Part shown: positions 1 through 64,000 of the stretch, one piece after another | Position numbering within the stretch: the first letter of the stretch is position 1 | Layout of the letters: every line of letters starts with the position of its first letter | Assembly (NCBI GenBank): GCA_002441005.1 | Contig: DJWO01000014.1 | Coordinates: 88,662 to 152,661 of the forward strand | Length of the DNA: 64,000 nucleotides | Direction: 5' to 3' | Origin: Candidatus Aminicenantes bacterium UBA6228 | GTDB lineage: Bacteria; Acidobacteriota; Aminicenantia; Aminicenantales; Saccharicenantaceae | Notes under the pieces: generated by a model | Told to the model about the DNA's origin: nothing | What the model saw: only the letters and a program-made list of their open reading frames with translations | Database searches by the model: none | Translations under genes and position numbers: made by a program

Positions 1-488
1 TCGGTAGAAACACCGGCCAGCCCGATTCTAATGGTTCCGTCCGGAGACAGTTGATTGGGATCAATAAAGACCTCAGGCTGACCATCCAGGCCTTTTTGAA
101 CATAAATCACCGACTGATTCTGAAGCCCATCATTCTTATAAAAGAAGTAATATTCTCCGGCTCTAAAAGGTTGTCCAAGACGCGGGTAATTATAGAGATC
201 TTTTAATCTCTCACCTATTCTCTGCCGGTAAGGGATTTTATCCAGGTAGGCGAAAGTTATCTTATTTTGCTCTTCGACCCATTTTTTGGTCTCCTCTGAA
301 TTATCATCTTCGAGCCAGCGGTAGGGATCGGGTACTTTCGTGCCAGAATAATCATCAACCACCTCTACTTTTTTGGTCTGAGGATAAATGATTTTTTCTT
401 GGGCCGGCTGGCGGCAAGCCGCCAGCACCAGCCCCAGACCAATAGTAACTAAAGCCAGGCTAAAGACTAACATTTTCTTATCCTTCAT
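1..488 (-). CDS. Prolyl oligopeptidase family (S9A) lipoprotein, N-terminal part (runs off the window)
   Basis: Not in the ORF track. Manual translation from ATG 488 (AGGAGG RBS): MKDKKMLVFSLALVTIGLGLVLAAC (lipobox), then YPQTKKVEVVDDYSGTKVPDPYRWLEDDNSEETKKWVEEQN and KNDGLQNQSV, the typical POP N-terminus. Confidence 0.88.
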   Translation of the reverse strand, partial: MKDKKMLVFSLALVTIGLGLVLAACRQPAQEKIIYPQTKKVEVVDDYSGTKVPDPYRWLEDDNSEETKKWVEEQNKITFAYLDKIPYRQRIGERLKDLYNYPRLGQPFRAGEYYFFYKNDGLQNQSVIYVQKGLDGQPEVFIDPNQLSPDGTIRIGLAGVST

Positions 489-786
489 AAAAAGCCTCCT
501 CAAAAATCAAGGCAGTCTTTATTAATAACATAACCAGAGGCTTTATGCCACCAAAATCTGACCTCCGGACCGTCTTTAGTATTGAGCTTTAATCTTATTT
601 CTGCCCGGAGAAAGATCAGACCCATCCGCCAGAAGATTATTGCCAGGCGGCTTGTCTCTGTGATATTTTATTTGGCTTAAAGTAAAGGAGGTCGGCTATG
701 TTTGCTACCATTTTTGCCCTGTTTATTTTGCCGGCTGCTATTATTCTTTTAGCCTTTATTCTGACCCTTAATAAAGGAGGGTCAAA

Positions 787-2277
787 ATGAACGTTCTTGG
801 TGTTCAGACCAGTCCCTGGGCTCTGGTTGCCTTTTTGCTTTATGTCATTATGATGGTAGCCGTTGGCCTCATTACCACCCATTTCTCCTCCCGCGGAATA
901 GGAGAGTTTTTCCTCGGCGGCCGCAAGATGAAATCCTTTGTGGTCGCTCTGTCAGCCGTCACTTCCGGCCGTTCGGCCTGGCTGCTCATCGGAGTTTCGG
1001 GCATGGCTTTTACCCGCGGCGTCTCAGCTGTCTGGTCAGTCGTTGGCTATGTTCTGGTTGAACTCTTTATGTTTGTTTTCGCCGGGAAAAGATTACGTTA
1101 TTTTACTGGCAAAAAGGGCGATATCACCATTCCGGATTATATGGAGTCAAGATTTGATGACCAGCGGCATCTGCTCCGGCTGGTTTCTTTGATTCCTATT
1201 CTAATTTTTATGACCGCCTATGTCTCCGCTCAGTTCAGTGCTGGAGGAAAATCTCTCTCGGCCAGCTTTAATGTAACTCACCAGCAGGGTATCTTGATTA
1301 CGGCCGGGATTGTCATTTTTTATACGGTCCTGGGCGGCTTTCTGGCTGTTTGTTTGACTGATATGCTTCAGGGCATCTTCATGATTTTTGCCCTGATGAT
1401 TCTGCCCATTATCGCCATTGTTCAGTTTGGCGGGCTGGCTAAGCTTCTGAGCAGCCTGAAAGATATATCTCCTGGCTACCTCGATCCCCTGGCCCTGTCG
1501 GTCGGGGCCTTAATTGGTTTTCTGGGTATCGGCTTTGGTTCTCCCGGTAATCCTCACATCTTGAATAAATATATGAGCATTGAGAACCCGGAAAAGCTCA
1601 ATCAGACAGGCCTCATCGGGACTGTCTGGAATGTGCTGATGGGCTGGGGTTCTATTTTTATCGGGCTGGCCGGGCGGGCTATTTATCAGAGTGCCGCCAA
1701 CCTGCCCAGCCAGGATCCAGAGAACGTTTATCCTTTGCTCGGTTCCGAGCATCTCCATCCTTTTCTTTTTGGATTGACCATCGCTGCTATTTTTGCCGCC
1801 ATTATGTCCACCGCCTCTTCCCAGTTGCTGGTCGCTTCCTCGGCTGTGGTCCGGGATGCTTACCAGAAGATTTTAGCTGCCGGGCGCCAGATTCCGGAAA
1901 AAAGACTGGTCTGGTGGAGCCGGCTGGTCACCCTGCTGGTCTCTGTCATTGCTATTTTCCTGGCTGCCTATGGGGATAAACTTATTTTTTATCTTGTCCT
2001 TTTTGCCTGGGGCGGCCTGGGCGCAGCTTTCGGACCGGCTATCCTCCTCTCGCTCTACTGGAAGAGGACGACCAAAGAAGGAGCCATCGCCGGAATTCTG
2101 GTCGGGTCGGTGACCGAAATTGTCTGGTATCTTATACCTTCTCTTAGAGCGGCTATCGCCGAATATGTCCCGGCTTTTATTCTGTCTTTTATAGCCGTAG
2201 TTGTGGTCAGCCATTTTACCCGGCCACCGGAGCGGGCAGAAGAATATCTAAGATATATGAAAGGTCAGCTGGAATAA
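787..2277 (+). CDS. putP: Sodium:solute symporter, PutP (Na+/proline) like
   Basis: About 13 hydrophobic segments; FFLGGRKM, SAWLLIG, TDMLQG, AAIMST, AWGGLGAAFGP motifs; AGGAGG RBS. Substrate not determinable. Confidence 0.8.
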   Translation: MNVLGVQTSPWALVAFLLYVIMMVAVGLITTHFSSRGIGEFFLGGRKMKSFVVALSAVTSGRSAWLLIGVSGMAFTRGVSAVWSVVGYVLVELFMFVFAGKRLRYFTGKKGDITIPDYMESRFDDQRHLLRLVSLIPILIFMTAYVSAQFSAGGKSLSASFNVTHQQGILITAGIVIFYTVLGGFLAVCLTDMLQGIFMIFALMILPIIAIVQFGGLAKLLSSLKDISPGYLDPLALSVGALIGFLGIGFGSPGNPHILNKYMSIENPEKLNQTGLIGTVWNVLMGWGSIFIGLAGRAIYQSAANLPSQDPENVYPLLGSEHLHPFLFGLTIAAIFAAIMSTASSQLLVASSAVVRDAYQKILAAGRQIPEKRLVWWSRLVTLLVSVIAIFLAAYGDKLIFYLVLFAWGGLGAAFGPAILLSLYWKRTTKEGAIAGILVGSVTEIVWYLIPSLRAAIAEYVPAFILSFIAVVVVSHFTRPPERAEEYLRYMKGQLE

Positions 2278-2384
2278 ATTATCTTTCCAGACAGGCTGCC
2301 GCTCAGAACCAGTCCCGGCCCGGTCTTTAAAGCCTGGTCTTTTTCTGGTAACATTCAATGGATTTGATAATTGAGGTAAAGCCT

Positions 2385-3341
2385 ATGGCCAAGCGTTTTG
2401 GAATTATAACCAGGGATTGCGCCGGGATTAATGCTGCTTTAAGAGCTGTGGTCAGAACAGCGACGGGTAAGGAGACTGAAGTTTTTGGCATACTGCGGGG
2501 CTATGACGGGCTGATTGACGGCGAGCTGCGCCCCCTTGATCGCCGGGCGGTATCCGGCATCATCAATCTGGGTGGAACCATTCTGAAGTCGGCTCGCTCC
2601 GAAAGGTTTCTGACCCGGGAAGGCCAGGACCAGGCAGCCAAAACGATTGAAAAATATAAGCTTGATAGTTTAATAGTTATCGGTGGGAATGGCTCGCTAA
2701 CCGGAGCACATATCCTGGCAACTCAATATGGAGTTCAGGTAATCGGCCTGCCAGCTACGATTGACAATGATGTTAATCAGGTTGATCAATGTCTGGGAGC
2801 TGATACCGCCGTCAATGTCGCCCTGGATGCCCTGGATAAGATTCGTGACACCGCTACCAGTCTGGAGAGGATTTTTGTGGTGGAAGTCATGGGCCGCGAT
2901 TGTGGCTATATTGCCATGAAAGTGGCATTAGCCGGCGGCTGTGAAGATGTCATCCTGCCCGAACAGGACTTTGACCTCAATGAAATTTGCCGGGAGATTC
3001 AAGCCGGAAACGCTCAGGGCAAGGTCAGCTGGATTATTATTGTGGCTGAGGGCAAAGCCCGGGCCCAGGACGTGGCGACGGCCATCACTTTATTGACCGG
3101 GCTCGAGACCAGAATCGCCGTCCTCGGCCATATCCAGCGAGGCGGCCGCCCGACAGCTATTGACCGCCTGCTTGGAGCCAAGCTGGGCAGTGCCGCTGTG
3201 GAAGCTCTTCTGGCCGGGGAAACTGATAAATGTGTCGCTCTGAAAGATGAAGAGATTAAACTCATTCCCCTGGAAACAGCTATAAAACCTAAAAAACTGA
3301 TCTTTGAGCCTGAATACCGGTTGCTAAAGCTTTTATCCTGA
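2385..3341 (+). CDS. pfkA: 6-phosphofructokinase (PfkA family), with an atypical N-terminal loop
   Basis: GGTILKSAR, IGGNGS, PATIDND, VEVMGR and LGHIQRGG motifs. Start placed at MAKRFG (GAGG RBS) rather than 2358. Confidence 0.88.
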   Translation: MAKRFGIITRDCAGINAALRAVVRTATGKETEVFGILRGYDGLIDGELRPLDRRAVSGIINLGGTILKSARSERFLTREGQDQAAKTIEKYKLDSLIVIGGNGSLTGAHILATQYGVQVIGLPATIDNDVNQVDQCLGADTAVNVALDALDKIRDTATSLERIFVVEVMGRDCGYIAMKVALAGGCEDVILPEQDFDLNEICREIQAGNAQGKVSWIIIVAEGKARAQDVATAITLLTGLETRIAVLGHIQRGGRPTAIDRLLGAKLGSAAVEALLAGETDKCVALKDEEIKLIPLETAIKPKKLIFEPEYRLLKLLS

Positions 3342-3363
3342 AGCTAAACCGGCCTTCATCTTT

Positions 3364-5049
3364 TTATTTAGCTGATTTTTTCGGCAAACAGGGCATTTTA
3401 ATCTTATTCCGGCGGGCACAGGCGATAGCCTCTTCATAACCGGCATCAGCATGGCGGACAACACCAATCCCGGGATCAACGGTCAGGACACGTTCGAGAC
3501 GCTTAGCCATGGCGGCTGAACCGTCGGCCACGATCACCATGCCAGCATGAATAGACAGCCCAATTCCGACTCCGCCGCCATGATGAACCGACACCCAGGA
3601 AGCCCCATTGACCGCATTAAGCAGAGCATTAAGGATCGGCCAGTCAGCAATCGCATCCGAACCATCTTTCATCTTTTCCGTCTCCCGGTTAGGCGAAGCA
3701 ACTGAACCGGTATCTAAATGATCCCGGCCAATAACTATCGGGGCGCTTATTTTTCCCTTCTTAACAAGGGTATTTATTACATCGCCGAAAAGCGCTCTTT
3801 CTCCATAGCCAAGCCAGCAGAGACGGGCCGGTAGCCCCTGAAATTTGACCTTCTGCTGAGCATTTTTGATCCACCTGGCTAAAGACTCATCTTCAGGAAA
3901 CATCTTGAGCACGGCCTCATCGGTGGCATAAATGTCTTCCGGCTTGCCAGACAGGGCCACCCAGCGAAAAGGACCTTTCCCCAAGCAAAAAAGCGGCCTG
4001 ATATATTCTTGAACAAAACCGGGAATGTCAAAAGCTTTTTCCACACCTGCTTTTTGGGCCTGACCGCGGAGGTTGTTGCCATAATCAAAAGTTCTGGCCC
4101 CTCTTTTCTGAAGTTCGAGCATAGCCTCAACGTGAGCTGCCATTGATTCGTAGGAGCGGCGGATATAATCCTGTGGATTATTTTTTCTCAGCTCGAGAGC
4201 TTCCTCATAAGGCAACCCGCGAGGCACATAGCCATTGAGTTCGTCATGAGCTGAGGTTTGATCTGTCAGAACATCGGGCGTAATTCCTCTCTTAACCAGC
4301 TCAGGCAAAAGATCAGCAGCATTAGCCAGAAGGGCAATAGATAACGGCTGGCCTTTTTTACAGGCTTCGTTAGCCATTTTCAAAGCTTCATCCAAGCTCT
4401 CAGTCATGGTGTCAACATATTTAGTATCAAGACGGCGCTTGATTCTGACTGGATCAACTTCAGCAATAATGGCCACTCCCCCGTTCATGGTGACGGCCAG
4501 CGGCTGGGCACCACCCATGCCACCCAGGCCGGCGGTGACCACCAGTCTGCCCTTGAGCGATCCGCCAAAATGCTTCCTGGCAGCGGCGGCTAAGGTTTCA
4601 AAAGTGCCCTGTAGAATACCCTGAGTCCCAATATAGATCCAGCTGCCGGCGGTCATCTGGCCATACATGGTCAGGCCCAGAGCTTCCAGCCGCCGGAATT
4701 CATCCCAGGTAGCCCACTTTGGCACCAGCATAGCATTAGAAATCAAGACTCGCGGGGCTTCCAGGTGGGTTTTAAAGATACCCACAGGTTTGCCCGACTG
4801 AACGAGCAGAGTTTCATCGTTCTCGAGTTTTTTTAAGCTGCTGACAATGGCTCGAAAGCAATCCCAGTTACGAGCAGCTTTTCCGGTACCGCCATAAACA
4901 ATTAGTTCCTGTGGCTTTTCGGCCACCTCCGGATCGAGGTTATTCATCAGCATCCGCCTAGCCGCTTCTTGTGACCAGCCCCGGCAATGCAGACTGTTGC
5001 CGCGCGGAGCCCGGACAGGTTTATAAGCTATCTTTTCTTTTTCAGCCAT
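3364..5049 (-). CDS. hutU: Urocanate hydratase
   Basis: [68 protein letters not shown]. Confidence 0.97.
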
Positions 5050-6502
5050 TTTTTACCTCCCCTGGTTTGTCTATTGCTTTTCTGGCTTCAGCTAAGCTAT
5101 CCAGCCTGGCCAGAGTTTTTTCTTTCCCCATCAGTTCCAGAACCTCAAAAATCCCTGGCCCCACCGACCGGCCGAGTAACAGAACTCTTAAAGCATGAAT
5201 GAAAACGGCCGCCTTCACCCCTTCTTTTTCTGCTCTGGCCCGCAAAACTTGTTCCAATTCAGCAGCCTTAAACGGCTCTATCCGTTTAAAATCCTCTTTT
5301 AGCTTCGGAAGAAGTTTTTCCAGCCCCGGCTCCAGCAGGTATTTTTTGACCGCTTCTGGATCATAGACGACCTGCCCGGAAATAAAAGGAGCCATCATCT
5401 CAGCCAGTTCGACCAGCGTCCTGCTCCTCGGCCTGACCAGTCCGACCAGTTTTGTCAACCAGTCCCTTTTTTCCTCAAGGTAAACCTCTTTCCACAGGTC
5501 TTTTTTCTCCAGCCAGGGACGGACTTCATTGACCAGGTCAGCCACCGGCATCTCATTAATCAAACGGCTATTCAGCCACTGAAGCTTATTGAGGTCAAAG
5601 ACCGGGCTGCCCTTGCTTATATGCTCAAGTGAAAATTCAGTGATCATTTCTTCCCGGCTATAAAGTTTTTCTTCGCGGCCTGGTGACCAGCTCAACTGAG
5701 CCATGAAATTGAAAAAGGCCAGAGGAAGATAACCCTGGTCACGAAAACTCAGAACAGCAGTGTGGCCATGTCTTTTGCTCAATTTCTTCCGGTCAGGCCC
5801 GAGGATCAGTGGTAAATGAGCAAACCTGGGCAGCTCGGCTTGAAAAGCCCGGTAGAGCAGAATTTGCTTGGGAGTATTGGTGATATGATCATCGCCTCTG
5901 ATCACATGGGTAATTCTGGCTTCAAGATCGTCAACTACCACTGACAGATGGTAGGTCGGAAAGCCGTCACTCCGCAGCAGGACAAAATCTTCAAGATTCT
6001 GATTTTCAACAGAGACGCGTCCGTGGATCAGATCTTCGAACTCAGTCAGGCCGGCTGGTATTAAAAACCTGATGGCCGCCGGCACTCCTTTTTTTAAGAG
6101 CTCATCTTTTTTCTCAGCCGGGAGATGAAGGCACTCGCGGTCATATTTCCAGTGCTGGCCCCGGGCCTTAGCTTCCTCCCGCCGCCTGTCAATTTCTTCC
6201 GGGGTACAGAAGCAGTAATAGGCCTGGCCATGAGAAACCAGCTGGCGCGCCGCCCGGCGGTAAACCTCAAAGCGCTGCGATTGATAGATTGGGCCCTCAT
6301 CCCAGTCCAGGCCGATCCAGCTAAGTGCTTCAAGAATAGTCCTGGTCATTTCTTCTGAAGAGCGGCTGACATCGGTATCTTCAATCCTCAGAACCAGCCT
6401 TCCTTTCTGCTGGCGGGCGAACAGCCAGTTAAACAAAGCTGTCCGGAGGGCGCCGACATGAAGCTGACCGGTCGGGCTGGGAGCAAATCTAACTCTAACC
6501 AT
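5042..6502 (-). CDS. gltX: Glutamate--tRNA ligase
   Basis: [12 protein letters not shown] (HIGH), [20 protein letters not shown] (KMSKS). Confidence 0.97.
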
Positions 6503-6630
6503 AAAACAGTCTTTTTCCCGATGAAAAATTAAGACAGCTAAAATATAGCATACTAATTCCTCTTATTCAAAAATACCAAGACCGGCCAAAGCGCCTTTTC
6601 CCGCCTGTTTTTCCTGCTAAAAAAAATAGG

Positions 6631-6659
6631 TTGACTCCAAAAAATAATTTAAGTAGATT
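6631..6659 (+). promoter_or_regulatory. Sigma70-type promoter upstream of the diguanylate cyclase
   Basis: TTGACT-N17-TAGATT. Confidence 0.5.
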
Positions 6660-6724
6660 ATAAGCAAGCTAAGGTTTCTAAGGTCATTTAGGAGGACCCA
6701 GGGAAAAGTCATCTTCCCGCCATC

Positions 6725-8743
6725 ATGGCTCAGATAAGCGTCCTTGTTCTCGTTCATGAAGTAGAACAAGCTCTAAGAATAGTTAGAGTCTGTGAACGTG
6801 AGTTCCTGCCGGTCGTGGCTAACTCTCCAGAGGAAGTCCCGGCTCTCATCAGCCATCAAGATTTCTGGGTGATGGTCGTCGATAGCACCTATGCCGCTTA
6901 TGACCGCTGGAAAGACTTGATCAACAAAGACATTTCGGTCATTATCATCGGCCAGGATGAGACCCAGATTTACCAGATGCTCCTGAGCTGGCCCCAGGAA
7001 TATTATCTGGATTATGTCCTGGAAAGAAATGGGCAGTCCTTTGAGCCAATTCTTAGCCTGTTGCTGCAGCGAGCAGTCAAGGTTAGCCGGATCAAAAAAG
7101 AGTGGGCTGAACTCCAGCAATCGCTTTCCATGTCGGCCAGAAATACTAAGGAAATTTTCAGGCAGATCACTGAAATAAAACAGCTGATCAATCAGAATTA
7201 TTTGCGGGAACTTGAAAAGCGCATCTCGATTGAGGCCCGCTATATCTGGTCACAAAAGGAACGGCAAAAAACAGAAGACATTATCAGAAAAATTTATTCG
7301 GCTAATGATGTCGGCAGCCTGCTGGGCGTGGTGCCTGAAATAAAGGAATTATTAGAAGCCAGAGGCCTGACCATTTATCTGATTGAAGAGAACGAAACCC
7401 TGGGGAAGCATCTTAAACCAATAATCTGGGATGATACTTTTATCACCCATCCGGAAACTTTCAGATATGTGGCCAGAATGAAAGCACCTGACTTCGCCTC
7501 GGCTGTCGCCACCTACGGACTGGAGATCAATCTGGCCGACCCGGCCTCGGATCAGAGATTTTCTATTCGCTATCAGCATAATTTGAAAGAACCTCTGAAG
7601 AGTATTCTGGCTGTGCCCATTATCTATGAGGATCAGATCATTGGGGTGGTCGAAGTTTACAACAAAGTCTCCCCGGGGAACGAGGTTAAAGAAGGCTTCA
7701 GCCAGGAAGACCAGGAGATTCTACGCGGCCTGTCGGAGCACATCGGCATTGCTATGACCAAGCTCAATCTGATTCAGTATGATGCCCTGACTGGCTTGCT
7801 GCGGGCTGATCCTTTCTTCGACCGTATCCTGCAGAAAATTAACTCTATGAGCAAAAGAAGGAAAGAAGAAGGTTCTTTTGCCATGGTAATGGGCGATGTG
7901 GACTGGTTCAAGCACTACAATGACCGTAACGGTCATGAGGCTGGCAACCAACTGCTCCAGGAGCTGGCCCTCATTTTGCGTCAGTCCGTTCGGGAAGAGG
8001 ATTTAATCTGCCGTTATGGCGGAGAAGAGTTCCTGTTCTTTCTGGAAGGGGTAGTCAGCCTGGATGAAGCCTGCCAGCTGACCGACAGAATAAGAAAAAA
8101 TATTGAAGAACATTATTTTCCTTTTGAAGAATATCAGCCCAGAAACAATCTGACCATGTCTTTCGGCGTGACTGTCTTTCCCCGGCGGCAGATGGCCGAC
8201 AGCGATGGTCTGACCAAAGATGATTTAAAGCACCTGGTCCATGAATGCGACCTGGCCCTGGCGGCGGCCAAAGGCAAGGAAACCTGGAGATTACCTCCGG
8301 CCGAGGGTCCGGCCAAGCCCATCCTGAAAAACAAAGTGGTGGCTTATTCCCGCGATTGGGAAAGAGGCGATCAACTTTCAGCTACCTTTGCCTTCCAGGA
8401 AAAACTTTACCGGGAAAAGAGGCATTTCCAGAGATATTTCACAGCCACTTTTTTGATGTATAAAGAGGAAGATCAGCTCAAGGTCAGCAAAACTATTAAT
8501 TTGAGTCTGGGCGGAACTAAAATAATCTCAGAAAAACCCTTGCCGGTCTCCAGATCATTGGAAATTGTTCTGGTTCTGGGCAAGAAAGCCAGATCTTTAC
8601 AGACGGAAGTTGTTTACTCGGAAAAAGCTGGGACTGAAATTCCAACCTTTTATACCGGCCTGAGATTTAAAGACCTGAGTTCAGAAGACCTCAGCTTGCT
8701 GGAAGACTATTTCCAGGAAATTCAAAAGGAAACTTTTAATTAA
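6725..8743 (+). CDS. Diguanylate cyclase: REC-like/coiled-coil, GAF, GGDEF and C-terminal PilZ domains
   Basis: GAF (LAVPIIYEDQIIGVVEVYNK, FSQED); YDALTGL, DVDWFKHYND-GHEAG, REED I-site, RYGGEEF, SFGV; PilZ RHFQR and NLSLGG. Confidence 0.9.
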   Translation: MAQISVLVLVHEVEQALRIVRVCEREFLPVVANSPEEVPALISHQDFWVMVVDSTYAAYDRWKDLINKDISVIIIGQDETQIYQMLLSWPQEYYLDYVLERNGQSFEPILSLLLQRAVKVSRIKKEWAELQQSLSMSARNTKEIFRQITEIKQLINQNYLRELEKRISIEARYIWSQKERQKTEDIIRKIYSANDVGSLLGVVPEIKELLEARGLTIYLIEENETLGKHLKPIIWDDTFITHPETFRYVARMKAPDFASAVATYGLEINLADPASDQRFSIRYQHNLKEPLKSILAVPIIYEDQIIGVVEVYNKVSPGNEVKEGFSQEDQEILRGLSEHIGIAMTKLNLIQYDALTGLLRADPFFDRILQKINSMSKRRKEEGSFAMVMGDVDWFKHYNDRNGHEAGNQLLQELALILRQSVREEDLICRYGGEEFLFFLEGVVSLDEACQLTDRIRKNIEEHYFPFEEYQPRNNLTMSFGVTVFPRRQMADSDGLTKDDLKHLVHECDLALAAAKGKETWRLPPAEGPAKPILKNKVVAYSRDWERGDQLSATFAFQEKLYREKRHFQRYFTATFLMYKEEDQLKVSKTINLSLGGTKIISEKPLPVSRSLEIVLVLGKKARSLQTEVVYSEKAGTEIPTFYTGLRFKDLSSEDLSLLEDYFQEIQKETFN

Positions 8744-8772
8744 AGAGACCGGTCTCAGAATTAAAGCAGTTT

Positions 8773-10089
8773 TTAGATTTCCAGTTCTTTCTTCAGGATG
8801 GAATAATAAACCGAGGGCGGATTAATCCGGTCATCAAAACCGGAGATAATAGCCATAGTCTTCTGCTCAAAATGATTAAGATCCTCAGGCGCTCCCCAGT
8901 TTTGAGTGCGCAGCAAATCAACCAGGTCTTCAATTACTGCCTGATTCAAGAAATCCTGGGCCAGCAGGGGGAAAGTAAACCGTTTTTTTTCAGCCAGCCA
9001 GAGAACTTTTTGCAGGTATTTTTTCAAGCCTTCCTGCTCGGCAATTAATTCTCTTTTTAAAAAGAATTGCTCTTTAACCGAGCTGACTAAATTCAATTTG
9101 TAATAAGCCTTTTTAGCCTCTTCCACTGTCTTTTTGATTCTGTTAAGTATTTCCTGGATCTCAACAACACAATGGTCGTTCTTCTGGTAATAACCAATCC
9201 AGCCGGAACCATTGGCCGGTTCCTGATGATAAAAAGTCAGCAGCTCCTGGCGGTCAGTGTTGCTCTCCCCAGCCTCCTGGCCGGCGGTCTTTTCACCTTC
9301 AGCCGTCTTTTTACTGTTCATCTTTTCAGCCAGGCTTTTTTTTATTTCCTCAGCCAGTTTTTCTTCCAGGCTTGGTTCCCGCCAGGAGCCTGATTCTGGC
9401 TCGGCCTCAGCCCTGGTTTCAGTTTGGGCTTCGGCTTGACCAGGTGCCTTTAGTTCAATTTCTGCCTCTGGCTCGTCGCCGCTTTTCGCTTCCGGTCTCT
9501 CGTTTTCTATCTGGCTGGCAGGAGTGATTGTTCCACCTTTGATTTCCTGTTCGAACGTCAGCAGCTCTTTAACTTTTTGAAGCTTTTCGATCTCCGGGGT
9601 TAAGTCGATATCTTCAGCCGGAGCTGAGGCTTTTTCCACCAGCTCAGCTTTCAGCCCGAATTTTTCTTCCAGTTGCCTTTTTAAAAAGCCTGATTTTTCC
9701 ATAGACTGATTGCGAATTTCTTCCAGGCGGTCCTGCAGCCCGTTGATAACCCTAATGTCTTCTGAGGTTTCTTTAGCCAGCTCTTCGATTTTTTGCTGCC
9801 GCTCGACAATTTTATTCAAATACCCTCTGATTTTCTGCAGAATCTGGTTTCTTTCCTCTTCAAACTGCTCCCATAACTGACCGTATTCTTCCAGGGCCTG
9901 CCATTCTTGTTTAACTTCCTCTTCGATCTGAGTTAATTGCTGCCTGGCTAATTCACGTTCTTCCTGAATTCTCTGTTCTAATTTTTTTTCGATTTCCTCA
10001 TGCTGGCGGCGGAGATAACTCTCCAGTTGAGTCTCAATTTCCTGGATAATTGAAACCGGCTTTTTTTCTTCTTCGCTGTTTATGTCCAC
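8773..10089 (-). CDS. Hypothetical protein: long coiled coil, acidic linker, globular C-terminal domain
   Basis: E/Q/K-rich heptads. Start moved to GTG 10089 (AGGAG RBS) because the ORF-track start TTG 10146 is the -35 box of a consensus promoter. Confidence 0.75.
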   Translation of the reverse strand: MDINSEEEKKPVSIIQEIETQLESYLRRQHEEIEKKLEQRIQEERELARQQLTQIEEEVKQEWQALEEYGQLWEQFEEERNQILQKIRGYLNKIVERQQKIEELAKETSEDIRVINGLQDRLEEIRNQSMEKSGFLKRQLEEKFGLKAELVEKASAPAEDIDLTPEIEKLQKVKELLTFEQEIKGGTITPASQIENERPEAKSGDEPEAEIELKAPGQAEAQTETRAEAEPESGSWREPSLEEKLAEEIKKSLAEKMNSKKTAEGEKTAGQEAGESNTDRQELLTFYHQEPANGSGWIGYYQKNDHCVVEIQEILNRIKKTVEEAKKAYYKLNLVSSVKEQFFLKRELIAEQEGLKKYLQKVLWLAEKKRFTFPLLAQDFLNQAVIEDLVDLLRTQNWGAPEDLNHFEQKTMAIISGFDDRINPPSVYYSILKKELEI

Positions 10090-10117
10090 TGACCTCTCCT
10101 TTGACCTTGGCTCTTTC

Positions 10118-10146
10118 ATTCTAAAATCAGCCTGTATCTGTGTCAA
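10118..10146 (-). promoter_or_regulatory. Sigma70-type promoter of the coiled-coil gene
   Basis: Minus strand TTGACA (10146-10141)-N17-TAGAAT (10123-10118). Confidence 0.65.
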
Positions 10147-10317
10147 GATAAATTTCGGGTGAGGTCAGACAGTATTTTGAGGCTGAATCGCGAGGAGGAG
10201 AACCGGTAGCCGGGGGTGAGAGCCACAGGCTTTTCTCACCCCCCGCCAGATCAAAAAGTTGCAGTTCTGACTTCTCCCCAGCCGGAAAAAATCCCTATTG
10301 CTCTTTGGCCCTGAATA

Positions 10318-11481
10318 ATGTATACAAATACAATAAATGCGGGTGCTAATTTGAACCATAACCATCAAAATAACCAAAACAACCAGCCAAAAATATTTAT
10401 CATTGATCATGACCCGAAATACAGCCAGCGGCTGCTTGATTGGCTGACCGGGCTAAGAATTGAAGCCGGGTCTGCGGCTTGCCTGCCGCCTGCTAACCAG
10501 ACAGACAAGTCATTGAAAAACACCATCCTGATTGTTTCTGACCAGCTGCTCCAGGGAGAAAAATGTTCAGAACTTCAGCCCTTAAAAAAGGCTGTTCCCC
10601 AGCTGACGGTGATCGTGCTAACTTCGCCTGCCATTTCCAGCCAGTATCTCACCTGCCTTCAATCTGGATTGGTTGATTATGTTTGTTCCCGGAACAACCT
10701 GCCTTCCATTTTTTCAGCTATCCGGGCTGAACTTGCCTGCCGGCAGCTCCAACAGGAAAACGAATTTTACTTAAAAAATCTGACCAGGTTGAAACTGGAG
10801 CATTCCAGGCATATCAGGAAAATGCTCGAACTGGAAGAAATTTACGATACGACCGTCGAGAATTTGATGACCGCTCTGGATTTAAGGGATGTTGAAACTT
10901 TTGGCCATTCCCAAACTGTTTCTAAATACTGCCAGGTGCTGGCCAGGCTGCTGGGCATCAATCAGCAAACCAGGCTCGATAACATCAGAAAAGGTTCTCT
11001 CCTCCACGATATTGGCAAGATTGCTATCCCCGATTCGATTATTAAAAAACCAGGCCAGTTAACTCCAGACGAATGGGAAAAGATAAGGCTTCATCCTTCA
11101 CTCGGTTTCGGCCTGATTAAAGAAATGAAAATGCTGACCGAAGTTGGCCATATCATCTTATATCATCACGAAAAATATGATGGCTCCGGTTATCCCCGGG
11201 GGTTAAAGAGAGAAGAAATACCGCTGGAATCAAGAATTTTTGCTCTGGCTGATGCTCTGGATGCTATCACTTCTCATCGTCCCTACCGGGCCGAAAGGGA
11301 TTTCCGGACGGCCAGGGAAGAAATTATAAAAAATGCCGCTTCTCATTTTGATCCGCAGGTAGTCGAAGCTTTCTGTTCAATTGATATTGAGAAATGGGAA
11401 AGAATCCGCTTTGAGACCACCAAGCTGATTCCAGCCTTTGAAGAATATCAGTCCCTGCTCAAGAAAAAAAAGCCAGTTTAA
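10318..11481 (+). CDS. Receiver-like plus HD-GYP cyclic-dinucleotide phosphodiesterase
   Basis: RDVETFGHS, LHDIGK, HHEKYDGSGYP, ADALDAITSHRPYR; N-terminal REC-like fold (IFIIDHD, IVSD, VLTS). Start uncertain. Confidence 0.88.
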   Translation: MYTNTINAGANLNHNHQNNQNNQPKIFIIDHDPKYSQRLLDWLTGLRIEAGSAACLPPANQTDKSLKNTILIVSDQLLQGEKCSELQPLKKAVPQLTVIVLTSPAISSQYLTCLQSGLVDYVCSRNNLPSIFSAIRAELACRQLQQENEFYLKNLTRLKLEHSRHIRKMLELEEIYDTTVENLMTALDLRDVETFGHSQTVSKYCQVLARLLGINQQTRLDNIRKGSLLHDIGKIAIPDSIIKKPGQLTPDEWEKIRLHPSLGFGLIKEMKMLTEVGHIILYHHEKYDGSGYPRGLKREEIPLESRIFALADALDAITSHRPYRAERDFRTAREEIIKNAASHFDPQVVEAFCSIDIEKWERIRFETTKLIPAFEEYQSLLKKKKPV

Positions 11482-11505
11482 GGCTTCCAGTTTTAACGGC
11501 CGCGA

Positions 11506-12357
11506 TTAGCGGGACACTCTCCTGGCCGAGACAACCCGCGGAAATCCAGAATAATCAGGCAGCACCTCAATCTCGCTCCAATCAGACTCTAACCATCCGG
11601 TTACTTCTGCTGCCTGGCCGGCCCCAATTTCTATGATCAAAAAGCCACCTGGCTTTAGAAATGTACTGGCTTTTCTCACCAGCTGTCTGATAAATTTCAG
11701 TCCATCCCGTCCAGCAATCAGGGCTTTTTGGGGTTCAAAATCTTTAACCGGCCGGTCGAGCTCTGGCCAGTCGTCCTGAGCCACATAAGGCGGATTGCTA
11801 ACTATAAGATCAAAAGACAACTTACTCTGTTCAAAAGCCTTAAACAGGTTGCTCTGAATAAATCTGATGTTGGTTAACTGGTTCAGCCGGGCATTTTCCC
11901 CGGCCAGTTTTAGGGCTCTTAAAGAAATATCGGTAGCTATGATTCTGGCCGCGGGCAGCTCTTTACCCAGAGAAATCGCAATGTTGCCCGAGCCAGTTCC
12001 CAGATCAAGAATTAGCGGCTCTGGAGGCAGCGGGAGAGACAGAGCTTTTTCTACGACCAGCTCAGTTTCCGGCCTGGGAATCAGAACCGAGCGGTTAACC
12101 CGGAAGGGCAGACCCCAGAATTCTCTCCGGCCAAGAAGGTAAGCTACCGGCCAGCCGCTGAGCCTTTTCCTCACCAGCTGATTGAGCTTCCTTTCAAGCG
12201 ATGGTTTGACCGGCTCAGACATTCTTCTAAAAAATTCAGCCTCATCCATCTTCCCGGCTGCCTTAATCAGAAGCCGGGCTTCAACGAACGGGCAGGAACT
12301 GGTAGCCAGCCGGGCGGCTGTCTCCCTAAAAAGCTGTTCTAAATTCTTAGAGCTCAA
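11506..12357 (-). CDS. prmC: Release factor glutamine methyltransferase
   Basis: VLIPRPETE, LDLGTGSG, IVSNPPY; directly downstream of prfA. Confidence 0.95.
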   Translation of the reverse strand: MSSKNLEQLFRETAARLATSSCPFVEARLLIKAAGKMDEAEFFRRMSEPVKPSLERKLNQLVRKRLSGWPVAYLLGRREFWGLPFRVNRSVLIPRPETELVVEKALSLPLPPEPLILDLGTGSGNIAISLGKELPAARIIATDISLRALKLAGENARLNQLTNIRFIQSNLFKAFEQSKLSFDLIVSNPPYVAQDDWPELDRPVKDFEPQKALIAGRDGLKFIRQLVRKASTFLKPGGFLIIEIGAGQAAEVTGWLESDWSEIEVLPDYSGFPRVVSARRVSR

Positions 12358-13450
12358 GTGGCTGATTTAAAGTTTCCTGAGATTTATCTTCTTCTAAGGC
12401 CCTGGCCTGATAATAGATGACCAGTTTCTCAATCAGTTCGCTCAGGTCACCATCCATGATAGCTTCCAGGTTGTAAAAGCTCTCATTCAGCCGGTGATCG
12501 GTGATCCTCGATTGAGGGAAATTATAAGTTCTAATTTTTTCGCTTCGTTCGCCGCTTCCCACCTGCCGCCTTCTGTCCTGAGAAATCCGGCTGTGTTGTT
12601 CCTGCTGAGCCATGTCCATCAGCCTGGTTCTTAAAATTTTTAAGGCTTTTTCTTTGTTACGGTGCTGGGATTTTTCGTCCTGGCAGGAAACGACCAGGCC
12701 AGAAGGCCGATGAGTAATCCTGATGGCGGTATAATTGCGATTAACATTTTGCCCGCCCGGTCCTGAGGCTCCAAAGGCCTCTATTTTCAAATCCTTGGGA
12801 TCAATCTTGAGGTCTATGTCCTCAGCTTCAGGCAGAACGGCCACCGTCGCCGTCGAAGTATGAATCCGGCCTGAAGCTTCGGTTCTGGGCACCCGCTGAA
12901 CGCGGTGAACCCCGCTTTCATATTTAAGACGGGAATAGACTTTTTTACCCTGAATATTGATTATGGCTTCTTTGATTCCGCCAATAGGAGAGTAACTAAC
13001 ATCCATTAGCTCCCATTTCCAGCCCATTTGCTCGGCATAACGGGTGTACATCCGCAGCAAATCCTGAGCAAAAAGCGAGGCTTCATCCCCGCCGGCGCCA
13101 GCCCTGATTTCCAGGATGACATTCTTTTCATCATTGGGATCTTTGGGCAGAAGCATCAGCTTCAGTTCTTTTTCCAAGGAATCCTTTTTAGACTTTAATG
13201 ACTCGAGTTCGGCTTCAGCCAGATGCTTCAGGTCAGGATCCGAGCTGGCTTCAGCCAGAATTGAATTTGATTCCCCCAGTTCTTTTTCTACCTTTTTATA
13301 TTCGTCATACTTTTTGATCAGGGGTTCAAGCTCGGCCCGCTCCCGGGCTAATTCCTTGATCTTCTGAGGATTGGAGGTAACCGTTGGATCAGAAAGAAGG
13401 GAGATAAGCTGCCTGTATCTTTCACCGGCAGTTTTTAATTCCTGAAGCAT
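12347..13450 (-). CDS. prfA: Peptide chain release factor 1
   Basis: EIRAGAGGDEA, ESGVHRVQRVPRT (PxT), GPGGQ, RTYNFPQ. Confidence 0.97.
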   Translation of the reverse strand: MLQELKTAGERYRQLISLLSDPTVTSNPQKIKELARERAELEPLIKKYDEYKKVEKELGESNSILAEASSDPDLKHLAEAELESLKSKKDSLEKELKLMLLPKDPNDEKNVILEIRAGAGGDEASLFAQDLLRMYTRYAEQMGWKWELMDVSYSPIGGIKEAIINIQGKKVYSRLKYESGVHRVQRVPRTEASGRIHTSTATVAVLPEAEDIDLKIDPKDLKIEAFGASGPGGQNVNRNYTAIRITHRPSGLVVSCQDEKSQHRNKEKALKILRTRLMDMAQQEQHSRISQDRRRQVGSGERSEKIRTYNFPQSRITDHRLNESFYNLEAIMDGDLSELIEKLVIYYQARALEEDKSQETLNQPLEL

Positions 13451-13455
13451 CTCGA

Positions 13456-13665
13456 TTATTTTTTGGCTTTAGCCGCATATTTTTTCCTGAATTTCTCCAC
13501 CCGGCCGGCCGTGTCCATAAGCCTCTGCTTGCCGGTGAAGAAAGGATGGCACTGGGAACAGATTTCAACCCTGATTTCTTTCTTGGTTGATCTGGTCTTA
13601 AAAGTATTGCCGCAGGCACAAATCACGGTGCATTCCTGATATTCTGGATGAATTCCTTTTTTCAT
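13456..13665 (-). CDS. rpmE: 50S ribosomal protein L31 (zinc-binding form)
   Basis: [23 protein letters not shown]. Confidence 0.97.
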
Positions 13666-13712
13666 ACTCTCCTCTCCTCTTTAGGCTCTTGATTATAGCA
13701 GGTTTAACCTGC

Positions 13713-14576
13713 TCAGTAAAGAAGGCCGGCCTTTTGACTTTTTTCCTGAAGCAGCTGGTGGTCAAGATTGAAGCGAGAGGTTTTTTCCACGTGTCGGGCG
13801 ATTTCCTTATAGACTTTTGAATTAATATATTCTTTTAATGACTCGCTTAGAGGATAAACCTGCTCTTCGGCCTGCCAGTCGTAGACCTGGCCATTTTCCC
13901 TCTGGAGGCAGCCGAGATAAACCGCCCAGGCTAACTGCCGGAAAGGAACATGACTGAACTGGTGGCGGATAGCTTTTATCTCCCCTTCCTTAATGGGATT
14001 GACGAAATAGAGGTACCTGGAAAAAAGGAGGGCATTGTGAAAATAGGCTGGGAAAGCCACCAGCGCCTCTAAATCAATCAGTTTTGATAAATAAAGAAAA
14101 CTCTCAAGCACCTTTTTTGACAGGCTCAGGCCCGGCCTGGTCTGGCCAGGAAGTGGCCCATGGTGGCCGCTAAATTCCACCCGTGGATTCTGCAGGGTCA
14201 GCCATTCAAATAGCAGGGCATGTTGAGGCGGCAAGGTAAAGCCGTGTTTTTCCGGGGCCAGAAATCTGGTCTCGCTTTCCTTTATCTTTAAATCAACGAT
14301 AACCCTGGCTGGATCCTCTTTCTCCCAGTAGATCAGCAATCGCTGCACAGGATAATCAGAAGAATCGAGGCGGTATTTGAGGGGCCAGAGGTTTCTTTTC
14401 TTGGCTTCGCGGAAAAAACCCTTTTTGGCCAGGACTCCCATGACCTCTTTAAGCGTGTAACGGCCAAGAAAGAGCAAAGACCCGCGGGCCGGCCCCAAAC
14501 CGGAAAAGATCTCATCTTCTTTGAGGCCAGGCTCCCCGGCCGGGAAAGAGTTTCGCTTATTGTCCTGATCTGTCAT
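13713..14576 (-). CDS. Conserved hypothetical protein
   Basis: 287-aa ORF overlapping the rsmD stop by 4 nt; FEWLTLQNPR, LPGQTRPGL and PAYFHNA look like conserved blocks. Confidence 0.7.
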   Translation of the reverse strand: MTDQDNKRNSFPAGEPGLKEDEIFSGLGPARGSLLFLGRYTLKEVMGVLAKKGFFREAKKRNLWPLKYRLDSSDYPVQRLLIYWEKEDPARVIVDLKIKESETRFLAPEKHGFTLPPQHALLFEWLTLQNPRVEFSGHHGPLPGQTRPGLSLSKKVLESFLYLSKLIDLEALVAFPAYFHNALLFSRYLYFVNPIKEGEIKAIRHQFSHVPFRQLAWAVYLGCLQRENGQVYDWQAEEQVYPLSESLKEYINSKVYKEIARHVEKTSRFNLDHQLLQEKSQKAGLLY

Positions 14577-15199
14577 TTTGGTTCACTCTTAATTTTTTTT
14601 ATTTTACCAGGCTTGACTTTCCGCTCCTCCTGGCTGCCCTGGCTGGTGACTGTTTTACCTGAATAAATGGAGAAAATATCATCACCAAAGTCCACCCGCC
14701 GGATCAGTTCAAAATCATCTTTCGAGGGACAATAACGGCGCTGATGACGGATAATAAGCAAGCCATCAGGCTTGAGAATCTGCCTTTTCCTGATGACTTT
14801 TAAAGGATTCCGGTCGGCCAGAAGCTGATAGGGAGGATCAAGAAAAATAAGGTCAAAAGATACATGTTTTTTAGCCAGGTCAATGACTGCCCGGTTAAAT
14901 TCCCGGTTGATGACCAGGGCCAGATCATCGGCCCCGCATTTTTTGATGTTAGCTTCAATCGTTTTGGCCGCTAACGGCAATTGTTCTATAAAGACTGCCC
15001 GCCGGGCTCCCCGGCTGAGAGCTTCCAGGCCAACTGAACCGGTGCCGGCAAAGCCATCCAGAAAACTAGTCTCAGCAATTCTTTCCTGCAGGATATTAAA
15101 CAGAGAGCCGCGGAGTTTGGCTGGCAAAGGCCGGACCAGCGGGCTTCCGACCAGTCTGAGAACCCTGCCCTTATACCGGCCGGCAATTATTCTGATCAC
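14573..15199 (-). CDS. rsmD: 16S rRNA m2G966 methyltransferase
   Basis: IRIIAGRYKGR, LDGFAGTGSVGLEALSRGA, FLDPPY. Confidence 0.92.
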   Translation of the reverse strand: MIRIIAGRYKGRVLRLVGSPLVRPLPAKLRGSLFNILQERIAETSFLDGFAGTGSVGLEALSRGARRAVFIEQLPLAAKTIEANIKKCGADDLALVINREFNRAVIDLAKKHVSFDLIFLDPPYQLLADRNPLKVIRKRQILKPDGLLIIRHQRRYCPSKDDFELIRRVDFGDDIFSIYSGKTVTSQGSQEERKVKPGKIKKIKSEPK

Positions 15200-15350
15200 C
15201 CTGAAACCTCACCTTCAGTAATAAATCAGGAGCTGTCCGCGGTCAGCCTTTCAATCAGCGGCACTAAATGGCAATCAAACCGCTTTTTGCTCCTTTGGAA
15301 TAAATTTACCAGTTATCCGGTGATTTGTAAACTCAGACTGGCTGGTTTCC

Positions 15351-15379
15351 TTGACACTATTCAGGGGGTAAACTATACT
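15351..15379 (+). promoter_or_regulatory. Sigma70-type promoter of thiC
   Basis: TTGACA-N17-TATACT, 40 nt upstream of the ATG. Confidence 0.65.
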
Positions 15380-15419
15380 GAATTTTTAAGAATACCCAGT
15401 CAGAAAGAGAGCCAAAATC

Positions 15420-16721
15420 ATGACCCTGGTTGAACAAGCAAGAAAAGGTATTTTGACTCCGCTCTTCAAGAAAATCACCGCCGAAGAGAATATTAACCCT
15501 GATGAGCTTCTAGCACTCTTAGCCGGTGGACAGGTAGTTATCCCTTATAATAAAAGGCACAGATCGGTCCGCCCGGTGGCTATTGGCCAGAAAATGAGGA
15601 CCAAGGTCAACGTCAATCTGGGAACTTCCCGGGATTATCCTGATCTCCGGAGCGAGATTGCCAAGTTGAAATTAAGCCTCAAATACCAGACTGATGCGGT
15701 CATGGATTTGAGTACCGGAGGCAATATTAAGAGCATTAGAAAAAAACTGCTGGCTCTTTCTACTGTCCCCTTAGGGACTGTACCGGTCTATCAGGCTGCA
15801 ATTGAAGCCATAGAAAAACGGGGCTCGATAGTCAAAATGACCGAGGATGATCTTTTCAGGACAATAAAAGATCAGGCAGAAGAAGGAGTGGATTTTATGA
15901 CTGTTCACTGCGGCCTGACCCTTAAGGCGGTGGACAGGCTCAAGAAGCAGGGGCGGGTGGCTGATATCGTTTCCCGGGGCGGGGCTTTTCATTTAGCCTG
16001 GATGCTTCATAATCAGAAAGAGAATCCCCTCTATGCTAATTTTGACCGGCTGCTCGATTTAGCTCAAAAATATGAGGTGACTTTAAGTCTTGGTGATGGC
16101 TTAAGGCCCGGGGCGATTTATGATGCCACTGACCGCCCGCAGATTGAGGAGCTTCTGACCCTGGGAGAGCTGGTCAAAAGGGCCCGTCAGGCCGGCGTTC
16201 AGGTGATGGTGGAGGGACCGGGCCATGTTCCACTTGATCAGGTAGTAATGAATATCAGGCTGGAAAAAAGAGTTTGTGAACAGGCGCCCTTCTATGTTCT
16301 GGGACCCCTGGTGACTGACATTGCTCCTGGTTATGACCATATTGTTTCGGCTATTGGAGGGGCAGTTGCAGCCTCGGCCGGTGCCGATTTTCTTTGCTAT
16401 GTAACTCCAGCCGAGCATCTTGGCCTGCCTTCGCTGGAGGATGTCAAAGATGGGTTGATTGCAGCCAGGATAGCCGGCCATGCGGCTGATATTGTTAAGG
16501 GCCTTCCCGGAGCAATTGACAGAGATCATAAGCTTTCCCGGGCCAGAAAAAAACTTGACTGGGAAACCCAGCAAAAGCTGGCTATCGACCCCATAAAATT
16601 TGCTCAAATCAGAAAACGGAGAAAATCAAAAACCACAGCCTGCTCCATGTGTGGAGAATTCTGTGCGATGAAAATCGTCAGCGAGTTTTTAACTGGAAAG
16701 GCTGATGACTCCTGCCTCTGA
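15420..16721 (+). CDS. thiC: Phosphomethylpyrimidine synthase (short ThiC form)
   Basis: [62 protein letters not shown]. ThiC paralogues (Bza-type) not excluded. Confidence 0.9.
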
Positions 16722-17604
16722 CGATCTTCGCTTCGGCGTAGCCGGGATCCCTCATTCCTGCCCTGGAAATTCCTCGCTTCGAGCCATAGATTATCTGGTT
16801 TCTATTGGTCTTGATGCTCTGGAACTGGAGTTTGTTCAGGGACTTAAAATGGGCCAGGAAACGGCAGGCCAGATTAAGATAAAAGCCAGCCAGCTGGGGA
16901 TAAAGCTCAGCGCCCACGCTCCCTATTTTATAAACCTGAATGCTGAAGATCCGGGTCAGAGGATGCGAAGCCAGGATTTACTGCTTAATTCCCTGCGGCT
17001 GGCAGCCTCGACCGGAGCCTCCGATCTGGTCTTCCATGCTGGCTATTATGGCCGTAAGACACCCGCAGAAACTTACAGCCGGATTAAGGATAGCTTGAAA
17101 GATATCCTGTCCATCAGCCGCCTGGAAAAGATACCGGCCAGGCTGAGAATTGAAACCATGGGCAAAAGGCAGCAGTTTGGCAGCCTGGATGAAGTCCTGT
17201 CACTTTGCCGGGAGCTCGATGGGCTTTCACCTTGCCTTGATTTTGCTCATATTCTGGCCCGCGAAGGAAAAATCAATTCCTACCGGGACTTTTCTCAGGT
17301 GCTGAGAAAAGTAGAGAAAAAGCTTGGCCGCCGGGCTCTCAGTACAGCCCACATTCACATTTCAGGGGTCATTTTTAATCAGCATGGAGAAATCAAGCAT
17401 ATCAATCTTGACGAATCAGAGTTTCACTATGATGACTGGCTCCAGGCTGTATTTGAAGCTGGTATCAAAGGGACTATTATTGATGAGAGCCCTGCCCGTG
17501 AAGCTGATGCCCTGCGCTTGAAAAATCTTTATCTCAATCTCCAGGAAAAAGGAACCAGGGCTGAACCCGGCCATAACAGACATGATTTTCTTGACACTGA
17601 CTGA
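16705..17604 (+). CDS. Endonuclease IV / AP-endonuclease-2 family TIM-barrel protein
   Basis: [30 protein letters not shown] and HIHISG metal-ligand motifs. Confidence 0.8.
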
Positions 17605-17619
17605 GCTAAAGTCTAAACT
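17591..17619 (+). promoter_or_regulatory. Candidate sigma70 promoter of the por operon
   Basis: TTGACA-N17-TAAACT. Confidence 0.45.
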
Positions 17620-17825
17620 AAATTCTAATTATTAGATAGCCTAAATCATTATGAATTCAAAAATTATCGGGGAAAAAGAGGAGTCTTTTTTAGATTATGC
17701 CCGGGAATCATTCCGGCTGGCTGATTCAGCCAATCTGAACCGCTGTTACCAGCCAGAACTTTTTTCTGGCCAGCCGGGCAGTTAGTTTAAATCATGGTGA
17801 ACTATATCAGATAAAGGAGAGGTAG

Positions 17826-18368
17826 ATGATTGAAATTCGTTTCCATGGACGAGGCGGCCAGGGGACGGTCGTAGCCTCAAAAATTCTGGCTGATGCTCTG
17901 GCCAAAGAAGGCAATTTCGTTCAGGCTTATCCGGAGTTCGGGGTTGAACGCCGGGGGGCACCGGTCTTTGCTTTTATTCGCATTGATCATCAGCCAATCT
18001 ATGACAAGAGCCGGATCTATAATCCGGATCATGTGGTGGTGGTCGATCCGACCCTGGTTGAAGCCATTGATGTTACTGAAGGTCTTAAAGATGGCGGCTA
18101 TATCATCATCAACAGCCCGAAGAAGCCGGAAGATTTCAAGTTTCCTGACAAATTCAAGGTCTTCGCTATTGATGCTACCGAAATAGCTGTCCGGCATAAA
18201 CTCGGGACGCTGGCTGCTCCGATTGTTAATACCGCTATAGTTGGAGCCGTGGTCAAAATATTAAAGTTGACCAGACTGGAATCGCTGGTCGCAGCTATCA
18301 AAGAAGGCGTGCCACAGAAGCCTGAGGAAAATGTGCAGGCAGCCATTGAAGCTTATGAAAAAGCTTGA
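17826..18368 (+). CDS. porC: Pyruvate/2-oxoacid:ferredoxin oxidoreductase gamma subunit
   Basis: EIRFHGRGGQG, FGVERRGAPV, NTAIVGA. Confidence 0.92.
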   Translation: MIEIRFHGRGGQGTVVASKILADALAKEGNFVQAYPEFGVERRGAPVFAFIRIDHQPIYDKSRIYNPDHVVVVDPTLVEAIDVTEGLKDGGYIIINSPKKPEDFKFPDKFKVFAIDATEIAVRHKLGTLAAPIVNTAIVGAVVKILKLTRLESLVAAIKEGVPQKPEENVQAAIEAYEKA

Positions 18369-18379
18369 GGGAGGAAGCG

Positions 18380-18679
18380 ATGAGCAAAAAGAAAGACGAT
18401 AAAAGAATAATTTTTGTGTCAGAAACAGAGATGCCGCCGGTGGCCATGTCTCTTGGTTCGATGCTCTACAACAAGACTGGCGCCTGGCGGAATATCAAGC
18501 CAGTCATAGATTTATCCAGATGCCTAAAATGCGGCATCTGCTGGAAATTCTGTCCTGATACCTCGATCGACATCGTTGAAGAGTGGCCTCAGATTAACTA
18601 CGATTTCTGCAAGGGCTGCGGCATCTGTGCCGAAGAATGCCCCGAAAAATGTATTGTCATGGTTGAGGAGGAAAAATGA
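18380..18679 (+). CDS. porD: 2-oxoacid:ferredoxin oxidoreductase delta subunit, 2x[4Fe-4S]
   Basis: KTGAWR-KP, CLKCGICWKFCP, CKGCGICAEECP; start at ATG 18380. Confidence 0.92.
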   Translation: MSKKKDDKRIIFVSETEMPPVAMSLGSMLYNKTGAWRNIKPVIDLSRCLKCGICWKFCPDTSIDIVEEWPQINYDFCKGCGICAEECPEKCIVMVEEEK

Positions 18680-19830
18680 GAAAAGTAATTATGGGAAACC
18701 ACTCCCTGTCCTACGGAGCGATGCTCTCCAGGGCTCAGGTTATTGCTGCCTATCCGATTACTCCCCAGACTCAAGTTGTTGAACTTCTGTCAGAAATGTG
18801 TGCTGATGGGACGCTGGAGGCTAAGTTCATTAAAGTTGAATCTGAACACTCAGCCATGGCTGCCTGTTTAGGAGCCTCTATGGCCGGGGCCAGAACCTTT
18901 ACCGCCACTTCCGCCCAGGGTCTGGCTCTGATGCATGAAATGCTTCACTGGGCAGCTGGCGGCCGGATGCCGGTCGTCATGGGTGACATCAACCGTTCCA
19001 TGGCTCCTGGCTGGAGCATCTGGACTGACCAGAATGATAGCCTGTCGCAGAGAGACACTGGCTGGATTCAATTTTATTGCTCTTCCAATCAGGAAGTGGT
19101 GGATACAGTCATTCAGGCTTACAAGGTGTCGGAAAAACTGATGATCCCGAGCATGGTTATCCTTGATGCTTTTGCCCTTTCCCATACTTATGAAGTAGTT
19201 GATATTCCCGAACAGGCCAAAGTTGATGCCTATCTTCCACCCTTTAACCCGCCCTACCGTTTGACACCTGATGATCCTCACGCTTTCGGTGGGCTGACTT
19301 CTTCTGATCACTATATGGAACTTCGCTATAGACTCCAGAAAGATATGGAAAAAGTTCCGGCTCTGATTGAAGAAACTGGCCGCGAATATGAACAGATGTT
19401 CGGGCGCTATCTCGGACAGGTTGAAAATTACCTGTGCGATGGGGCTGAACTGGTCCTGGTCACTTCTGGAACGGCTGGTTATACCGCCCGGGTGGCAGTG
19501 GATGAACTAAGAGCCCGGGGCATCAAGGCCGGTAACCTCCGGATCAAGCTTTTCCGCCCCTTCCCCTTTGAGCCGGTCCGCTCGATTCTGTCGAAGGTAC
19601 CCAAAGTGGCCGTTCTCGACCGGAATATTTCTTACGGGCATCATGGAATTTTCTATCAGGAAGTTAAGTCAGCTATGTATGGACAACCGTCACAGCCGGC
19701 TATCTTTGGCTTCATTGCTGGACTGGGCGGGCGTGATATTACCAGAGAGTCTTTTAAGGAAATCGCTGATTATACGCTCAAACATGACCGGCCCGAAGAA
19801 GAAATCGTCTGGATAGGAGTAAAGAAATGA
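18676..19830 (+). CDS. porA: 2-oxoacid:ferredoxin oxidoreductase alpha subunit
   Basis: AAYPITPQT, VESEHSAM, TATSAQGL, GLGGRD. Confidence 0.93.
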   Translation: MRKVIMGNHSLSYGAMLSRAQVIAAYPITPQTQVVELLSEMCADGTLEAKFIKVESEHSAMAACLGASMAGARTFTATSAQGLALMHEMLHWAAGGRMPVVMGDINRSMAPGWSIWTDQNDSLSQRDTGWIQFYCSSNQEVVDTVIQAYKVSEKLMIPSMVILDAFALSHTYEVVDIPEQAKVDAYLPPFNPPYRLTPDDPHAFGGLTSSDHYMELRYRLQKDMEKVPALIEETGREYEQMFGRYLGQVENYLCDGAELVLVTSGTAGYTARVAVDELRARGIKAGNLRIKLFRPFPFEPVRSILSKVPKVAVLDRNISYGHHGIFYQEVKSAMYGQPSQPAIFGFIAGLGGRDITRESFKEIADYTLKHDRPEEEIVWIGVKK

Positions 19831-20723
19831 GTAAAGAAAGAAAAATGACTATAACTTTACCAAGAGAAGAACTGATGAGCTCTGGCCATTTAGCCTGTCA
19901 GGGCTGCGGGGCGACTTTAGCTATGAGATATGCCTTAAAAGCTCTCGGTCAGAAAACCATCCTCTGCATTCCGGCCTGCTGCTGGTCAGTTATTGACGGT
20001 CCTTTCCCCCATTCCTCGCTGGATGTGCCAATTTACCACTGTGCCTTTGAAACTGCTGCTTCTTCAGCCAGCGGGGTCAGAGCTGGTCTGGACATGGTCG
20101 GCGATAAAGAAACTACAGTCATGGCCTGGGCTGGCGATGGCGGGACCTTTGATATCGGCATTCAGGCCCTGTCCGGGGCAGCAGAAAGAAATGAAGACTT
20201 CATCTATGCCTGTTATGACAACGAGGCCTATATGAATACCGGCATCCAGCGGAGCTCAGCTACCCCGCTTGGCGCCTGGACGACAACCACTCCGGTTAAG
20301 CATTATAAGAAGGAAAGGAAAAAAGACATCATCGGCATTATGGCTGCCCACGATATCCCCTATATTGCCACCGCCAGTATAGCTTATCCTGAAGATATGA
20401 TAAAAAAATTCAAAAAGGCCAAGGACATCCATGGAACCAGGTTTATTCATATCTACGCTCCCTGTCCAACCGGCTGGAAGAGCCGGCCGGACGATACAGT
20501 CAAGCTGGCCAGGCTGGCTGTTCAGACCGGCTATTTCCCTCTGTACGAAATAGAAGAGGGAGAAAAGCGGACGCTTAATCTAAGAATTAAAGAAAGAAAA
20601 CCGATTACTGACTATCTCAAACTGCAGGGACGATTCCGCCATCTGAAGCAGGATGAAATCGATTTAATCCAGGCTGAAGTTGACAACAACTATCAGAAAA
20701 TCCTTAAAAAGTGCGGCCTGTAG
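19827..20723 (+). CDS. porB: 2-oxoacid:ferredoxin oxidoreductase beta subunit (TPP-binding)
   Basis: GHLACQGCG, GDGG, YDNEAYMNTGIQRS, PCPTGW. Substrate (pyruvate vs branched-chain) unresolved. Confidence 0.92.
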   Translation: MSKERKMTITLPREELMSSGHLACQGCGATLAMRYALKALGQKTILCIPACCWSVIDGPFPHSSLDVPIYHCAFETAASSASGVRAGLDMVGDKETTVMAWAGDGGTFDIGIQALSGAAERNEDFIYACYDNEAYMNTGIQRSSATPLGAWTTTTPVKHYKKERKKDIIGIMAAHDIPYIATASIAYPEDMIKKFKKAKDIHGTRFIHIYAPCPTGWKSRPDDTVKLARLAVQTGYFPLYEIEEGEKRTLNLRIKERKPITDYLKLQGRFRHLKQDEIDLIQAEVDNNYQKILKKCGL

Positions 20724-20785
20724 GCTAATCTCTTATAGGCTGGGAACTAATTCAATCTAATCCGATGATCAAAAGGAGAAAAAGA

Positions 20786-21310
20786 ATGAAGAGAAGTCTA
20801 ATGGCCCTGCTCATAGCGGTAACACTGCTGGCCGCCTATGGCTGCCATAAATCTGAAACACCAGCTGGTGAAGGAACTTCGTCTTCGGCCTCAGCTGAGC
20901 CGGCTCCTTCTTTTGAGGTCACGTCCCTTTCCGGACAGCAATTGAGTTTATCTTCTTTAGCTGGTAAGGTGATTCTGGTCAATTTCTGGGCGACCTGGTG
21001 TCCACCCTGCCGGGCAGAAATTCCAGATTTTATCGAGGCTTATTCAGAGCTTAAAGATAAAGGGCTTGAAATACTGGGCTTTTCAGTTGACGATCTATCT
21101 GAAGCTGAACTGAAGAAATTTGTAGATGAAGCCAAAATGAATTATCCAGTGTCACTCGTCGGCCAGGATATTGTCAATGCTTTTAAGCCCGGTCAATATA
21201 TACCGACCTCCATCTTTATTGATAAGAAGGGCAATATCCGTTATCGCCATGTTGGGAAACTGGAAAAAGCTGACCTTATCAAGAAGTTTGAAGAACTGAA
21301 TCAGGAATAA
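20786..21310 (+). CDS. TlpA/ResA-type thiol-disulfide oxidoreductase lipoprotein
   Basis: Lipobox LAAYGC; NFWATWCPPCRAEIP; IPTSIFID. Confidence 0.9.
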   Translation: MKRSLMALLIAVTLLAAYGCHKSETPAGEGTSSSASAEPAPSFEVTSLSGQQLSLSSLAGKVILVNFWATWCPPCRAEIPDFIEAYSELKDKGLEILGFSVDDLSEAELKKFVDEAKMNYPVSLVGQDIVNAFKPGQYIPTSIFIDKKGNIRYRHVGKLEKADLIKKFEELNQE

Positions 21311-21339
21311 AAGCAAGCCGGTCTTTAGCTTCAGTAGAT

Positions 21340-22332
21340 TTACCAGCGATAGACAGTTGAAGCCCAGGTAAAGCCGGCGCCAAAAGCCACCATGACAATA
21401 ATTTTACCCGGTTGAAGCTTGCCCTCTTCTTCTAATTCATGTAAAGCGACCGGAATAGTGGCGACTGACATATTGCCATATTTATGAATATTAACGACGA
21501 TTTTGTCTTTGGGCAGATTAAGCCTTTCACCAGTGGCATCAATAATTCTCAGATTAGCCTGATGGGGAATTAAATAATCAACCTGCTCTTTTTCCAGGCC
21601 TGCCCGCTTTAAAGCCTCTAAGGCAGACTCTCCCATTCTTTTGACCGCATGCTTAAAGACTTCATTGCCCTTCATGGTAATATAGTGAAGCTTTTTTTCG
21701 ACAGTTTTTTCACTGCCTGGATGAAGAGTTCCACCGCCAGGCAAAATCAGCAGTTCAGCCAGTGAGCCATCAGCTCCCCAGAAATGCGAAATCAAGCCAG
21801 ACTCATCCTGACTTTCCTCTAAAATAAAAGCCCCGGCTCCATCACCGAAAAGGACGCAGGTCCCCCGGTCTTCCCAGTTGGTGACCTTGGACAGAATATC
21901 TACCCCAACCAGTAAAATCCGGCGGGCCACCCCGCCCAGAATCAAACCCTCAGACACAATCAGGCCATAAAGGAAGCCAGTGCAACCAGCTTCAAGATCA
22001 AAAGCAGGAGTCTCTTTAATACCCAGCTTCCTCTGCAGCCAGCAGGCTGTTGCCGGAAAAATTGTATCCGGGGTGTTGGTGGCTACCAGAATTAAATCAA
22101 TATCTTCCGCTTTCAAACTCGCTCGCTCCAGGGCCATTCTGGCCGCCTTCTCAGCCAGATCAGAGGTGACCTGTTCTCTGGAAGCTATTCTTCTCTCTTT
22201 AATGCCGGTTCTGGTGGTGATCCATTCATCGGAGGTCTCAACCATTTTCTCCAGCTCAGCATTGGTCAAGACCTTATCCGGAAGATAAATTCCGGTGCTT
22301 CTGATTTTAATCTGCCTCTTCTTTTTAATCAT
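21340..22332 (-). CDS. fabH: 3-oxoacyl-ACP synthase III
   Basis: WITTRTGIKERR, AGCTGF (Cys), LFGDGAG, PHQAN (His), YGN (Asn), FGAGFTW. Confidence 0.96.
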   Translation of the reverse strand: MIKKKRQIKIRSTGIYLPDKVLTNAELEKMVETSDEWITTRTGIKERRIASREQVTSDLAEKAARMALERASLKAEDIDLILVATNTPDTIFPATACWLQRKLGIKETPAFDLEAGCTGFLYGLIVSEGLILGGVARRILLVGVDILSKVTNWEDRGTCVLFGDGAGAFILEESQDESGLISHFWGADGSLAELLILPGGGTLHPGSEKTVEKKLHYITMKGNEVFKHAVKRMGESALEALKRAGLEKEQVDYLIPHQANLRIIDATGERLNLPKDKIVVNIHKYGNMSVATIPVALHELEEEGKLQPGKIIVMVAFGAGFTWASTVYRW

Positions 22333-22428
22333 CTAAATACCCTTAAACACCCTGAAATTTTTTTTATCATACCTTTTTTTAATTTAAAAATAAAGACGAT
22401 GGTGTTAGAATTTTTAAGTTAAGGTCCA

Positions 22429-23709
22429 ATGAAAAGATACTCCTGGCCATTCTGTCTGGTTAAACTTTTTGCTTTATTAATAATCTTTGGCCTGAGCCAG
22501 GACCGCTGGCTGGAAGCCCAGCTTCCAACCGGCCAGTATTTAGAAGAAAGCCCGCTCGGCAGCTGGAATCAGTTTGGACTTGACTCAGCCGCTACTCTGG
22601 GAACAGGGTTTTCCCAGCTGACTTTAGCTCAAAACAGCCAGGCTATATTTTCTAATCCGGCTCTTCTGAGCTCGCTTAAACCAGGCAGGTTAACCATCAA
22701 TTCCGGCTTCAATCAAACTCAGCTTTTTGACTTCTGGCTGGTAAATACTGGAGTTATCTCCACGGATTCCAATCTCACTTATCGCGGTTTGGAAATTAAT
22801 TACCTGGGCTTTAACTATAATCTGGGTAAATTCAGCCTGGCCTTAGCCTGGGCTCAAACTGAAAATTATGGCCGGCCTTCGATTGATTACCGTTATGTTG
22901 AAAATGAGGTTCTTTATGACCGGATGAGATTGAGGCAGTCGGGGCAGCTGAGGGCTTTCAGCCTGGCTCTGGCCAGAAAAATTAATCCCAGGCTTCGTCT
23001 GGGCTTAAGCCTTGTCTTTTTGACCGGGAAAATCGAAAGAGAACTGGAAGAAGACTGGCCCCAGGACGGCACCTCCATGACCGACAACCGCCGGCAAAAA
23101 ATAACCGGTTTTTATCCAGTTGTTGGCCTGGAATATGTGGCGAGCTCCCGCCTGAGTCTGGGCTTTAGCTTCACTCCCCCCTACCAGAGAAAGATAAATA
23201 GCCAAAGCTTTTTAAGCTACGCTTCAGCTGAAACCGAAATCAGCTTTGAGGGTCAGGCAGACGATAGAGCCAGCCAGCCGCTGGTCATGGGCGCCGGTCT
23301 CAGGTATAGACTTAAAGACAATCTTAACCTCTGTCTCGAATCGAGATATTTTGCCTGGAACCATTATTCTTATTCTTATTTTGGTGAAAACCTGAAACGC
23401 GATTTCCGGGCAATTATCGACCTGAGCGCTGGCCTGGAGGCCCAAACTGAAATTAATTTTCGGGGCCGGCGGTGGAAAACACCTTATTATGCCGGCTTGA
23501 GAATTGATCCCCAGCCGATGAAGGATATCAGCTCAACCTACTACTATTTAACTTTCGGTTCTGGCCTGGGCAATGATTATTTTGTCCTGTCATTTTCTAC
23601 GGCTATTGGTTTCGAACATGGCTCCGGCCATCATCTCAAGAATCAAAAAATTGTGGTTACCCTGGATCTCAATCCAGCCGAAATTTTTAAAGCAAAAGCC
23701 AGGAGGTAA
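22429..23709 (+). CDS. Outer-membrane beta-barrel protein, FadL/OmpP1-like
   Basis: Signal peptide, NPALL motif near the N-terminus, alternating amphipathic strands rich in G/Y/F. Confidence 0.6.
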   Translation: MKRYSWPFCLVKLFALLIIFGLSQDRWLEAQLPTGQYLEESPLGSWNQFGLDSAATLGTGFSQLTLAQNSQAIFSNPALLSSLKPGRLTINSGFNQTQLFDFWLVNTGVISTDSNLTYRGLEINYLGFNYNLGKFSLALAWAQTENYGRPSIDYRYVENEVLYDRMRLRQSGQLRAFSLALARKINPRLRLGLSLVFLTGKIERELEEDWPQDGTSMTDNRRQKITGFYPVVGLEYVASSRLSLGFSFTPPYQRKINSQSFLSYASAETEISFEGQADDRASQPLVMGAGLRYRLKDNLNLCLESRYFAWNHYSYSYFGENLKRDFRAIIDLSAGLEAQTEINFRGRRWKTPYYAGLRIDPQPMKDISSTYYYLTFGSGLGNDYFVLSFSTAIGFEHGSGHHLKNQKIVVTLDLNPAEIFKAKARR

Positions 23710-23711
23710 AA

Positions 23712-24869
23712 ATTTTCAGGTTAGCTGCCCGGAAAAACAGAACAGTTTTTGGAATTTTCATTATATTTTTCTCTTTATCAATTTTAAACCAGGCCGCCGG
23801 TGGCCAGGCCAGAGCCGCTCGCCTTAGCCGGCTGGGCAGCCTCAATGGAGCTTATCATTCTTATGGCGAGCTCGAGTCAGAATTGAAACAGCTGGCTGCC
23901 GGCTATCCGTCAATTGTCCGGCTGTCCTCTCTGGGCCAGAGTCTGGAAAAGAGGAACATCTATGCCTTAAAAATAAGCGACCATCCTGGCCAGCGGGAAA
24001 ACGAGCCGAAGGTAGCTTTTCTTGGTTGCCATCATGCCCGGGAGTGGATCTCAGTTGAAGTTCCCCTTGAGATAGCCAGTTATTTAATAAGAAATTACGA
24101 GAATGATGAGCGGGTCAAAGCTATAGTCAACTCGTCAGAAATCTGGATCATACCCCTGGTCAATCCGGACGGTCTTGATTATTCCATTTTGAATTACCGC
24201 CTCTGGCGGAAAAACCGCCGCTTAAACGACAATGGCTCATTCGGAGTTGATTTGAACCGGAATTATTCATTCTACTGGGGAGCTGATGATCTGGGGTCAA
24301 GCCCTCTTCCCTCCTCTGAAACTTACCGCGGAGAACAGCCCTTCTCCGAACCGGAAACTTCGGCTATCAGAGACTTATTTCTTAATGTCAACTTTTCAGC
24401 CGTCATTTCTTATCACAGTTTCTCTCAGACTATCCTTTATCCCTGGAGCTATGCCGACCTGCCGGCCGGCCAGGAGTTATTATTCCAGCAGTTAGCCTCT
24501 GAGCTGGCCAGATTGATCAGCCAGGTTAATGGCCGTATTTACCAGACTGCCCGGTCGTCTTCTGCCTACTTAACCAATGGAGATTTTATAGACTGGGTCT
24601 ATGGCCTTTTTGATATTCCAGCTTTAACCATCGAACTTCCGCCTGTCGATCTAACAGCAGGGGGCTTTTTTAATTCTGAGCAGGACATTCAGAGCATTGC
24701 CGCTGAAAATCTGCCGGCGGCCCTTTATCTTCTCGACTGGGCCATTTCAACCTATAACCACCAGGAAGGGCAATTAAACCCGGAAAGGAAAAATCAGCTT
24801 GAAAAAAGCCCCGGAAATAGCCTAAAAAATAAGCGGGTGAGGTTGACCGGCCAGGAGGGCAGCAATTGA
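23712..24869 (+). CDS. M14 zinc carboxypeptidase (carboxypeptidase T like), exported
   Basis: HHAREW, NPDG, WRKNR, GVDLNRNY, YHSF, TIEL. The frame stays open upstream of the ORF-track TTG 23883 through a signal peptide; candidate ATT start at 23712 behind AGGAGG. Confidence 0.85.
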   Translation: MFRLAARKNRTVFGIFIIFFSLSILNQAAGGQARAARLSRLGSLNGAYHSYGELESELKQLAAGYPSIVRLSSLGQSLEKRNIYALKISDHPGQRENEPKVAFLGCHHAREWISVEVPLEIASYLIRNYENDERVKAIVNSSEIWIIPLVNPDGLDYSILNYRLWRKNRRLNDNGSFGVDLNRNYSFYWGADDLGSSPLPSSETYRGEQPFSEPETSAIRDLFLNVNFSAVISYHSFSQTILYPWSYADLPAGQELLFQQLASELARLISQVNGRIYQTARSSSAYLTNGDFIDWVYGLFDIPALTIELPPVDLTAGGFFNSEQDIQSIAAENLPAALYLLDWAISTYNHQEGQLNPERKNQLEKSPGNSLKNKRVRLTGQEGSN

Positions 24870-25384
24870 ATGAATTACGAACGAGCTATCTCATTCCTGC
24901 CGCTGAAAGCCAGAAAGAAGGCCTGCCAGTCTGGATTTTTTATATTATCTTTTGCGCTGTTCTCCTTCTTCTCTTTTTAGCTTTTCTTCATAATAAGGAT
25001 TTAAGGAATAAAATTAATAATATTTTTTTAGCTTACAAAAAAAAATTCATGAAATTCTGGCTGGAAGCTATTCTCCGCCGCCAGGAGAAAAAAAAGAACA
25101 AACTCTTAATCCAGCTTGGTCAGCAGGGAACTTCAGCCTGGCCTGAACTCAAAGATCAAAGCCAGGCAGCTTCTGAAATAAACTCTCTGGAAGAAAAGAA
25201 AGAAAAGTTTGGAGAAGCCCGCTGCGAACTGGCCAGTTCTCAACTGGAAGCGCATTATCGGGCTATTGGCTTGATTATTAATAAAATTAGACCGGGGATA
25301 AAAGCTTTAGCCATTTATTATTCCCGGATTGATCAGGCTGAAAGAAGAATCAAAATCCTCAAAAAAGAGTTAGAAAACCTTTAA
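24866..25384 (+). CDS. Hypothetical single-pass membrane protein with coiled-coil tail
   Basis: One TM helix (VWIFYIIFCAVLLLLFLAFL); 4-nt overlap with the upstream gene. Confidence 0.65.
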   Translation: MNELRTSYLIPAAESQKEGLPVWIFYIIFCAVLLLLFLAFLHNKDLRNKINNIFLAYKKKFMKFWLEAILRRQEKKKNKLLIQLGQQGTSAWPELKDQSQAASEINSLEEKKEKFGEARCELASSQLEAHYRAIGLIINKIRPGIKALAIYYSRIDQAERRIKILKKELENL

Positions 25385-25427
25385 GCTGCTTCTTTACCGC
25401 CTGCCGTTTGAAGGCTAAAATAGCTGT

Positions 25428-25973
25428 ATGAATGATCAGTCCGGAATTCTGGCTCATCTGTGCTGTGCTCCGGATGCTCTCTATGTCGTCAGCCTCCTTC
25501 AAGCCAGCTACCAGGTAACCGGATTTTTCTATAACCCCAACATTTACCCTGAGGAAGAATATGATCTCCGGCTTAATGAAACCCGCCGGGTAGCCAGCCG
25601 CCTCGGCTTTAAATTAATTGAGGGAGAATATGACCAGGACCGCTGGCTACAATTAACAGAAAAATTCAAAGATGAACCCGAAAAAGGACGAAGATGCCAG
25701 ATCTGTTATGCCTGGCGGCTTCAGGCCACCGCCCGGCTGGCCAAAGAGCTGGGCCTTCCCCTTTTTACCACCATAATGAGTATTAGCCCCTGGAAAAGTG
25801 CCGACGTTTTGAACCGCATCGGCCGCCTGACCGCTAGAAAATTTAGTCTTGAATTCCTGGAAGCCAATTTTAAGAAAAAAGACGGTTTTAGAAAAAGTGT
25901 GGCTCTGAGCCAGGATTTTGGACTTTACCGACAGAATTATTGCGGATGTCTCTATAGCCGGAAGGCCAGGTAG
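25428..25973 (+). CDS. queH: Epoxyqueuosine reductase QueH (DUF208)
   Basis: HLCCAPD, FYNPNIYPEEEY, RCQICY, RQNYCGC. Confidence 0.9.
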   Translation: MNDQSGILAHLCCAPDALYVVSLLQASYQVTGFFYNPNIYPEEEYDLRLNETRRVASRLGFKLIEGEYDQDRWLQLTEKFKDEPEKGRRCQICYAWRLQATARLAKELGLPLFTTIMSISPWKSADVLNRIGRLTARKFSLEFLEANFKKKDGFRKSVALSQDFGLYRQNYCGCLYSRKAR

Positions 25974-25976
25974 GAT

Positions 25977-28265
25977 ATGCGCCGGGTAGAGGATAAAACC
26001 GGACAGTTAAAAGCCTACCGGCTACTGGTCAGGGGAACAGTTCAGGGAGTAGGTTTCCGGCCATTTATTTACCGCTTAGCTACCAGGCTAAATTTTGGTG
26101 GTTATGTTAAAAATGTCGGTGAAGGCGTAGAGATTTATCTCGAAGGCGGCCAGGCTGATTTCGGCCGTTTCCTTCAAGCCTTAAAAGATGACTTACCGCC
26201 GCTGGCCAGAGTTGAAAGCCTGGACTGGCTGGAAGTTGAGAAGGAAGGACGGAATAAATTTACAATCGACCGGACGGCCGCCGGGGAATCTTTTGTTTTT
26301 ATTTCACCTGATATCGCTACCTGTCCTGATTGCCTTAAAGAAATAGAGACTCCCGGAGAAAGACGCTACCATTATCCCTTTACCAATTGCACCAATTGCG
26401 GACCGCGTTACACGATCGTTAACAAGCTACCCTATGACCGGGAAAGCACCACCATGGCTGGCTTTAAGATGTGCCTGGACTGCCTGAAGGAATATGAAAA
26501 TCCGCTTGACCGGCGTTACCATGCTCAGCCCATAGCCTGCCCGGCCTGCGGGCCACAGCTGGTTTTACTTGAAGCCCGAACCAGAAAGCCAGTGAGTGAG
26601 CCTCTGGCTTCAGCAGTCCGCCTGGTCAAGCAGGGAAAAATTTTAGCGGTCAAAGGCCTGGGTGGATTCCATTTGATTTGTGATCCATTTAACCTTCAGG
26701 CGGTCAGGCGGCTACGAAAGATCAAACAGAGAAAAGTTAAACCCTTAGCTCTGATGGCTAAGGACATAGAGACGGTCTCTGAATATGCTTTTCTCAGCCG
26801 GGCTGAGAAAGACTGGCTGACCTCCTCCCGCCGGCCAATAGTTCTGTTAAGAAAAAAGAAAGATATTCCCGGACTGGCGCCGCAAGCAGACACTCTGGGT
26901 TTTATGCTGCCCTATACTCCTCTTCACCATCTTTTGCTCCAGGAGCTCAGGGTGATTGTGGCTACCAGCTCAAATAGAAAAGATGCACCCATTATCAAAG
27001 ACGACTCAGAGATTGGACCTGAGCTAAGCGATTTTATTCTGACTCACAACCGGGAAATAGCCATGAGGGCCGACGATTCTGTCCTCGAAGTTGTCCGCTC
27101 CAAACCACTTTTCTCGCGGCGGGCCAGAGGCTTTGTGCCTTTTCCCCAGAAGGTTCCAGGTGGCCTGCAATCAAAAGCCAGGGTTCTGGCCGTCGGCGGT
27201 GAGCTCAAAAATACAGTTTCCATTTATAAAAATGGTTATGTCATTACCTCCCAGTTTCTGGGCGACCTCGACGATTATCAGAATTTTGGCTACTTTCTGG
27301 AAACAATTGACCATTTTAAGAAGCTGTTTGGTTTCAAACCTGATCTGGTCATCAGCGACCTGCAGCCCGATTTCAGAAGCACCAGTTACGCCCGCTCAAC
27401 CGGCCTTCCCCATTTCTTGCTTCAGCATCATTTTGCCCATGTCCTGGCTCCACTACTTGAACATCAACTGCCGCCGCCAGTCAGGGTTCTCGGTGTTAGC
27501 TTTGACGGTTATGGCTACGGAGATGACGGGCAGGCCTGGGGCGGAGAGTTCCTGCTGGCTGGTTACACTGGTTATAAAAGGTATGCCCATCTGGACTATG
27601 TCCCGCTTCCGGGCGGCGACGCCGCGGTTAGAGAACCGTGGCGAATGGCCCTGTCTTTCCTCCTCAAGGCTGGCGGGCCAGACTACCCGCCGGTAAAATC
27701 GCTGGAACCAATTTCAGCCAGAAAGAAACAAGCAGTCAGACAATTAATTGAAAAAAGGATAAACACTCCCCTGACTTCAAGTGCCGGCCGGCTGTTTGAT
27801 GCTGTCTCCTGCTTAGCCGGACTGGCTCCTGAAAAAATAGAATTTGAGGCTCAGGCCCCGGTCAGCCTGGAGACAGCCGCTTCCCTGGCCCGTCCAACTT
27901 CCAGAGCTTACCCTTATTTGTTTTTGAAAGATAAGCTGCCCTACCGCCTTGATTTTGTACCAACCATAAAAGAGATAATAGAAGAATTAATCCGGGGACG
28001 AGGACCTGGAACCATAGCCCTTAAATTCCATAACACCCTGGCCAGGGCCATTCTGGAAGTCTGTTTACAAGCCAGGCAAGAAGAAGGCGTGGATAAAATT
28101 GTACTGACCGGAGGAGTTTTCCTGAACAGGATTTTACTGGGAAGAACAGAGCAACTGCTAAGGAAAAATAGATTTGAAGTTTTACGTCCGGTTTATTACT
28201 CTCCGGGCGACGAATCACTGTCGTTAGGTCAGATCGCTTATGGCCTCAATCTAACGGTCAGGTAA
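25977..28265 (+). CDS. hypF: [NiFe]-hydrogenase maturation carbamoyltransferase
   Basis: GTVQGVGFRPF, two Zn fingers (CPDC..CTNCGPR; CLDC..HAQPIACPACGP), KGLGGFHL, QHHFAH, SSAGRLFDA, PGDESLSLGQ. Confidence 0.96.
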   Translation: MRRVEDKTGQLKAYRLLVRGTVQGVGFRPFIYRLATRLNFGGYVKNVGEGVEIYLEGGQADFGRFLQALKDDLPPLARVESLDWLEVEKEGRNKFTIDRTAAGESFVFISPDIATCPDCLKEIETPGERRYHYPFTNCTNCGPRYTIVNKLPYDRESTTMAGFKMCLDCLKEYENPLDRRYHAQPIACPACGPQLVLLEARTRKPVSEPLASAVRLVKQGKILAVKGLGGFHLICDPFNLQAVRRLRKIKQRKVKPLALMAKDIETVSEYAFLSRAEKDWLTSSRRPIVLLRKKKDIPGLAPQADTLGFMLPYTPLHHLLLQELRVIVATSSNRKDAPIIKDDSEIGPELSDFILTHNREIAMRADDSVLEVVRSKPLFSRRARGFVPFPQKVPGGLQSKARVLAVGGELKNTVSIYKNGYVITSQFLGDLDDYQNFGYFLETIDHFKKLFGFKPDLVISDLQPDFRSTSYARSTGLPHFLLQHHFAHVLAPLLEHQLPPPVRVLGVSFDGYGYGDDGQAWGGEFLLAGYTGYKRYAHLDYVPLPGGDAAVREPWRMALSFLLKAGGPDYPPVKSLEPISARKKQAVRQLIEKRINTPLTSSAGRLFDAVSCLAGLAPEKIEFEAQAPVSLETAASLARPTSRAYPYLFLKDKLPYRLDFVPTIKEIIEELIRGRGPGTIALKFHNTLARAILEVCLQARQEEGVDKIVLTGGVFLNRILLGRTEQLLRKNRFEVLRPVYYSPGDESLSLGQIAYGLNLTVR

Positions 28266-28286
28266 TCGATCACCTTGCCGTTTTTT

Positions 28287-29087
28287 TCAGGATGGCTGGT
28301 TTCTGGAATGTCGGCGGGCCCTTTGCAGCTTAAAACCCGGACCTCCAAAAAAATAAATTGAGGCATTAATCAAAAAAGCCAGAACAAAACCCCCGGCAGC
28401 CATGATTAGAAATCCAAGCAGGCCGCCCAGGAAACTAAAAACAAGGCTGCCAACCAGCTTTCCCTGCATTTCCTGTAAAGCGGTTGGAAGCCAGGCTTTC
28501 AGACCTGGTAAAAAACCTGTCGCCCCCGCCATCAAACCAAATAAAATCCCAAGGAAAATGCCCAGTCCACCAAAAAATAACAAAAAGCTTAGAGGATCAG
28601 CAGCGCTCAGGTACCAGAGGTCAGTTTCTTCATTTATTTTCTGGCCAGCTGCCGCCCGGCTCTGGTTTTTGACCTGATTCTGATTGTCATCTGTCCTGAT
28701 GCCTGCACCGCAGGCAGGGCAAACAGACTGGCCCTCGGCCAGCAGCCGGCCGCACTCAGGACAGGCTAATTTCGCCTGTCCTTCAGTCAGAGGAGATTGA
28801 CATCTTGAACAAACTTCAGCTTCAATCTCGTTTTCATAGCCGCAAACCGGACAGCACCTGGTCTCCCGGCTATCCGCCGGTGGTTCAGCTTTTAGCCATT
28901 TTTTCCCGTCATAAAAATACCACTGGCCGCTCTGAGCTCCCAGCATCCAGCACCGGCCATGATCATCAAACAACCGTAGTTTTCTGAGAGATTCGGCAAA
29001 TTGCTCACGGCTGAGCTGGCCCTTGATGAATTTCTGGCGGAGCCGGTCAAAATTGCTTTCTACTATCTGAAATCTCTTATCTACCAT
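28287..29087 (-). CDS. Hypothetical membrane protein with double zinc ribbon
   Basis: CPVC..CSRC..CPEC..CPAC, followed by two or three Gly-rich TM helices. Confidence 0.75.
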   Translation of the reverse strand: MVDKRFQIVESNFDRLRQKFIKGQLSREQFAESLRKLRLFDDHGRCWMLGAQSGQWYFYDGKKWLKAEPPADSRETRCCPVCGYENEIEAEVCSRCQSPLTEGQAKLACPECGRLLAEGQSVCPACGAGIRTDDNQNQVKNQSRAAAGQKINEETDLWYLSAADPLSFLLFFGGLGIFLGILFGLMAGATGFLPGLKAWLPTALQEMQGKLVGSLVFSFLGGLLGFLIMAAGGFVLAFLINASIYFFGGPGFKLQRARRHSRNQPS

Positions 29088-29267
29088 CTTAATTTAAACC
29101 TCTTCAAATTTATACCTTCTGACCCCGTCTTGGCAAGCTTCAGCCCCGGAAAACTTATGACGATCTTTTGTGCAGGTTGTTGTATCTATTTGAAAGCAAA
29201 AGCACTTGGCCAGCCTTTTAACCGATTTTGCACAGGCTTTTCCACAAAAATTGTGGATTTTAAAAAC

Positions 29268-30176
29268 CTATTTAAAGAGATCCAGCAGTCCGCTCTCAGT
29301 GACTGGCGCTGGAATAAAAGAGACTAAAAAGATAATTAAGACTAAAAAGCCAATAATCTGTCTTTTTAGAGATAGCCTGGCCGGTTCCCAGGCCACTGGC
29401 GGATGTCTTAGCCCAAGCACCAGAACTAAAACTGCCCAGATCAGCCAGCCGGCCCAGTAAAAGACTCCCATAATCGCCAGAAAGCCGACAATGATATAAG
29501 ATATTTTTCTGACTTTATCTCCAAAAAGAGAATAAAATATATGTCCTCCATCCAGCTGGCCAATAGGGAAAAGATTAAAAGAAGTGACCAGCAGGCCCAC
29601 CCAGGCGGCCATAGCCATCGGATGTAAAATCAGTGACTGACCGGCTGGCACCGGCCCGAAGATCATTCTGGTCATGGCCTTGAGGAGCCAGGGCTCGCCA
29701 AACTCTATGGCTCCTTCGCCAATTAAAGCCGGCGTTAACCTCGATAAGGTCAGGCCAAAATACAGAGCTGGCACTGATAAAATGAAACCAGCCAGAGGCC
29801 CATTAGCCCCGATATCAAACAGCTCATCCCGCCTGGTCAGGGGCGACTGGATCCGGATAAAAGCGCCCAGGGTTCCGATTAAGGTCGGAGCCGGTATAAA
29901 GTAAGGCAAGGTAGCTTCAATCCGGTATCTTTTGCAGGTTAAATAATGACCGAGCTCATGCCCGAGAAGAATTACCAGGAGAGAAAAAGAATAAATCAGA
30001 CTCAAGCGGTTCAGGACCGGGTTAAAGATGATTTTAATATTGACCAGAGCGGGCACCTGATCAATTTCCTGCCCGGCATAGACATAATTTATGGCCCAGA
30101 GGAAACCAACAAAATAGGTGGAAATAACTGTCAAAAAGAAAAGTAAATAATTTACCCACCTTTTGCTCTGAGCCAT
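29268..30176 (-). CDS. Site-2 protease (M50) intramembrane metalloprotease
   Basis: HELGH and NLFPIGQLDGGH; multiple TM helices. Confidence 0.92.
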   Translation of the reverse strand: MAQSKRWVNYLLFFLTVISTYFVGFLWAINYVYAGQEIDQVPALVNIKIIFNPVLNRLSLIYSFSLLVILLGHELGHYLTCKRYRIEATLPYFIPAPTLIGTLGAFIRIQSPLTRRDELFDIGANGPLAGFILSVPALYFGLTLSRLTPALIGEGAIEFGEPWLLKAMTRMIFGPVPAGQSLILHPMAMAAWVGLLVTSFNLFPIGQLDGGHIFYSLFGDKVRKISYIIVGFLAIMGVFYWAGWLIWAVLVLVLGLRHPPVAWEPARLSLKRQIIGFLVLIIFLVSFIPAPVTESGLLDLFK

Positions 30177-30245
30177 TTTAAACCGGAACCTGTATTAAAA
30201 GAAAAAGCAAGAGAACCTGAGGCCCTCCTGCCTTTTAATTTGATC

Positions 30246-30497
30246 TCAGGAGTTACTCTTGATTTTGTTAAATTTAGTTTCCAGCTCTTCTTTGGTCTCT
30301 CGATGATCGGGATCAGGAATGCAACAATTTACCGGGCAGACCGAAGCGCACTGGGGTTCATCAAAATAACCAACGCATTCAGTACATTTGTCTGGGTTGA
30401 TCTCATATCTTTCATCACCAGCCGAGATCGCTTGATTCGGACATTCTGGTTCGCAGGCACCGCAATTGATACATTCTTCTGTGATTTTATAGGCCAT
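30246..30497 (-). CDS. 2x[4Fe-4S] ferredoxin, YfhL-like
   Basis: [12 protein letters not shown] and [18 protein letters not shown]. Confidence 0.93.
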
Positions 30498-30575
30498 CTT
30501 TTCCTCCTGTTGTTTAGTGAATAGTTAAAACATATTATAACTTCTAAGAAAAAATATACAAGACAGAGTCCAATA

Positions 30576-31232
30576 TTAACTACTGGCCTGAAGCTTCATA
30601 ACTTTCATGGCTGCCTGATAGCCATAATAAGTGTTCTGGTAGCCAGCCTGGAGTTCCTGGTAAACAGTCAAAGCCTGCTGCCGGTCGCCTTTCTTCTCAT
30701 AAACTTCAGCTAAATGAAACAGGATTAAGTCTAAGGGGTAAGATTCTGGCTTCTCTTTTTCTACCTGCCGGTAGACAGCAATAGCTTCATCCAGCTTATT
30801 CTGCCTGGACAGCACCTGACCGTAAAGATCAAGAATCTGATAATGAATGAGATCCGAGCCTTTATCTTTCACCCGCTCCAGAATTTTTTCGGCCTGGCTA
30901 AAATTATTCTTCTCGACATAGTAAGCAGCCAGGCTCAAGCTGGCGATCCTCCCATAACGGCTGGAGCCGGCCAGTTTTTCCAGCTCGGCCAGATTTTCAG
31001 GCTTTTGATCAAGCTCAGCTCTGAGAGTCAGTACCTGATTTAAATAATTGGCTTCCTGACTTTTTCTATAGCCGCTGTAAAGCCTTAAGCCAATAATGAT
31101 GGCGGCTACCACCACCACCGCTATCCCGCCGATTTCGAGCTGTTTTCCATGTTTTTTTACCCAGAGAAAAAAACGGCTCAGCCCGGTAGCCAGTTCATCT
31201 TCTTTTAGTTGTTTTCGTTCCGTCCTTTTCAT
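30576..31232 (-). CDS. YfgM-like membrane-anchored TPR protein
   Basis: MKRTERKQLKEDE, single TM helix, TPR-like helical repeats. Confidence 0.8.
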   Translation of the reverse strand: MKRTERKQLKEDELATGLSRFFLWVKKHGKQLEIGGIAVVVVAAIIIGLRLYSGYRKSQEANYLNQVLTLRAELDQKPENLAELEKLAGSSRYGRIASLSLAAYYVEKNNFSQAEKILERVKDKGSDLIHYQILDLYGQVLSRQNKLDEAIAVYRQVEKEKPESYPLDLILFHLAEVYEKKGDRQQALTVYQELQAGYQNTYYGYQAAMKVMKLQASS

Positions 31233-31299
31233 ATTTTCTCCTTAAAGACATCATTTTTAGCATAAATGGGAAAAAATTCCAAGCTATTCTCCTTTCTGG

Positions 31300-31465
31300 T
31301 AAGTACTGGCCTGAGTTCTTCGCCCGTAGGCAGCAATCCCAGAAGGGAGCCGGCTGTCCCCCTGTCATCTGACTTAGCCCGGTTGACCAGCTGCGGAAAA
31401 CGAAGCCGGTCCCCCAATACCTGGCGGCGGGGTACCCTCAAACAGGGCGACTTAAGCGAAGTTAT
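31300..31465 (+). ncRNA. ssrS: Probable 6S RNA
   Basis: Intergenic rod-like fold: CTGAGT..TCGCCC (31311-31325) pairs with GGGCGACTTAAG (31445-31456); GGGAGCCGGCT (31345-31355) pairs with AGCCGGTCCC (31404-31413); a less-paired central region lies between them. Ends approximate. Confidence 0.55.
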
Positions 31466-31530
31466 TGATAAAAATCAGTCCTGACCGTCCCCCGATAACT
31501 GGCTGGAGGCAAACAGAAGCAAAATAGAGC

Positions 31531-32838
31531 TTAAAAATCAAATTGAATTAAGCCAGATTTTTCTTTGATCTGGCGCCTGATATCTTCTTTGGTAATCAAT
31601 CCCTCTTTTTCAGCCCTGATGGCTTTAAACAAATCATAAGTGGTCAGCAAGCAATTTCCGTCTTTTTCTGCTTCTTCAATCTGGAACTGGGAAAAAGGAT
31701 TCTTTCTCAGCCTGGCTTCCTGCTGGTTAAAGTAATTGCCCAGAAGCAAACCTTTCATTTTGGTATTATCAAATTCCTGCATTCTGCGCCCTTTAAACCT
31801 CTGGAGCATGATACAATCGTCGTCGGCAGCCCAGTTCTTGGAGCTTCTAACCACCACCAGGATTAAAAAACCTTTCCGCAGGCTGGCTTCAACCGGCTGA
31901 TCAGAATCATCAATGATCCAGATATCCTCTTCTTTATCTCTGATCACATTTTTCCAGTAGTCATCAACGTCAACTGCTTTGGTCCAGCCGAGATATTTAA
32001 AAGCATTAACCGCAGCTGTTTTGAGCTCCTGGCCTTCAGCTTTGAGCAGCCGGATAAAAGATTCCTGTTCAGTTGCCTTTAGAGTTTTAATCTGCTCATC
32101 TATTTGTTTGATTTTCTCTTCAAATTTCCTTTTTTCTTCGTCTTTTTGACGGTAGAGATGTTTAATTTCAGGAAAGACATATTCTTCCCGGTCAGCCCAA
32201 TCAGTCTGTTCTGTCTCTTTGCCCTTAAAATCTAACAGCGGGAAAATATCTCTCAGAATGAAATCGGCTACCTGAATGTTATTGGACCCGAACCAGGGAA
32301 GAAGCCAGAAAAATCCTTTCCCCTTCCTGATCAGCAAAGAAACCGGATAGCCGTCCTGGCTTTTAGCCACAATTTTCCAGCTTTCGTCCAGGGCCGATGG
32401 AATTTCCCAGATGTCTGCCGCCAGAGGATCAGGCAGCAGTTTGTACATAAAGCCGATTTTGTCAAAATATCTATCAAACAGAAGGTTAAAGGGCAACTCA
32501 GGATTGACAATGATAGAATCGCCTTTGGCTGATTCCTGGAGATGAATTTCAGGTAAGGCCCCGATGACACCAGTCAGTTGATAAAGATATCCCTGGCCGA
32601 TAAAACCAACCAGTCTGGCCCCGTTTTTGACCAGATCCCTTATCTTTTCTGACAGGTCGGCCGGTATGGCCTCATTTTCCACGGCCGAGCTCATCTGGAA
32701 AAAGATGTTCTTGGTTCCAGGTAAAACGACCGGCAAATTCTGGAAATCAGAGGTACGCAGCAAATAGGTTTCAATTTTTTCCTGCTCAAAGAAAGCTTTA
32801 TCCTTCTCCTCAAAATCCAGTAAAACAATGCTGTCCAT
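31531..32838 (-). CDS. Hypothetical protein; C-terminal domain possibly a degenerate restriction-endonuclease-like fold
   Basis: 435-aa ORF with a coiled coil, then AFKYLGW..EDIWI..LVVVRS..KGLLLGN..LLTTYDLF. Confidence 0.65.
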   Translation of the reverse strand: MDSIVLLDFEEKDKAFFEQEKIETYLLRTSDFQNLPVVLPGTKNIFFQMSSAVENEAIPADLSEKIRDLVKNGARLVGFIGQGYLYQLTGVIGALPEIHLQESAKGDSIIVNPELPFNLLFDRYFDKIGFMYKLLPDPLAADIWEIPSALDESWKIVAKSQDGYPVSLLIRKGKGFFWLLPWFGSNNIQVADFILRDIFPLLDFKGKETEQTDWADREEYVFPEIKHLYRQKDEEKRKFEEKIKQIDEQIKTLKATEQESFIRLLKAEGQELKTAAVNAFKYLGWTKAVDVDDYWKNVIRDKEEDIWIIDDSDQPVEASLRKGFLILVVVRSSKNWAADDDCIMLQRFKGRRMQEFDNTKMKGLLLGNYFNQQEARLRKNPFSQFQIEEAEKDGNCLLTTYDLFKAIRAEKEGLITKEDIRRQIKEKSGLIQFDF

Positions 32839-32964
32839 GGCCCTATCCTTTCATAAAATCTTTCAATTATGATAAATAATACAACTCACCCCTTGTTTTA
32901 TCACCTCTCAAGATGATTTTCAGGATGAATTCTTTCCCTCTTCTTTCATCAGAATTGAAAGGCC

Positions 32965-33042
32965 TGGTGCCCCTGGCCAGACTCGAACTGGCGGCACAGG
33001 GATTAGGAATCCCTTGCTCTATCCATACTGAGCTACAGGGGC
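32965..33042 (-). tRNA. tRNA-Arg(CCT)
   Basis: GCCCCTG/CAGGGGC acceptor stem, AGGGA-TTCCTAA-TCCCT anticodon arm, TTCGAGT T-loop, encoded CCA. Confidence 0.96.
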
Positions 33043-33157
33043 AACCATCTTGCCAGGTAAATATAACTTAAGCCTGAGTTTTTTTCAATTCGGGGTGCCG
33101 TCAGGAGCTGCTCTCGGGCCAATGGTGGATTTTGACTGGTTGAACCCTCAAGAAGCT

Positions 33158-33985
33158 TCAGAGTTGACAGGCGGGACAGTAGAAGGTACTCCGGCCGTTG
33201 ATCTTTTCTCTGACTATTTTTTCGCGATGGCAACGGGGGCAGAGCTGCCCGTCTCTGGCATAAACCCGGTGCCGCCGCTGGTATCCACCCTTTTCGCCCA
33301 TAGCGTCAATGTAGTCGCTAATAGATGAGCCCTTAAGAGCAATAGCTTCCTCCAGAACCCTTCTGGCCGCCCGGTAGAGTCTGGCCGCCTGTTCTTCAGT
33401 CAGGCTACCAGCCAGCCGGAAAGGACTGAGCCTGGCCCTGAAAAGTATCTCATCAGAATAGATATTACCAATCCCGGCTATGATTTTCTGGTCAAGCAGC
33501 CAGTTTTTTAACCTTTTTTGACCATGTCTTTTCAGTAAATACCTAAAATCATTGAGACTGATCTCAAACGGCTCCGGCCCTAAATCTGTCTTTATTTTTT
33601 CTTCAATTTGACTTAAAGCTAAACAGTTTAGAAAACCGAACTTCCTGATGTCCCGGAAGAGCAGTTCTTTTTTCAGTCCGTAAAAGGTCAGGCGGGCATG
33701 GGTATGCTTATCTATTTTCCGGGCAGGATCAGCCAGAAAAAGCTGCCCGGTCATCTTCAGATGAACCAGCAATCCCAGCTGGCCATCAAACCTGAAAACA
33801 ATCATCTTTCCCCGGCGCCAGATATCCAGGATTTTTCGCCGGCGGTAAGCCTCCGGCCGGAAAGCCCCTGGTAATTGCTTTTTTTTAAGATGAGGTGATA
33901 TAAAAACCAATTCCTTAACCCGCCGGCCAAGAAGATTAGCTTTCAAACCCGTGACGATAGTTTCAACTTCAGGCAATTCAGGCAT
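33158..33985 (-). CDS. mutM: Formamidopyrimidine-DNA glycosylase
   Basis: MPELPEVET, HLKMTG, DIRKFG, GIGNIYSDE, CPRC..CPACQ. Confidence 0.96.
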   Translation of the reverse strand: MPELPEVETIVTGLKANLLGRRVKELVFISPHLKKKQLPGAFRPEAYRRRKILDIWRRGKMIVFRFDGQLGLLVHLKMTGQLFLADPARKIDKHTHARLTFYGLKKELLFRDIRKFGFLNCLALSQIEEKIKTDLGPEPFEISLNDFRYLLKRHGQKRLKNWLLDQKIIAGIGNIYSDEILFRARLSPFRLAGSLTEEQAARLYRAARRVLEEAIALKGSSISDYIDAMGEKGGYQRRHRVYARDGQLCPRCHREKIVREKINGRSTFYCPACQL

Positions 33986-34081
33986 GGTGAAATTTTACAC
34001 TCTTTCCCTGCCACTCTCCAGATTATATCAATTTTTAATCAGCTCTGGTCTTGATTTAAGGACTGATTTTGATTAACATAA

Positions 34082-34456
34082 ATGCTTATGAAAACGAAAG
34101 CATTAACCGCAGGCCTGCTGGGCTGGTTCGTCCCCGGCCTGGGGCACCTGTATCTTAAAAAATACTGGCGTGGACTGATTTTCTTAGCGGCCATCGGCTT
34201 GATGTGTCTCTTAGGGCTGGTTATGGGGGGAAGAATTTACCCTGTTCAGGCTGATAATCCTCTGACCGTGCTGGCTTTTCTCTCTGATCTCGGTAATGGT
34301 CTGCTCTATATCCTGTCGAGGTTCTTGCCTCTGGGTCTGGGAGAGATGGAAAGAGTTTCCTTTGAGTTCGGTAGTGCTTATCTGGCTGGGGCCGGTTTGC
34401 TCAATTTTTTGATTGCTCTTGATGCCTGGGATATCGGCCGGGAGAAAAAATCATGA
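34082..34456 (+). CDS. Small membrane protein (DUF6677-like)
   Basis: GWFVPGLGHLYL and AGAGLLNFLIALDAWD; three TM helices. Confidence 0.7.
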   Translation: MLMKTKALTAGLLGWFVPGLGHLYLKKYWRGLIFLAAIGLMCLLGLVMGGRIYPVQADNPLTVLAFLSDLGNGLLYILSRFLPLGLGEMERVSFEFGSAYLAGAGLLNFLIALDAWDIGREKKS

Positions 34457-34632
34457 TCCTTGAAAGTCACCTCTACACCATGATCATTTATGCCATGCTG
34501 GTCTCAGTTGTCCTGGCCCTGATTAGAAGATCTGATTTTAAATCCAGGTTAAAATACGGCCTGACTCTTTTTTTGATTATGACTCTGGCTTCGCTGGCCT
34601 TTGGCTGGTTTATGTATTTATTTGCTAGATAA
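34453..34632 (+). CDS. Small two-TM protein, 59 aa (not in the ORF track)
   Basis: MILESHLYTMIIYAMLVSVVLALIRRSDFKSRLKYGLTLFLIMTLASLAFGWFMYLFAR; ATGA overlap with the upstream stop. Confidence 0.7.
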   Translation: MILESHLYTMIIYAMLVSVVLALIRRSDFKSRLKYGLTLFLIMTLASLAFGWFMYLFAR

Positions 34633-34739
34633 ACTCAGCCGCTTATCTGCCTTCCTCATTCCTCCCCGCTTCACTCTCTGGCTGGTTCTGTTTCTTTTTC
34701 TGATTTTTTGAACCAGGAAAAAATTTTATGTTATAATCA

Positions 34740-36206
34740 TTGCCTTTAATCATGAAATACGAAACTATCATCGGTCTTGAGATTCATGCCCAGCTTCTGA
34801 CTAAAACCAAGCTTTTCTGCCGCTGCCGTACCAGGTTTGGGCTTCAGCCCAACAGCCAGACCTGTCCGGTCTGCCTGGGACTGCCGGGCAGCCTGCCGGT
34901 CATCAACCGGGAAGCGGTCAGAATGGCTATCAAGCTGGCTCTGGCTCTTCAAGCCAGAATTAACCTGAAATCAGTTTTCAGCCGGAAAAATTATTTTTAC
35001 CCCGATTTGCCTAAAGGCTACCAGATTACCCAGTACAATCTGCCGGTGGCTGAAGGCGGCCAACTGCTGATTGAAAACGAGGGCCAGCCAAAAATAATTC
35101 ACTTAGAAAGGCTTCACCTCGAAGAAGATGCCGGCAAATCACTGCATGAAGGCTTCCCCGATTCGGCTGAGAAAACTTACCTGGATTTTAACCGTTGCGG
35201 CGTTCCACTCGTTGAAATTGTCACCAGGCCAGAGATGAGTACGTCCAGTGAAGCTGTTGAGTTTGTTCAAAATCTGAGGACGCTTCTCCAGTACCTGGAA
35301 GTTTGCGACGGAAATATGGAAGAAGGCAACCTCCGCTGTGATGCCAATTTATCTGTCAGGCGGACAGATTCAAAAGAAGCTGGAACAAAAACTGAGGTTA
35401 AAAACATCAATTCTTTCCGCTTTCTGGCCAGGGCCCTTGACTATGAAGCTAAACGTCAGATAGAACTTCTGGAAAAAGGCGAGAGAATAATTCAGGAGAC
35501 CAGAGGCTGGGATACAGCTGGAGGAAGAACTGTTCCCCAGCGCAGCAAAGAAGAAGCTCATGATTACCGCTATTTTCCTGAGCCTGATTTGCCGCCGCTC
35601 ATTATTTCGGAAGGCTGGATAAAAGAGATTGAAGCTGACCTCCCCGAGCTGCCCCAGGCTAAGATGGAAAGATTTATCCGGGAATATAATCTGGCTCCCG
35701 ACGAGGCCGGCATCCTGGTTTCCAGCCGGGCTTTAGCTGATTACTATGAGGCTGTAGCCCGCGATTCAGGCTTACCCCGTCAGGCCGCTAACTGGGTCAA
35801 AAGAGAAGTCCTGCAATTCCTTAAAGAAAACAATCTGGAAATAGACCTGTTTCCTATCCAACCGGGCTCGCTGGCTGCACTGATCAAGCTGGTAGAAGCT
35901 CAAGAGATCACCATGACCATCGCCAAGGAACAGGTTTTCCCCGAAATGCTGAAAACGGGAAAAGAGGCCAGCTCTATCATTGAAGAAAAGGGACTGAAGC
36001 CAATCGCTGAAGATAGTGCGCTGCTGGCCATCATCAACCGGGTTCTGGAGGAGAATCCTCAGCCGGTCAGTCAATATCTTGGCGGTAAGACTCAGGTTAT
36101 GGGCTTCTTGCTCGGCCAGGTGATGAAAGGCAGCCAGGGAAAAGCCAGCCCGGAAAAGGCTCGCTCTCTCCTGACCGAAGCCCTCAACCGGCTGGCTGAA
36201 AAATAA
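34740..36206 (+). CDS. gatB: Asp/Glu-tRNA amidotransferase subunit B
   Basis: IGLEIHAQL, RKNYFYPDLPKGYQITQ, HLEEDAGKS, MEEGNLRCDAN, YRYFPEPDL. Confidence 0.97.
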   Translation: MPLIMKYETIIGLEIHAQLLTKTKLFCRCRTRFGLQPNSQTCPVCLGLPGSLPVINREAVRMAIKLALALQARINLKSVFSRKNYFYPDLPKGYQITQYNLPVAEGGQLLIENEGQPKIIHLERLHLEEDAGKSLHEGFPDSAEKTYLDFNRCGVPLVEIVTRPEMSTSSEAVEFVQNLRTLLQYLEVCDGNMEEGNLRCDANLSVRRTDSKEAGTKTEVKNINSFRFLARALDYEAKRQIELLEKGERIIQETRGWDTAGGRTVPQRSKEEAHDYRYFPEPDLPPLIISEGWIKEIEADLPELPQAKMERFIREYNLAPDEAGILVSSRALADYYEAVARDSGLPRQAANWVKREVLQFLKENNLEIDLFPIQPGSLAALIKLVEAQEITMTIAKEQVFPEMLKTGKEASSIIEEKGLKPIAEDSALLAIINRVLEENPQPVSQYLGGKTQVMGFLLGQVMKGSQGKASPEKARSLLTEALNRLAEK

Positions 36207-36222
36207 GATCTTATTAGCTTAG

Positions 36223-36891
36223 ATGATTGAACTTTATCATATCTGGAAGCAGTACCAGAAACCTCACTGGGCTATTGCCGATGTTTCCCTCGAAATAAAC
36301 ACCGGGGACTTCTGTTTTATCACCGGGCCCAGCGGTTCAGGCAAAACAACCCTGCTCAGAATTATTTTCAGGGAAATCCTGCCGACTGAAGGTCAGATCC
36401 TCATCGATGGAGTCAATATTCTTAAAATACCTGATCATAAAATTTATAAACTCCGCCGGCTGATGGGAATTGTCTTCCAGGATTTCAGGTTGATGTTTCA
36501 TCAATCAGTTTTTGCCAATGTAGCCATATCCCTGCAGATTACCGGCCTGCCGGATAAAGAGATCAGACGCCGGGTTTTCAACTCTCTCCGCCAGGTCAAC
36601 CTCCATCATAAAATGTGGGAATATCCTTCCAGGCTGTCCTATGGCGAGCAGCAAAGAGTGGCCATCGCCCGGGCCATAGTCAATCACCCTAAGATTCTGC
36701 TGGCTGATGAGCCAACCGGCAATCTGGACCCGGAACTGGCCTACGAAATTATGACCATTTTTAAGGAAATCAACGATCAGGGAGCAACGGTCATTATTGG
36801 TAGCCATGACCGGGAATTAATCCGTCATTTTGGCCATAAAATCTTTTTCCTTCAGACAGGCAAAATCATTGGCCAGGAAGTAAAGCCATGA
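36223..36891 (+). CDS. ftsE: Cell division ATP-binding protein FtsE
   Basis: GPSGSGKTT, IVFQDFRL, LSYGEQQRVAIARA, LADEPTGNLD. Confidence 0.9.
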   Translation: MIELYHIWKQYQKPHWAIADVSLEINTGDFCFITGPSGSGKTTLLRIIFREILPTEGQILIDGVNILKIPDHKIYKLRRLMGIVFQDFRLMFHQSVFANVAISLQITGLPDKEIRRRVFNSLRQVNLHHKMWEYPSRLSYGEQQRVAIARAIVNHPKILLADEPTGNLDPELAYEIMTIFKEINDQGATVIIGSHDRELIRHFGHKIFFLQTGKIIGQEVKP

Positions 36892-37787
36892 TTTTCAGAC
36901 AGCTCAAATATCTTTTGCAGTCAGCTGGCCATAACCTCTGGAATTTCCGGGGCCGCAATTTGATTTCGGTTCTGATTATCAGTTTTTCTTTCCTGGTGAT
37001 CGGAGTTTTTTTAGCCCTGTCCAATAACCTGACTTATCTTGGTGAGCAGTTATCGAATAACCTGGCCATTTCTTTCTTTCTTAAACAGAATTTACCAGCT
37101 AAAGAGGTCGAAGAAATAAGGCAGGTAATCCTGGATTCAACCTTAGTGGATAACGTAGTTTATGTTTCTCAGAGCGAAGCCCTGAGCCGTTTTACCGCCA
37201 ACTTTCCAGAATTAAAAGAGATTGTGGCCAATCTGGACTCAAATCCTTTTCCTCCTTCGCTGGAAGCCAGGCTCAAAGATAAGTCTGTCACCTTAGCCAC
37301 CATTACTGCTTTTATTGACCACATCAAGCGCCTGCCTGGTGTGGTTGATGTCCAGTTCAATCAAGACTGGGTAGAAAAAATGGAATCTTTAAGCCGGATA
37401 GTCCAGGCCATTGGCTTCTTTCTGGGCGTGATTTTAATTCTGGCCTCTTTCTTTATTATTTCCAATGTGGTCAGGCTTAACGTCTTTGCCCGCAAAAATG
37501 AAATCGAAATCCAGCGGCTGGTTGGAGCCACTAATACTTTCATCCGGATTCCCTTCCTGGTTGAAGGCTTTGTCCTGGGCCTCGCAGGCAGCCTTCTTTC
37601 TATTTTTATTCTTTTTCTCCTGATCAAAATTTTTCCGGTTTATATTGGCCAGACTCTGGGCGCAGCCGAGCAGCTACTGGCTTTGAGACCTTTAAGCCTG
37701 GAACAGATGATCTGGCTGGTAGTTGGCGGGGCCTTGACCGGCACGCTGGGCAGCGCCAGCTCGGTCTCGAAGTTTTTGCGGGTCTGA
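36888..37787 (+). CDS. ftsX: Cell division permease FtsX
   Basis: One plus three TM topology, NPFPPS, RKNEIEIQRLVGAT; follows ftsE. Confidence 0.9.
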   Translation: MIFRQLKYLLQSAGHNLWNFRGRNLISVLIISFSFLVIGVFLALSNNLTYLGEQLSNNLAISFFLKQNLPAKEVEEIRQVILDSTLVDNVVYVSQSEALSRFTANFPELKEIVANLDSNPFPPSLEARLKDKSVTLATITAFIDHIKRLPGVVDVQFNQDWVEKMESLSRIVQAIGFFLGVILILASFFIISNVVRLNVFARKNEIEIQRLVGATNTFIRIPFLVEGFVLGLAGSLLSIFILFLLIKIFPVYIGQTLGAAEQLLALRPLSLEQMIWLVVGGALTGTLGSASSVSKFLRV

Positions 37788-37881
37788 GCTGCTGCCCTGG
37801 TTCTAAAAACTCCTGGGCCTGGGTGCTCAAACCGGCGATTTGACTCATAATGGGAAGTTCATTTAAAATTAAAGCAGAATT

Positions 37882-38673
37882 ATGGAAAGTTTAGGCAGGC
37901 TATTAAAAAACAGCAGAGAGAAAAAAGGGCTGTCTTTAAAAGATATCTCTCTCGAGACAAAAATTGGCCTCCGTCACCTGGAAGCTATTGAAGCGGACCA
38001 GCTTGAACTTTTACCTGGTGGCTTTTTTACCCGCCAGATCTTAAAGACTTATCTAATAGCCATTGGAGAAGATCCAGCCCTCTGGCTGCCAAAGTATATA
38101 CAGGCTGGCTTAATCGAACCAGAAACTCCAGCCAGGCCAGCCGGCCCGCCTCATAAGCCACGCCAGAAAATCAGACTCGATAAAATTTTCTGGATTTCTA
38201 TATCAGCCATCGTGCTAATTGCCTTTGTCTTTTTAATCTATCTCTCCATTTCAACTTCCAGAAAAAATGTGGAAGCCAGAAAGGCCAATCAAAAAGTTGA
38301 AGAAGTCTCAAAAGCAGCTGTGACCGAGGCACCTGCTCCTTCGCTGCCGGTGACGGAACCAGTTCAACTGCCGGTCGAGGAAAAAATTTATCAAGGCTTG
38401 AACCTGGATTTAACCTTTAACGAAGATTGCTGGATTCAGGTCTATGCCGATGGCCAGCTGGTGGTGGATGGTCTGAAACTGGAAGGCTCTAAGACTTCGG
38501 TTAAAGCCAGCTCGGAGTTAATCATCAATCTGGGTAATGCCGGCGGGCTGAGTTTTACTTTAAATGGGAAAACCGGCCAGCCCTTCGGGAAAAGAGGCGA
38601 AGTAATTAAAAATATTAAAATCACACTTGATAACCTGAACGGTTACCTTCAGCCAGAAATTAAGACTGACTGA
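37882..38673 (+). CDS. rodZ: RodZ-like cell shape protein (HTH, TM, DUF4115)
   Basis: LGRLLKNSREKKGLSL..TKI..LEAIE HTH, single TM helix, CWIQVYADG..LGNAGG. Confidence 0.85.
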   Translation: MESLGRLLKNSREKKGLSLKDISLETKIGLRHLEAIEADQLELLPGGFFTRQILKTYLIAIGEDPALWLPKYIQAGLIEPETPARPAGPPHKPRQKIRLDKIFWISISAIVLIAFVFLIYLSISTSRKNVEARKANQKVEEVSKAAVTEAPAPSLPVTEPVQLPVEEKIYQGLNLDLTFNEDCWIQVYADGQLVVDGLKLEGSKTSVKASSELIINLGNAGGLSFTLNGKTGQPFGKRGEVIKNIKITLDNLNGYLQPEIKTD

Positions 38674-38718
38674 CCAGCCTGACCCCCCAGATTTATTTAA
38701 TGAGGACAACCGGAACAA

Positions 38719-39453
38719 ATGCCACTGGAACAATCAGAAGCCATCATTTTAAGAACAGAAAATTACGGCGAACAGGATAAACTCGTTGTCTTCTTTTCCC
38801 GCGAAAAAGGGTTGGGCCGGGGGCTGGCCAAAGGCGCCCGTAAATTTAATAACCGTTTCGGCAGCAGCCTTGAACCCTTTTCTCAAGTCCGGCTTTTTTA
38901 TTATGAAAAAGAAAAGCATGATTTTGTTACCATCAGTAACAGTGATCTCCTCGATTCGGCCTTTGAACTTTTCAGCCAGATAAAAACTACCTGGGCTTTT
39001 GCCTATCTGGCCGAGCTGACGGAAAAATTCTCTCCTTACCGGGAAAAGGAAGAACTTCTTTATCGCCTGCTTCAAGCCGTAACGGCAGCGGCCAAAGCCG
39101 GTCAGCCTGTTGAATATATCACCAGATATTTTGAATTCTGGTTTTTAAAGATTAACGGCATTTTGCCTGATTTTAACCGCTGTCAGCATTGCCACCGGCC
39201 GGTTAAGTCCTCCAGCTGGCTGGCCGCTGAAAGGCAGGGGGTCCTTTGTCCGGCCTGCGCCCATGATCAAAAACTGGAAGTGGCCCCGGTCCTCCGCCGG
39301 CTGATTGACTGGATGAAAAAAAATTCACCGGCCAGTCTGCCCGATTTCCAGCCGACACCTGAGGACTGGAAAAACCTGGGGAAAATATTTCAGGCTATTA
39401 TTGTCTTTAATCTGGAAGAAAGGCCCCGGACCCTCGATTATCTGGACTTCTAA
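38719..39453 (+). CDS. recO: DNA repair protein RecO
   Basis: YGEQDKLV, AKGARK, CQHC..CPAC zinc motif. Confidence 0.92.
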   Translation: MPLEQSEAIILRTENYGEQDKLVVFFSREKGLGRGLAKGARKFNNRFGSSLEPFSQVRLFYYEKEKHDFVTISNSDLLDSAFELFSQIKTTWAFAYLAELTEKFSPYREKEELLYRLLQAVTAAAKAGQPVEYITRYFEFWFLKINGILPDFNRCQHCHRPVKSSSWLAAERQGVLCPACAHDQKLEVAPVLRRLIDWMKKNSPASLPDFQPTPEDWKNLGKIFQAIIVFNLEERPRTLDYLDF

Positions 39454-39542
39454 AAGCCAGGTTAATAAAGAGCCAGCCTTTAACCAACCTCTAAGTTAAG
39501 GTCGGTTTTCATCATCAGCTGTGCCCAAAAATTCCTGCCGTT

Positions 39543-39797
39543 CTAAACAACATAGCTGATAACTTTCCCTTCGGCATCGCAGGTTCTAAACCAGGCCAGA
39601 ACCGGTTTGCCCCCCGCATCATGAAATTTGCCAAGCAGAATCATAATCAGATCAACCAGAACGCCAATCCCTAAGCAGCCCAGGGTCAGAAGCCAGATAA
39701 CAGCTGTGCCTGTCTTGCCGTTATAAAAGCGGTGAGCACCAAAGATCCCTAAAAACCAGCAAAACAGTAACGTTACCATTCTGGATTTTTCAGACAT
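39543..39797 (-). CDS. TM2 domain protein
   Basis: LLFCWFLGIFGAHRFYNGKTGTAVIWLLTLG. Confidence 0.88.
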   Translation of the reverse strand: MSEKSRMVTLLFCWFLGIFGAHRFYNGKTGTAVIWLLTLGCLGIGVLVDLIMILLGKFHDAGGKPVLAWFRTCDAEGKVISYVV

Positions 39798-40112
39798 AAG
39801 AATGCCTCCCTGTTATTCACCAGATTGAAAAGCAAATTATCACAGAATCCGGTTTTGAATCAATCAGATTATTTTTTGATTGGAAAAACTGAGATTGAAA
39901 ATGATGTCCTTTTAGGAAACAATGTAAGTCCGGGAGCAGGTTTTAACCAGGAGTCCGGTAAGAAGCCACGTAGAGCGCAGCGCTGAGCAATGGTTAAACA
40001 CCCGAGATAAATCAGTCCGGGCGGCTGATAACTGAAGGTGAAAATTACTTAGCAAAGGTCAATACCCTGGTCAGGACCGGCAGCCTGACCAATAAAAACT
40101 TAAGGAACTGAG

Positions 40113-43100
40113 ATGTCAAAAAATTTTAAAGCTAAAAAAATCGGGATTAATGGAAAGTATTTTCAGTCGAAAGCCTCATGGCTTAGATGCAGAGCGGCAG
40201 CTTCAGTGGCAATTCTTTTTTCTCTTATCTGTTTTTCATCTTCAGCAGTCACAGCCTTCTCTCCTCAGGGTGGAGAAAAATATCCCTGCCGTGAGGCTTC
40301 CACTGCCTGGGATCCAGACTCCGGACTGGGAAACCACCGGGCGGTGGTTACAGTCCAGCAGGCTTCGGGCGCGGTTTTTGTCCATCTTCCCTGGCGCCGG
40401 CCGGATTCGAATCCGGAAAAAAAGAAAGTTCTGGTGGTTGAAGCCAGAAGCGGGAAATTTATAACTAACGTCTGGCCTCTAAAAGTTAATAATGACTGCG
40501 GAGACTTTGTTTTTGAGGCCAGCGAGGCGCCGGGCGACTATTATTTTTACTACCTTCCTTATAAAATCGAAGGCAAAAGCTATCCGGTGGTGACTTACCT
40601 GGCCGCTGATTACCAGCCAGAGAAAACCTGGCTTGAGCGCTACGGCCTTAGCCCTGTTCCTGGTTCGAAATTTAAACCGTCCTCCCTGCCCCGGGCCGAA
40701 CTAATCGCTTTTGAAGCGGTGGATGATTTCAGCCGCTTTTACCCGATGGAAGTCATAGCCACCTCAGAAGAAACAGCTAAGATAATTGAAACCTATAAAA
40801 GTGAACCATTTTTGATTTTCCCTGAAGACCGGGAGCATCCGGTGCGGATATTTGATTATCTTCCGCTGCGCTGGGTCGAGGCCGGCCCTCAGACAAAGTT
40901 TGAAGTCACAGCCAATCGTGGTGAATATTTTGTTTTCCAGCTTGGCCTTTTTGCTCACTGCCGGAACTTAGAAAAAATAAAAGTTGTCTTTTCTGACCTT
41001 GCTAACCAGGCATCGGGCAAGGTGATAAAAGCTAAGGAGGCGAGCTGCTTTAACTCAGGAGGCCTCGGCTGGGACAGCCAGCCCTTCGAAAAAGAGTTGA
41101 GCCTGGCTCAGGGAAAAGTCCAGCCACTTTGGTGCGGAATTCAGATACCAGAAAACATCCCGCCTGGCGATTATGAAGGTGAAGTGGCTGTCTCGACAGC
41201 CAATCTCCTGGCTCAAAAAATAAGTTTGAAAATAAAAGTCGAGGATAAAGTTCTGTCCGATAGCGGCGATTCGGAACTATGGCGCCAGTCGCGTCTTCGC
41301 TGGCTTAATTCGCAGCTCGCGGTCAATGACGAAGTGGTCAAACCCTATAGGCCGCTGGAAGTTAAAGGCCGGACGATAAAGTGTCTGGGCCGGACTCTGA
41401 CCCTCGGAGAAAATGGGTTGCCGGCCAGAATCGAGAGCTTTTTTACTCCCGAACTAACTGCCATAAGCTCGACGTCAACTGACCTCCTGAGCAGACCTTT
41501 CGAATTTCTTATCAAAAACTCGGAAGCTCCCGCTCAAAGCTGGAAGAACGAGTCATTTGTTTTTACTAAAATCACCCCGGGAAAAGTGGCCTGGCAAGCA
41601 GTCAATAAAATTCCCGCGCTCGACCTGACGGTTAAAATTAACGGGGCAATGGAATTTGATGGCTACGTGGAATTTAAAGTTAAAGTGGAAGCCGGCTCAG
41701 GGAGGGGAGTTGATGATATTTCCCTGATTATACCGTTACGCCCGGAAGCCTCCACCTACATGATGGGCCTGGGCTTTAAAGGCGGCCGGCGGCCGTCCTC
41801 TTTTTCCTGGAGCTGGGACAGAAGCAAAAACCAGGACGCCCTCTGGATAGGAGCAGTCAATGCCGGTCTTCAGTGTCAGCTTCAAGCCGAAAATTATTCC
41901 CGCCCGCTTAATACCAATTTTTACCAGCTAAAGCCCCTCAACCTGCCTCCTTCCTGGTGGAATGAAGGCCGGGGTTCGGTCAGGGTGGAAGAGGCGGAGG
42001 TCAGAGACAAAAAAAGAAAAAAAGAGGTAGTTTTGGCTGCTTCGAGCGGCCCCCGACAGTTAAAAAAAGGAGAGGTCCTTTACTTTAATTTCAACCTACT
42101 CCTGACTCCGTTTAAACCGATAAATCCAGGGAAGCATTTCTCCGAGCGCTATTATCATGCCTTTAAGCCGGTCTCGGAGATTGCCGCTACCGGGGCCAAT
42201 GTCATCAATGTCCACCATGCCACCGAGATAAATCCTTTTATCAACTATCCCTTCCTTCGCCTCGAGAAGATGAAAGCTTATCTTGACGAAGCTCATCGCC
42301 AGGGTCTTAAGGTCAAAATTTATTACACCATTCGAGAACTATCCAACCGGGCGAGCGAGCTCTTCGCCCTGGAGAGCCTTAATCATGAGATCTTTACCCC
42401 TGGTCAGGGTGGAGGTTATTCCTGGCTCCAGGAGCATCTCCACTCCGGTTATATCGCCGGCTGGTTTGTTCCCGAGCTTAAAGATGCGGCCATTATTAAT
42501 AGCGGAATGTCGCGCTGGCATAATTACTACATTGAAGGCCTGGCCTGGCTGGCCAAAAAAGCCGGGATAGACGGCCTCTACCTTGATGATGTCGCTTTCG
42601 ACCGGGTGACGATGAAAAGGGTGCGTAAAGTACTCGAAAACTACCGCCCCGCTACCTTGATTGACCTTCATTCGGCCAATCAATACAACCCGCGCGATGG
42701 CTATGCTTCGAGCGCCAATCTTTATCTGGAACATTTCCCCTTCCTTGACCGGCTGTGGTTTGGTGAATATTTCGACTACAACAGTCAGCCAGATTACTGG
42801 CTAATAGAGATATCGGGGATACCATTTGGGCTGATGGGCGAAATGCTGGAGAAAGGTGGCAATCCCTGGCGCGGGATGATTTATGGAATGACCGCCAGGC
42901 TGCCGTGGGCTGGTGACCCGAGGCCGTTGTGGAACGCCTGGGACGATTTTGGCCTGACTCAAGCCGGGATGATTGGCTACTGGTCACCCAGCTGTCCGGT
43001 CAAAACCAGTGAGCCGCAGGTGCTGGCTACCGTCTATCACCAGAAAGGGAAGGCTATGGTCGCCCTGGCCAGCTGGTCAGGAAAAACCGAAAACTGCCGC

Positions 43101-43268
43101 CTGTTCGTTGACTGGAAAAAGCTCGGCCTTGACCCACAGAAAGTAACTATCGAAGCTCCGGCCATTGAGAATTTTCAGCCGGCCAAAACTTTTAAGCCAG
43201 GCGAAGAGATTCCTGTTGAGCCGGGCCAGGGCTGGCTGTTGATTTTTAAAACCAGTCAGTCAGATTAA
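40113..43268 (+). CDS. Large exported putative glycoside hydrolase (DUF6067-like)
   Basis: Signal peptide, beta-rich domains and a TIM-barrel-like region (VHHAT, YYTIRELS, GIDGLYLDD, DLHSAN, WFGEYFDY). Family name from recall only. Confidence 0.6.
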   Translation: MSKNFKAKKIGINGKYFQSKASWLRCRAAASVAILFSLICFSSSAVTAFSPQGGEKYPCREASTAWDPDSGLGNHRAVVTVQQASGAVFVHLPWRRPDSNPEKKKVLVVEARSGKFITNVWPLKVNNDCGDFVFEASEAPGDYYFYYLPYKIEGKSYPVVTYLAADYQPEKTWLERYGLSPVPGSKFKPSSLPRAELIAFEAVDDFSRFYPMEVIATSEETAKIIETYKSEPFLIFPEDREHPVRIFDYLPLRWVEAGPQTKFEVTANRGEYFVFQLGLFAHCRNLEKIKVVFSDLANQASGKVIKAKEASCFNSGGLGWDSQPFEKELSLAQGKVQPLWCGIQIPENIPPGDYEGEVAVSTANLLAQKISLKIKVEDKVLSDSGDSELWRQSRLRWLNSQLAVNDEVVKPYRPLEVKGRTIKCLGRTLTLGENGLPARIESFFTPELTAISSTSTDLLSRPFEFLIKNSEAPAQSWKNESFVFTKITPGKVAWQAVNKIPALDLTVKINGAMEFDGYVEFKVKVEAGSGRGVDDISLIIPLRPEASTYMMGLGFKGGRRPSSFSWSWDRSKNQDALWIGAVNAGLQCQLQAENYSRPLNTNFYQLKPLNLPPSWWNEGRGSVRVEEAEVRDKKRKKEVVLAASSGPRQLKKGEVLYFNFNLLLTPFKPINPGKHFSERYYHAFKPVSEIAATGANVINVHHATEINPFINYPFLRLEKMKAYLDEAHRQGLKVKIYYTIRELSNRASELFALESLNHEIFTPGQGGGYSWLQEHLHSGYIAGWFVPELKDAAIINSGMSRWHNYYIEGLAWLAKKAGIDGLYLDDVAFDRVTMKRVRKVLENYRPATLIDLHSANQYNPRDGYASSANLYLEHFPFLDRLWFGEYFDYNSQPDYWLIEISGIPFGLMGEMLEKGGNPWRGMIYGMTARLPWAGDPRPLWNAWDDFGLTQAGMIGYWSPSCPVKTSEPQVLATVYHQKGKAMVALASWSGKTENCRLFVDWKKLGLDPQKVTIEAPAIENFQPAKTFKPGEEIPVEPGQGWLLIFKTSQSD

Positions 43269-43540
43269 TAGATGGCGTCCGCTCAGCAGGACTTTGCCTC
43301 CTGGTACACTGGACAGATGACGGAGCAGGCACTCGTAATGGCTTAGCAAAAAGCAGAATCCAGGCTTGTAGCCTTTTAAGATAAATGAGGACTTAACTTG
43401 ACAGGTTAAACCGGAAAATTTTACTCTAACCTCCAGGATATTTTGTTGTTTATATTAAGGCTAAAGATAATTTAATAATGAAGGCCTGAGGCTCAGGGAA
43501 GCCAAAAGACTTTATCACCGATAGAGAAAGGAGCTTAAAA

Positions 43541-45061
43541 ATGTTTTTCAGCCGCTACCAACAGCGCCGCCTGGCTCTCGTTTTATTTGTTTTGCCAGTC
43601 ATGCTGGGTTTTATAGCCGCCCTGAATCTGCCGGCCCTGGCTCAATCGCCGGTGGTTAAATTCGATGACTTTTTCCTGGATAAGGCCCTGCGTCTTAATT
43701 TTTATCTGGTGGGTGATGCTAAGGAAGAACAGATCATCAAGCAGGATATCTATCAGGAAGATTGCTGGCCGGAGAGCAAGGTCAATCTGACCAATCCTTT
43801 TAATTATGGACACTACTTTATCAAAGTTTATGAAGTGGCCTCCAACCAGTTAATCTATGCCAAGGGTTTTGATTGCCAGTTTGGCGAGTACAAAACCACC
43901 ACCCCCGCCCTCAATGGAGTAAAAAAGGTTTTCCAGCGAGCAGTGAGAATTCCCTGGCCCAAGCGGCCGGTCAAAGTCGTCTTTGAAGCCAGAGACAGGC
44001 AGAATCTCCTCCATCCGCTGGCCATAGAAACCATTGATCCCGGAGATTATCACCTGATAAAGGAAACAGCTAAAAGCAACGATTATACTTTTGAAGTCGT
44101 GAAAAGTGGTCCTCCTTCCGAAAAAGTTGATCTGGTCTTCCTGGCCGAAGGTTATACGGCTGAAGATAAAGATAAGTTTGTGGCTGACGTTAAAAAGTTT
44201 TCGAGCTTCCTGTTTGAAAAGGAACCCTACAAAAGTAATCGGGACAGATTCAATATCTATGGAGTTTTCCGGGCCTCACTTGAAAGAGGCATGGATGAAC
44301 CCAGGCAAAAGGCCTATAAGAACACTGCTCTTAAAGCTTCTTTCAATGCTTTCGACCTCGATCGCTATATGCTGACTGAGGAGGGCTTTGCCCTGAGGGA
44401 AATGGCGGCCCAGGTTCCCTGCGATGCCATTGTTGTTCTGGTCAACAGTACCAGATATGGCGGCGGCGGAATTTATAATGATTACTGCATAACCACTGTG
44501 GATAATCAGGCCAGCCTGAGTGTTTTTATCCATGAATTCGGCCACAGCTTTGCCGGCCTGGCTGATGAATACTACACCTCCGATGTGGCTTATAACGACT
44601 TTTACCCGGCCGGGGTTGAACCACTCGAACCAAATATCACTGCCCTGCTCGACCCGGAGCACATTAAATGGCAGGATCTGGTCTCACCCGGAATAGCCAT
44701 TCCTACTGACTATGGCAAGGAAGAAACGGAAAAACTGCAGGCTCAAATGAGAGCCAGTTTCCAGGAAATGCAAAAAGCCCTGGAAGAGGCCAAGAAAAAA
44801 AACTTAAAAGAAGCTGACCTCAAAAAAATTCAGGCTCAATTCCAGGAAAAAAATAAACCGCTGATGGCTAAGATCCAGGCTATCCGGGAAAAATATAAAC
44901 ACCTCGAGGACCAAGTTGGCGCCTTTGAAGGTGCTGGCTATGCTTCTAAAGGCCTTTATCGCCCTCAGATGTATTGTGTGATGATTTCCAGCCCGAAGAA
45001 TGAATTCTGCCAGGTCTGCCAGCGAGCCATCAAGCAGATGATTGATTACTACTCAAAATAA
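43541..45061 (+). CDS. Peptidase M64 (IgA-peptidase-like) metalloprotease, exported
   Basis: DLVFLAEGYT, YGGGG, HEFGHSFAGLADEY, YRPQMYCVM, FCQVC. Confidence 0.88.
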   Translation: MFFSRYQQRRLALVLFVLPVMLGFIAALNLPALAQSPVVKFDDFFLDKALRLNFYLVGDAKEEQIIKQDIYQEDCWPESKVNLTNPFNYGHYFIKVYEVASNQLIYAKGFDCQFGEYKTTTPALNGVKKVFQRAVRIPWPKRPVKVVFEARDRQNLLHPLAIETIDPGDYHLIKETAKSNDYTFEVVKSGPPSEKVDLVFLAEGYTAEDKDKFVADVKKFSSFLFEKEPYKSNRDRFNIYGVFRASLERGMDEPRQKAYKNTALKASFNAFDLDRYMLTEEGFALREMAAQVPCDAIVVLVNSTRYGGGGIYNDYCITTVDNQASLSVFIHEFGHSFAGLADEYYTSDVAYNDFYPAGVEPLEPNITALLDPEHIKWQDLVSPGIAIPTDYGKEETEKLQAQMRASFQEMQKALEEAKKKNLKEADLKKIQAQFQEKNKPLMAKIQAIREKYKHLEDQVGAFEGAGYASKGLYRPQMYCVMISSPKNEFCQVCQRAIKQMIDYYSK

Positions 45062-45287
45062 TTATAGTTCGCGCCGGAAAGAGATGAGATAACTTCTGCT
45101 GGCAATGTCGCTGATTACCATCGTTTCGGCACCTGGATCAGAAGGTAAAAGCCAGGTTAAAATCAATAGTTAAAGAAATAAAAGTCACAGCGGCAGCTTT
45201 TTTAGCCAAATTTTATGACAGCCGGCAGAATTAAATATTTTAAGTGTGTCCCCCAGCTTAAGTTAAAAATTAAAATGTCTTCAGATC

Positions 45288-45313
45288 TTGACAAAACATT
45301 ATAATTGGTATAA
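45288..45313 (+). promoter_or_regulatory. -35 box followed by a Per-box-like operator
   Basis: TTGACA at 45288-45293; TTATAATTGGTATAA at 45299-45313 matches TTATAATnATTATAA at 12 of 14 positions. Confidence 0.55.
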
Positions 45314-45337
45314 ATTTATATTGAGTTAAATATTATA

Positions 45338-45829
45338 ATGATTACAAAAATGAGAGCTAAAACTAAATTAAGAAAAAAGCCAGATAAGCTCTGGAGCCTG
45401 GATGAGATCAGCCAATTCCTCAGCCAGCAGGGCATCCGACCTTCTTTTCACCGGCTGAAAGTTTTTGAATATTTGATTAATGAACGCACCCACCCGACGG
45501 CGGATGAAATCTATGAGGTCTTAAAAAAAGAAATTCCGGCTATCTCCAGGGCGACAGTTTACAACAACTTAAGACTTTTTCTTGAAAAACAAATTGTCCA
45601 GCTGCTCAACGTCGAGAAAAATGAAGCTCGCTATGATGCTACCCTCAGCTGGCATGGGCATTTTAAATGCCTCGGCTGCGGCCAGGTCTATGATGTCGGA
45701 ATAGAAAGCCTCAAGCTTAGCTGGCTGGACAATTATCAAGTTCTGGAAAAACATCTCGACCTGAAGGGCCTCTGTCCTTCTTGCCGGGAGAGAAATAAAT
45801 TTAAGGAACAGGAGGGACTAAATGGCTAA
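45338..45829 (+). CDS. perR: Fur-family regulator, PerR-like
   Basis: [31 protein letters not shown]; co-located with dfx and prx. Confidence 0.8.
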
Positions 45830-46205
45830 AAAGTATGGTATCTACAAATGTCTGAAGTGTGGAAATATCGTTGAGGTTCTGCACGAAGGAATAGGGACCT
45901 TAGTCTGCTGCGGTGAGGAAATGGTTTTTATGGAAGCTAAAACAGCCGATACCGCTCAGGAAAAACATGTGCCTTACATCGAAAAAGTAGCTGGTGGTTA
46001 TCTGGTCAAAGTCGGTCAGATGGTAGCTCATCCAATGGAAGAAAAACACTACATCGAGTGGATTGAACTGATAGCCGACGGCCAGGTTTACCGCCAGGAA
46101 CTCAACCCCGGTGATAAGCCGGAAGCCTTCTTCCCCATCACCGCGGCCAAAGTCTGGGCTCGGGAATACTGCAATATCCACCTGCTGTGGGAAAACAGAA
46201 ATTAG
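45822..46205 (+). CDS. dfx: Desulfoferrodoxin (two-iron superoxide reductase)
   Basis: [34 protein letters not shown]. Confidence 0.93.
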
Positions 46206-46324
46206 TTAAGCTGAAACCGGCTCAACCAATAAAGTAAAAAAAGTTTGGTTAACGGCCCCGAAGTCTCAGGGCCAGAAAGAGTTTGATGTTTTATTAAGAT
46301 TTAAATTGATCAGGAGGTAAATAA

Positions 46325-46978
46325 ATGGAAAACAATGAAACTAAAGGTTTCCCGTTAATCGGTGAAAAATTGCCTGAGATGGCTGTCCAGACCACTCAGG
46401 GGATTAAAAAGCTCCCCCATGATTATGCGGGGAAATGGCTGGTGCTGTTCAGCCATCCGGCTGATTTTACACCTGTCTGCACCACTGAATTTGTTTCCTT
46501 CGCCAGGAACTATGATAAGTTCCAAAAACTTAATGCTGAGCTCCTCGGCCTGTCAATTGATCAGGTTTTCAGTCACATCAAATGGATTGAGTGGATCGAG
46601 AATGAACTTAAAGTGGAAATCCCCTTCCCGATCATAGCTGATGATCAGGGACGGGTAGCTGCCCGCCTGGGCATGATTCACCCCGGAGCCGGAACAAAAA
46701 CGGTCAGAGCTGTCTTCATAGTTGACCCGGAAAGCATCATCAGGCTTATTCTCTTTTATCCGGCTGAAGTCGGCCGCAATATGTCAGAGATTCTCAGAAT
46801 CCTTAAAGCCTTCCAGATTTCCGATAAATACGATGTCTCCCTCCCGGCCAACTGGCCGGATAATGAACTGATAAAAGACCACGCTATTATTCCCTCTCCA
46901 ACTGACGTCAAAGGAGCTAAGGAACGAAAAAATCAGAATGATTGTTTTGACTGGTGGTTCTGCCATAGAAAGGTGTGA
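46325..46978 (+). CDS. Peroxiredoxin (Prx6-like)
   Basis: [37 protein letters not shown]. Confidence 0.92.
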
Positions 46979-47001
46979 TTAAGGGCAAAAGAACTAAGAA
47001 G

Positions 47002-47027
47002 AGGGGCGGTTTACCGCCCCTTTTTTT
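47002..47027 (+). terminator. Rho-independent terminator after prx
   Basis: AGGGGCGG-TTTA-CCGCCCCT followed by a T run. Confidence 0.88.
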
Positions 47028-47143
47028 GTCTTCTCGAGTTCACTTCAGAACTTTAAATAGCCAGGTAACTCTCTTCACTTGCAATATTTTATTATTGTAA
47101 TAAATATAGATATATAATCCGAAATAAGAAAGGAGGAAAGAAA

Positions 47144-47941
47144 ATGAGTAAATCAATGGCCAGTAGATTGACTGTTTTTCTTTTAGTTTCTTTGCTGCTA
47201 ACACCCCTATTCCTCAGTGCTCAGAACCCAAAGACGATTAAACTTAACGAACCGAATAAAAAGCGCGGCTTACCGGTCATGGAAGCTCTGGCAGTTAGAG
47301 CCTCAGCGAGCCAGTGGTCCACCCAGGACTTAAGCGCTCAGGATCTGTCCGATTTGCTGTGGGCAGCCAATGGAATTAACCGTCCGGATAATGGCAAAAA
47401 GACTGCACCCTCAGCCATGAACGCTCAGGATGTTGATATCTATGTTTTTTTGAAAGACGGAGCTTATCTCTATGAGGCCAAAACCCACAGCCTGATTGAG
47501 GTGGTTAGTGGTGACCAGCGGTCGCTGTTCTTTCAGCCAAGGCCGCCACGGCCAGCCGGCGCTGGACAGCCCGGAGAAAAGCCACCTGTGCCAGGACAGC
47601 CAGGTCAGCAGCCACCAAAACCGGGTGAGCGTGGACAGCAACCGCCGATCCCACCAACTGGTGGTTCGCGACCTCAAGAACAACAGGTCATGGCTCCAGT
47701 CGTCCTGTTGCTGGTCTCCGATATTTCGAGATTCAGGGGTGGAGCCGATGATCAGAAGAAAGAATGGGCTGCTCTTGATACCGGCATTGTTTCCCAGAAT
47801 ATTTCCATTTTCTGCGCCGGCACCGGGCTTGGCACCAGGCCAAGATCGGGCATGGATAGAGAAAAGCTCAAGGAATTACTAAAGCTCAAAGACACTCAGC
47901 TTCCACTCCTCAACCACCCGGTCAGCTACAAAAAACAATAG
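47144..47941 (+). CDS. Nitroreductase family (SagB-like) protein with signal peptide and Pro/Gln/Gly insertion
   Basis: LSDLLWAANG, TAPSAMN, DTGIVSQNI. Confidence 0.82.
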   Translation: MSKSMASRLTVFLLVSLLLTPLFLSAQNPKTIKLNEPNKKRGLPVMEALAVRASASQWSTQDLSAQDLSDLLWAANGINRPDNGKKTAPSAMNAQDVDIYVFLKDGAYLYEAKTHSLIEVVSGDQRSLFFQPRPPRPAGAGQPGEKPPVPGQPGQQPPKPGERGQQPPIPPTGGSRPQEQQVMAPVVLLLVSDISRFRGGADDQKKEWAALDTGIVSQNISIFCAGTGLGTRPRSGMDREKLKELLKLKDTQLPLLNHPVSYKKQ

Positions 47942-48080
47942 CAGCCGGCTAAACTCTTTATACTTTTGGCCAGGTCTAAAAGTCTGCCAGCAATTCTGAA
48001 AGATTTTTATTGACTCAATCAGATATCTAATATATTTTATTTCCTTGGTTTGTTTTTTAGACTTTTGAGGAGGTGTCACG

Positions 48081-50153
48081 ATGGCTAATAACCAAGTTCC
48101 CGTCAGGCGCAGAGCTTTATCAACCGGTTTCTGGCTGATACTTATCCTTGTTTTGATAGTGATAGGCCTTTTCTTATTTATTAGCAACCGGGCCAAATCA
48201 CCTGCTGCCTCAGGTCTTTCTTCCTTCCCTGAGCCCATTGATCCGCAGAAGGTTCAGGATCAAGATCAGATGACCTGGGCTGACTATCACCCCATACCGG
48301 GCCAGGACTGGGCTGACCCATCGCTCAAACCAGAACGGGGTTTCAAGTTAGCCGTCGTGGCAGTTGACTTTCCGGATCAACCTTTCGTCATGACCAGGGC
48401 AAAAGGCTCTGACCCATTTGGCAATCCACAGATTGACCCGATAGCCAGAGAAAACGTGCCTCAGTTTTTTGCTGATTTTTTCACCAAATCGCTCGCTGTT
48501 AATCACGGCCTTAACATCCATCATTACTGGATGTGGCAATCGCGGGGAAAATTCGGGCTGACTCAGGTTGATACTTTCGGTCCCTTTGAGATGCCAAAAC
48601 CACACTGGTGGTATGGTCTTAATGAGCACCGTCAGAATAAATCCACACCTGACGGCAGCATCGCCGCCGGGCGCCTGGAGAAAGATTGCGATGAGCTCTG
48701 GATAAAAGACGCCGGACAGGATATCAGGAAAAATTACGATGCCATCTTGCGGATTTACGCTGGCTATGATGAAACCGGCGTCTGGATGGAATTTGGCCAG
48801 ATGAAGTTTAAGAGCAAAGATGACATTCCACCCGAATGGGGCAACCCCAATCCGGATATGCCTCGCTGGGTTCCAACCCGCTATGTCGAGTGGACCAGCT
48901 GGCTGGCCGGTTCGCAGCAGTGGGGCTTATCATCCATGCGCCAGGGAGAAAACTCCGGCACCATCGCCCATGAGCTGGGACATTTCGCCTTTGACCTGCC
49001 GGATCTCAACAACAATCCCTATGTTCAGCCTTACCGGCGAGCAGCCGTCGGCCCCTGGGACTTGATGGACAGAGCCTGTTTCAATGGCCCGGAAGGCCCG
49101 CATAAGCGGTGGGTCGTTCCACCCATTGCCGGCGCAGCCGGACCGGCTGGACTGATGGTCAGAGACAGAATGGCCTGCGGCTTTATTCCTGATGGCCAGC
49201 TGCTCACCCTGAGCCGGGAAGGCCTGGCTAAATCAGGCCTCATCGTAGCGGAGGTCACAGCGCGGGAAGTTGATCCGCTACCCGGAGCCTATACGGGGAT
49301 AAATATCCGGCTCGACGGTTCTGAACCTGGTGACCGCACACCTGTTGATGACCCGGCCACCAATCCCCTCTCTTCCGGGATTCCAGATTATAATTTTTAT
49401 TCGCTGGAAGTTGTCCAGCGAGTCGGCTTTGATTCTTTCTGCCCGGACAGCGGTGTCCTTCTCTCCAAAAATAAAGATAAGCTCTGGGGCCGTAACGGCG
49501 GGCCCAATGCCTTCGATAGCTATATCTGGGTAATAGATGCTCACCCGGAAGATATAAATGTAGTTGACTATGTCAGCCCGTCTGGTGAAAAAGTCATGAG
49601 GACGATTGCCGATTACCGGCAACTCAATGATGCCCTCTTCCATGCCGGACTTAATTCGGGCAGCCAGTTCGAGTACCGCGACGAGGCCAACCGGCTTCAT
49701 TTCTATGTGGTCAATTTGAACCGGAGCCAGGACGGGATTCTGAACTACACACTGGCCGTCCGTTCACTCGATGGCTCCGGGCCACAGGCTAAAGGTCTGG
49801 AACTCATTTCTCCTGAAGCGAAACTTAAAGTTCAAAACGGGCTCATCCCGGTAACTTTTGAGCTTAAGAACACCGGCCTGGCAGCCGAAGTTGATCCAAA
49901 GCTTCATCCCTCAGATGCCTCAGGCCATCTCAACTATGACCTTTACCGTCTGGAAGTATCCATCAGCGGACAGGGTTGGCAGGTTCAGTTGCCCAATGCC
50001 TTAACTGCGGTTAAATTCGGCGAAACCTCAGAGGTAACAGTCTATGTTTTGCCACCCAGGGGTGGTGAGCGCCAGGCTACTTTAGTTCTGAAGGCCACTT
50101 CTGAAAGCCAGCCTGATAAGACAGCTCAGGCAAAGGTCAATCTCAGCCTTTAA
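48081..50153 (+). CDS. M6 / immune-inhibitor-A-like metalloprotease, membrane-anchored
   Basis: N-terminal TM helix; AVDFPD, HELGH-FDLPDL, VGPWDLM. Confidence 0.72.
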   Translation: MANNQVPVRRRALSTGFWLILILVLIVIGLFLFISNRAKSPAASGLSSFPEPIDPQKVQDQDQMTWADYHPIPGQDWADPSLKPERGFKLAVVAVDFPDQPFVMTRAKGSDPFGNPQIDPIARENVPQFFADFFTKSLAVNHGLNIHHYWMWQSRGKFGLTQVDTFGPFEMPKPHWWYGLNEHRQNKSTPDGSIAAGRLEKDCDELWIKDAGQDIRKNYDAILRIYAGYDETGVWMEFGQMKFKSKDDIPPEWGNPNPDMPRWVPTRYVEWTSWLAGSQQWGLSSMRQGENSGTIAHELGHFAFDLPDLNNNPYVQPYRRAAVGPWDLMDRACFNGPEGPHKRWVVPPIAGAAGPAGLMVRDRMACGFIPDGQLLTLSREGLAKSGLIVAEVTAREVDPLPGAYTGINIRLDGSEPGDRTPVDDPATNPLSSGIPDYNFYSLEVVQRVGFDSFCPDSGVLLSKNKDKLWGRNGGPNAFDSYIWVIDAHPEDINVVDYVSPSGEKVMRTIADYRQLNDALFHAGLNSGSQFEYRDEANRLHFYVVNLNRSQDGILNYTLAVRSLDGSGPQAKGLELISPEAKLKVQNGLIPVTFELKNTGLAAEVDPKLHPSDASGHLNYDLYRLEVSISGQGWQVQLPNALTAVKFGETSEVTVYVLPPRGGERQATLVLKATSESQPDKTAQAKVNLSL

Positions 50154-50319
50154 AAGCTAAGGCAGCTGTCAGGTGACTTGAGATTGTGAGCCGGGTTCAG
50201 TCTGCCTGTGGGAGGGCGGGCTGAGCCCAAAGCCAAAACGCTTTCGTGTAGATTTTCTCGTGACGCAACGAATCACTTTCGTATACACTTGAGAGGCAGC
50301 CAGCCCACACGCCCCCCTT

Positions 50320-50348
50320 TTGACATAACTTAAGGTATCATTTATACT
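50320..50348 (+). promoter_or_regulatory. Sigma70-type promoter of the lipid/glycosyl operon
   Basis: TTGACA-N17-TATACT. Confidence 0.62.
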
Positions 50349-50477
50349 TAACTAACATGTTGCCTTTCCCGGGCTGTGTTCTTTGAACCCGGGAGCGGGC
50401 CAAAGCTAACCTGAAGTAAAGAGAAATTTGAGCTTTTTAATTAAGGATTAAACCGCCAGGCAGCGGCTCACAGGCTA

Positions 50478-51518
50478 ATGGAAGACAACAAGAACAACAA
50501 TAAGAGCAATAATAAGAAGAAATTAGCCAGAATAATTCTAACTGCTTTTGGTCTTTTACTCCTGGCTGTTCTCATCTGGAGAGCCGGGCCAAAGGTCGTC
50601 TGGGAGAATATTGTCCAGGCGGGTTATTACCTGCCACTGGTCTGTTTAACCGCCCTTCTCTGGATGTTCCTGCAAGCCATAGCCTGGTCCATCATCCAGG
50701 GCGCCTTTCAAAAAGTCCCGATAATGACCCTTTTTCGGGCAAAAATCATCGCCGACGGGCTCGGGACTCTCGTGCCGGTGGCGGCCAATATAGGAGGAGA
50801 AGCCGCCCGGGCAGTGATCATCAAGGAACATTCTCCCCTGAATGAAGGCATTCCCGGAGTCGTTTTCGATAAAACCATTGAATATCTGGCTTCTTTAGCT
50901 TATTTAGCAGCCGGGCTTTTTCTGTCTTTAATTTACCTTAAAATTCCCCAGAAGCTGAAGATTTCATCCTTGGTGGCTCTGTTGGTTATTTTTATCGCCC
51001 TGGTAGTCATGGTCATCCTGCAATTTAAAGGGGTTTATTCTATTATTGGCCGGGTGGCCGGAATTTCCCGCCGCAGTCGCCGCTGGTTTGAGGAAAAAGA
51101 AAGCAGCCTGAGAGATTTTGACCGGAATATGCGCCTGATGTTCAGCCATTCCAAAACAGGCCTGCTGATTGCTTTTCTTCTTCATTTTACGGCCCGCTGC
51201 TTAGGAGCCCTCGAAATCTATATCATTATCAGAGCCATGGGCTGGCCGGCCAGCCTGGTTAAAGTCGTTTTTATTTCAGTTTTTACGGTCATTATCAACA
51301 CGGCTTTTTTTATCATCCCTGGCCAGTGGGGTGCCGCTGAAGGTGGCAGTTTGCTGGCCGCTGCCACGGTCGGCTATCCGGCGACCATCGGGCTCAGTGT
51401 CGGGCTGATCAGGCGTATCCGCAAAATTATCTTTGCCGTCCTGACCGTGATTCTAACCGCAGCCGGTAAACATAAAGAGAAAGGAAAATTAGCTACGGAG
51501 AATGCCAATGGTAGATAA
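50478..51518 (+). CDS. UPF0104 / lysylphosphatidylglycerol-synthase TM-region family (flippase-like)
   Basis: About 8 TM helices; GGEAARA and PGQWGAAEGG motifs. Confidence 0.75.
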   Translation: MEDNKNNNKSNNKKKLARIILTAFGLLLLAVLIWRAGPKVVWENIVQAGYYLPLVCLTALLWMFLQAIAWSIIQGAFQKVPIMTLFRAKIIADGLGTLVPVAANIGGEAARAVIIKEHSPLNEGIPGVVFDKTIEYLASLAYLAAGLFLSLIYLKIPQKLKISSLVALLVIFIALVVMVILQFKGVYSIIGRVAGISRRSRRWFEEKESSLRDFDRNMRLMFSHSKTGLLIAFLLHFTARCLGALEIYIIIRAMGWPASLVKVVFISVFTVIINTAFFIIPGQWGAAEGGSLLAAATVGYPATIGLSVGLIRRIRKIIFAVLTVILTAAGKHKEKGKLATENANGR

Positions 51519-52833
51519 GGCCGTTATCCTGCTCCGCGCCGGATCAGGCAAAAAGATACTTGGACTGCCGCTCCTGTTAAGGGCCATCCTGGCCGCACAG
51601 CAGGCTGGCTTTAAAACTTTTTATTTGGCTGGCTCTGGAGAACCGGAAGAAATGGAGCTGGTGGAATTAGTAAAAAAGGACCAGCGAATTTTATCTTCGC
51701 CGCTTGATTTACACGCCCTCAGAATTGAAGATTTATCATCGCCCGGTAAACCAGCGACCCAGGAGTTATTCGATTCATCCGATGGATTTCTGCTGCTTGA
51801 GGGTGATGCGGTTTTTGATCCTTCCCTTCTTGACGAAGCAAAACGCTTTGAGCCCCAGAGTCAAGAAATAATAATTTTCAAAACCGGTCCGGATGTTGCC
51901 GGCTCTGATTCGAACTGGACCGGACTGGCGGTTATCTCTGGTAATTTGTTGCCCGGGCTTCTGACCAGATTCGGCTCGGGTAATGATCAAAGCTCTGAGC
52001 CGTTGACCGCACTTCCTTCGACGGCAACCATCAGATATTTGACGCTTTCCTCCGGACATTTTCTCCTCAGAGTAAATTCCAGGGAGTCGGAGAAAAAGGC
52101 GGAAAAAGCCTTGCTGTCCACTGCCCGCAAACCGCAGGATGGCTTTATCGCCAGGCACTTCAACCGGCATGTTTCCCTTTTTCTCAGCCAAAAGCTGATC
52201 AAGCTCCGGGCCAGCCCGAGCCTGCTGTCTTTCCTGAATTTTCTCATCGGCCTGACCGGTGCCTGGCTGGCTGCGATTGGCCGCGGTTACTGGAGTTTTT
52301 TGCTGGCTGGTTTGCTTTTTGAGCTGGCCAGCATTTTCGATGGCTGTGATGGTGAGGTGGCCCGCCTGACTTACAATACTTCTGACCGGGGAGCCTTCTC
52401 TGATGTTCTGCTGGATGCCTCGAGTTACATTATTTTCTTTAGCGGTCTGGCTCTTGGACTTTACCGTTATAAGCTGGATAGCAACTATTTGACCCTGATG
52501 ACCATCTTCCTTCTCTCCGCCGCCTGGTATTATTATAACCTGGCCCGCTACAGCCGGAGCTCAGGGATCGGTAAGAAGATATTCTTAGTGGCCAAAGAGA
52601 TAGAGTCCCGGCCGGAAAAGGAAAAAAAGCTGAGCCTGGTGGATAAAATAGCCGCTAAAGTGGCTTTTGCTGTCCGCCGTGATTTTTTTGCGACTGCAGT
52701 TTTTGTCCTCTTAGCTCTGGGACAGGCCCCGGCTGTTATCTATCTCATTTGTTTCGGCTCGCTCGTTGAATCAGTCTATTTCCATTTTTATGTTCATAAA
52801 AAGCTGGTCAGCCAATCAGCCGAAATAAATTAA
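51502..52833 (+). CDS. Degenerate nucleotidyltransferase-like domain fused to CDP-alcohol phosphatidyltransferase
   Basis: FDGCDGEVARL..GAFSDVLLD signature. The N-terminal AVIL..ILGLPLLLRAI..FLLLEGDAVFD region resembles an NTP-transferase fold without the GxGxR/PK motif. Confidence 0.78.
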   Translation: MPMVDKAVILLRAGSGKKILGLPLLLRAILAAQQAGFKTFYLAGSGEPEEMELVELVKKDQRILSSPLDLHALRIEDLSSPGKPATQELFDSSDGFLLLEGDAVFDPSLLDEAKRFEPQSQEIIIFKTGPDVAGSDSNWTGLAVISGNLLPGLLTRFGSGNDQSSEPLTALPSTATIRYLTLSSGHFLLRVNSRESEKKAEKALLSTARKPQDGFIARHFNRHVSLFLSQKLIKLRASPSLLSFLNFLIGLTGAWLAAIGRGYWSFLLAGLLFELASIFDGCDGEVARLTYNTSDRGAFSDVLLDASSYIIFFSGLALGLYRYKLDSNYLTLMTIFLLSAAWYYYNLARYSRSSGIGKKIFLVAKEIESRPEKEKKLSLVDKIAAKVAFAVRRDFFATAVFVLLALGQAPAVIYLICFGSLVESVYFHFYVHKKLVSQSAEIN

Positions 52834-52882
52834 ATTGCCAGCCAGTCCAGATTTATGTTAACTATGAAGACTGTTTAAGCCA

Positions 52883-54109
52883 ATGAAAATACTTCATGTT
52901 CTGACTTCTTTTGAGCCGGCCTGGGCGGTGGGTGGTTCTATCACCGCTCATAGCAATCTCTGCCATGCCTTGCAGCGTCTGGGTCATGAGGTAACGGTCT
53001 ATGCCAGTAACGCCGATGGCCTTGGTGGCCAGCTGGATGTCCCCCTCCAACAGCCAGTTGATTTAGATGGACTCAGAGTCTGGTATTTCCCTTATGAGCT
53101 GGGGCGAATCCGGGCTTTTTACTCCCGGAGTCTTCTCCATCAACTGAAAAAGACCGCCTCAGACTTTGAGGTCGTTCATCTGGCCGGCCTGTGGCAATAT
53201 CTGTGCGTGGCCGCTTCATCAATTGTAAAAAAACAGGGTATTCCTTCCATTATCACCCCTCATTCGAGCTTGATGGCCGCTTCCTTTTATGGCGTTGGAT
53301 CGCTCCGGACCAAAAAGTTTTACTGGAATTTATTCGGGAAAAAAGCCATCAAAAACGCTACTGCCGTTCATTTTCTAAGCGAGGGAGAACGCCAGGATTC
53401 AGAGGCTTTTACCCGAGGCGAAGCCAGCTTTATAGTTCCTAATGGCATTTTCACTGACCGCTATGAGAGAAATGAGACACTCAGGGCAGAGCTCAGGAAA
53501 AAACTAAATATACCGGGCGAAGCCCTGGTTATGCTTTTTCTGGGCAGGCTTCATCCCAAAAAACAAATTGATTTAATAATTAAGGCTCTGCCGGCCGTTT
53601 TAAAACAGAGACCGGATGTCTTTTTGCTGCTGGTTGGTCCGCCTGGCAGGGAAGAATATGTCAATAATTTGAAAAATTTGGCGGCCAGTCTCGGCTTAGA
53701 AAAGCAGGTTATCTGGGCCGGCCTTATTGATCACCACGAGACGCCCGCCTATTATTCAGCCTCCGATCTCATGGTTTTACCCAGCTTGGCCGAAGGAGTC
53801 AGTATGGCCCTGACCGAGGCCATGGCGGCTTCCCTGCCCCTTCTTATCACCAACCGGGTCGCTAATTGGGTAGAGATAGAGCAGGACGGAGCAGGATTGG
53901 TGGTCGAACCGGTGGCCTCCGAGGTAGAAAAAGCTCTGGTCAGGCTGGCCACTGACCCGACTCTTCTGGCCACACTGTCCAGACAGGCTAAAGAATCAGC
54001 CAGAAAACGATACGACATTAGCCAGGTTGCACCTCTTATGCTCAGGGCTTACCAGGATGTTATCACCGGAGAAAGAAGTCCCGAGCTTCACTGGCAGCAA
54101 AAAAGCTGA
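52883..54109 (+). CDS. Glycosyltransferase family 4
   Basis: HEVTV, VPNGI, FLGRLHPKK, PSLAEGVSMALTEAMA. Confidence 0.9.
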   Translation: MKILHVLTSFEPAWAVGGSITAHSNLCHALQRLGHEVTVYASNADGLGGQLDVPLQQPVDLDGLRVWYFPYELGRIRAFYSRSLLHQLKKTASDFEVVHLAGLWQYLCVAASSIVKKQGIPSIITPHSSLMAASFYGVGSLRTKKFYWNLFGKKAIKNATAVHFLSEGERQDSEAFTRGEASFIVPNGIFTDRYERNETLRAELRKKLNIPGEALVMLFLGRLHPKKQIDLIIKALPAVLKQRPDVFLLLVGPPGREEYVNNLKNLAASLGLEKQVIWAGLIDHHETPAYYSASDLMVLPSLAEGVSMALTEAMAASLPLLITNRVANWVEIEQDGAGLVVEPVASEVEKALVRLATDPTLLATLSRQAKESARKRYDISQVAPLMLRAYQDVITGERSPELHWQQKS

Positions 54110-54178
54110 GATCAGCCGCTTCACCGCCTGTTAACCGGCCTGCTAAAAAATATAGCGACCGTTTTTTAGATTAATTAC

Positions 54179-54766
54179 TTAAGGTTCAATTTTAGTGCCC
54201 AGCACTTCCAGGAACTTCCGCATCCATTCCGGATGTCCTGGCCAGGCGGCAGCGGTTACCAGGTTGCCATCAACATAAGCGTTGGACAGGCTGTCGTTTA
54301 GCTCTCCCCATTTAGCTCCGGCTCTGATCACATCTGGTTTTAAGGCCGGATAAGCAGTGCAAAGTTTGCCCTTAAGGACATCAGCCGCTACCAACACCTG
54401 CGGACCATGACAGATGGCTGCAATAGGTTTTTTGTTCTCAGCGAAGTACTGGACAATAGAAATTACTTTTTCATTCAAACGGATATATTCCGGGGCCCGG
54501 CCACCAGGGATGACCAGAGCATCATAGTTTTTGGGCTCAACTTCATCAAAGGTCGCAGTCAGGGCAAAATTATGGCCTGGTTTTTCACTATAGGTTTGAT
54601 CACCGACAAAATCGTGAATAGCTGTTTTGACCGTCTCACCTTTTTTCTTGCCAGGACAGACCGCATCAACCTGATGGCCAACCATGGTCAGCATCTGGAA
54701 AGGAACCATGGCCTCATAATCCTCGACATAGTCTCCAACCAGCATTAAAATCTTTTTTGCACTCAT
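54179..54766 (-). CDS. PfpI/DJ-1 family (YhbO-like) protein
   Basis: [30 protein letters not shown]; start MSAKK at 54766 with AGGAGG RBS. Confidence 0.9.
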
Positions 54767-55173
54767 TTTTAACCTCCTTATTGTAGCTATTTTTAGATTA
54801 TCAATTTTAGCTGAATCAGGCAACAGCCATCTTCCCAACAGACATGACCCAAATTGAGATTAAGGCGTTATAATTTTAAGAACTGCAAATGAAAGGAATC
54901 TAAGAACTTACAAAAATAAAGCTGGAGTTGTCGGCACCTGGCTTCAATGGGTCAGAGTTAGTCGGGGAAAAAGTTAGAGCCATGATTGCCAGGAAGTTTT
55001 TCAGAAAAGCAGGACGCTTGAATTGCTTCAGTTTTTGGCGCTGGCTCTAAGAAAATTTTAATGGTGGTGTCTACTGGACGATGTCAGAACTTTCTTCCAA
55101 CAAAATCCTGACGCTGACTGACGCAAAATTGCGAAGCATTTTTGCACTGCTATCTAAATTCCTAAAATTTATG

Positions 55174-55267
55174 AGTATAACGTTTCCAGCATATACGACG
55201 TTTTGCGATAGCAAAATGTCCCGAATGGCAAGGGCGTAAGCCCGTAGCATATATGCTGTGTTATGTG
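55174..55267 (-). other. attC site (cassette 2)
   Basis: Minus strand CACATAAC-A-CAGCATATA ... TATATGCTG-GAAAC-GTTATACT; 94-bp imperfect palindrome 17 bp after a stop codon. Confidence 0.85.
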
Positions 55268-55284
55268 ATGTCTGCGTGCCAATT

Positions 55285-55890
55285 TCAACTTTTTCTAAAT
55301 AAGTCAAGTGATGGTTCAATTAACTTCTTGCGGATAGTTTCACTATTATTAATTTCAAACAAATTATTCTCTACTAATTCTCCCTGAATTTTTATATATG
55401 CGTCCTCATAATCAATTTTTTCTATATTTTTGAAAATCTTATCGTCATTATATTCAAGATGACCCGTTACATTTTCAAATTTGCCAACCCATTTAACTTG
55501 AGGTTTCTTATGAATGTTATATAATACCCCTGCATAGACTTTCGGTTCATTAATATTTTTATCCCTAAGTATTATCCTTAAATATAAGATTTTTAAATTA
55601 TCGTCTATCTCTGTTATAGTTTGACCACGTTCGACCCTGGTTTTGTCCTTAGGAACAAAAAATACAGCGAATTTTCTCAACAGCCACAAATTGACATTAG
55701 TTGACTCTAATCCTGTTGAACTTCTTGCACTTATACCATAACCAGCAGGTCTTCCAATAATGAATTTCTCCTCTTCTTCATGCAAGATACCTTCTATTTC
55801 TTTAATCAAATAGGAAACCTCAAGATACAATTTTTGAATAAAATCAAACGCTAAATTTGTCTGCTCGATAATTTCACTTTTGTTAATCAT
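55285..55890 (-). CDS. Hypothetical cassette protein (201 aa)
   Basis: Start MINKSE at 55890 (GGAG RBS), overlapping the upstream stop by 8 nt; AT-rich codons; no motif recognised. Confidence 0.75.
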   Translation of the reverse strand: MINKSEIIEQTNLAFDFIQKLYLEVSYLIKEIEGILHEEEEKFIIGRPAGYGISARSSTGLESTNVNLWLLRKFAVFFVPKDKTRVERGQTITEIDDNLKILYLRIILRDKNINEPKVYAGVLYNIHKKPQVKWVGKFENVTGHLEYNDDKIFKNIEKIDYEDAYIKIQGELVENNLFEINNSETIRKKLIEPSLDLFRKS

Positions 55891-56722
55891 GGCTCCAGTC
55901 CTCCTTATAAAATATGGGGGGGTCAATATACTTTAACTTCCCTAATTGCAGCAGAGGCATAAATATCTTTTTCTGATTGGTAAGGAAGATTGTTTTCTTC
56001 ACCGGCGTGATCTTTTTTTCAAATAACAGACTTTGCATAAAACCGATAAAGGCGCCACGAAATTTAGCTGTTCTTATCTCAAAGAAAATGGAGACATAGC
56101 TTTTTAGAGAAGCGCTTACGTTATAGAGGTAATTGAGACCTTGAAAATCCCGAAGATTTTTCTTATCCAATAAGTTATATAGATCCAAAGCAAAATCTCG
56201 CTGTTGCTTTTTCATGTTTCTATTACTTTCTAGGACATTATAGAGAAACGAGGAAACTGATTGCCAATTAGTCCATTTAAAACGATGGATAAACTCTGGC
56301 GAGATTATTTTAAATTTATGTTCTTTATAATAATAGTCAGCAGTAATTGCGATTAACCAAAAATCCTTACCATAGTTCTTTGCCTCTAATTTTCCGCCAT
56401 GGATTTCACGTAGTAGTTGGGCTTTGGTTTTTTTAGTCTCCTCGGCGAATCCTGAAAAATATTTAGCTTCTATCAGTAGATAGTAATTCCCAACTATTAT
56501 GACTAAATCTGGTTCAGTATTTTCCTCAAAACGAGGCCAAAATATAAATTCTGCCTCATTAGCTTCCTAGTTAGAGATGTCAAAGCCCAATTTGTTCAAA
56601 TATCCTTTAAGAAAAATTTCTCGGTCTGAATATTTGAAAAAGGAAAAGACATTGGATGTCAGAATATCTTCCATTCTTTCAATTCTAGAAGTCAATTTGC
56701 CATGTAATTCAGCTAAGTACAT
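55883..56722 (-). pseudogene. PD-(D/E)XK nuclease-like cassette gene interrupted by an in-frame TAG at codon 52
   Basis: Single 280-codon frame MYLAELHGKL..EDILTSNVF..SN*EANEAEF..TEPDLVI..LLIEAKY..WTNWQ; TAG at 56567-56569. Confidence 0.8.
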
Positions 56723-56753
56723 TTTATCACCTTTGTGCTATGCACGCAGATTT

Positions 56754-56844
56754 CACATAACGTTCTCAGCATAAAAGAAGTTTTTGCGAAGCAAAAATTT
56801 GGGTGAGTGCCATAAAACACGAACCTTTTATGCTGTGTTATCTG
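56754..56844 (-). other. attC site (cassette 1)
   Basis: Minus strand CAGATAAC-A-CAGCATAAAAG ... CTTTTATGCTG-AGAAC-GTTATGTG; 91 bp, 16 bp after a stop codon; same architecture as the other attC. Confidence 0.85.
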
Positions 56845-56860
56845 TCTGTTTGTCGCCATA

Positions 56861-58216
56861 TTAATCTTTCCTTGGTCTTGCCCAATTGCAATATCTATGA
56901 GTTAGCCTAGCATTTTCAGGTATAGTTTTACCACCAGCCCAATATTGCTTGATATGATCAATTGCTGCATCATCTATATCTTGAATTTTCTGACCGCAAA
57001 TCGCACAGGTAGAATCATTTTTATAAAGTTCTTCCTTTAACTTCAAAGAAAAACAACGAGGTTCTTTTTTTGCAATACCAATTATGTCTTGAAGAGTTAG
57101 TCGCCACTTATCAAATCGTTTTGTTACTGCTTCAACACTACTTGTGGAGAGTTCAATTGCATCTATAAAATCCTGATCATTGGTCATTAGATATATTAAG
57201 GCTTCACGAATTGAATCAAGGTTTTGATAAACTTTGTTTTTGTCTTCTCTCGCAAAAGAATACATCAGAATGTCATATAAAGATGCATTGAATTTTTTTG
57301 GTTCCCAATATCCGTTTCGATTCTTTTCATCACCTTTATAAAATCTCTTAAATGCGTGATTGTCTAACAAGGATTTTATTATAGTAACCGCATTTTTAAA
57401 GGCGTTTTTTAATTCAATGGCGTCCACTTCAGATATATCTTGATATTTCTCCATATCATTGTTAAGAAACTTCCTCATAGGTGGTTTATATTTCAAATAG
57501 GTAAAATGATAAAATGCTGCAAATCTAAGAACAAGTTCTATATCTTTCATCCTCTTGTCAGGCTTTTTAAGTCCTAATAAGTACATAAAATCGGTATCTT
57601 TAGAAAGTTCTTTTAGTAATTTGTTGTATAGTCCCCTGTAGATGCAATTCCTTAATTCTTGATCGTTTAAAGATACTGCCCCTGTATTTAGTCGTTCAAA
57701 TATTTCAAATTTTAAATCAGCCTCTGACTCTCTCCGAAAAGTTATAGTGCGGATCTTACAATATCTTATTTTGTTTTGTAGCTTTCTATCTATCTCTTTA
57801 AACGATTTTCTGTTAAGTTCTGTAAATACTTTCAACCCGGTCAACTTAAAATCTATTCCGTCTGGAAATCGTCCATCTATAAATGAGAAAAAAGCGGTTA
57901 ATCTTTGTTGTCCATCAATGACATATTCTTTTCCATCTTTCTCTTCAGAGAGATAAATTACAGGGAGTGGTATATCCAAAAGTGCTGATTCTATTAGTCT
58001 GCTCGATTTTTTTGCATCCCATACAAAGTGTCTTTGGAAATCAGGCTGTATTATTAGATCTCCATCTTTATATTTCCTATAAAGTGAGTCTATCTCGGGA
58101 TCTCCCTGCTCTGTGTATACTCTTCTCTTTGTTGAAGAGACTTCTATATTCTCAATTTCTTCTTCTAATGGTTGCTCAAATTCGAGTTCGTTTAATTCTT
58201 CTGCTTCTTCATTCAT
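56861..58216 (-). CDS. DUF262 (GmrS/ParB-like) plus C-terminal HNH endonuclease protein
   Basis: IQPDFQRHFVW, VIDGQQRLT, IFERLNTG; CAICGQ..IDHIK..GGKT..NARLTHRYCN; GGAGG RBS. Confidence 0.88.
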   Translation of the reverse strand: MNEEAEELNELEFEQPLEEEIENIEVSSTKRRVYTEQGDPEIDSLYRKYKDGDLIIQPDFQRHFVWDAKKSSRLIESALLDIPLPVIYLSEEKDGKEYVIDGQQRLTAFFSFIDGRFPDGIDFKLTGLKVFTELNRKSFKEIDRKLQNKIRYCKIRTITFRRESEADLKFEIFERLNTGAVSLNDQELRNCIYRGLYNKLLKELSKDTDFMYLLGLKKPDKRMKDIELVLRFAAFYHFTYLKYKPPMRKFLNNDMEKYQDISEVDAIELKNAFKNAVTIIKSLLDNHAFKRFYKGDEKNRNGYWEPKKFNASLYDILMYSFAREDKNKVYQNLDSIREALIYLMTNDQDFIDAIELSTSSVEAVTKRFDKWRLTLQDIIGIAKKEPRCFSLKLKEELYKNDSTCAICGQKIQDIDDAAIDHIKQYWAGGKTIPENARLTHRYCNWARPRKD

Positions 58217-58243
58217 TCTATCACCTCCTTAGGCGACAAATTT

Positions 58244-58303
58244 CATATAACTCGTTTCTATACGAATTGAATGTATATGACCTTTTGGTGCATATTATAC
58301 GAA
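58244..58303 (-). other. attI-like site
   Basis: Minus-strand core GTTATATG (58251-58244) ahead of the first cassette, with no attC palindrome; TATACGAA direct repeats at 58259 and 58296. Confidence 0.6.
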
Positions 58304-58376
58304 CTTAATGTGTAATTATTAATCAAATTACTAATAATAACTTAAATACTTTTTTTTTACCAATTTTTATAGAATT

Positions 58377-58960
58377 ATGCAACAAAAATACTTGGAACAA
58401 ACAAAGCAAGAATTAAGATTAAGAATTTATAGTTTTAAAACTATAAAGGCTTATTTGGGCTGTCTGAGAGAATATTTTGATTTTAAAAAATTTAATTTGG
58501 AAAAAATAGACGAGGAAAATATAAAGCAATTTTTGTTAAATAAACAAAGTAGAAATTATTCTTCACAAACGATAAATCTTTACTTAAATACAATAAATTT
58601 TTCTACCGCGAAGTATTGAAAATTTCTCAAAATATAAATTTAAAATTCGCCAAGCGAAGTAAAAAACTACCGATTGTTCTATCAAGAGAAGAAATTAAAA
58701 ATATCATTGAGGCAATTAGAAATCCAAAACATAAATTGATAATTTCTTTGGCCTACGGCGCCGGATTAAGAATTAGCGAAGTTGTTAATTTAAAAGTAAA
58801 AGACGTTAATTTAGGAGAATTAACTATCCACCTTAAAAACGCTAAAGGCAAAAAGGACAGAATCACTATTTTCCCAGAAAAAATTAAAAATGATCTTCAA
58901 AACTTAATTGCTGGCAAAAACTTAAACGACTATCTTTATGAAAGCGAGCGAGGCGGCTAA
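58377..58960 (+). pseudogene. intI: Integron-type tyrosine integrase, frameshifted and 3'-truncated
   Basis: SAM-like N-terminus (YSFKTIKAY, SSQTINLYLN); frameshift near 58594-58602 (one added base restores FFYREVLK); KKLPIVLSREE, YGAGLRISE, KGKKDR; ends at ESERGG* before the HxxR and Tyr boxes. Confidence 0.85.
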
Positions 58961-58967
58961 TTCAATA

Positions 58968-59043
58968 TGGTGGAGCTGACCGGGCTCGAACCGGCGACCC
59001 CGTGACTGCCAGTCACGTACTCTCCCAACTGAGCTACAGCCCC
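58968..59043 (-). tRNA. tRNA-Ala(GGC)
   Basis: GGGGCTG/CAGCTCC acceptor stem, CGTGA-CTGGCAG-TCACG anticodon arm, TTCGAGC T-loop, encoded CCA. Confidence 0.96.
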
Positions 59044-59056
59044 ACCGGGTAAGTTT

Positions 59057-59085
59057 ATAATACAGAAAACCACCTTTTCCGTCAA
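59057..59085 (-). promoter_or_regulatory. Promoter of tRNA-Ala
   Basis: Minus strand TTGACG-N17-TATTAT. Confidence 0.6.
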
Positions 59086-59259
59086 GAAAAACAGGGGACA
59101 CAATCTATATTTCCTATTTTTTCTGGACTTTTCTTTGAAGAAAATCACTCTGGTCCTCAAAGAACCGGGTCGTCTTTTCCTGAAAGCTCAACTCCATAAT
59201 GTCAAAAACAAGATAAAAACAGAATGGAATCTTAAATAAAAAAGGCAAGTAACATAAAC

Positions 59260-59727
59260 TTATTCAGAAACTTTTAGTTCTTCTGCCTTCTTGAAGTCCG
59301 TTGTTTCATTCCCTATTCTTTTTAAACAGACAAGACGTACATTTCCTTCTTTATCCTGGATAAAGATAAATATAAAATTTTCTGATATCGACAAACCCCA
59401 AGCCTCCAGATTTATCCGGGCGAGTGTTTTGCCCTTTCTGTTAATGAGCCAATATTTCGTTTTTTCTCCGGGCTTTGATGGACTGGCAATCAGGAGATTA
59501 CCCTCGGGCGTCAAAGAAATTCCCTCTATATTCGGTTTTTTATCATAATCAGTTTTCCATTAAAATCATAAACTTTTAAATTTCTGCTTAACCCGTCAGA
59601 AAAAACGATTGAGTACACCTTCACCTTCTTTTGCACCCAGGAAAAAGTGATCTTCTCCTGCGTTAAGATATAACACCAGACAAAAAACAAAAAATGAGCT
59701 CAGCCAAAAAATCTTTTTCCCCATCAT
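59260..59727 (-). pseudogene. Degraded exported (beta-propeller-like) protein gene
   Basis: Signal peptide MMGKKIFWLSSFFVFCLVLYLNA, early stop, then out-of-frame blocks (LKVYDFNGKLI; YWLINRKGKTLARI) ending at 59260. 5' coordinate approximate. Confidence 0.5.
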
Positions 59728-60080
59728 TTTAGTTTCACCCCTATTTTATATATTGCTTTTTCTGGCTATGGCCAACTTTTTGTTGCTACTTCTTTCTAAC
59801 GGGCCATGATCCCCGACATAATTTGACCACCTTTATTGCTTGATATCAACTCAACGAATTAACTCATCTAAAATCTACTCGAAATTATTTTGCCTGCCAA
59901 TTTGTCTCATAATATAAATATTTAACTTGACAAAAAAACCACCAGAAATAAGATATATTTTCTTAAGATTTTTGATTCCAATGAACAATCTGATTGAAGT
60001 GTTCGATGCGAAACCCAGAAAATAAATGACCTGTTTGTTTTTGTCTATAAAATCTCACACCCTCTCAAGGAAGGAGGCCC

Positions 60081-61424
60081 ATGAATAAATCTCTAAAAAA
60101 AAGGCAGCCTGTTTTTATCCGGGCTCTGGCACCCACTCTGCTGGGCCTGGTGTTGATAGCCAGCTTATTTTTTCCCCTTTCTGCCCGGGCAGGAAGTCCG
60201 GAAGTTAAGCCCGCTTATGCTCTGGTCAATTGCCGGATATTCCCGGTGGCTCAACCAGTTATAGAAAAAGGAACAATTGTTGTCCGCGACGGCCTGATTG
60301 AAGCTGTCGGCCCGGCCGCCAAAGTCAAAATTCCTGAAGACGCCGAAATCATCGAAGCCAGCGGCTTAACCGCTTATCCCGGTTTGATTTCTGCTCACAC
60401 CAACCTGTTCCTTGAAACGAAAGAACAGGCCCAACCACCAAGCACGCCTGAAGACTATTTAGCCGCCTACACTCAGCCCGCTGAACCAAAGGAATTGCCC
60501 TGGCTCAAAATCATAGAAAAGCTTAAGCCGAAAAAAGAGACGGTTGAAGCCTATCATAAAACCGGAATAACCACAGTGGTGGTTGCTCCGAGCGAAGGCA
60601 TTTTTGAGGGGCAAAGTGTCATTCTCAATTTAAACGGCGATGAGATAAACGGCATGGTCCTCACCCAGCCCTGGGCTCTCCACCTCAACTTTACAACGGA
60701 AAGGAGGGTCTATCCTTCCAGCCCGATGGGGACCTTAGCTTTTATCAGGCAAAAGTTTTACGATACGCAGCATTATAGCCAGCATCTTCAAAAATACCGT
60801 CAGTCGCCCCAACTCTTAAGACGGCCTGAATATGACCCCTTTCTTGAAGCCCTTCTTCCTTATGTAGTCGATAAAAAGACGATCGTCTTCCAGTGCAATA
60901 ATCTGGAGGAAATAAAACGCGCTCTGAAGATCATTAAAGAATTCCAGTTGAAGGCTGTCCTCACCGGCTGTAACGAAGCCTGGCGGGTCAGTCAGGATCT
61001 GAAGTCAGCCAATATTCCCTTCCTGGTCACTCTTGACTTTCGCCCGCCCAACAGCAGTGTTTATGCCCAGGAAGGTCAGGCTGCCCGGGAAAAAGCCGAA
61101 AAGGAAATTTATCCAGCCAATGCCTCCAATCTGGCCAAAGAAAAAATTAATTTCTCACTCACCAGTTTTGGCCTGAGCGAATCGAATTTTATAAAAAATC
61201 TCAGATTAGCCATTCAGGCTGGCCTGCCCACCGACCAGGCTCTCCGTTCGCTGACCATCGAGCCAGCCCGCACCCTTGGCCTGGAGAAACAGCTTGGCTC
61301 TCTCGAACCGGGTAAAATCGCCAATCTCATCCTGACCAAAGGCGAGCTATTCGATGAAAAAACCAAGATAGTTAAAGTCATGGTTGATGGAACCTTATTC
61401 AGCTACGAGGAGAAAGGCCAATGA
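60081..61424 (+). CDS. Exported amidohydrolase-family protein, metal ligands degenerate
   Basis: IEKGTIVVRDGLI, AYPGLISAHTN, GSLEPGKIANL. Confidence 0.85.
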   Translation: MNKSLKKRQPVFIRALAPTLLGLVLIASLFFPLSARAGSPEVKPAYALVNCRIFPVAQPVIEKGTIVVRDGLIEAVGPAAKVKIPEDAEIIEASGLTAYPGLISAHTNLFLETKEQAQPPSTPEDYLAAYTQPAEPKELPWLKIIEKLKPKKETVEAYHKTGITTVVVAPSEGIFEGQSVILNLNGDEINGMVLTQPWALHLNFTTERRVYPSSPMGTLAFIRQKFYDTQHYSQHLQKYRQSPQLLRRPEYDPFLEALLPYVVDKKTIVFQCNNLEEIKRALKIIKEFQLKAVLTGCNEAWRVSQDLKSANIPFLVTLDFRPPNSSVYAQEGQAAREKAEKEIYPANASNLAKEKINFSLTSFGLSESNFIKNLRLAIQAGLPTDQALRSLTIEPARTLGLEKQLGSLEPGKIANLILTKGELFDEKTKIVKVMVDGTLFSYEEKGQ

Positions 61425-62740
61425 CTCGAAAACTAAAAAAGACCGGCCTGATTATATCTTTGTCCTTTCTGATTCTCTTTCTGTTATCAGCTACCTGGCT
61501 TTTAGCCGGTGGCGATTTACTGATCAAAAATGCTACGATCCTGACGGTTACTGGCGGTGTTATTACCAACGGTGATGTTCTGGTCGTCAATGGCCTGATA
61601 AAACAAATCGGCCAGAATCTCGCCGCTCCAGCCGGAGTCAGAATTATTGAAGCTAACGGTAGATACCTGATGCCGGGCATCATCGATACTCATACCCACA
61701 TCGCTCTTTCTGGCACCAATGAAGGCACCGATGCGGTCACTCCAGAAGTAACCATGGCTGAGGTGGTCAATGCCGATGATACTTCGATTTTTACCGCTCT
61801 CTCCGGCGGGGTGACCATGGTTCATACCATGCACGGCAGCGCCAATGTCATCGGGGGGACCAACGTTGTTTTGAAACTTAAATGGGGCAAACCTTCTGAA
61901 CAGCTCATTGTCAAAGAAGCCTATCCCACTCTTAAATTTGCTCTGGGTGAAAATGTCAAGCAATCAAGCGGCACGCTTCTCCCCGGACGCCCTCAGCGCT
62001 ACCCGGCCACCCGGATGGGGGCCAATGCTCTCATCAGAAGTGAATTACTGCAGGCCAGGGACTATATGGCGGCCTGGGACCGCTATGAGGAGCTTAAAAA
62101 GTCCAAGAATCCGCCGGCCAATCTCCTCCCCCCAAGAAAAGACCTCAGACTGGAGACACTGGCCGACCTGCTCCGCGGCAAGCTCGTCGCTCGCTGTCAT
62201 GGCTATGTCGCCACCGAAATGCTGGAGTTTTTGAATCTGTCCAAAGAATTCGGCTTTAAAATTGGCGCTTTCGAGCATGCCTGGGAAGCCTATAAAATAA
62301 CCAATGAGCTAAAAGCCGCCGGCGTGGGTATCTCGGTTTTTATTGATAGCTGGGCGTACAAAATGGAAGCAGCCGAAGGCATAGCCTATAACGCCGCCTA
62401 TTGCACCAAAAAAGGCCTTCTGGTTTCGATTAATTCCGACAGCGGCGAGCGGATAAGAAGGTTATTCAATGAAGCCGGCAAAGCGGTCAAGTATGGATTG
62501 ACCCGGGATGAAGCTCTGAAGCTCATCACCATCAATGCCGCCAAACAACTGGGCGTTGACCGCCTGGTTGGAAGCATTGAGGTTGGCAAACAGGCTGATC
62601 TGGCTCTTTTCAGCCAGCATCCGATGAGTGCTTATACCCGCTGTGAGATGACCATTATCGAGGGCGAAGTTTACTTCGACCGGGAGGCGCTTATCAAAGA
62701 AAGAGCCGCCGCTTCCACCAAAAAAGGAGACCTGTCATGA
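61421..62740 (+). CDS. Exported amidohydrolase, metal ligands intact
   Basis: PGIIDTHTH, KFALGEN, CHGY, EHAWE, INSD, GSIEVGKQAD. Confidence 0.9.
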   Translation: MTRKLKKTGLIISLSFLILFLLSATWLLAGGDLLIKNATILTVTGGVITNGDVLVVNGLIKQIGQNLAAPAGVRIIEANGRYLMPGIIDTHTHIALSGTNEGTDAVTPEVTMAEVVNADDTSIFTALSGGVTMVHTMHGSANVIGGTNVVLKLKWGKPSEQLIVKEAYPTLKFALGENVKQSSGTLLPGRPQRYPATRMGANALIRSELLQARDYMAAWDRYEELKKSKNPPANLLPPRKDLRLETLADLLRGKLVARCHGYVATEMLEFLNLSKEFGFKIGAFEHAWEAYKITNELKAAGVGISVFIDSWAYKMEAAEGIAYNAAYCTKKGLLVSINSDSGERIRRLFNEAGKAVKYGLTRDEALKLITINAAKQLGVDRLVGSIEVGKQADLALFSQHPMSAYTRCEMTIIEGEVYFDREALIKERAAASTKKGDLS

Positions 62741-64000
62741 AGCTGACCATCACAACAGCTCAAGCCCTGCTAAAAAATAAAAACCAGCTTTTCTTAGCAG
62801 CCATCCTGCTCAGCCTGACTTTATTGACCCCTTGTTTTTCTCTGGCTCAACAACCAGCCGCTCAGGCTCAAAAGGACTCAGAGATTATTGCCATAGTTGG
62901 AGCTAAAATAGTTCCCGTCACGGGCCCGGTCATTGAATCAGGTTCGATCCTGATTAAAAACGGCCGGATCGCTGACCTCGGACCTAATATTTCTATTCCG
63001 GCTGGAGCGAAGGTCATCGAAGCCAAGGGCCTCACCGCATACCCCGGGATGATCGACAGCTATTCCTGGCTTGGCCTGGAAGAAATCAGCGGCGTCCGGG
63101 CAACGGTTGATAACCGCGAAACCGGCCGGATTAATCCCCAGGTCAAAGCCATCGAAGCTCTCCGTTATGATTCGATGCACATTCCGATCGCCCGGGCCAA
63201 CGGCATTGTGGCGGCAGTGGTGGCTCCCTCTGGCGGCTTGATCTCCGGTCAAAGCACCTTAGTCAAACTGGATGGCTGGACGAATCGAGAAATGGTCATC
63301 AAAGAATCGCTGGCCATGATCATTGAACTTCCCGCCATCAGACGAAGTCGAGGCGGCTTCTCTGGTTTTAGAGGCCAACAACCTCAGGTCACTACCGAAA
63401 AAACTCTCGATGAACTGCGGCAGGTTTTCAAGAAAGCCCGGATGTATGAGAAAAGAAGGGAAGCAGCCCGCAAAAATATCCTCCTCCCGCTACCGGAGTT
63501 TGATGAGGCCAGCCACTTTCTCCTCCCGGTAGTTAAAGGTGAATTGCCGGTGATTTTCTCGGTTCATGCCGATAAAGATATCCTTCAAACCATTAAATTT
63601 GTTCAGGAGGAAAAAATAAAGGCGATTTTCTATGGAGTCGAACAGGGTTTTAAAGTTGCCAAAGAAATCAAGGAAGCGGGTATTCCCTGTCTTATGGGTT
63701 CCCTCTACAGCCTGCCTCCTGTCTGGGAAGATGGCTATGATGCTCTGTTCTTAAATCCAGTCATTCTCAATCAGGCTGGAGTCAAGATTGCTTTTTCTTC
63801 CTCCAGTGCCAGCGCCGCCAAGGACCTCCCCTACCAGGCAGCTAAAGCCGCCGCCTTTGGACTCAAACCAGAAGAAGCCCTTAAGGCCGTGACCATTTAC
63901 CCGGCAGAAATATTTGGTGTGGATAAATTGCTGGGCAGCCTGGAACCTGGTAAAACCGCCAATATCGTTCTGGCCGACGGGGATCTTCTCGAACTCGGAA
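62737..64000 (+). CDS. Exported amidohydrolase-family protein, degenerate, partial at window end (not in the ORF track)
   Basis: ATG 62737 overlaps the upstream stop (GGAG RBS); AYPGMIDSYSWLGL, GSLEPGKTAN; frame open to 64000. Confidence 0.85.
   Translation, partial: MKLTITTAQALLKNKNQLFLAAILLSLTLLTPCFSLAQQPAAQAQKDSEIIAIVGAKIVPVTGPVIESGSILIKNGRIADLGPNISIPAGAKVIEAKGLTAYPGMIDSYSWLGLEEISGVRATVDNRETGRINPQVKAIEALRYDSMHIPIARANGIVAAVVAPSGGLISGQSTLVKLDGWTNREMVIKESLAMIIELPAIRRSRGGFSGFRGQQPQVTTEKTLDELRQVFKKARMYEKRREAARKNILLPLPEFDEASHFLLPVVKGELPVIFSVHADKDILQTIKFVQEEKIKAIFYGVEQGFKVAKEIKEAGIPCLMGSLYSLPPVWEDGYDALFLNPVILNQAGVKIAFSSSSASAAKDLPYQAAKAAAFGLKPEEALKAVTIYPAEIFGVDKLLGSLEPGKTANIVLADGDLLELG

Follow-up and report, generated by a model that had tools for sequence, protein, structure and literature searches.

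Results

The window, by which we mean the whole 64,000-nucleotide stretch of Candidatus Aminicenantes bacterium UBA6228 DNA that was analysed, contains a low-GC insert of 3,906 bp (55061-58966) at the 3' end of a tRNA-Ala(GGC) gene (58968-59043, minus strand). A 7-bp direct repeat, ATGGTGG, flanks the island (55061-55067 and 58967-58973) and, since the 3' CCACCA of the tRNA gene falls inside this repeat, we take the tRNA to be the insertion target. Sister strains lack the island: contigs of two sequencing runs (X10 and X12) join position 55060 to 58967, skipping 3906 nucleotides with seven letters that fit both sides, and in these runs the empty-site junction is covered at the depth of the flanks while the island itself reaches a depth of only ~0-3. 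A 25-nt search for a duplicated tRNA 3' end had found none, the true repeat being the 7-bp one that the empty-site contigs revealed. In the GC profile, the region lies at 0.31-0.35, against 0.46-0.54 (about 0.49) outside. The island is foreign DNA, as the preliminary description had suspected from its low GC, and a strain-variable insert in this genome. Position at a tRNA 3' end, flanking repeat, recombinase at one end and empty site in relatives are together the marks of a tRNA-targeting integrative element, so that the extent first proposed, 55174-58960, covers a part of a larger unit that is inserted at a tRNA gene. Scanning the region and a related metagenome contig (L135) with Rfam 15 returned the tRNA and noise only, with a match neither to the palindromes nor to the end segment described below.

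The recombinase at the right end is a pseudogene (58377-58960, plus strand; Pfam SAM_4 and Phage_integrase) that diverges from the minus-strand cassette genes, just as had been described. A -1 frameshift interrupts it near 58596 and the coding sequence ends after ERGG, at about codon 194, so that the catalytic residues HxxR, H and Y are lost; comparison with locus L204 shows that the truncation results from the loss of ~305 bp between CGAGGCGG, which encodes ERGG, and CGAGGCGA, which precedes the right end. Among NCBIfam models, the fragment scores best with the integron integrase TIGR02249 (133.9 bits), then with NF040815 (129.2 bits), a score that is low because the fragment is truncated. 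Intact homologues, 74-91% identical and about 271 aa long, retain the R, K, HxxR, H and Y residues and come mostly from Patescibacteria. The close ones that bear a name belong to Patescibacteria, Parcubacteria, Pacebacteria and Roizmanbacteria, in keeping with the Patescibacteria-type style attributed to the integrase at the outset, and the JGI name for the family is XerD. The best PDB match is VchIntIA/IntI4 (2A3V), in two stretches that skip 2A3V residues 183-240. The additional domain specific to IntI proteins, I2, is absent from the intact homologues, on which this was judged, the window copy ending before the I2 region: they have ~15 residues where IntI4 has 58. A full-length relative (from locus L063) passes the XerA model NF040815 in a single stretch (230.9, cut-off 220) and falls short of TIGR02249 (236, cut-off 265), to which it aligns split in two stretches.

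Between the integrase start and the first cassette lies an attI-like region (58251-58376, minus strand) with its crossover, G|TTA, at 58251/58250. The GTTRRRY-like core that had been noticed before the first gene is the GTTAT at 58251-58247 (minus strand), and an alignment of 21 loci bears it out: the conserved stretch opens at the integrase start and closes at ...AGAAACGAG|TTA, and farther on, where the cassettes differ, conservation vanishes. Likewise, a contig of another run (X16) diverges exactly at 58246. The region contains two direct repeats, TATACGAAyTkAATGTrTA (58259-58277 and 58296-58314), and a promoter-like TTAATA-17-TATAAT (58322-58294) pointing to the cassettes, although the latter is weak evidence, coming from a promoter scan that showed no overall enrichment.

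Two cassettes follow on the minus strand, with boundaries exactly at G|TTA. Cassette 1 (56761-58250, 1,490 bp) holds a single intact gene (58216-56861, 451 aa) whose predicted product has the domains of a GmrSD/DUF262-HNH nuclease (GmrSD_N, PF03235, 2.6e-30; HNH, PF01844, 5e-7) and matches PADLOC NsnA over nearly the whole model (2.3e-94). An exact-protein look-up found this product only at the same locus, in eight metagenomes. Cassette 2 (55181-56760, 1,580 bp) holds ORF B (56722-55883), interrupted by an in-frame TAG at 56569-56567, and ORF A (55893-55285). ORF B is intact, at 279 aa, in loci L004 and L005 and matches a candidate-defence model, PADLOC PDC-M15A (2.4e-11); neither ORF has a match in Pfam, NCBIfam or PDB, and ORF A matches nothing and is not on record in the exact-protein look-up. 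The idea that both cassettes carry nuclease-type genes holds for cassette 1, through the HMM matches, whereas for cassette 2 it comes down to the candidate-defence match and to a PD-(D/E)XK-like motif recognised by eye. The two PADLOC matches agree with the expectation of defence-type cargo, which is predicted for both cassettes.

Evidence for exchange comes from cassette 1, which recurs at 76.5% identity (over 56825-58251) in two MAGs unrelated to this genome, one of Bacillota and one of Bacteroidales (L069 and L070). Homology starts exactly at G|TTAT, and in these two MAGs the cassette follows a different site of the family, but attI here. Moreover, both window cassettes carry what we call a circle-junction signature, in which a cassette opens with the inverse complement of the sequence that precedes its own site: the first 20 nt of cassette 2 (GTTATGTGAAATCTGCGTGC) are the inverse complement, at 18/20 positions, of the 20 nt ending in its own R''. 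Across the family, this signature (a match of at least 17/22) was found upstream for 23 of about 100 sites, while the downstream control gave it for 2 in about 100. In 22 of the 23 delimited cassettes, genes run in the same direction as the sites.

The sites that end the cassettes are imperfect palindromes of 85-88 nt in the same orientation, with the window minus strand as top strand. Site 1 (type B, 55177-55264; R'' ATAAC at 55264-55260, R' G|TTAT at 55181-55177) ends cassette 2 and site 2 (type A, 56757-56841) ends cassette 1. Each begins 17-20 nt past the stop codon of a minus-strand gene (55285 for ORF A, 56861 for DUF262-HNH), no T-run follows the stem, and both share the frame ATAAC-A-CAGCATA...TATGCTG-N5-GTTAT and a TTTTGC-loop-GCAAAA hairpin. 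Position, frame and hairpin are as first described. No further exact copy was found in the 64-kb window, where a half-site with two mismatches inside ORF B (56023-56039) has no partner.

Both palindromes belong to a large cross-domain family, with over 116 copies in MAGs of both bacteria and archaea; the family HMM recovers them at E = 1e-20 and 5e-18 and the covariance model at 95 and 81 bits, scores to be read knowing that both were among the 120 training sequences. This covariance model replaced a home-made stem descriptor of nine pairs, which proved too permissive in AT-rich DNA. The family layout consists of an R box (TAAC/GTTA; GCCTAAC/GTTAGGC in many sites), an asymmetric loop with 1 nt on one side and 3-5 nt on the other (as in 41 of 59 sites next to an integrase), an uninterrupted, covarying stem of mostly 12-13 bp without extrahelical bases, and a three-way junction conserved in sequence (CACCCAaAT). 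Stem pairs are 97.7% paired, with two-sided changes in 9 of 11, and the covariation score of 0.52 (0.11 in shuffles) was equalled in 0 of 500 shuffles; the bottom, non-coding strand folds more stably in 114/120 and 57/61 sites of two alignments (171/181), by about 2.4-2.6 kcal/mol. The family alignment behind the covariation and strand-bias values includes related sequences, and the second alignment was fitted to the model. Covariation and consistent strand bias together suggest a folded single strand.

Sites and integrases are associated, contrary to one of the refuting conditions that the preliminary description had named, namely that homologous integrases are never found with cassettes. At least one site lies upstream in 30 of the 37 loci where the integrase homologue is intact and the upstream sequence exceeds 1.5 kb. 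Of the 64 covariance-model matches across 80 integrase loci, 62 are located upstream, on the strand opposite to the integrase. An array holds only 1-4 sites, and an integrase lies within about 4 kb in only 5 of the 117 genome loci that hold a site of the family.

At the left end of the island, a conserved segment with three hairpins that we named el85 (55061-55145, plus strand) has copies with 78-94% identity in 15 related loci. It is the outer part of a hairpin-rich segment of ~190 nt, which in related platforms comes after the final attC-like site, and is internally deleted here. Copies of el85 lie beyond the last cassette in some loci and, inverted, downstream of intact integrases in others. 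On the right, an arm (58949-58966, plus strand; CGAGGCGGCTAATTCAAT) adjoins tRNA-Ala(GGC) in L204, tRNA-Val(TAC) in L188, and el85 in L134, L135, L138, L140 and L148. The orientation of the end module in some metagenome contigs, those of the L135 type, is at odds with a simple circular intermediate.

Discussion

Judging from sequence comparison, we consider it likely that what remains here is a small mobile platform for gene capture, now dead, integron-like but without I2, that probably came from a Patescibacteria-type donor. Nothing in this window can move any more. The hidden integron that had been proposed is right in kind, given the layout, the attI-like site and the cassettes exchanged at G|TTA, but not in strict family membership, because the intact homologues lack I2 and the sites lack canonical attC geometry.

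The likeness to canonical integrons (IntI1 and VchIntIA; class 1, sedentary chromosomal integrons and CALINs) is extensive. These too have a tyrosine recombinase divergent from a co-oriented array, an attI with direct repeats and a crossover at G|TT, cassettes that end in imperfect palindromes with R''...R' boxes, a cassette start that belongs with its own site, as a circular intermediate predicts, a better-folding bottom strand, solitary clusters without integrase, and defence cargo. However, canonical IntI proteins measure about 320-340 aa and contain I2, while the recombinases described here measure about 271 aa and do not. Canonical attC sites have unpaired spacers of 5/5-6 nt, extrahelical bases and a free variable region, instead of an asymmetric loop of 1 versus 3-5 nt, no extrahelical base and a junction conserved in sequence. 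Short arrays, and a platform that is itself a tRNA-targeting insert, also set the present system apart. Archaeal integrons similarly share cassettes between Archaea and Bacteria, mostly without integrase and in the same kinds of MAGs, but their IntIs contain the additional domain and their attCs are canonical (Data S9 sequences), unlike the present family (Ghaly et al., 2022, PMC9668308). The canonical archaeal and bacterial attCs that we compared have spacers of about 5/6 nt, and the CAGCATA/TATGCTG frame occurs in none of the attCs listed in the supplement of that study.

In size, domain set and lack of I2, the recombinase is the same as XerA/Xer and the simple tyrosine recombinases dubbed "Cand", proteins that are treated as chromosome-dimer resolvases (Smyshlyaev et al., 2021, PMC8138268). 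The gene described here, by contrast, has a fixed, divergent position relative to structured cassette sites and an attI of its own, and such regular linkage to cassette arrays speaks for a dedicated role. Like Xer recombinases, IMEX and pdif modules, the platform uses a short core, placed at a chromosomal site that is conserved. As for the cargo, the protein of cassette 1 resembles GmrSD/DUF262-HNH type IV restriction-like proteins (PADLOC NsnA, PD-T4-2) in its domains, a resemblance known here from sequence.

How much of this could be explained otherwise? A canonical integron, with an integrase that is Xer-like merely through truncation and palindromes that are standard attC sites, would fit the layout, the best NCBIfam and PDB matches of the fragment (TIGR02249 and IntI4) and the many sites with GCCTAAC/GTTAGGC boxes. 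We find it quite improbable, as homologues 74-91% identical to the fragment are complete without the 58 residues of IntI4, the full-length relative passes the XerA model and fails the integron one, and spacers, unbroken stems and absence of extrahelical bases all depart from attC geometry. The passing of that XerA model, the JGI name XerD and the lack of I2 could instead suggest Xer/dif-type modules, as in IMEX or pdif, exchanging double-stranded cores at the TAAC/GTTA boxes, with the palindromes as accessories such as terminators. The whole platform indeed uses a short core of double-strand type (CCACCAT) at tRNA ends. For the cassettes this seems unlikely to us: R'' and R' are 80-120 bp apart in duplex DNA and form a normal two-arm core only when folded, the stems covary with a consistent stability bias toward the bottom strand, and the recombinase is dedicated, adjacent and in a fixed divergent layout, which is not what a single housekeeping Xer would be.

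The palindromes could also have nothing to do with recombination, being REP- or MITE-like repeats, terminators or an RNA motif in a small tRNA-inserted islet with an integrase. Their terminator-like position just past stop codons, and the majority of family copies without a nearby integrase, point in this direction, yet where cassettes are shared their homology ends precisely within the R boxes, the circle-junction signature is found, and all 62 sites upstream of integrases lie on the opposite strand. Besides, the better-folding strand is not the mRNA strand, the stem lacks a T-run and Rfam gives no match, so that we regard this explanation as extremely improbable.

Retaining the gene-capture platform, we can propose how active copies worked. 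The recombinase would bind the site folded from the bottom strand, and circular cassettes would be inserted at attI and excised between two sites, as in integrons. Recombination would proceed without the I2 helix or extrahelical bases, the asymmetric bulge and/or the junction setting strand and polarity. The first cassettes would probably be expressed from a promoter in the attI region, and insertion of the platform as a whole at tRNA 3' ends was probably the work of this recombinase too. Since the I2 helix is reported to be necessary for cassette recombination by IntI1, this single-strand mechanism is put forward as a proposal only; in the same work, hairpin recombination of single strands and the I2 helix are held to be unique to integron integrases, and the acquisition of I2 to have created integrons (PMC7790495). 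A cassette system without I2 is apparently undescribed, as we found no account of one in the literature searched.

On a wider scale, the arguments seem to us evenly balanced as to whether the island is a dead member of an unrecognised, Patescibacteria-centred lineage of integron-like elements, with IntI-related recombinases devoid of I2, folded single-strand sites of a distinct conserved architecture, tRNA-targeting platforms, and mostly restriction-modification and defence cassettes that cross many bacterial and archaeal phyla in anoxic habitats. Such a lineage would be either a stage that precedes I2 or a parallel solution to integron recombination.

For the genome of UBA6228 itself the import is smaller: a strain-variable foreign insert with one putative restriction-type gene, DUF262-HNH, that is probably functional and may still act in defence. 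If the wider reading is true, a system that resembles integrons in all else but has neither I2 nor extrahelical bases would make the role of I2 in the origin of integrons directly testable. Tools keyed to the IntI domain would then be overlooking a route by which genes, for the most part defence genes, pass between the ultra-small Patescibacteria, ordinary bacteria and archaea.

Results

The island lies at the end of tRNA-Ala(GGC)

Between a DJ-1/PfpI gene (54179..54769, minus strand) and tRNA-Ala(GGC) (58968..59043, minus strand), GC content is 0.31-0.35, the flanking DNA having about 0.46-0.54. On the minus strand, the gene array has at its right end an intergenic region ending ...TTCGTATAGAAACGA|GTTATATG (58251-58247), followed by an intact GmrSD_N (DUF262) and HNH gene of 451 aa (58216..56861; cassette 1), an imperfect 85-nt palindrome (site 2, 56841..56757), ORF B, with 279 codons and a single in-frame TAG (56722..55883), ORF A (202 aa, 55893..55285; with ORF B, cassette 2) and an 88-nt palindrome (site 1, 55264..55177). 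A tyrosine-recombinase pseudogene (58377-58960, plus strand) diverges from these genes. The palindromes have in common the frame ATAAC-A-CAGCATA...TATGCTG-N5-GTTAT and a TTTTGC/GCAAAA hairpin, and the 64-kb window holds no other exact copy of the frame. The preliminary description of the region was accurate. A half-site-like match, TATGCAAAGTCTGTTAT (2 mismatches), occurs inside ORF B (56023-56039) without a palindromic partner and is probably due to chance.

The island was inserted at the tRNA end. Contigs of a strain about 97% identical, from two runs (sludge and digester samples), pass from 55060 straight to 58967, where ATGGTGG (7 letters) matches either side, with flank-level depth at the joint and near-zero depth over the island; the insert is therefore 55061-58966 (3,906 bp), and the 7-bp direct repeat around it takes in the CCACCA end of the tRNA. 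The same locus is present in all eight contigs encoding an identical DUF262 protein, the habitats of origin being oil-field and hydrocarbon sites, groundwater, sludge and digesters. On the opposite side of the tRNA lies a second strain-variable indel, a 753-nt low-GC segment (59121-59875) that is missing in related strains (L004 and a contig from run X10); its small ORFs are broken, and one begins like a signal peptide.

The palindromes belong to a widespread family of folded sites

When one genome per species was scanned for the exact pattern, at least 118 stretches were recovered, against about 8 that we estimate to arise by chance, and at least 116 are clear relatives of the window palindromes. 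Among the sites listed, about 40 are in archaeal MAGs (Methanophagales, Methanocellales, Thermoplasmata, Altiarchaeota, Nanoarchaeota and Hydrothermarchaeota) and the remainder are spread over about 20 bacterial phyla; some of the contigs concerned span 0.1-3.9 Mb. In the common design, an R'' box (yrTAAC) and a single unpaired base precede a stem of 12-13 bp; this encloses two hairpins linked by a conserved CACCCAaAT, and its 3' strand is followed by 3-5 unpaired bases and then by an R' box (G|TTAyry), after which GAAAT is frequent. The fold covaries: sites adjoining integrases, which are thus independent of the search pattern, show two-sided changes in 9 of 11 stem pairs. In an alignment fitted to the model, and hence favouring pairing, 97.7% of their stem cells are paired, against 25-38% in slid controls; the covariation score from this alignment is 0.52 versus 0.11 after shuffling, and none of 500 shuffles reached it. 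The bottom strand, complementary to the coding strand, folds more stably in 114 of 120 and in 57 of 61 sites, the difference being 2.4-2.6 kcal/mol with DNA parameters. This argues that the selected fold is not that of the mRNA and agrees with the behaviour of integron attC sites, whose bottom strand recombines in folded form.

Cassettes are discrete units exchanged at G|TTA

Cassette 2 begins, past the G|TTAT of site 2, with 20 nt that form the inverse complement (18/20) of the 20 nt ending in the R'' box of its own site 1, and cassette 1 bears the same signature, beginning GTTATATGAAATTTGTCGCC and ending GGCGACAAA...ATAAC. Such pairing would be expected if the unit went through a circular form closed at its site. 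Across about 100 family sites, the 22 nt preceding R'' had an inverse-complementary match (at least 17/22) within 4 kb upstream in 23 cases, compared with two of about 100 in the downstream control. The long ORF is co-stranded with its site in 22 of 23 delimited cassettes. Cassette 1 also occurs in a Bacillota and a Bacteroidales MAG (76.5% identity over 56825-58251), preceded in both by another family site in place of attI; the alignments diverge at exactly G|TTAT on one side and within the site on the other. Homologous DUF262 cassettes bear different site subtypes, type A in the window and a shortened type B in loci L069 and L070, so the site interior can be swapped while R''/L'' stay unchanged. 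A short variant of the family site (L069 5610-5684 and its L070 equivalent; about 60 nt, a single hairpin) precedes the common DUF262 cassette.

As for cargo, the cassette-1 protein matches PADLOC NsnA (2.3e-94) and PD-T4-2_A. ORF B, unbroken in L004 and L005, matches the candidate-defence model PDC-M15A (2.4e-11) and by eye has a PD...(E)xK-like motif, while model searches including PADLOC found nothing for ORF A. In other cassettes of the family, the ten largest ORFs comprise six DNA methyltransferases, one GmrSD, one GH5 cellulase and three unknowns (tally as reported). That the cassettes may serve as a defence reservoir is a reasonable idea.

Sites are tied to a divergent integrase and a conserved attI

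Scanning metagenomes with the aligned integrase fragment and two relatives yielded 80 integrase loci, in which a covariance model found 64 sites. The preliminary description had named, among what would refute it, homologous integrases that are never cassette-associated; they clearly are associated. Of the 64 sites, 62 lie on the strand opposite to the integrase and upstream of its start, a compartment covering only about 18% of the searched sequence, and one or more sites occur in 30 of the 37 loci whose upstream DNA exceeds 1.5 kb. Arrays hold 1-4 sites, the nearest usually terminating 0.5-1.5 kb from the start codon. In 21 aligned upstream regions, about 125 nt from the start codon are conserved, including two direct repeats TATACGAAyTkAATGTrTA; conservation ends at ...AGAAACGAG|TTA, beyond which every locus has a different cassette. 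This delimits an attI-like site that shares its crossover with the cassette sites. An aquatic metagenome contig (run X16, about 670x depth) has the attI region and integrase start of window positions 58246-58404 and diverges at exactly 58246; in this abundant organism the same attI is followed by another first cassette.

The recombinase family is related to IntI and lacks I2

Intact relatives have 270-285 aa, with about 27 residues between ...ERGG and HSLRHSFATHLL. The best solved-structure match is VchIntIA (2A3V, 159.5 bits), in two stretches omitting VchIntIA residues 183-240, which we take to include the I2 helix; XerA (4A8E) matches in one stretch (147 bits). A full-length relative exceeds the cut-off (230.9 > 220) of NCBIfam NF040815, 'site-specific tyrosine recombinase/integron integrase' of XerA type, and does not reach that of TIGR02249 (236 < 265). 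I2 is described as an IntI-specific insert, and Escudero et al. hold that I2 and single-strand recombination are exclusive to integron integrases, created by its acquisition (PMC7790495). Database matches number 1,477 at E <= 1e-30; among the best 120, complete entries are nearly all about 270 aa, the named sources are Patescibacteria, Parcubacteria, Pacebacteria or Roizmanbacteria, and the labels are XerD, tyrosine recombinase or 'integron integrase'. Smyshlyaev et al. classed candidate-phyla recombinases as Xer-related (PMC8138268). A Patescibacteria MAG has the sole genome-binned gene-capture platform with both integrase and site among the matches listed. The platform probably originated in this group.

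The sites also differ from canonical attCs. Nine archaeal attCs and attCaadA7 have unpaired spacers of about 5 and 6 nt and a bulged L box (Ghaly et al., PMC9668308), whereas family sites have spacers of 1 versus 3-5 nt and an unbroken stem; the missing extrahelical bases and the missing base-docking helix go together. The variable region of a canonical Hydrothermarchaeota attC (PMC9668308 Data S9) contains a hairpin, GTTTTGCTGTCGCAAAAACGT, nearly identical to hairpin b of site 1, CATTTTGCTATCGCAAAACGT (55190-55215), and one family site (L103) comes from a Hydrothermarchaeota MAG; these may connect the two families.

The window copy is inactivated

The pseudogene retains a SAM_4 domain and the first half of the catalytic domain, ending after ...YESERGG. 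The truncation is a deletion of about 305 bp between CGAGGCGG (the ERGG codons) and the similar CGAGGCGA just before the right end, as seen from L204, where an intact gene is followed by ...CGAGGCGACTAATTCAAT|ATGGTGG and another tRNA-Ala(GGC). L188 has an independent deletion within this interval, next to tRNA-Val(TAC). An imperfect 14-nt direct repeat, CGAGGCGGAAAATT within the integrase and CGAGGCGACTAATT before the right end (L204 285-299 and 590-610; L188 8620-8650; window 58949-58966), mediated at least two independent truncations, each giving a tRNA fusion. Further lesions are strain-specific (58306-58600), namely a -1 frameshift near 58596 in the window, a 79-to-15-nt replacement across the start codon in L004 (1237-1252) and a 288-nt deletion in run X7, and represent neutral decay following the common C-terminal deletion.

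Platform ends

The last site is followed by a conserved segment, GTTATAC..ATAAATTTTArGAATT..., and this by a hairpin-rich stretch of about 190 nt ending ...GTCCAGyAGACACCACCA; the window retains the outer 85 nt of this end (55061-55145). Segments of about 190 nt ending ...GACACCACCA bracket intact platforms in L135, L134, L138, L140 and L148, in L135 as an inverted repeat (2240-2420, 4195-4372). The outer end of the segment is fused to the right-arm sequence of the window; it matched no Rfam family and gave no tRNA or tmRNA call, and an att site, a small RNA or a terminal repeat are candidate roles. Five metagenome contigs adjoining intact integrases join the window right arm and left end (CGAGGCGrCTAATTCAAT-ATGGTGG-TGTCTG...), which would resemble an attP-like junction, inverted there relative to the integrase; we could not derive either arrangement from the other. 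We infer that the platform was moved by its own recombinase, on the one ground that the element has no other.

Discussion

In the mechanism we propose, circular cassettes would be inserted by recombination between attI and their site and excised between two sites, with the folded bottom strand as substrate and an asymmetric bulge or junction setting polarity; a possible attI promoter (TTAATA-17-TATAAT, 58322..58294) might drive their expression. The reading of the region as an integron was right in kind, but did not hold for two defining features, the I2 domain and canonical attC geometry. No description of an I2-less cassette system was found in the literature we searched, which is no proof of novelty; the system appears to have been undescribed so far. 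The region is the fossil of an integron-like system, and its greatest interest lies beyond the integron reading itself.

Follow-up and report, generated by a model that had tools for sequence, protein, structure and literature searches.

The paired ends of gene cassettes as a likely outer stem of the recombination hairpin in an integron-like family with a Xer-type recombinase

The 64,000-nt stretch of DNA from Candidatus Aminicenantes bacterium UBA6228 analysed here (the window) carries a decayed integron-like island of two gene cassettes, each of which has complementary ends of approximately 20 bp. Classical attC sites are imperfect palindromes of the form R''-L''...L'-R' with conserved AAC and GTT triplets (Nivina et al., 2016, PMC5027507), and the published site ends at a 7-bp R box. 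The locus raises the question whether complementarity past the R box is a trait of this attC family, a trace of how cassettes form, or a product of chance.

The island (55085..58946) differs in composition from its surroundings (33% GC versus approximately 48%), and its right end is abutted by a tRNA-Ala(GGC) gene (58968..59043, minus strand). This tRNA was the sole Rfam match in the window; Rfam returned no attC family. A chimera in which a CPR fragment had been misassembled into a genome of 48% GC was ruled out, because reads of run X5, from a different study, spanned both island junctions with zero differences. An island-free joint (55084|58947) was found in one groundwater run, X12, as a weak match with a 21-nt side only. 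The two cassettes are co-oriented, with an attC at the end of each. The ORF of cassette 1 (56861..58216, minus strand; 451 aa) had Pfam matches to GmrSD_N (DUF262) and HNH and 80 homologues in metagenomes. The coding part of cassette 2 (55285..56722, minus strand) consists of ORF A (55883-56722) and ORF B (55285-55890), both on the minus strand and both without a match in Pfam. ORF A has an in-frame TAG at 56567-56569; since runs X9 and X12 read CAG at this codon, stop-codon recoding was ruled out and the TAG represents a nonsense mutation. An exact-pattern search of the window's own genome yielded the two window sites, one degenerate site and nothing else, and a later CM search of the same genome yielded three weak solitary sites that could not be delimited by arm pairing.

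All strings quoted in the original prediction of 20-bp terminal complementarity were found at their coordinates, on the minus strand. Cassette 1 starts with GTTATATGAAATTTGTCGCC (58251-58232), and this start arm (58232..58251; GTTATATG-AAA-TTTGTCGCC) lies at the attI junction G58251|TT. The end arm of cassette 1 (56837..56857; GGCGACAAA-CAGA-CAGATAAC) begins 3 nt past the stop codon and includes R''; its complement, GTTATCTGTCTGTTTGTCGCC, agrees with the start at 7 of 8 positions, followed by a 3 × 4 loop and then by 9 of 9 positions. Cassette 2 starts with GTTATGTGAAATCTGCGTGC (56761-56742), a start arm (56742..56761) that reads GTTATGTGA-AA-TCTGCGTGC, and its end arm (55260..55279; GCACGCAGA-CA-TCACATAAC) likewise includes R''. 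The complement of this end, GTTATGTGATGTCTGCGTGC, is identical to the start at 18 of 20 positions, the mismatches being positions 10 and 11. The attC cores, also on the minus strand, were assigned to an 81-nt subtype (attC1, R''-L''...L'-R', 56755..56843; CM R1, 95.1 bits) and to an 84-nt variant of an 87-nt subtype (attC2, 55175..55266; CM R1, 77 bits). Neither cassette has ends that match its neighbour, in agreement with the earlier claim that each end fits its own cassette. When the bottom strand was folded in silico, the circle junction was more stable than the array context for cassette 2 (-37.4 versus -19.6 kcal/mol) as well as for cassette 1 (-26.1 versus -17.7 kcal/mol).

A family-wide scan identified 118 related loci, with 192 attCs, in bacterial and archaeal MAGs. 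Pairing was analysed in 63 intervals between adjacent attCs of these loci, some of which probably contain undetected attCs. At positions 8-22, identity was 8.1 of 15 for own ends, as compared to 5.0 for the array neighbour (p = 4 × 10–12) and 4.9 for random pairs (p = 6 × 10–17). Position 17 still had an own-end identity of at least 60%, and position 20 one of at least 40%. A covariation score of 0.409 was obtained, against 0.174 ± 0.011 in shuffles, none of which (0 of 500) reached it, and 0.11-0.13 in slid controls; 14 of 15 extension pairs varied on both sides. Exact distal runs of at least 7 occurred in about half of the clean cassettes (20 of 39). The extension is general among cassettes with the same attC type, and the suggestion that it is an attC-family trait was supported: neighbours and random pairs lack it. 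The complementarity had also been described as reaching far beyond the 7-bp R box. Its reach to approximately position 20 was upheld, but the size of the step has to be read against class 1 integrons, where own-end pairing in six cassettes covered 8-12 positions only.

With two cassettes the window itself is a small sample, which leaves some room for a chance match or a composition artefact. However, when starts and ends from different loci of this attC family were combined into 199,000 random pairs, at least 18 of 20 identities occurred at a rate of 4 × 10–4 and an exact run of at least 9 after position 12 at 9.5 × 10–4 (approximately 1 × 10–3), and both window cassettes carry such a run. Together with the family covariation above all shuffles, these rates make chance a negligible explanation.

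The stem consists of two modules. The first is a conserved arm of 12 bp, with GTTA-NNN-G-M-A-A-T on the start side and ...G-M-H-G-T on the end side. At position 11 of this arm, most cassettes combine a bottom-strand T·G wobble with a top-strand A·C mismatch; U·G was counted in 47 of the 63 intervals. The second module, at positions 13-20, is a cassette-specific, GC-rich segment of 8-9 bp; distal arms had a GC content of 49-55%, versus 33-34% in the flanks. Positions 1-12 are probably the true recombinase-binding arm and positions 13-20 probably a clamp. AAC and GTT are invariant, L stems measure 9-10 bp, and a 4-nt one-sided bulge separates the R and L stems. Predicted folds showed single unpaired bases at some sites, and a consistent pair of extrahelical bases on the bottom strand, in attCs typically a G and a T spaced 6 bp apart, was not seen.

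We consider it likely that the first and last approximately 20 nt of a cassette form the outer hairpin stem of its own attC once they are joined in the circle, and that the clamp aids insertion. The two strands of the outer recombination hairpin would be the cassette's first 20 nt or so and its last 20 nt or so, the latter ending in R''. Crossover at G|TT would split this stem, so that in the array its 3' strand sits at the 5' end of the cassette and the outer stem stays unpaired. Excision as a circle would make the two strands adjacent again, and the folded bottom-strand site would then have a stem of approximately 20 bp instead of a 7-bp R box. The clamp would keep the binding arm fully duplex and stabilise the hairpin by about 10 kcal/mol, favouring attI insertion by a Xer-like recombinase that lacks IntI's insertion for reading extrahelical bases. 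Consistent with such a stem, folding predictions across the family favoured the circle over the array form by 10 kcal/mol (Wilcoxon p = 8 × 10–8), and the bottom over the top strand by 3.6 kcal/mol. We infer that the clamp acts in the free, single-stranded circular cassette, whose single-strandedness is assumed by analogy with classical integrons.

Homologous cassettes in other arrays provided evidence on mobility and selection. A homologue of cassette 1 occurs in L044/L045 behind a different attC (76.5% nucleotide identity over 1-1427), and a homologue of cassette 2 in L104 (84% over 1-1581) keeps TCTGCGTGC. For both cassettes, the G of G|TT is the last base before homology with these copies sets in. 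The past mobility that had been proposed is thereby supported, as units cut at G|TT. Across the cassette 1 lineage, 0-2 of the 18 distal-arm positions have changed, against a background of saturated four-fold degenerate sites (32-57% identity). Arm conservation relative to these sites was significant in eight homologues at 80-86% amino acid identity (p = 6 × 10–4 to 5 × 10–9); in a homologue at 93% amino acid identity, p was 0.14. L144 and L146 share a compensatory pair, TTCGTCGCC/GGCGACGAA, and each of the single arm changes in L147, L135, L136, L138, and L124 produces a bottom-strand G·T. In the immobilised, degenerate copies L137 and L169, the arms are decaying. These comparisons show that own-end pairing is maintained by purifying and compensatory selection.

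Within one cassette lineage, attC cores switch between the 81-nt and 87-nt subtypes and the arms stay with the gene, so cores and arms have separate histories. Such histories would be expected if the complementarity were a trace of cassette formation without present function, left for example by an attC core that was inserted into, or built from, an inverted repeat downstream of a gene. This interpretation is improbable. A neutral relic would have decayed. Conservation of the arms, however, far exceeds that of four-fold degenerate sites, a double change in them is compensatory, and they decay where copies are immobilised. A cassette-formation trace is not needed to explain the arms, and its purely historical version is disfavoured.

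A role in RNA, in which the 5' and 3' UTRs of a cassette transcript would pair and thereby influence its stability or translation, draws on the location of the start arm directly upstream of the RBS and on an RBS-like motif in 56 of 182 starts (median position 27). Wobble pairs bear on the choice of strand. Outside position 11 and the cassette 1 lineage, pooled counts showed no strand bias (11 bottom versus 10 top); they are compatible with top-strand pairing, and on these counts a general bottom-strand G·T bias in the stems was dropped. The bottom-strand argument is therefore narrow. However, the first paired position coincides exactly with the G|TT crossover, and the R box belongs to the paired stretch. 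Most cassettes have an A·C mismatch at position 11 of the sense strand, and the five single changes in the cassette 1 lineage are all sense-strand mismatches. We thus regard an RNA role as very unlikely.

Alternatively, the distal stem could operate before excision, while the cassette is still part of the array. The private arms of a single-stranded array would then anneal to each other over the intervening gene, so that exactly one cassette is looped out and the two flanking attC hairpins are held together for precise excision, with positions 10-11 as a hinge. Each cassette has its own version of the distal 8-9 bp, which are not part of the conserved 12-bp arm, and positions 10-11 are systematically imperfect. 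Furthermore, more than half of the sites have R-box mismatches at positions 5-7 when read in the array, so that some aid to synapsis is conceivable. Nevertheless, a 9-bp helix that closes a single-stranded loop of 0.5-3 kb would be thermodynamically marginal, and the pairing begins at position 1 and forms a continuum with the R box, as one hairpin predicts. Tethering across the gene is therefore considered unlikely.

A Xer-like recombinase pseudogene (58377..58960, plus strand) adjoins attI, where the first cassette is joined at G|TT (junction 58251), 126 nt from the start codon. The pseudogene is frameshifted near 58594-58619, where run X9 has one extra A after 58594, and it ends after ...ESERGG, with about 77 C-terminal residues missing, catalytic motifs among them. 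Nothing can consequently be active at the window locus. The window copy is truncated ahead of the region of the IntI insertion. Its intact relatives, Xer-like proteins of 270-271 aa from Patescibacteria with 84-88% identity, run ESERGG straight into KLTERT, without the IntI-specific insertion; L095 and L088 have 25 + 6 + 10 residues fewer than IntI1. The recombinase scored below the cut-off of TIGR02249 and above that of NF040815, and the additional domain that characterises the IntI clade was absent from the intact relatives. Sequence comparison thus indicates an integron-like system with a Xer-type recombinase rather than a classical IntI. The attI, CATTCAATTCGTATAGAAACGAG|TTA, is identical in a native Parcubacteria locus, L210, and in this native array the arms consist of 14 bp, a loop, and then 9 bp.

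Xer recombination on folded single-stranded DNA is known from CTX phage, whose attP is recombined by XerCD at dif. There, the substrate of a Xer-type tyrosine recombinase without special hairpin-reading domains is a hairpin that imitates a duplex site whose binding arms have their full length, and the partner is double-stranded. By analogy, the 271-aa Xer-type recombinase of the present family may also use folded DNA. In contrast to CTX attP, the hairpin would here belong to arrayed gene cassettes, with an arm that is split by the crossover.

The sites share several features with attCs of classical integrons, such as class 1 integrons and the Vibrio VCRs: the R''-L''...L'-R' palindrome with AAC/GTT, a one-sided unpaired spacer, a more stable bottom strand, and a G|TT crossover by which a cassette opens with bases that pair to its own R''. 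Promoterless cassette arrays beside attI are a further likeness. In the present family, by contrast, pairing does not end at the 7-bp R box but extends to about position 20 (about 30 in the native CPR array), position 11 is a conserved T·G wobble, each cassette has a private GC-rich clamp, and the cognate recombinase is without the IntI insertion. Like archaeal integrons and CALINs (Ghaly et al., 2022, PMC9668308), this attC family occurs in MAGs labelled as archaea, among them Methanophagales, Thermoplasmata, and Altarchaeum, and it is also found in many bacterial phyla, a spread that fits cross-domain cassette transfer. Complementarity past the R box is not mentioned in that study, and the family motifs were not found in those of its supplements that were searched. 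Searches of the openly accessible literature returned no account of pairing past the R box or of CPR integrons. The integron-like family is widespread and apparently undescribed.

A broader scenario may tentatively be put forward, in which Patescibacteria, and via transfer many bacteria and archaea, carry a parallel or ancestral form of integron. Its plain Xer-like recombinase would be blind to extrahelical bases and hence depend on a duplex 12-bp arm shut by a private clamp, which perhaps also serves as an excision address for its own cassette in single-stranded array DNA.

If the ends of a cassette indeed form its outer stem, the functional site in this very widespread family of environmental cassettes would grow by approximately 13 bp per side, comprising a conserved arm and a private clamp, and this extended-stem design would be tied to recombinases without the domain thought to define integron integrases. 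Pairing of a start with its own end would offer a simple computational rule to delimit cassettes, including solitary ones. Since attC cores are exchanged and the arms remain with their gene, cassette lineages would become traceable, and the long-standing question of how genes acquire recombination sites would become approachable through the histories of arms and cores. The architecture also suggests design rules for synthetic structure-specific recombination sites.

The array is read on the minus strand from an attI-type junction (G58251|TT). Cassette 1 (58250-56761, minus strand; attC1 core at 56843-56755, minus strand) encodes a 451-aa product with GmrSD_N/DUF262 and HNH domains, and cassette 2 (56760-55181, minus strand; attC2 core at 55266-55175, minus strand) carries two ORFs, neither with a Pfam match. 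A frameshifted tyrosine-recombinase gene starts at 58377 and ends at 58960 on the plus strand, directly against a tRNA-Ala(GGC) gene (58968-59043). The GC content of the array stretch is 33%, versus ~48% for the genome. The original prediction of self-complementary cassette ends was reproduced in full, each of its four end strings being found at the position assigned to it. The start of cassette 2 is identical to the complement of its own end at 18 of 20 positions, with differences at positions 10 and 11, and cassette 1 shows 7/8 identities, a 3x4 loop and then 9/9; there is no match between either end and the neighbouring cassette. When starts and ends from other loci of the same attC family were paired at random (199,000 pairs), an 18/20 match occurred at a frequency of 4e-4 and a 9-nt exact run beyond position 12 at 9.5e-4.

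The suggestion that the extended stem is an attC-family trait was borne out in collected cassettes. A pattern derived from the two window attC cores retrieved 118 loci from MAGs spanning many phyla of bacteria and archaea; within these loci, 192 sites were located by a covariance model based on 122 sites. Pairing was measured in 63 intervals, each between adjacent co-oriented sites. Own-end identity at positions 8-22 was 8.1/15, as compared to 5.0 for the array neighbour (p = 4e-12) and 4.9 for random partners (p = 6e-17); it was still at least 60% at position 17 and 40% at position 20. When all 63 intervals were aligned without gaps, the 22-pair stem gave a covariation score of 0.409, versus 0.174±0.011 for shuffles (0/500 reaching the observed value) and 0.11-0.13 for slid partners, and of the 15 pairs lying past the R box, 14 changed on both sides. 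These results demonstrated that each arm is specific for its own partner, and divergent attC cores also showed the trait. Near-identical attC cores occurred in MAGs assigned to many bacterial phyla and to several archaeal orders (ANME-1, Thermoplasmata, Altarchaeum, Nanoarchaeota; L004-L121), a spread due either to very wide transfer or to the presence of CPR/DPANN fragments in the bins.

The stem consists of two parts. Sequence is conserved at positions 1-12, which read GTTA-K-N-Y-G-M-A-A-T on the start side and GTTA-K-N-Y-G-M-H-G-T in the complement of the end side. Positions 13-20 are variable among cassettes and paired within each cassette, with a GC content of 49-55% versus 33-34% in the flanks. 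Position 10 is frequently mismatched. In most cassettes the start side has A at position 11 and the end side has G, so that the bottom strand carries a T·G wobble where the top strand has an A·C mismatch; 47 of the 63 rows are U·G here. When sites with 22-nt flanks were folded with DNA parameters, the bottom strand of 39 clean cassettes reached -31.6 kcal/mol in the circle-junction form, with start and end arms adjacent, versus -21.6 kcal/mol in the array form (p = 8e-8), and was more stable than the top strand by 3.6 kcal/mol. A rival explanation places the function of the stem in the array, as a tether for excision. From the geometry and the literature on classical integrons (PMC5027507, PMC7439510, PMC5737091), we infer that the stem would act in the excised single-stranded circle, where it would keep the 12-bp arm duplex for a recombinase unable to read extrahelical bases.

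Selection on the arms was demonstrated in homologues of cassette 1. At 80-86% amino-acid identity, four-fold degenerate sites were 32-57% identical to the window, whereas the 18 positions of the distal arms showed only 0-2 differences in this lineage (binomial p from 6e-4 to 5e-9 for eight homologues; 0.14 for a homologue at 93% identity). A compensatory pair, TTCGTCGCC with GGCGACGAA, occurs in L144 and L146, and L147 has its start-side change alone. Each of the single arm changes in L147, L135, L136, L138 and L124 is of the kind that creates a bottom-strand G·T. Across the other cassettes taken together, wobble pairs showed no strand bias (11 vs 10), so the bottom-strand argument rests on position 11 and the cassette-1 lineage. 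Arms are decaying in L137 and L169, degenerate copies that are evidently immobilised. A less likely reading is that the stem is a relic without function. Another rival is that the arms act through RNA pairing. The arms occupy the space between ORF and site, and in cassette 1 the end arm begins 3 nt past the stop codon, while the RBS lies just beyond the start arm.

Past mobility, also predicted, was supported by homologues of both window cassettes in other arrays, with homology starting exactly after the G of G|TT: for cassette 1 in L044/L045 (76.5% nucleotide identity over 1-1427) and for cassette 2 in L104 (84% over 1-1581). Both homologues are preceded by a different attC in place of attI. 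The cassette sequence is identical in L044 and L045, from a Bacillota and a Bacteroidales MAG, indicating either recent transfer or one contig binned twice. Relatives of the cassette-1 protein are encoded at 80 metagenome loci; down to ~80% identity, many are cassettes that share these arms, and several of them occupy first place at attI-type sites. GmrSD-like DUF262-HNH cassettes were repeatedly first beside attI-type sites of different arrays (L125, L131/L132, L138, L146, L169 and window position 58251). In the cassette-1 lineage, the attC interior alternates between an 81-nt and an 87-nt subtype with gene and both arms unchanged (L130, L133, L135 and L145 versus window 56755-56843). By this sequence comparison, attC cores seem to be modules that can be exchanged and have a history separate from that of the arms, and recombination between conserved L/R segments of adjacent sites could explain the switching.

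In this genome, the island is decaying: its recombinase is frameshifted and truncated, and cassette 2 contains a TAG. Contigs from a run of another study (X5) cross both island junctions with zero differences, indicating that the island is real. A further run (X9) reads an extra A after 58594 in the recombinase. At 56567-56569 (minus strand), two other metagenome runs read CAG in place of the in-frame TAG of the first cassette-2 ORF; recoding was therefore rejected in favour of a nonsense mutation. Sites of this attC family occur in only 1 of 40 related genomes. Elsewhere, the window's genome has three more attC-like sites, all solitary and partly degenerate (C14:2920-2999, C5:30572-30657 and C11:52061-52148). 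The island (55085-58946) may be located in the 3' end of the tRNA-Ala gene. Near 55068-55077 the end of the tRNA is repeated as a short copy (ATGGTGG), and one groundwater run contains an island-free contig joining 55084 to 58947, with only 21 nt on one side of the joint.

The recombinase fragments scored equally on integron-integrase and XerA-type models. With the frameshift read through, the nearest intact proteins (270-271 aa, 84-88% identity; named ones from Patescibacteria) run from ...ESERGG directly into KLTERT...HSLRHSFATHLL...YTQV, without an IntI-type insertion, and compared with IntI1, recombinases adjoining related arrays (L095, L088) are missing 25+6+10 residues. The divergent layout of the window recurs, with an identical attI, in a native Parcubacteria locus (L210); the arms of the first cassette there form 14 bp, an internal loop and 9 bp. 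At some other loci (L095 3577-3600; L088; L169), a Xer-like recombinase runs in the same direction as the array and its stop codon is directly followed by the attI motif GTTCGGATAT(N5-6)AG|TT, in contrast to the layout and attI of the window and L210.

Searchable integron papers delimit the site by the 7-bp R box, and mention neither longer own-end pairing nor comparable CPR systems. Own-end pairing in the class 1 array L123 ran for 8 (estX), 12 (psp), 12 (aadA2), 8 (cmlA1), 12 (aadA1) and 12 (qacL) positions and then stopped, which, for six cassettes of one array as a small control, indicates that the textbook 7 bp is an underestimate. Twelve paired positions equal the conserved arm of the window family, which in this small control is set apart from class 1 cassettes by a further 8-9 bp.

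Follow-up and report, generated by a model that had tools for sequence, protein, structure and literature searches.

A conserved PD-(D/E)XK nuclease and partner gene pair carried as a putative integron-type cassette in Candidatus Aminicenantes: a candidate two-subunit defence system

The window analysed here, a 64,000-nucleotide stretch of the genome of Candidatus Aminicenantes bacterium UBA6228, contains a two-gene cassette in which a PD-(D/E)XK nuclease gene overlaps the start of a gene belonging to a new protein family. The two genes form a conserved obligate unit, travelling together across bacterial phyla and archaea, and their flanking sequences indicate that in the clade nearest to the window the pair moves as an integron-type cassette, with recombination at attC sites predicted. 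In this genome the nuclease gene is interrupted by a stop codon, which is real, recent and specific to the lineage, and the remainder of the frame is undamaged. We think it probable, with a fair margin for other roles, that the pair is a two-subunit anti-phage or anti-plasmid defence nuclease borne on an integron cassette and inactive in this genome. What is new here is the partner family, the predicted partner fold and the cassette vehicle spanning two domains of life; a candidate related to the nuclease had already been catalogued.

A conserved gene pair in a probable decayed integron

The coordinates of the pair and its surroundings are shown in Table 1. A sequence-only reading of this region had described a 279-aa nuclease-like frame with EPD and IEAK motifs and one internal TAG, joined by an 8-nt overlap to an intact 201-aa gene, and translation of the minus strand bears out each of these features.

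Table 1. Features of the low-GC island and the pair cassette, in window coordinates.
Feature	Coordinates	Strand	Remarks
attC-like site 2, belonging to the pair cassette itself	55175..55267	-	92.9 bits
20-nt inverted-repeat arms joining the pair-cassette ends	55260..55279 and 56742-56761		90% complementary
Partner gene, intact, 201 aa	55285..55890	-	ATG at 55890, stop at 55285-55287; family without annotation or known fold
Overlap of nuclease stop and partner start, 8 nt	55883..55890	-	translation
PD-(D/E)XK nuclease pseudogene	55883..56722	-	279 codons, read from 56722 to 55883 with one internal stop; D72/E85/K87 intact
In-frame TAG, codon 52	56567..56569	-	Gln in homologues, CAG in sister strains
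attC-like site 1	56755..56844	-	86 bits; closes the DUF262-HNH cassette; its R' (GTTAT) is the start of the pair cassette
DUF262 (GmrSD_N) and HNH protein, intact, 451 aa, first cassette	56861..58216	-	Pfam, PADLOC
attI-like junction (ttcgtataGaaaCgaGTTAT) and two sigma-70-like promoter matches facing the cassettes	58230..58365	-	motif and promoter scan
Tyrosine recombinase remnant, two frames	58377..58960	+	nearest to integron integrase / XerA
tRNA-Ala(GGC)	58968..59043	-	right edge of the low-GC island

Intact homologues of the pair were sought and found, and the two genes are adjacent with near-perfect consistency. The partner lies immediately 3' of the nuclease in all 76 informative nuclease-anchored metagenome loci, and the nuclease lies immediately 5' of the partner in 15 of the 16 species genomes with enough upstream sequence, the sole exception being a Dethiobacter MAG in which the partner stands alone. 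The junction between the genes ranges from -47 to +4 nt (overlap to gap) in the homologous loci. Pairwise distances for the nuclease and the partner are strongly correlated across 70 loci (Mantel r 0.89, a value reached by 0 of 999 permutations), and the mean divergence of the two is equal, at 0.33. Fusions of nuclease and partner into a single polypeptide are found in at least four lineages (P0258, 479 aa; P0281, 409 aa; P0391, 387 aa; and L035, a 473-aa ORF). The strict adjacency, the correlated divergence and the attC-like sites at either end agree with the earlier proposal that the two genes travel as one cassette.

The distribution of the pair is patchy (20 of 185,579 species genomes), which is consistent with horizontal transfer. 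No relatives of the pair were found in the viral contigs of IMG/VR, and a phage origin was rejected on that ground; a search of 72,556 plasmids returned only one distant match to the nuclease.

Beside a tRNA-Ala gene lies what is probably a decayed integron, with the pair as its second cassette. The low-GC island that contains it, at approximately 55000-60000, is 33% GC compared to 50% for the genome, and is organized in the order integrase remnant, attI-like site, DUF262-HNH cassette, attC, nuclease and partner cassette, attC. The protein encoded by the first cassette matches Pfam GmrSD_N (2.6e-30) and HNH (5e-7), and PADLOC NsnA (2.3e-94). The recombinase remnant matches TIGR02249 (3.6e-25), tied with the XerA/IntI model NF040815 (3.8e-25), and spans positions 2-178 of the 315 in TIGR02249; the IntI-specific region is missing, such that the remnant is indistinguishable from a Xer-type recombinase. 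The attI-like motif also precedes the pair in locus L001. A promoter scan found no promoter-like site inside the pair cassette.

In both attC-like sites an inner stem of 11 bp is enclosed by the outer boxes ATAAC...GTTAT. Among five such sites from three genomes there are compensatory changes in 10 of the 19 predicted pairs, and pairing of the inner stem is kept. A covariance model built from these five sites finds sites that it had not seen, including an array of four in an archaeal MAG (L020) and two in L019, as well as sites directly after the partner in seven more loci (L041, L046, L049 and L050-L053). Sites nearly identical to attC-like site 2 follow the partner in L019, L020, L041, L046, L049 and L053. 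The attC cores are GTTATGT, GTTATAC, GTTATCT and GTTATAT, and relative to the consensus GTTRRRY have retained the GTT and lost the purine run.

Homology between arrays begins immediately following GTTAT in both L001 and L020, and stops at the attC in L019 and L020. The pair cassette has the 5' end GTTAT-N-TGAAATCTGCGTGC and the 3' end GGCACGCAGACATCA-N-ATAAC; both are conserved in L001, L019 and L020, in which identical cassette ends lie behind different upstream sequences. Similarly, in run X10 the pair is positioned behind a different upstream cassette of 848 nt. In metagenomes the contig depth of the attC cores is several-fold raised and they are joined to many unrelated flanks, with site 1 at 3-10x the depth of its surroundings. 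A joint of 55268>56750 in X10 was considered as an excision product of the cassette and was not accepted, given its short side of 34 nt, its 88% likeness and the inverted repeats. Most of the distant homologous loci have no match to the narrow attC model and are in ordinary chromosomal contexts; the evidence for a cassette is therefore confined to the clade closest to the window.

The nuclease, its stop codon and the partner

Homologues of the nuclease number 883 at 90% clustering and, with hundreds of homologues of both the nuclease and its partner, the interrupted frame is not a chance ORF. The catalytic residues D72 (in EPD) and E85 and K87 (in IEAK) are invariant among 20 diverse homologues and intact in the window copy, and it is by this invariant motif that the nuclease is classed as a member of the PD-(D/E)XK superfamily. 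A striking helix, EDxLTSNVFSFFKY, is conserved alongside the catalytic residues in the homologue alignment. The protein is organized as a core (residues 1-210) followed by a tail bearing repeats, with the tail motif TAKFRGxFIGF...IF(Y/F)KE, which is duplicated in tandem in the 308-316-aa forms.

The AlphaFold2 (AF2) model of the nuclease is of moderate overall confidence (pLDDT 70), with the tail (195-279) below 55 and the core at 80-95, and the predicted secondary elements of the core are ordered as in the restriction-endonuclease-like alpha-beta-beta-beta-alpha-beta fold. The Foldseek matches include the small subunit of R.BspD6I (2p14, prob 0.91) and AF1548 (1y88, prob 0.84), and further matches are to McrC, an arenavirus cap-snatching endonuclease and the R2 endonuclease domain (R2 RLE), but all are modest, with E values of 5e-3 to 3e-2 and TM-scores of 0.35 or less. 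There is no curated Pfam model that the nuclease matches above threshold, the NERD score of 15.4 bits falling short of the 22.1 cut-off, and PDDEXK_4 is matched by one homologue (1e-5). PADLOC profile PDC-M15A is matched by the window nuclease (E 2.4e-11, approximately 40 bits) and by all 20 of the diverse homologues (best E 3e-13, profile positions 3-215, approximately 40 bits).

The in-frame TAG divides the nuclease such that the program-made ORF list contains only 51-aa and 110-aa fragments of it, as the sequence-only reading had recorded. There is no in-frame ATG, GTG or TTG between codons 53 and 169, and the catalytic core is thus not recoverable by restart. The same TAG is carried by independent assemblies from oil-production and hydrocarbon metagenomes in at least two studies, which rules out an assembly error. 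Reassignment of TAG is also ruled out, since TAG is an ordinary stop that terminates 3 of the 35 long ORFs in the window; 279-aa gene-caller products on short contigs are the result of TAG being read as Q. In alleles called on assembled Logan contigs, the window base at 56569 is retained in contigs of runs X1, X3 and X5, and runs X9-X13 have an alternative base that gives Gln (CAG). The Gln-bearing sister contigs come from groundwater, aquatic, bioreactor and activated-sludge samples, are approximately 99% identical to the window and have the same left and right flanks; with an intact nuclease in sister strains at the same site, the stop is a recent, lineage-specific loss.

A single base change converted Gln-52 to TAG in this genome. 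The only product that could then be made from the nuclease frame would be a 51-aa N-terminal peptide, perhaps together with a 110-aa C-terminal fragment, and with the nuclease reduced to fragments the system would be inactive. The partner would still be translatable despite the TAG from its own ribosome-binding site, AAGGAGG at 55900-55906, which is 9 nt upstream of the partner start and lies within the sequence coding for the conserved ...YKED C-terminus of the nuclease. This genome thus has a recently inactivated pseudogene beside an intact GmrSD-like cassette.

Searches at 90% clustering give the partner 616 relatives, or 703 by profile, all annotated as hypothetical and typically 65-90% identical, in the Planctomycetota, Bacillota, Desulfobacterota, Chloroflexota, Actinomycetota, Omnitrophota and archaea. 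An exhaustive phmmer search of 1.84 billion representatives yields just 167 clusters at 50% identity, and the family is therefore small and compact. The AF2 model is confident (pLDDT 82, pTM 0.81) and predicts an alpha+beta fold with long N- and C-terminal helices packed against an antiparallel sheet. A Foldseek search with this model gave nothing significant, with best E values of 0.44 in PDB and 0.14 in BFVD, and the sole similarities, to siphovirus tail-tube proteins and helix-grip ligand binders, fall short of significance.

The earlier description of the partner as a protein with no recognisable motif is supported by 57 diverse family members, which have no convincing match in Pfam or PADLOC, and by a family profile and phmmer search of PDB, which found no match; comparison to NCBIfam and PHROGs gave nothing or non-significant matches. 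No clue to function emerged from a profile search of 5.8 billion proteins or from the phmmer search of representatives, and profile searches found neither an antitoxin domain of the HTH or RHH type nor any other domain. The partner is thus a new family.

Relationships to described systems

The closest described relative is PDC-M15, a two-gene PADLOC candidate (FAM_00087>>FAM_00103) with 241 RefSeq instances (Payne et al., bioRxiv 10.1101/2024.01.29.577857). It was put forward because it is embedded in loci of BREX, DISARM and Type I RM, an argument termed 'guilt-by-embedding'. Both PDC-M15 and the pair consist of two co-directional genes of which the first products are homologous, and both are embedded in or beside BREX and RM loci. 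They differ in that the partner and 56 of its relatives have no match to PDC-M15B at E <= 1, and that the nuclease of the pair has an extra 70-aa tail bearing the repeats. By profile similarity the nuclease belongs to the wider family catalogued as PDC-M15A, itself a candidate only, and the weakness of the match (approximately 40 bits) places it in a different subfamily. The suggestion that the pair is new therefore holds for the partner and only in part for the nuclease half, and the PDC-M15 candidate gains a wider family context.

Carriage of defence systems on integron cassettes has been documented (bioRxiv 10.1101/2024.07.02.601719; PMC10661359), and the pair shares several features with the cassettes known as BRiCs. 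In both cases units of one or two genes that lack a promoter of their own are flanked by attC sites and stored behind an integrase, which for the pair is a putative one, and both have homologues outside of integrons that lack attC sites. In contrast, a text search of the descriptions found no BRiC reported to consist of a PD-(D/E)XK nuclease and this partner; the pair is hosted by uncultured anaerobes and archaea, whereas BRiC hosts are clinical Gammaproteobacteria; and the attC sites of the pair have a GTTAT core and approximately 20 nt of extended end complementarity.

Restriction enzymes of the R.BspD6I and McrBC types resemble the pair in having a restriction-endonuclease-like fold and a separately encoded second subunit, both of them predicted for the pair. 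They differ in that there is no sequence similarity, the pair is without a GTPase/AAA+ protein or cognate methyltransferase, and the predicted fold of the partner is unmatched. Of Menshen (NsnABC), NsnA is matched only by the neighbouring cassette, and a three-gene Menshen-like system composed of the pair and DUF262-HNH was rejected: neither gene of the pair matches NsnB or NsnC, and the pair occurs without a DUF262 gene at other loci.

A similar arrangement is present on a plasmid of Niallia sp. Man26 (NZ_CP095745.1, 160858-162217), where a 258-aa homologue of the nuclease (hhalign prob 97.7%, E 2e-12) is followed by an overlapping 198-aa ORF. Both genes are annotated as hypothetical and are flanked by HNH and GIY-YIG nuclease genes. 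The 198-aa ORF was rejected as a homologue of the partner (hhalign E 0.16), and the architecture of a PD-(D/E)XK nuclease of approximately 260-280 aa and an overlapping gene of approximately 200 aa is therefore broader than the pair family.

Genomic neighbours and possible roles

Recurring defence genes are found beside the pair and make a role in defence plausible, as the sequence-only reading had suggested, on the evidence of a handful of loci. The GmrSD-like gene of the window is one such neighbour, and at loci outside integrons the pair adjoins Gabija (GajA/GajB, E approximately 1e-222) and an IIG/DrmMI-like methylase in L032, a Type III Mod and Res pair in L036, and BREX PglZ/BrxL together with Mrr, McrA-like and HD genes in L039; in L004 there is a GIY-YIG gene beside it. 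There is no methyltransferase that travels with the pair in any locus.

We favour the reading in which the pair is an integron-borne defence nuclease. The two proteins would form one enzyme, with the nuclease as the DNA-cutting effector and the partner as a regulatory or target-recognising subunit, and it would constitute a defence module of the kind stockpiled in integrons. With no methyltransferase companion, the discrimination of self from non-self would fall to the partner, which might recognise modified or foreign DNA, or might release the nuclease upon infection. The last of these is part of a more specific proposal, that the pair is a new anti-phage system in which a PD-(D/E)XK effector is gated by an infection-sensing partner of unseen fold and is shuttled by integrons between Bacteria and Archaea, which we regard as tentative and somewhat against the odds.

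Should the pair prove to act in defence, it would be a compact two-gene nuclease system without a methylase, with a sensor or regulator subunit whose fold is without precedent in our searches, and a clear example of an integron-cassette immune module in uncultured anaerobes and archaea. The concept of 'integrons as defence biobanks' would then reach beyond Vibrio and clinical integrons.

Within the defence reading, the pair could be a heterodimeric Type IV enzyme that depends on modification, with the partner as reader of modified bases and with activity that is constitutive instead of triggered by infection. The lack of a methyltransferase companion favours this, as do the best fold matches, McrC and one subunit of a heterodimeric restriction enzyme (2p14) being among them. 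The adjacent cassette codes for a GmrSD-type, Type IV-like enzyme, and the Mrr and McrA-like genes of L039 are further neighbours of this kind. However, the TM-scores of the fold matches are low, and by Foldseek and profile comparisons the partner is unlike the modified-base readers SRA, PUA/EVE, YTH and winged helix; we consider this version unlikely.

The pair could also be a toxin-antitoxin cassette that stabilises the array, with the nuclease as toxin and the partner as the protein that neutralises it, and the TAG as a silencing of the toxin that was favoured by selection. Integron cassettes are rich in toxin-antitoxin genes (PMC10661359), and the two genes form an operon with translational coupling. 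In the window the nuclease is broken and the partner intact, the nuclease is also truncated in L001 (at codon 250), and there is an orphan partner in L030. No general trend emerges from the wider set of loci. Interruptions of the nuclease in approximately 100 independent loci are confined to the window copy and L001, and apparent stops in tblastn alignments of L020 and L025 are the natural ends of 275-aa forms, such that recurrent silencing of the nuclease was rejected. The partner in turn is truncated in L042 and L038, in the former beside an intact nuclease. Decay by nonsense or frameshift mutation is thus rare and affects both genes, and the suggestion that the toxic part was silenced receives no support as a general trend.

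Other features likewise weaken the toxin-antitoxin half of the earlier proposal. The natural fusions in at least four lineages are hard to square with a labile antitoxin and a stable toxin, the intact pair is tolerated in the sister strains, and the attributes of Type II systems are absent, there being no DNA-binding domain of an antitoxin (of the HTH or RHH type) and no promoter-like site inside the cassette; the sizes of the two proteins, 279 and 201 aa, also argue against it. We judge a toxin-antitoxin role to be improbable.

PD-(D/E)XK nucleases fill many roles, and a non-immune function, as an accessory to DNA repair or recombination or as a selfish homing nuclease that spreads the cassette, would fit with the 65-90% identity between phyla, the mobility of the cassette and three Planctomycetota species in which transketolase and sulfatase genes flank the pair, defence neighbours are lacking and a mere remnant of the 5' cassette end is left, but we consider it the least likely of the readings given the patchy distribution, the recurrent adjacency to known defence systems, the lack of relatives in viral contigs, and the dispensability of the pair in the window genome and in L001.

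Ends of the nuclease-partner cassette and the attC class

The two ends of the cassette carrying the PD-(D/E)XK nuclease and its 201-aa partner (55260-55279 versus 56742-56761) are complementary over 20 nt (90%), and these end sequences are also kept in the comparison loci L001, L019 and L020. R''/R' pairing of cassettes usually covers 7 bp, and once this cassette is circularised its end complementarity carries the pairing far past that length. In eight metagenomes, the attC cores (56747-56868 and 55222-55282) have a contig depth 3-10x that of the genes, and many contigs pass from them into unrelated sequence; the attC class of the window therefore seems to be common to many other cassettes in the sampled communities.

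Recombinase remnant and the DUF262-HNH cassette

The tyrosine recombinase remnant stops 8 nt from the tRNA-Ala 3' end, and the edge of the low-GC island and the truncation of the integrase thus coincide; the island may have come in at the tRNA-Ala, or a later event may have cut the integron. The cassette nearest the integrase encodes an intact DUF262(GmrSD_N)+HNH protein of 451 aa that matches the PADLOC models NsnA, of Menshen (2.3e-94), and PD-T4-2_A (1e-47). PADLOC found neither NsnB nor NsnC near the gene, and the protein could be a Type IV enzyme of the GmrSD/BrxU kind that works on its own.

Coordinates of the first cassette gene, the recombinase remnant and the longer nuclease forms
Feature	Location	Strand
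DUF262(GmrSD_N)+HNH gene	56861-58216	-
Tyrosine recombinase remnant	58377-58960	+
Longer nuclease form with tail duplication	L023 5070-6017	
Longer nuclease form with tail duplication	L025 5064-5996	

Variation of the pair among loci

Locus L001 (5000-6700) has the pair immediately after a gene for a 299-aa Xer-like recombinase, and the attI-like motif ataaaaatgaGTTAT stands on both sides of the pair; the attC of the pair is absent from this locus, and its nuclease frame is cut short by a stop at codon 250. The C-terminal tail of the nuclease varies in repeat number between forms, with the motif TAKFRGxFIGF...KKITP.RKTIFLS tandemly duplicated (~33 aa) in the longer nucleases of 308-316 aa (L023, L025 and the homologous protein P0126). 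L064 has a complete pair and, 1.3 kb downstream of it, an isolated second copy of the first 45 nuclease codons (3340-3474), 91% identical to the query, which may be a cassette fragment. A 1295-nt Candidatus Hakubella contig (L031) has partner and nuclease fragments face to face on opposite strands, meeting at about position 497, which is probably a palindromic mis-assembly.

Partner structure and a distant plasmid version

Foldseek returned no significant match for the predicted structure of the partner (gene 55285-55890); only two kinds of protein recur among the resemblances (E 0.14-2), siphovirus major tail/tail-tube proteins and helix-grip proteins of the SRPBCC/Bet v1 type. A distant version of the two-gene architecture is present on Niallia sp. 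Man26 plasmid NZ_CP095745.1 (L121 5998-7357), where a 258-aa nuclease resembling PDC-M15A, the PADLOC model for the first protein of candidate system PDC-M15, is followed by an overlapping 198-aa ORF. Both are annotated as hypothetical, and the unit is flanked by HNH and GIY-YIG nuclease genes.
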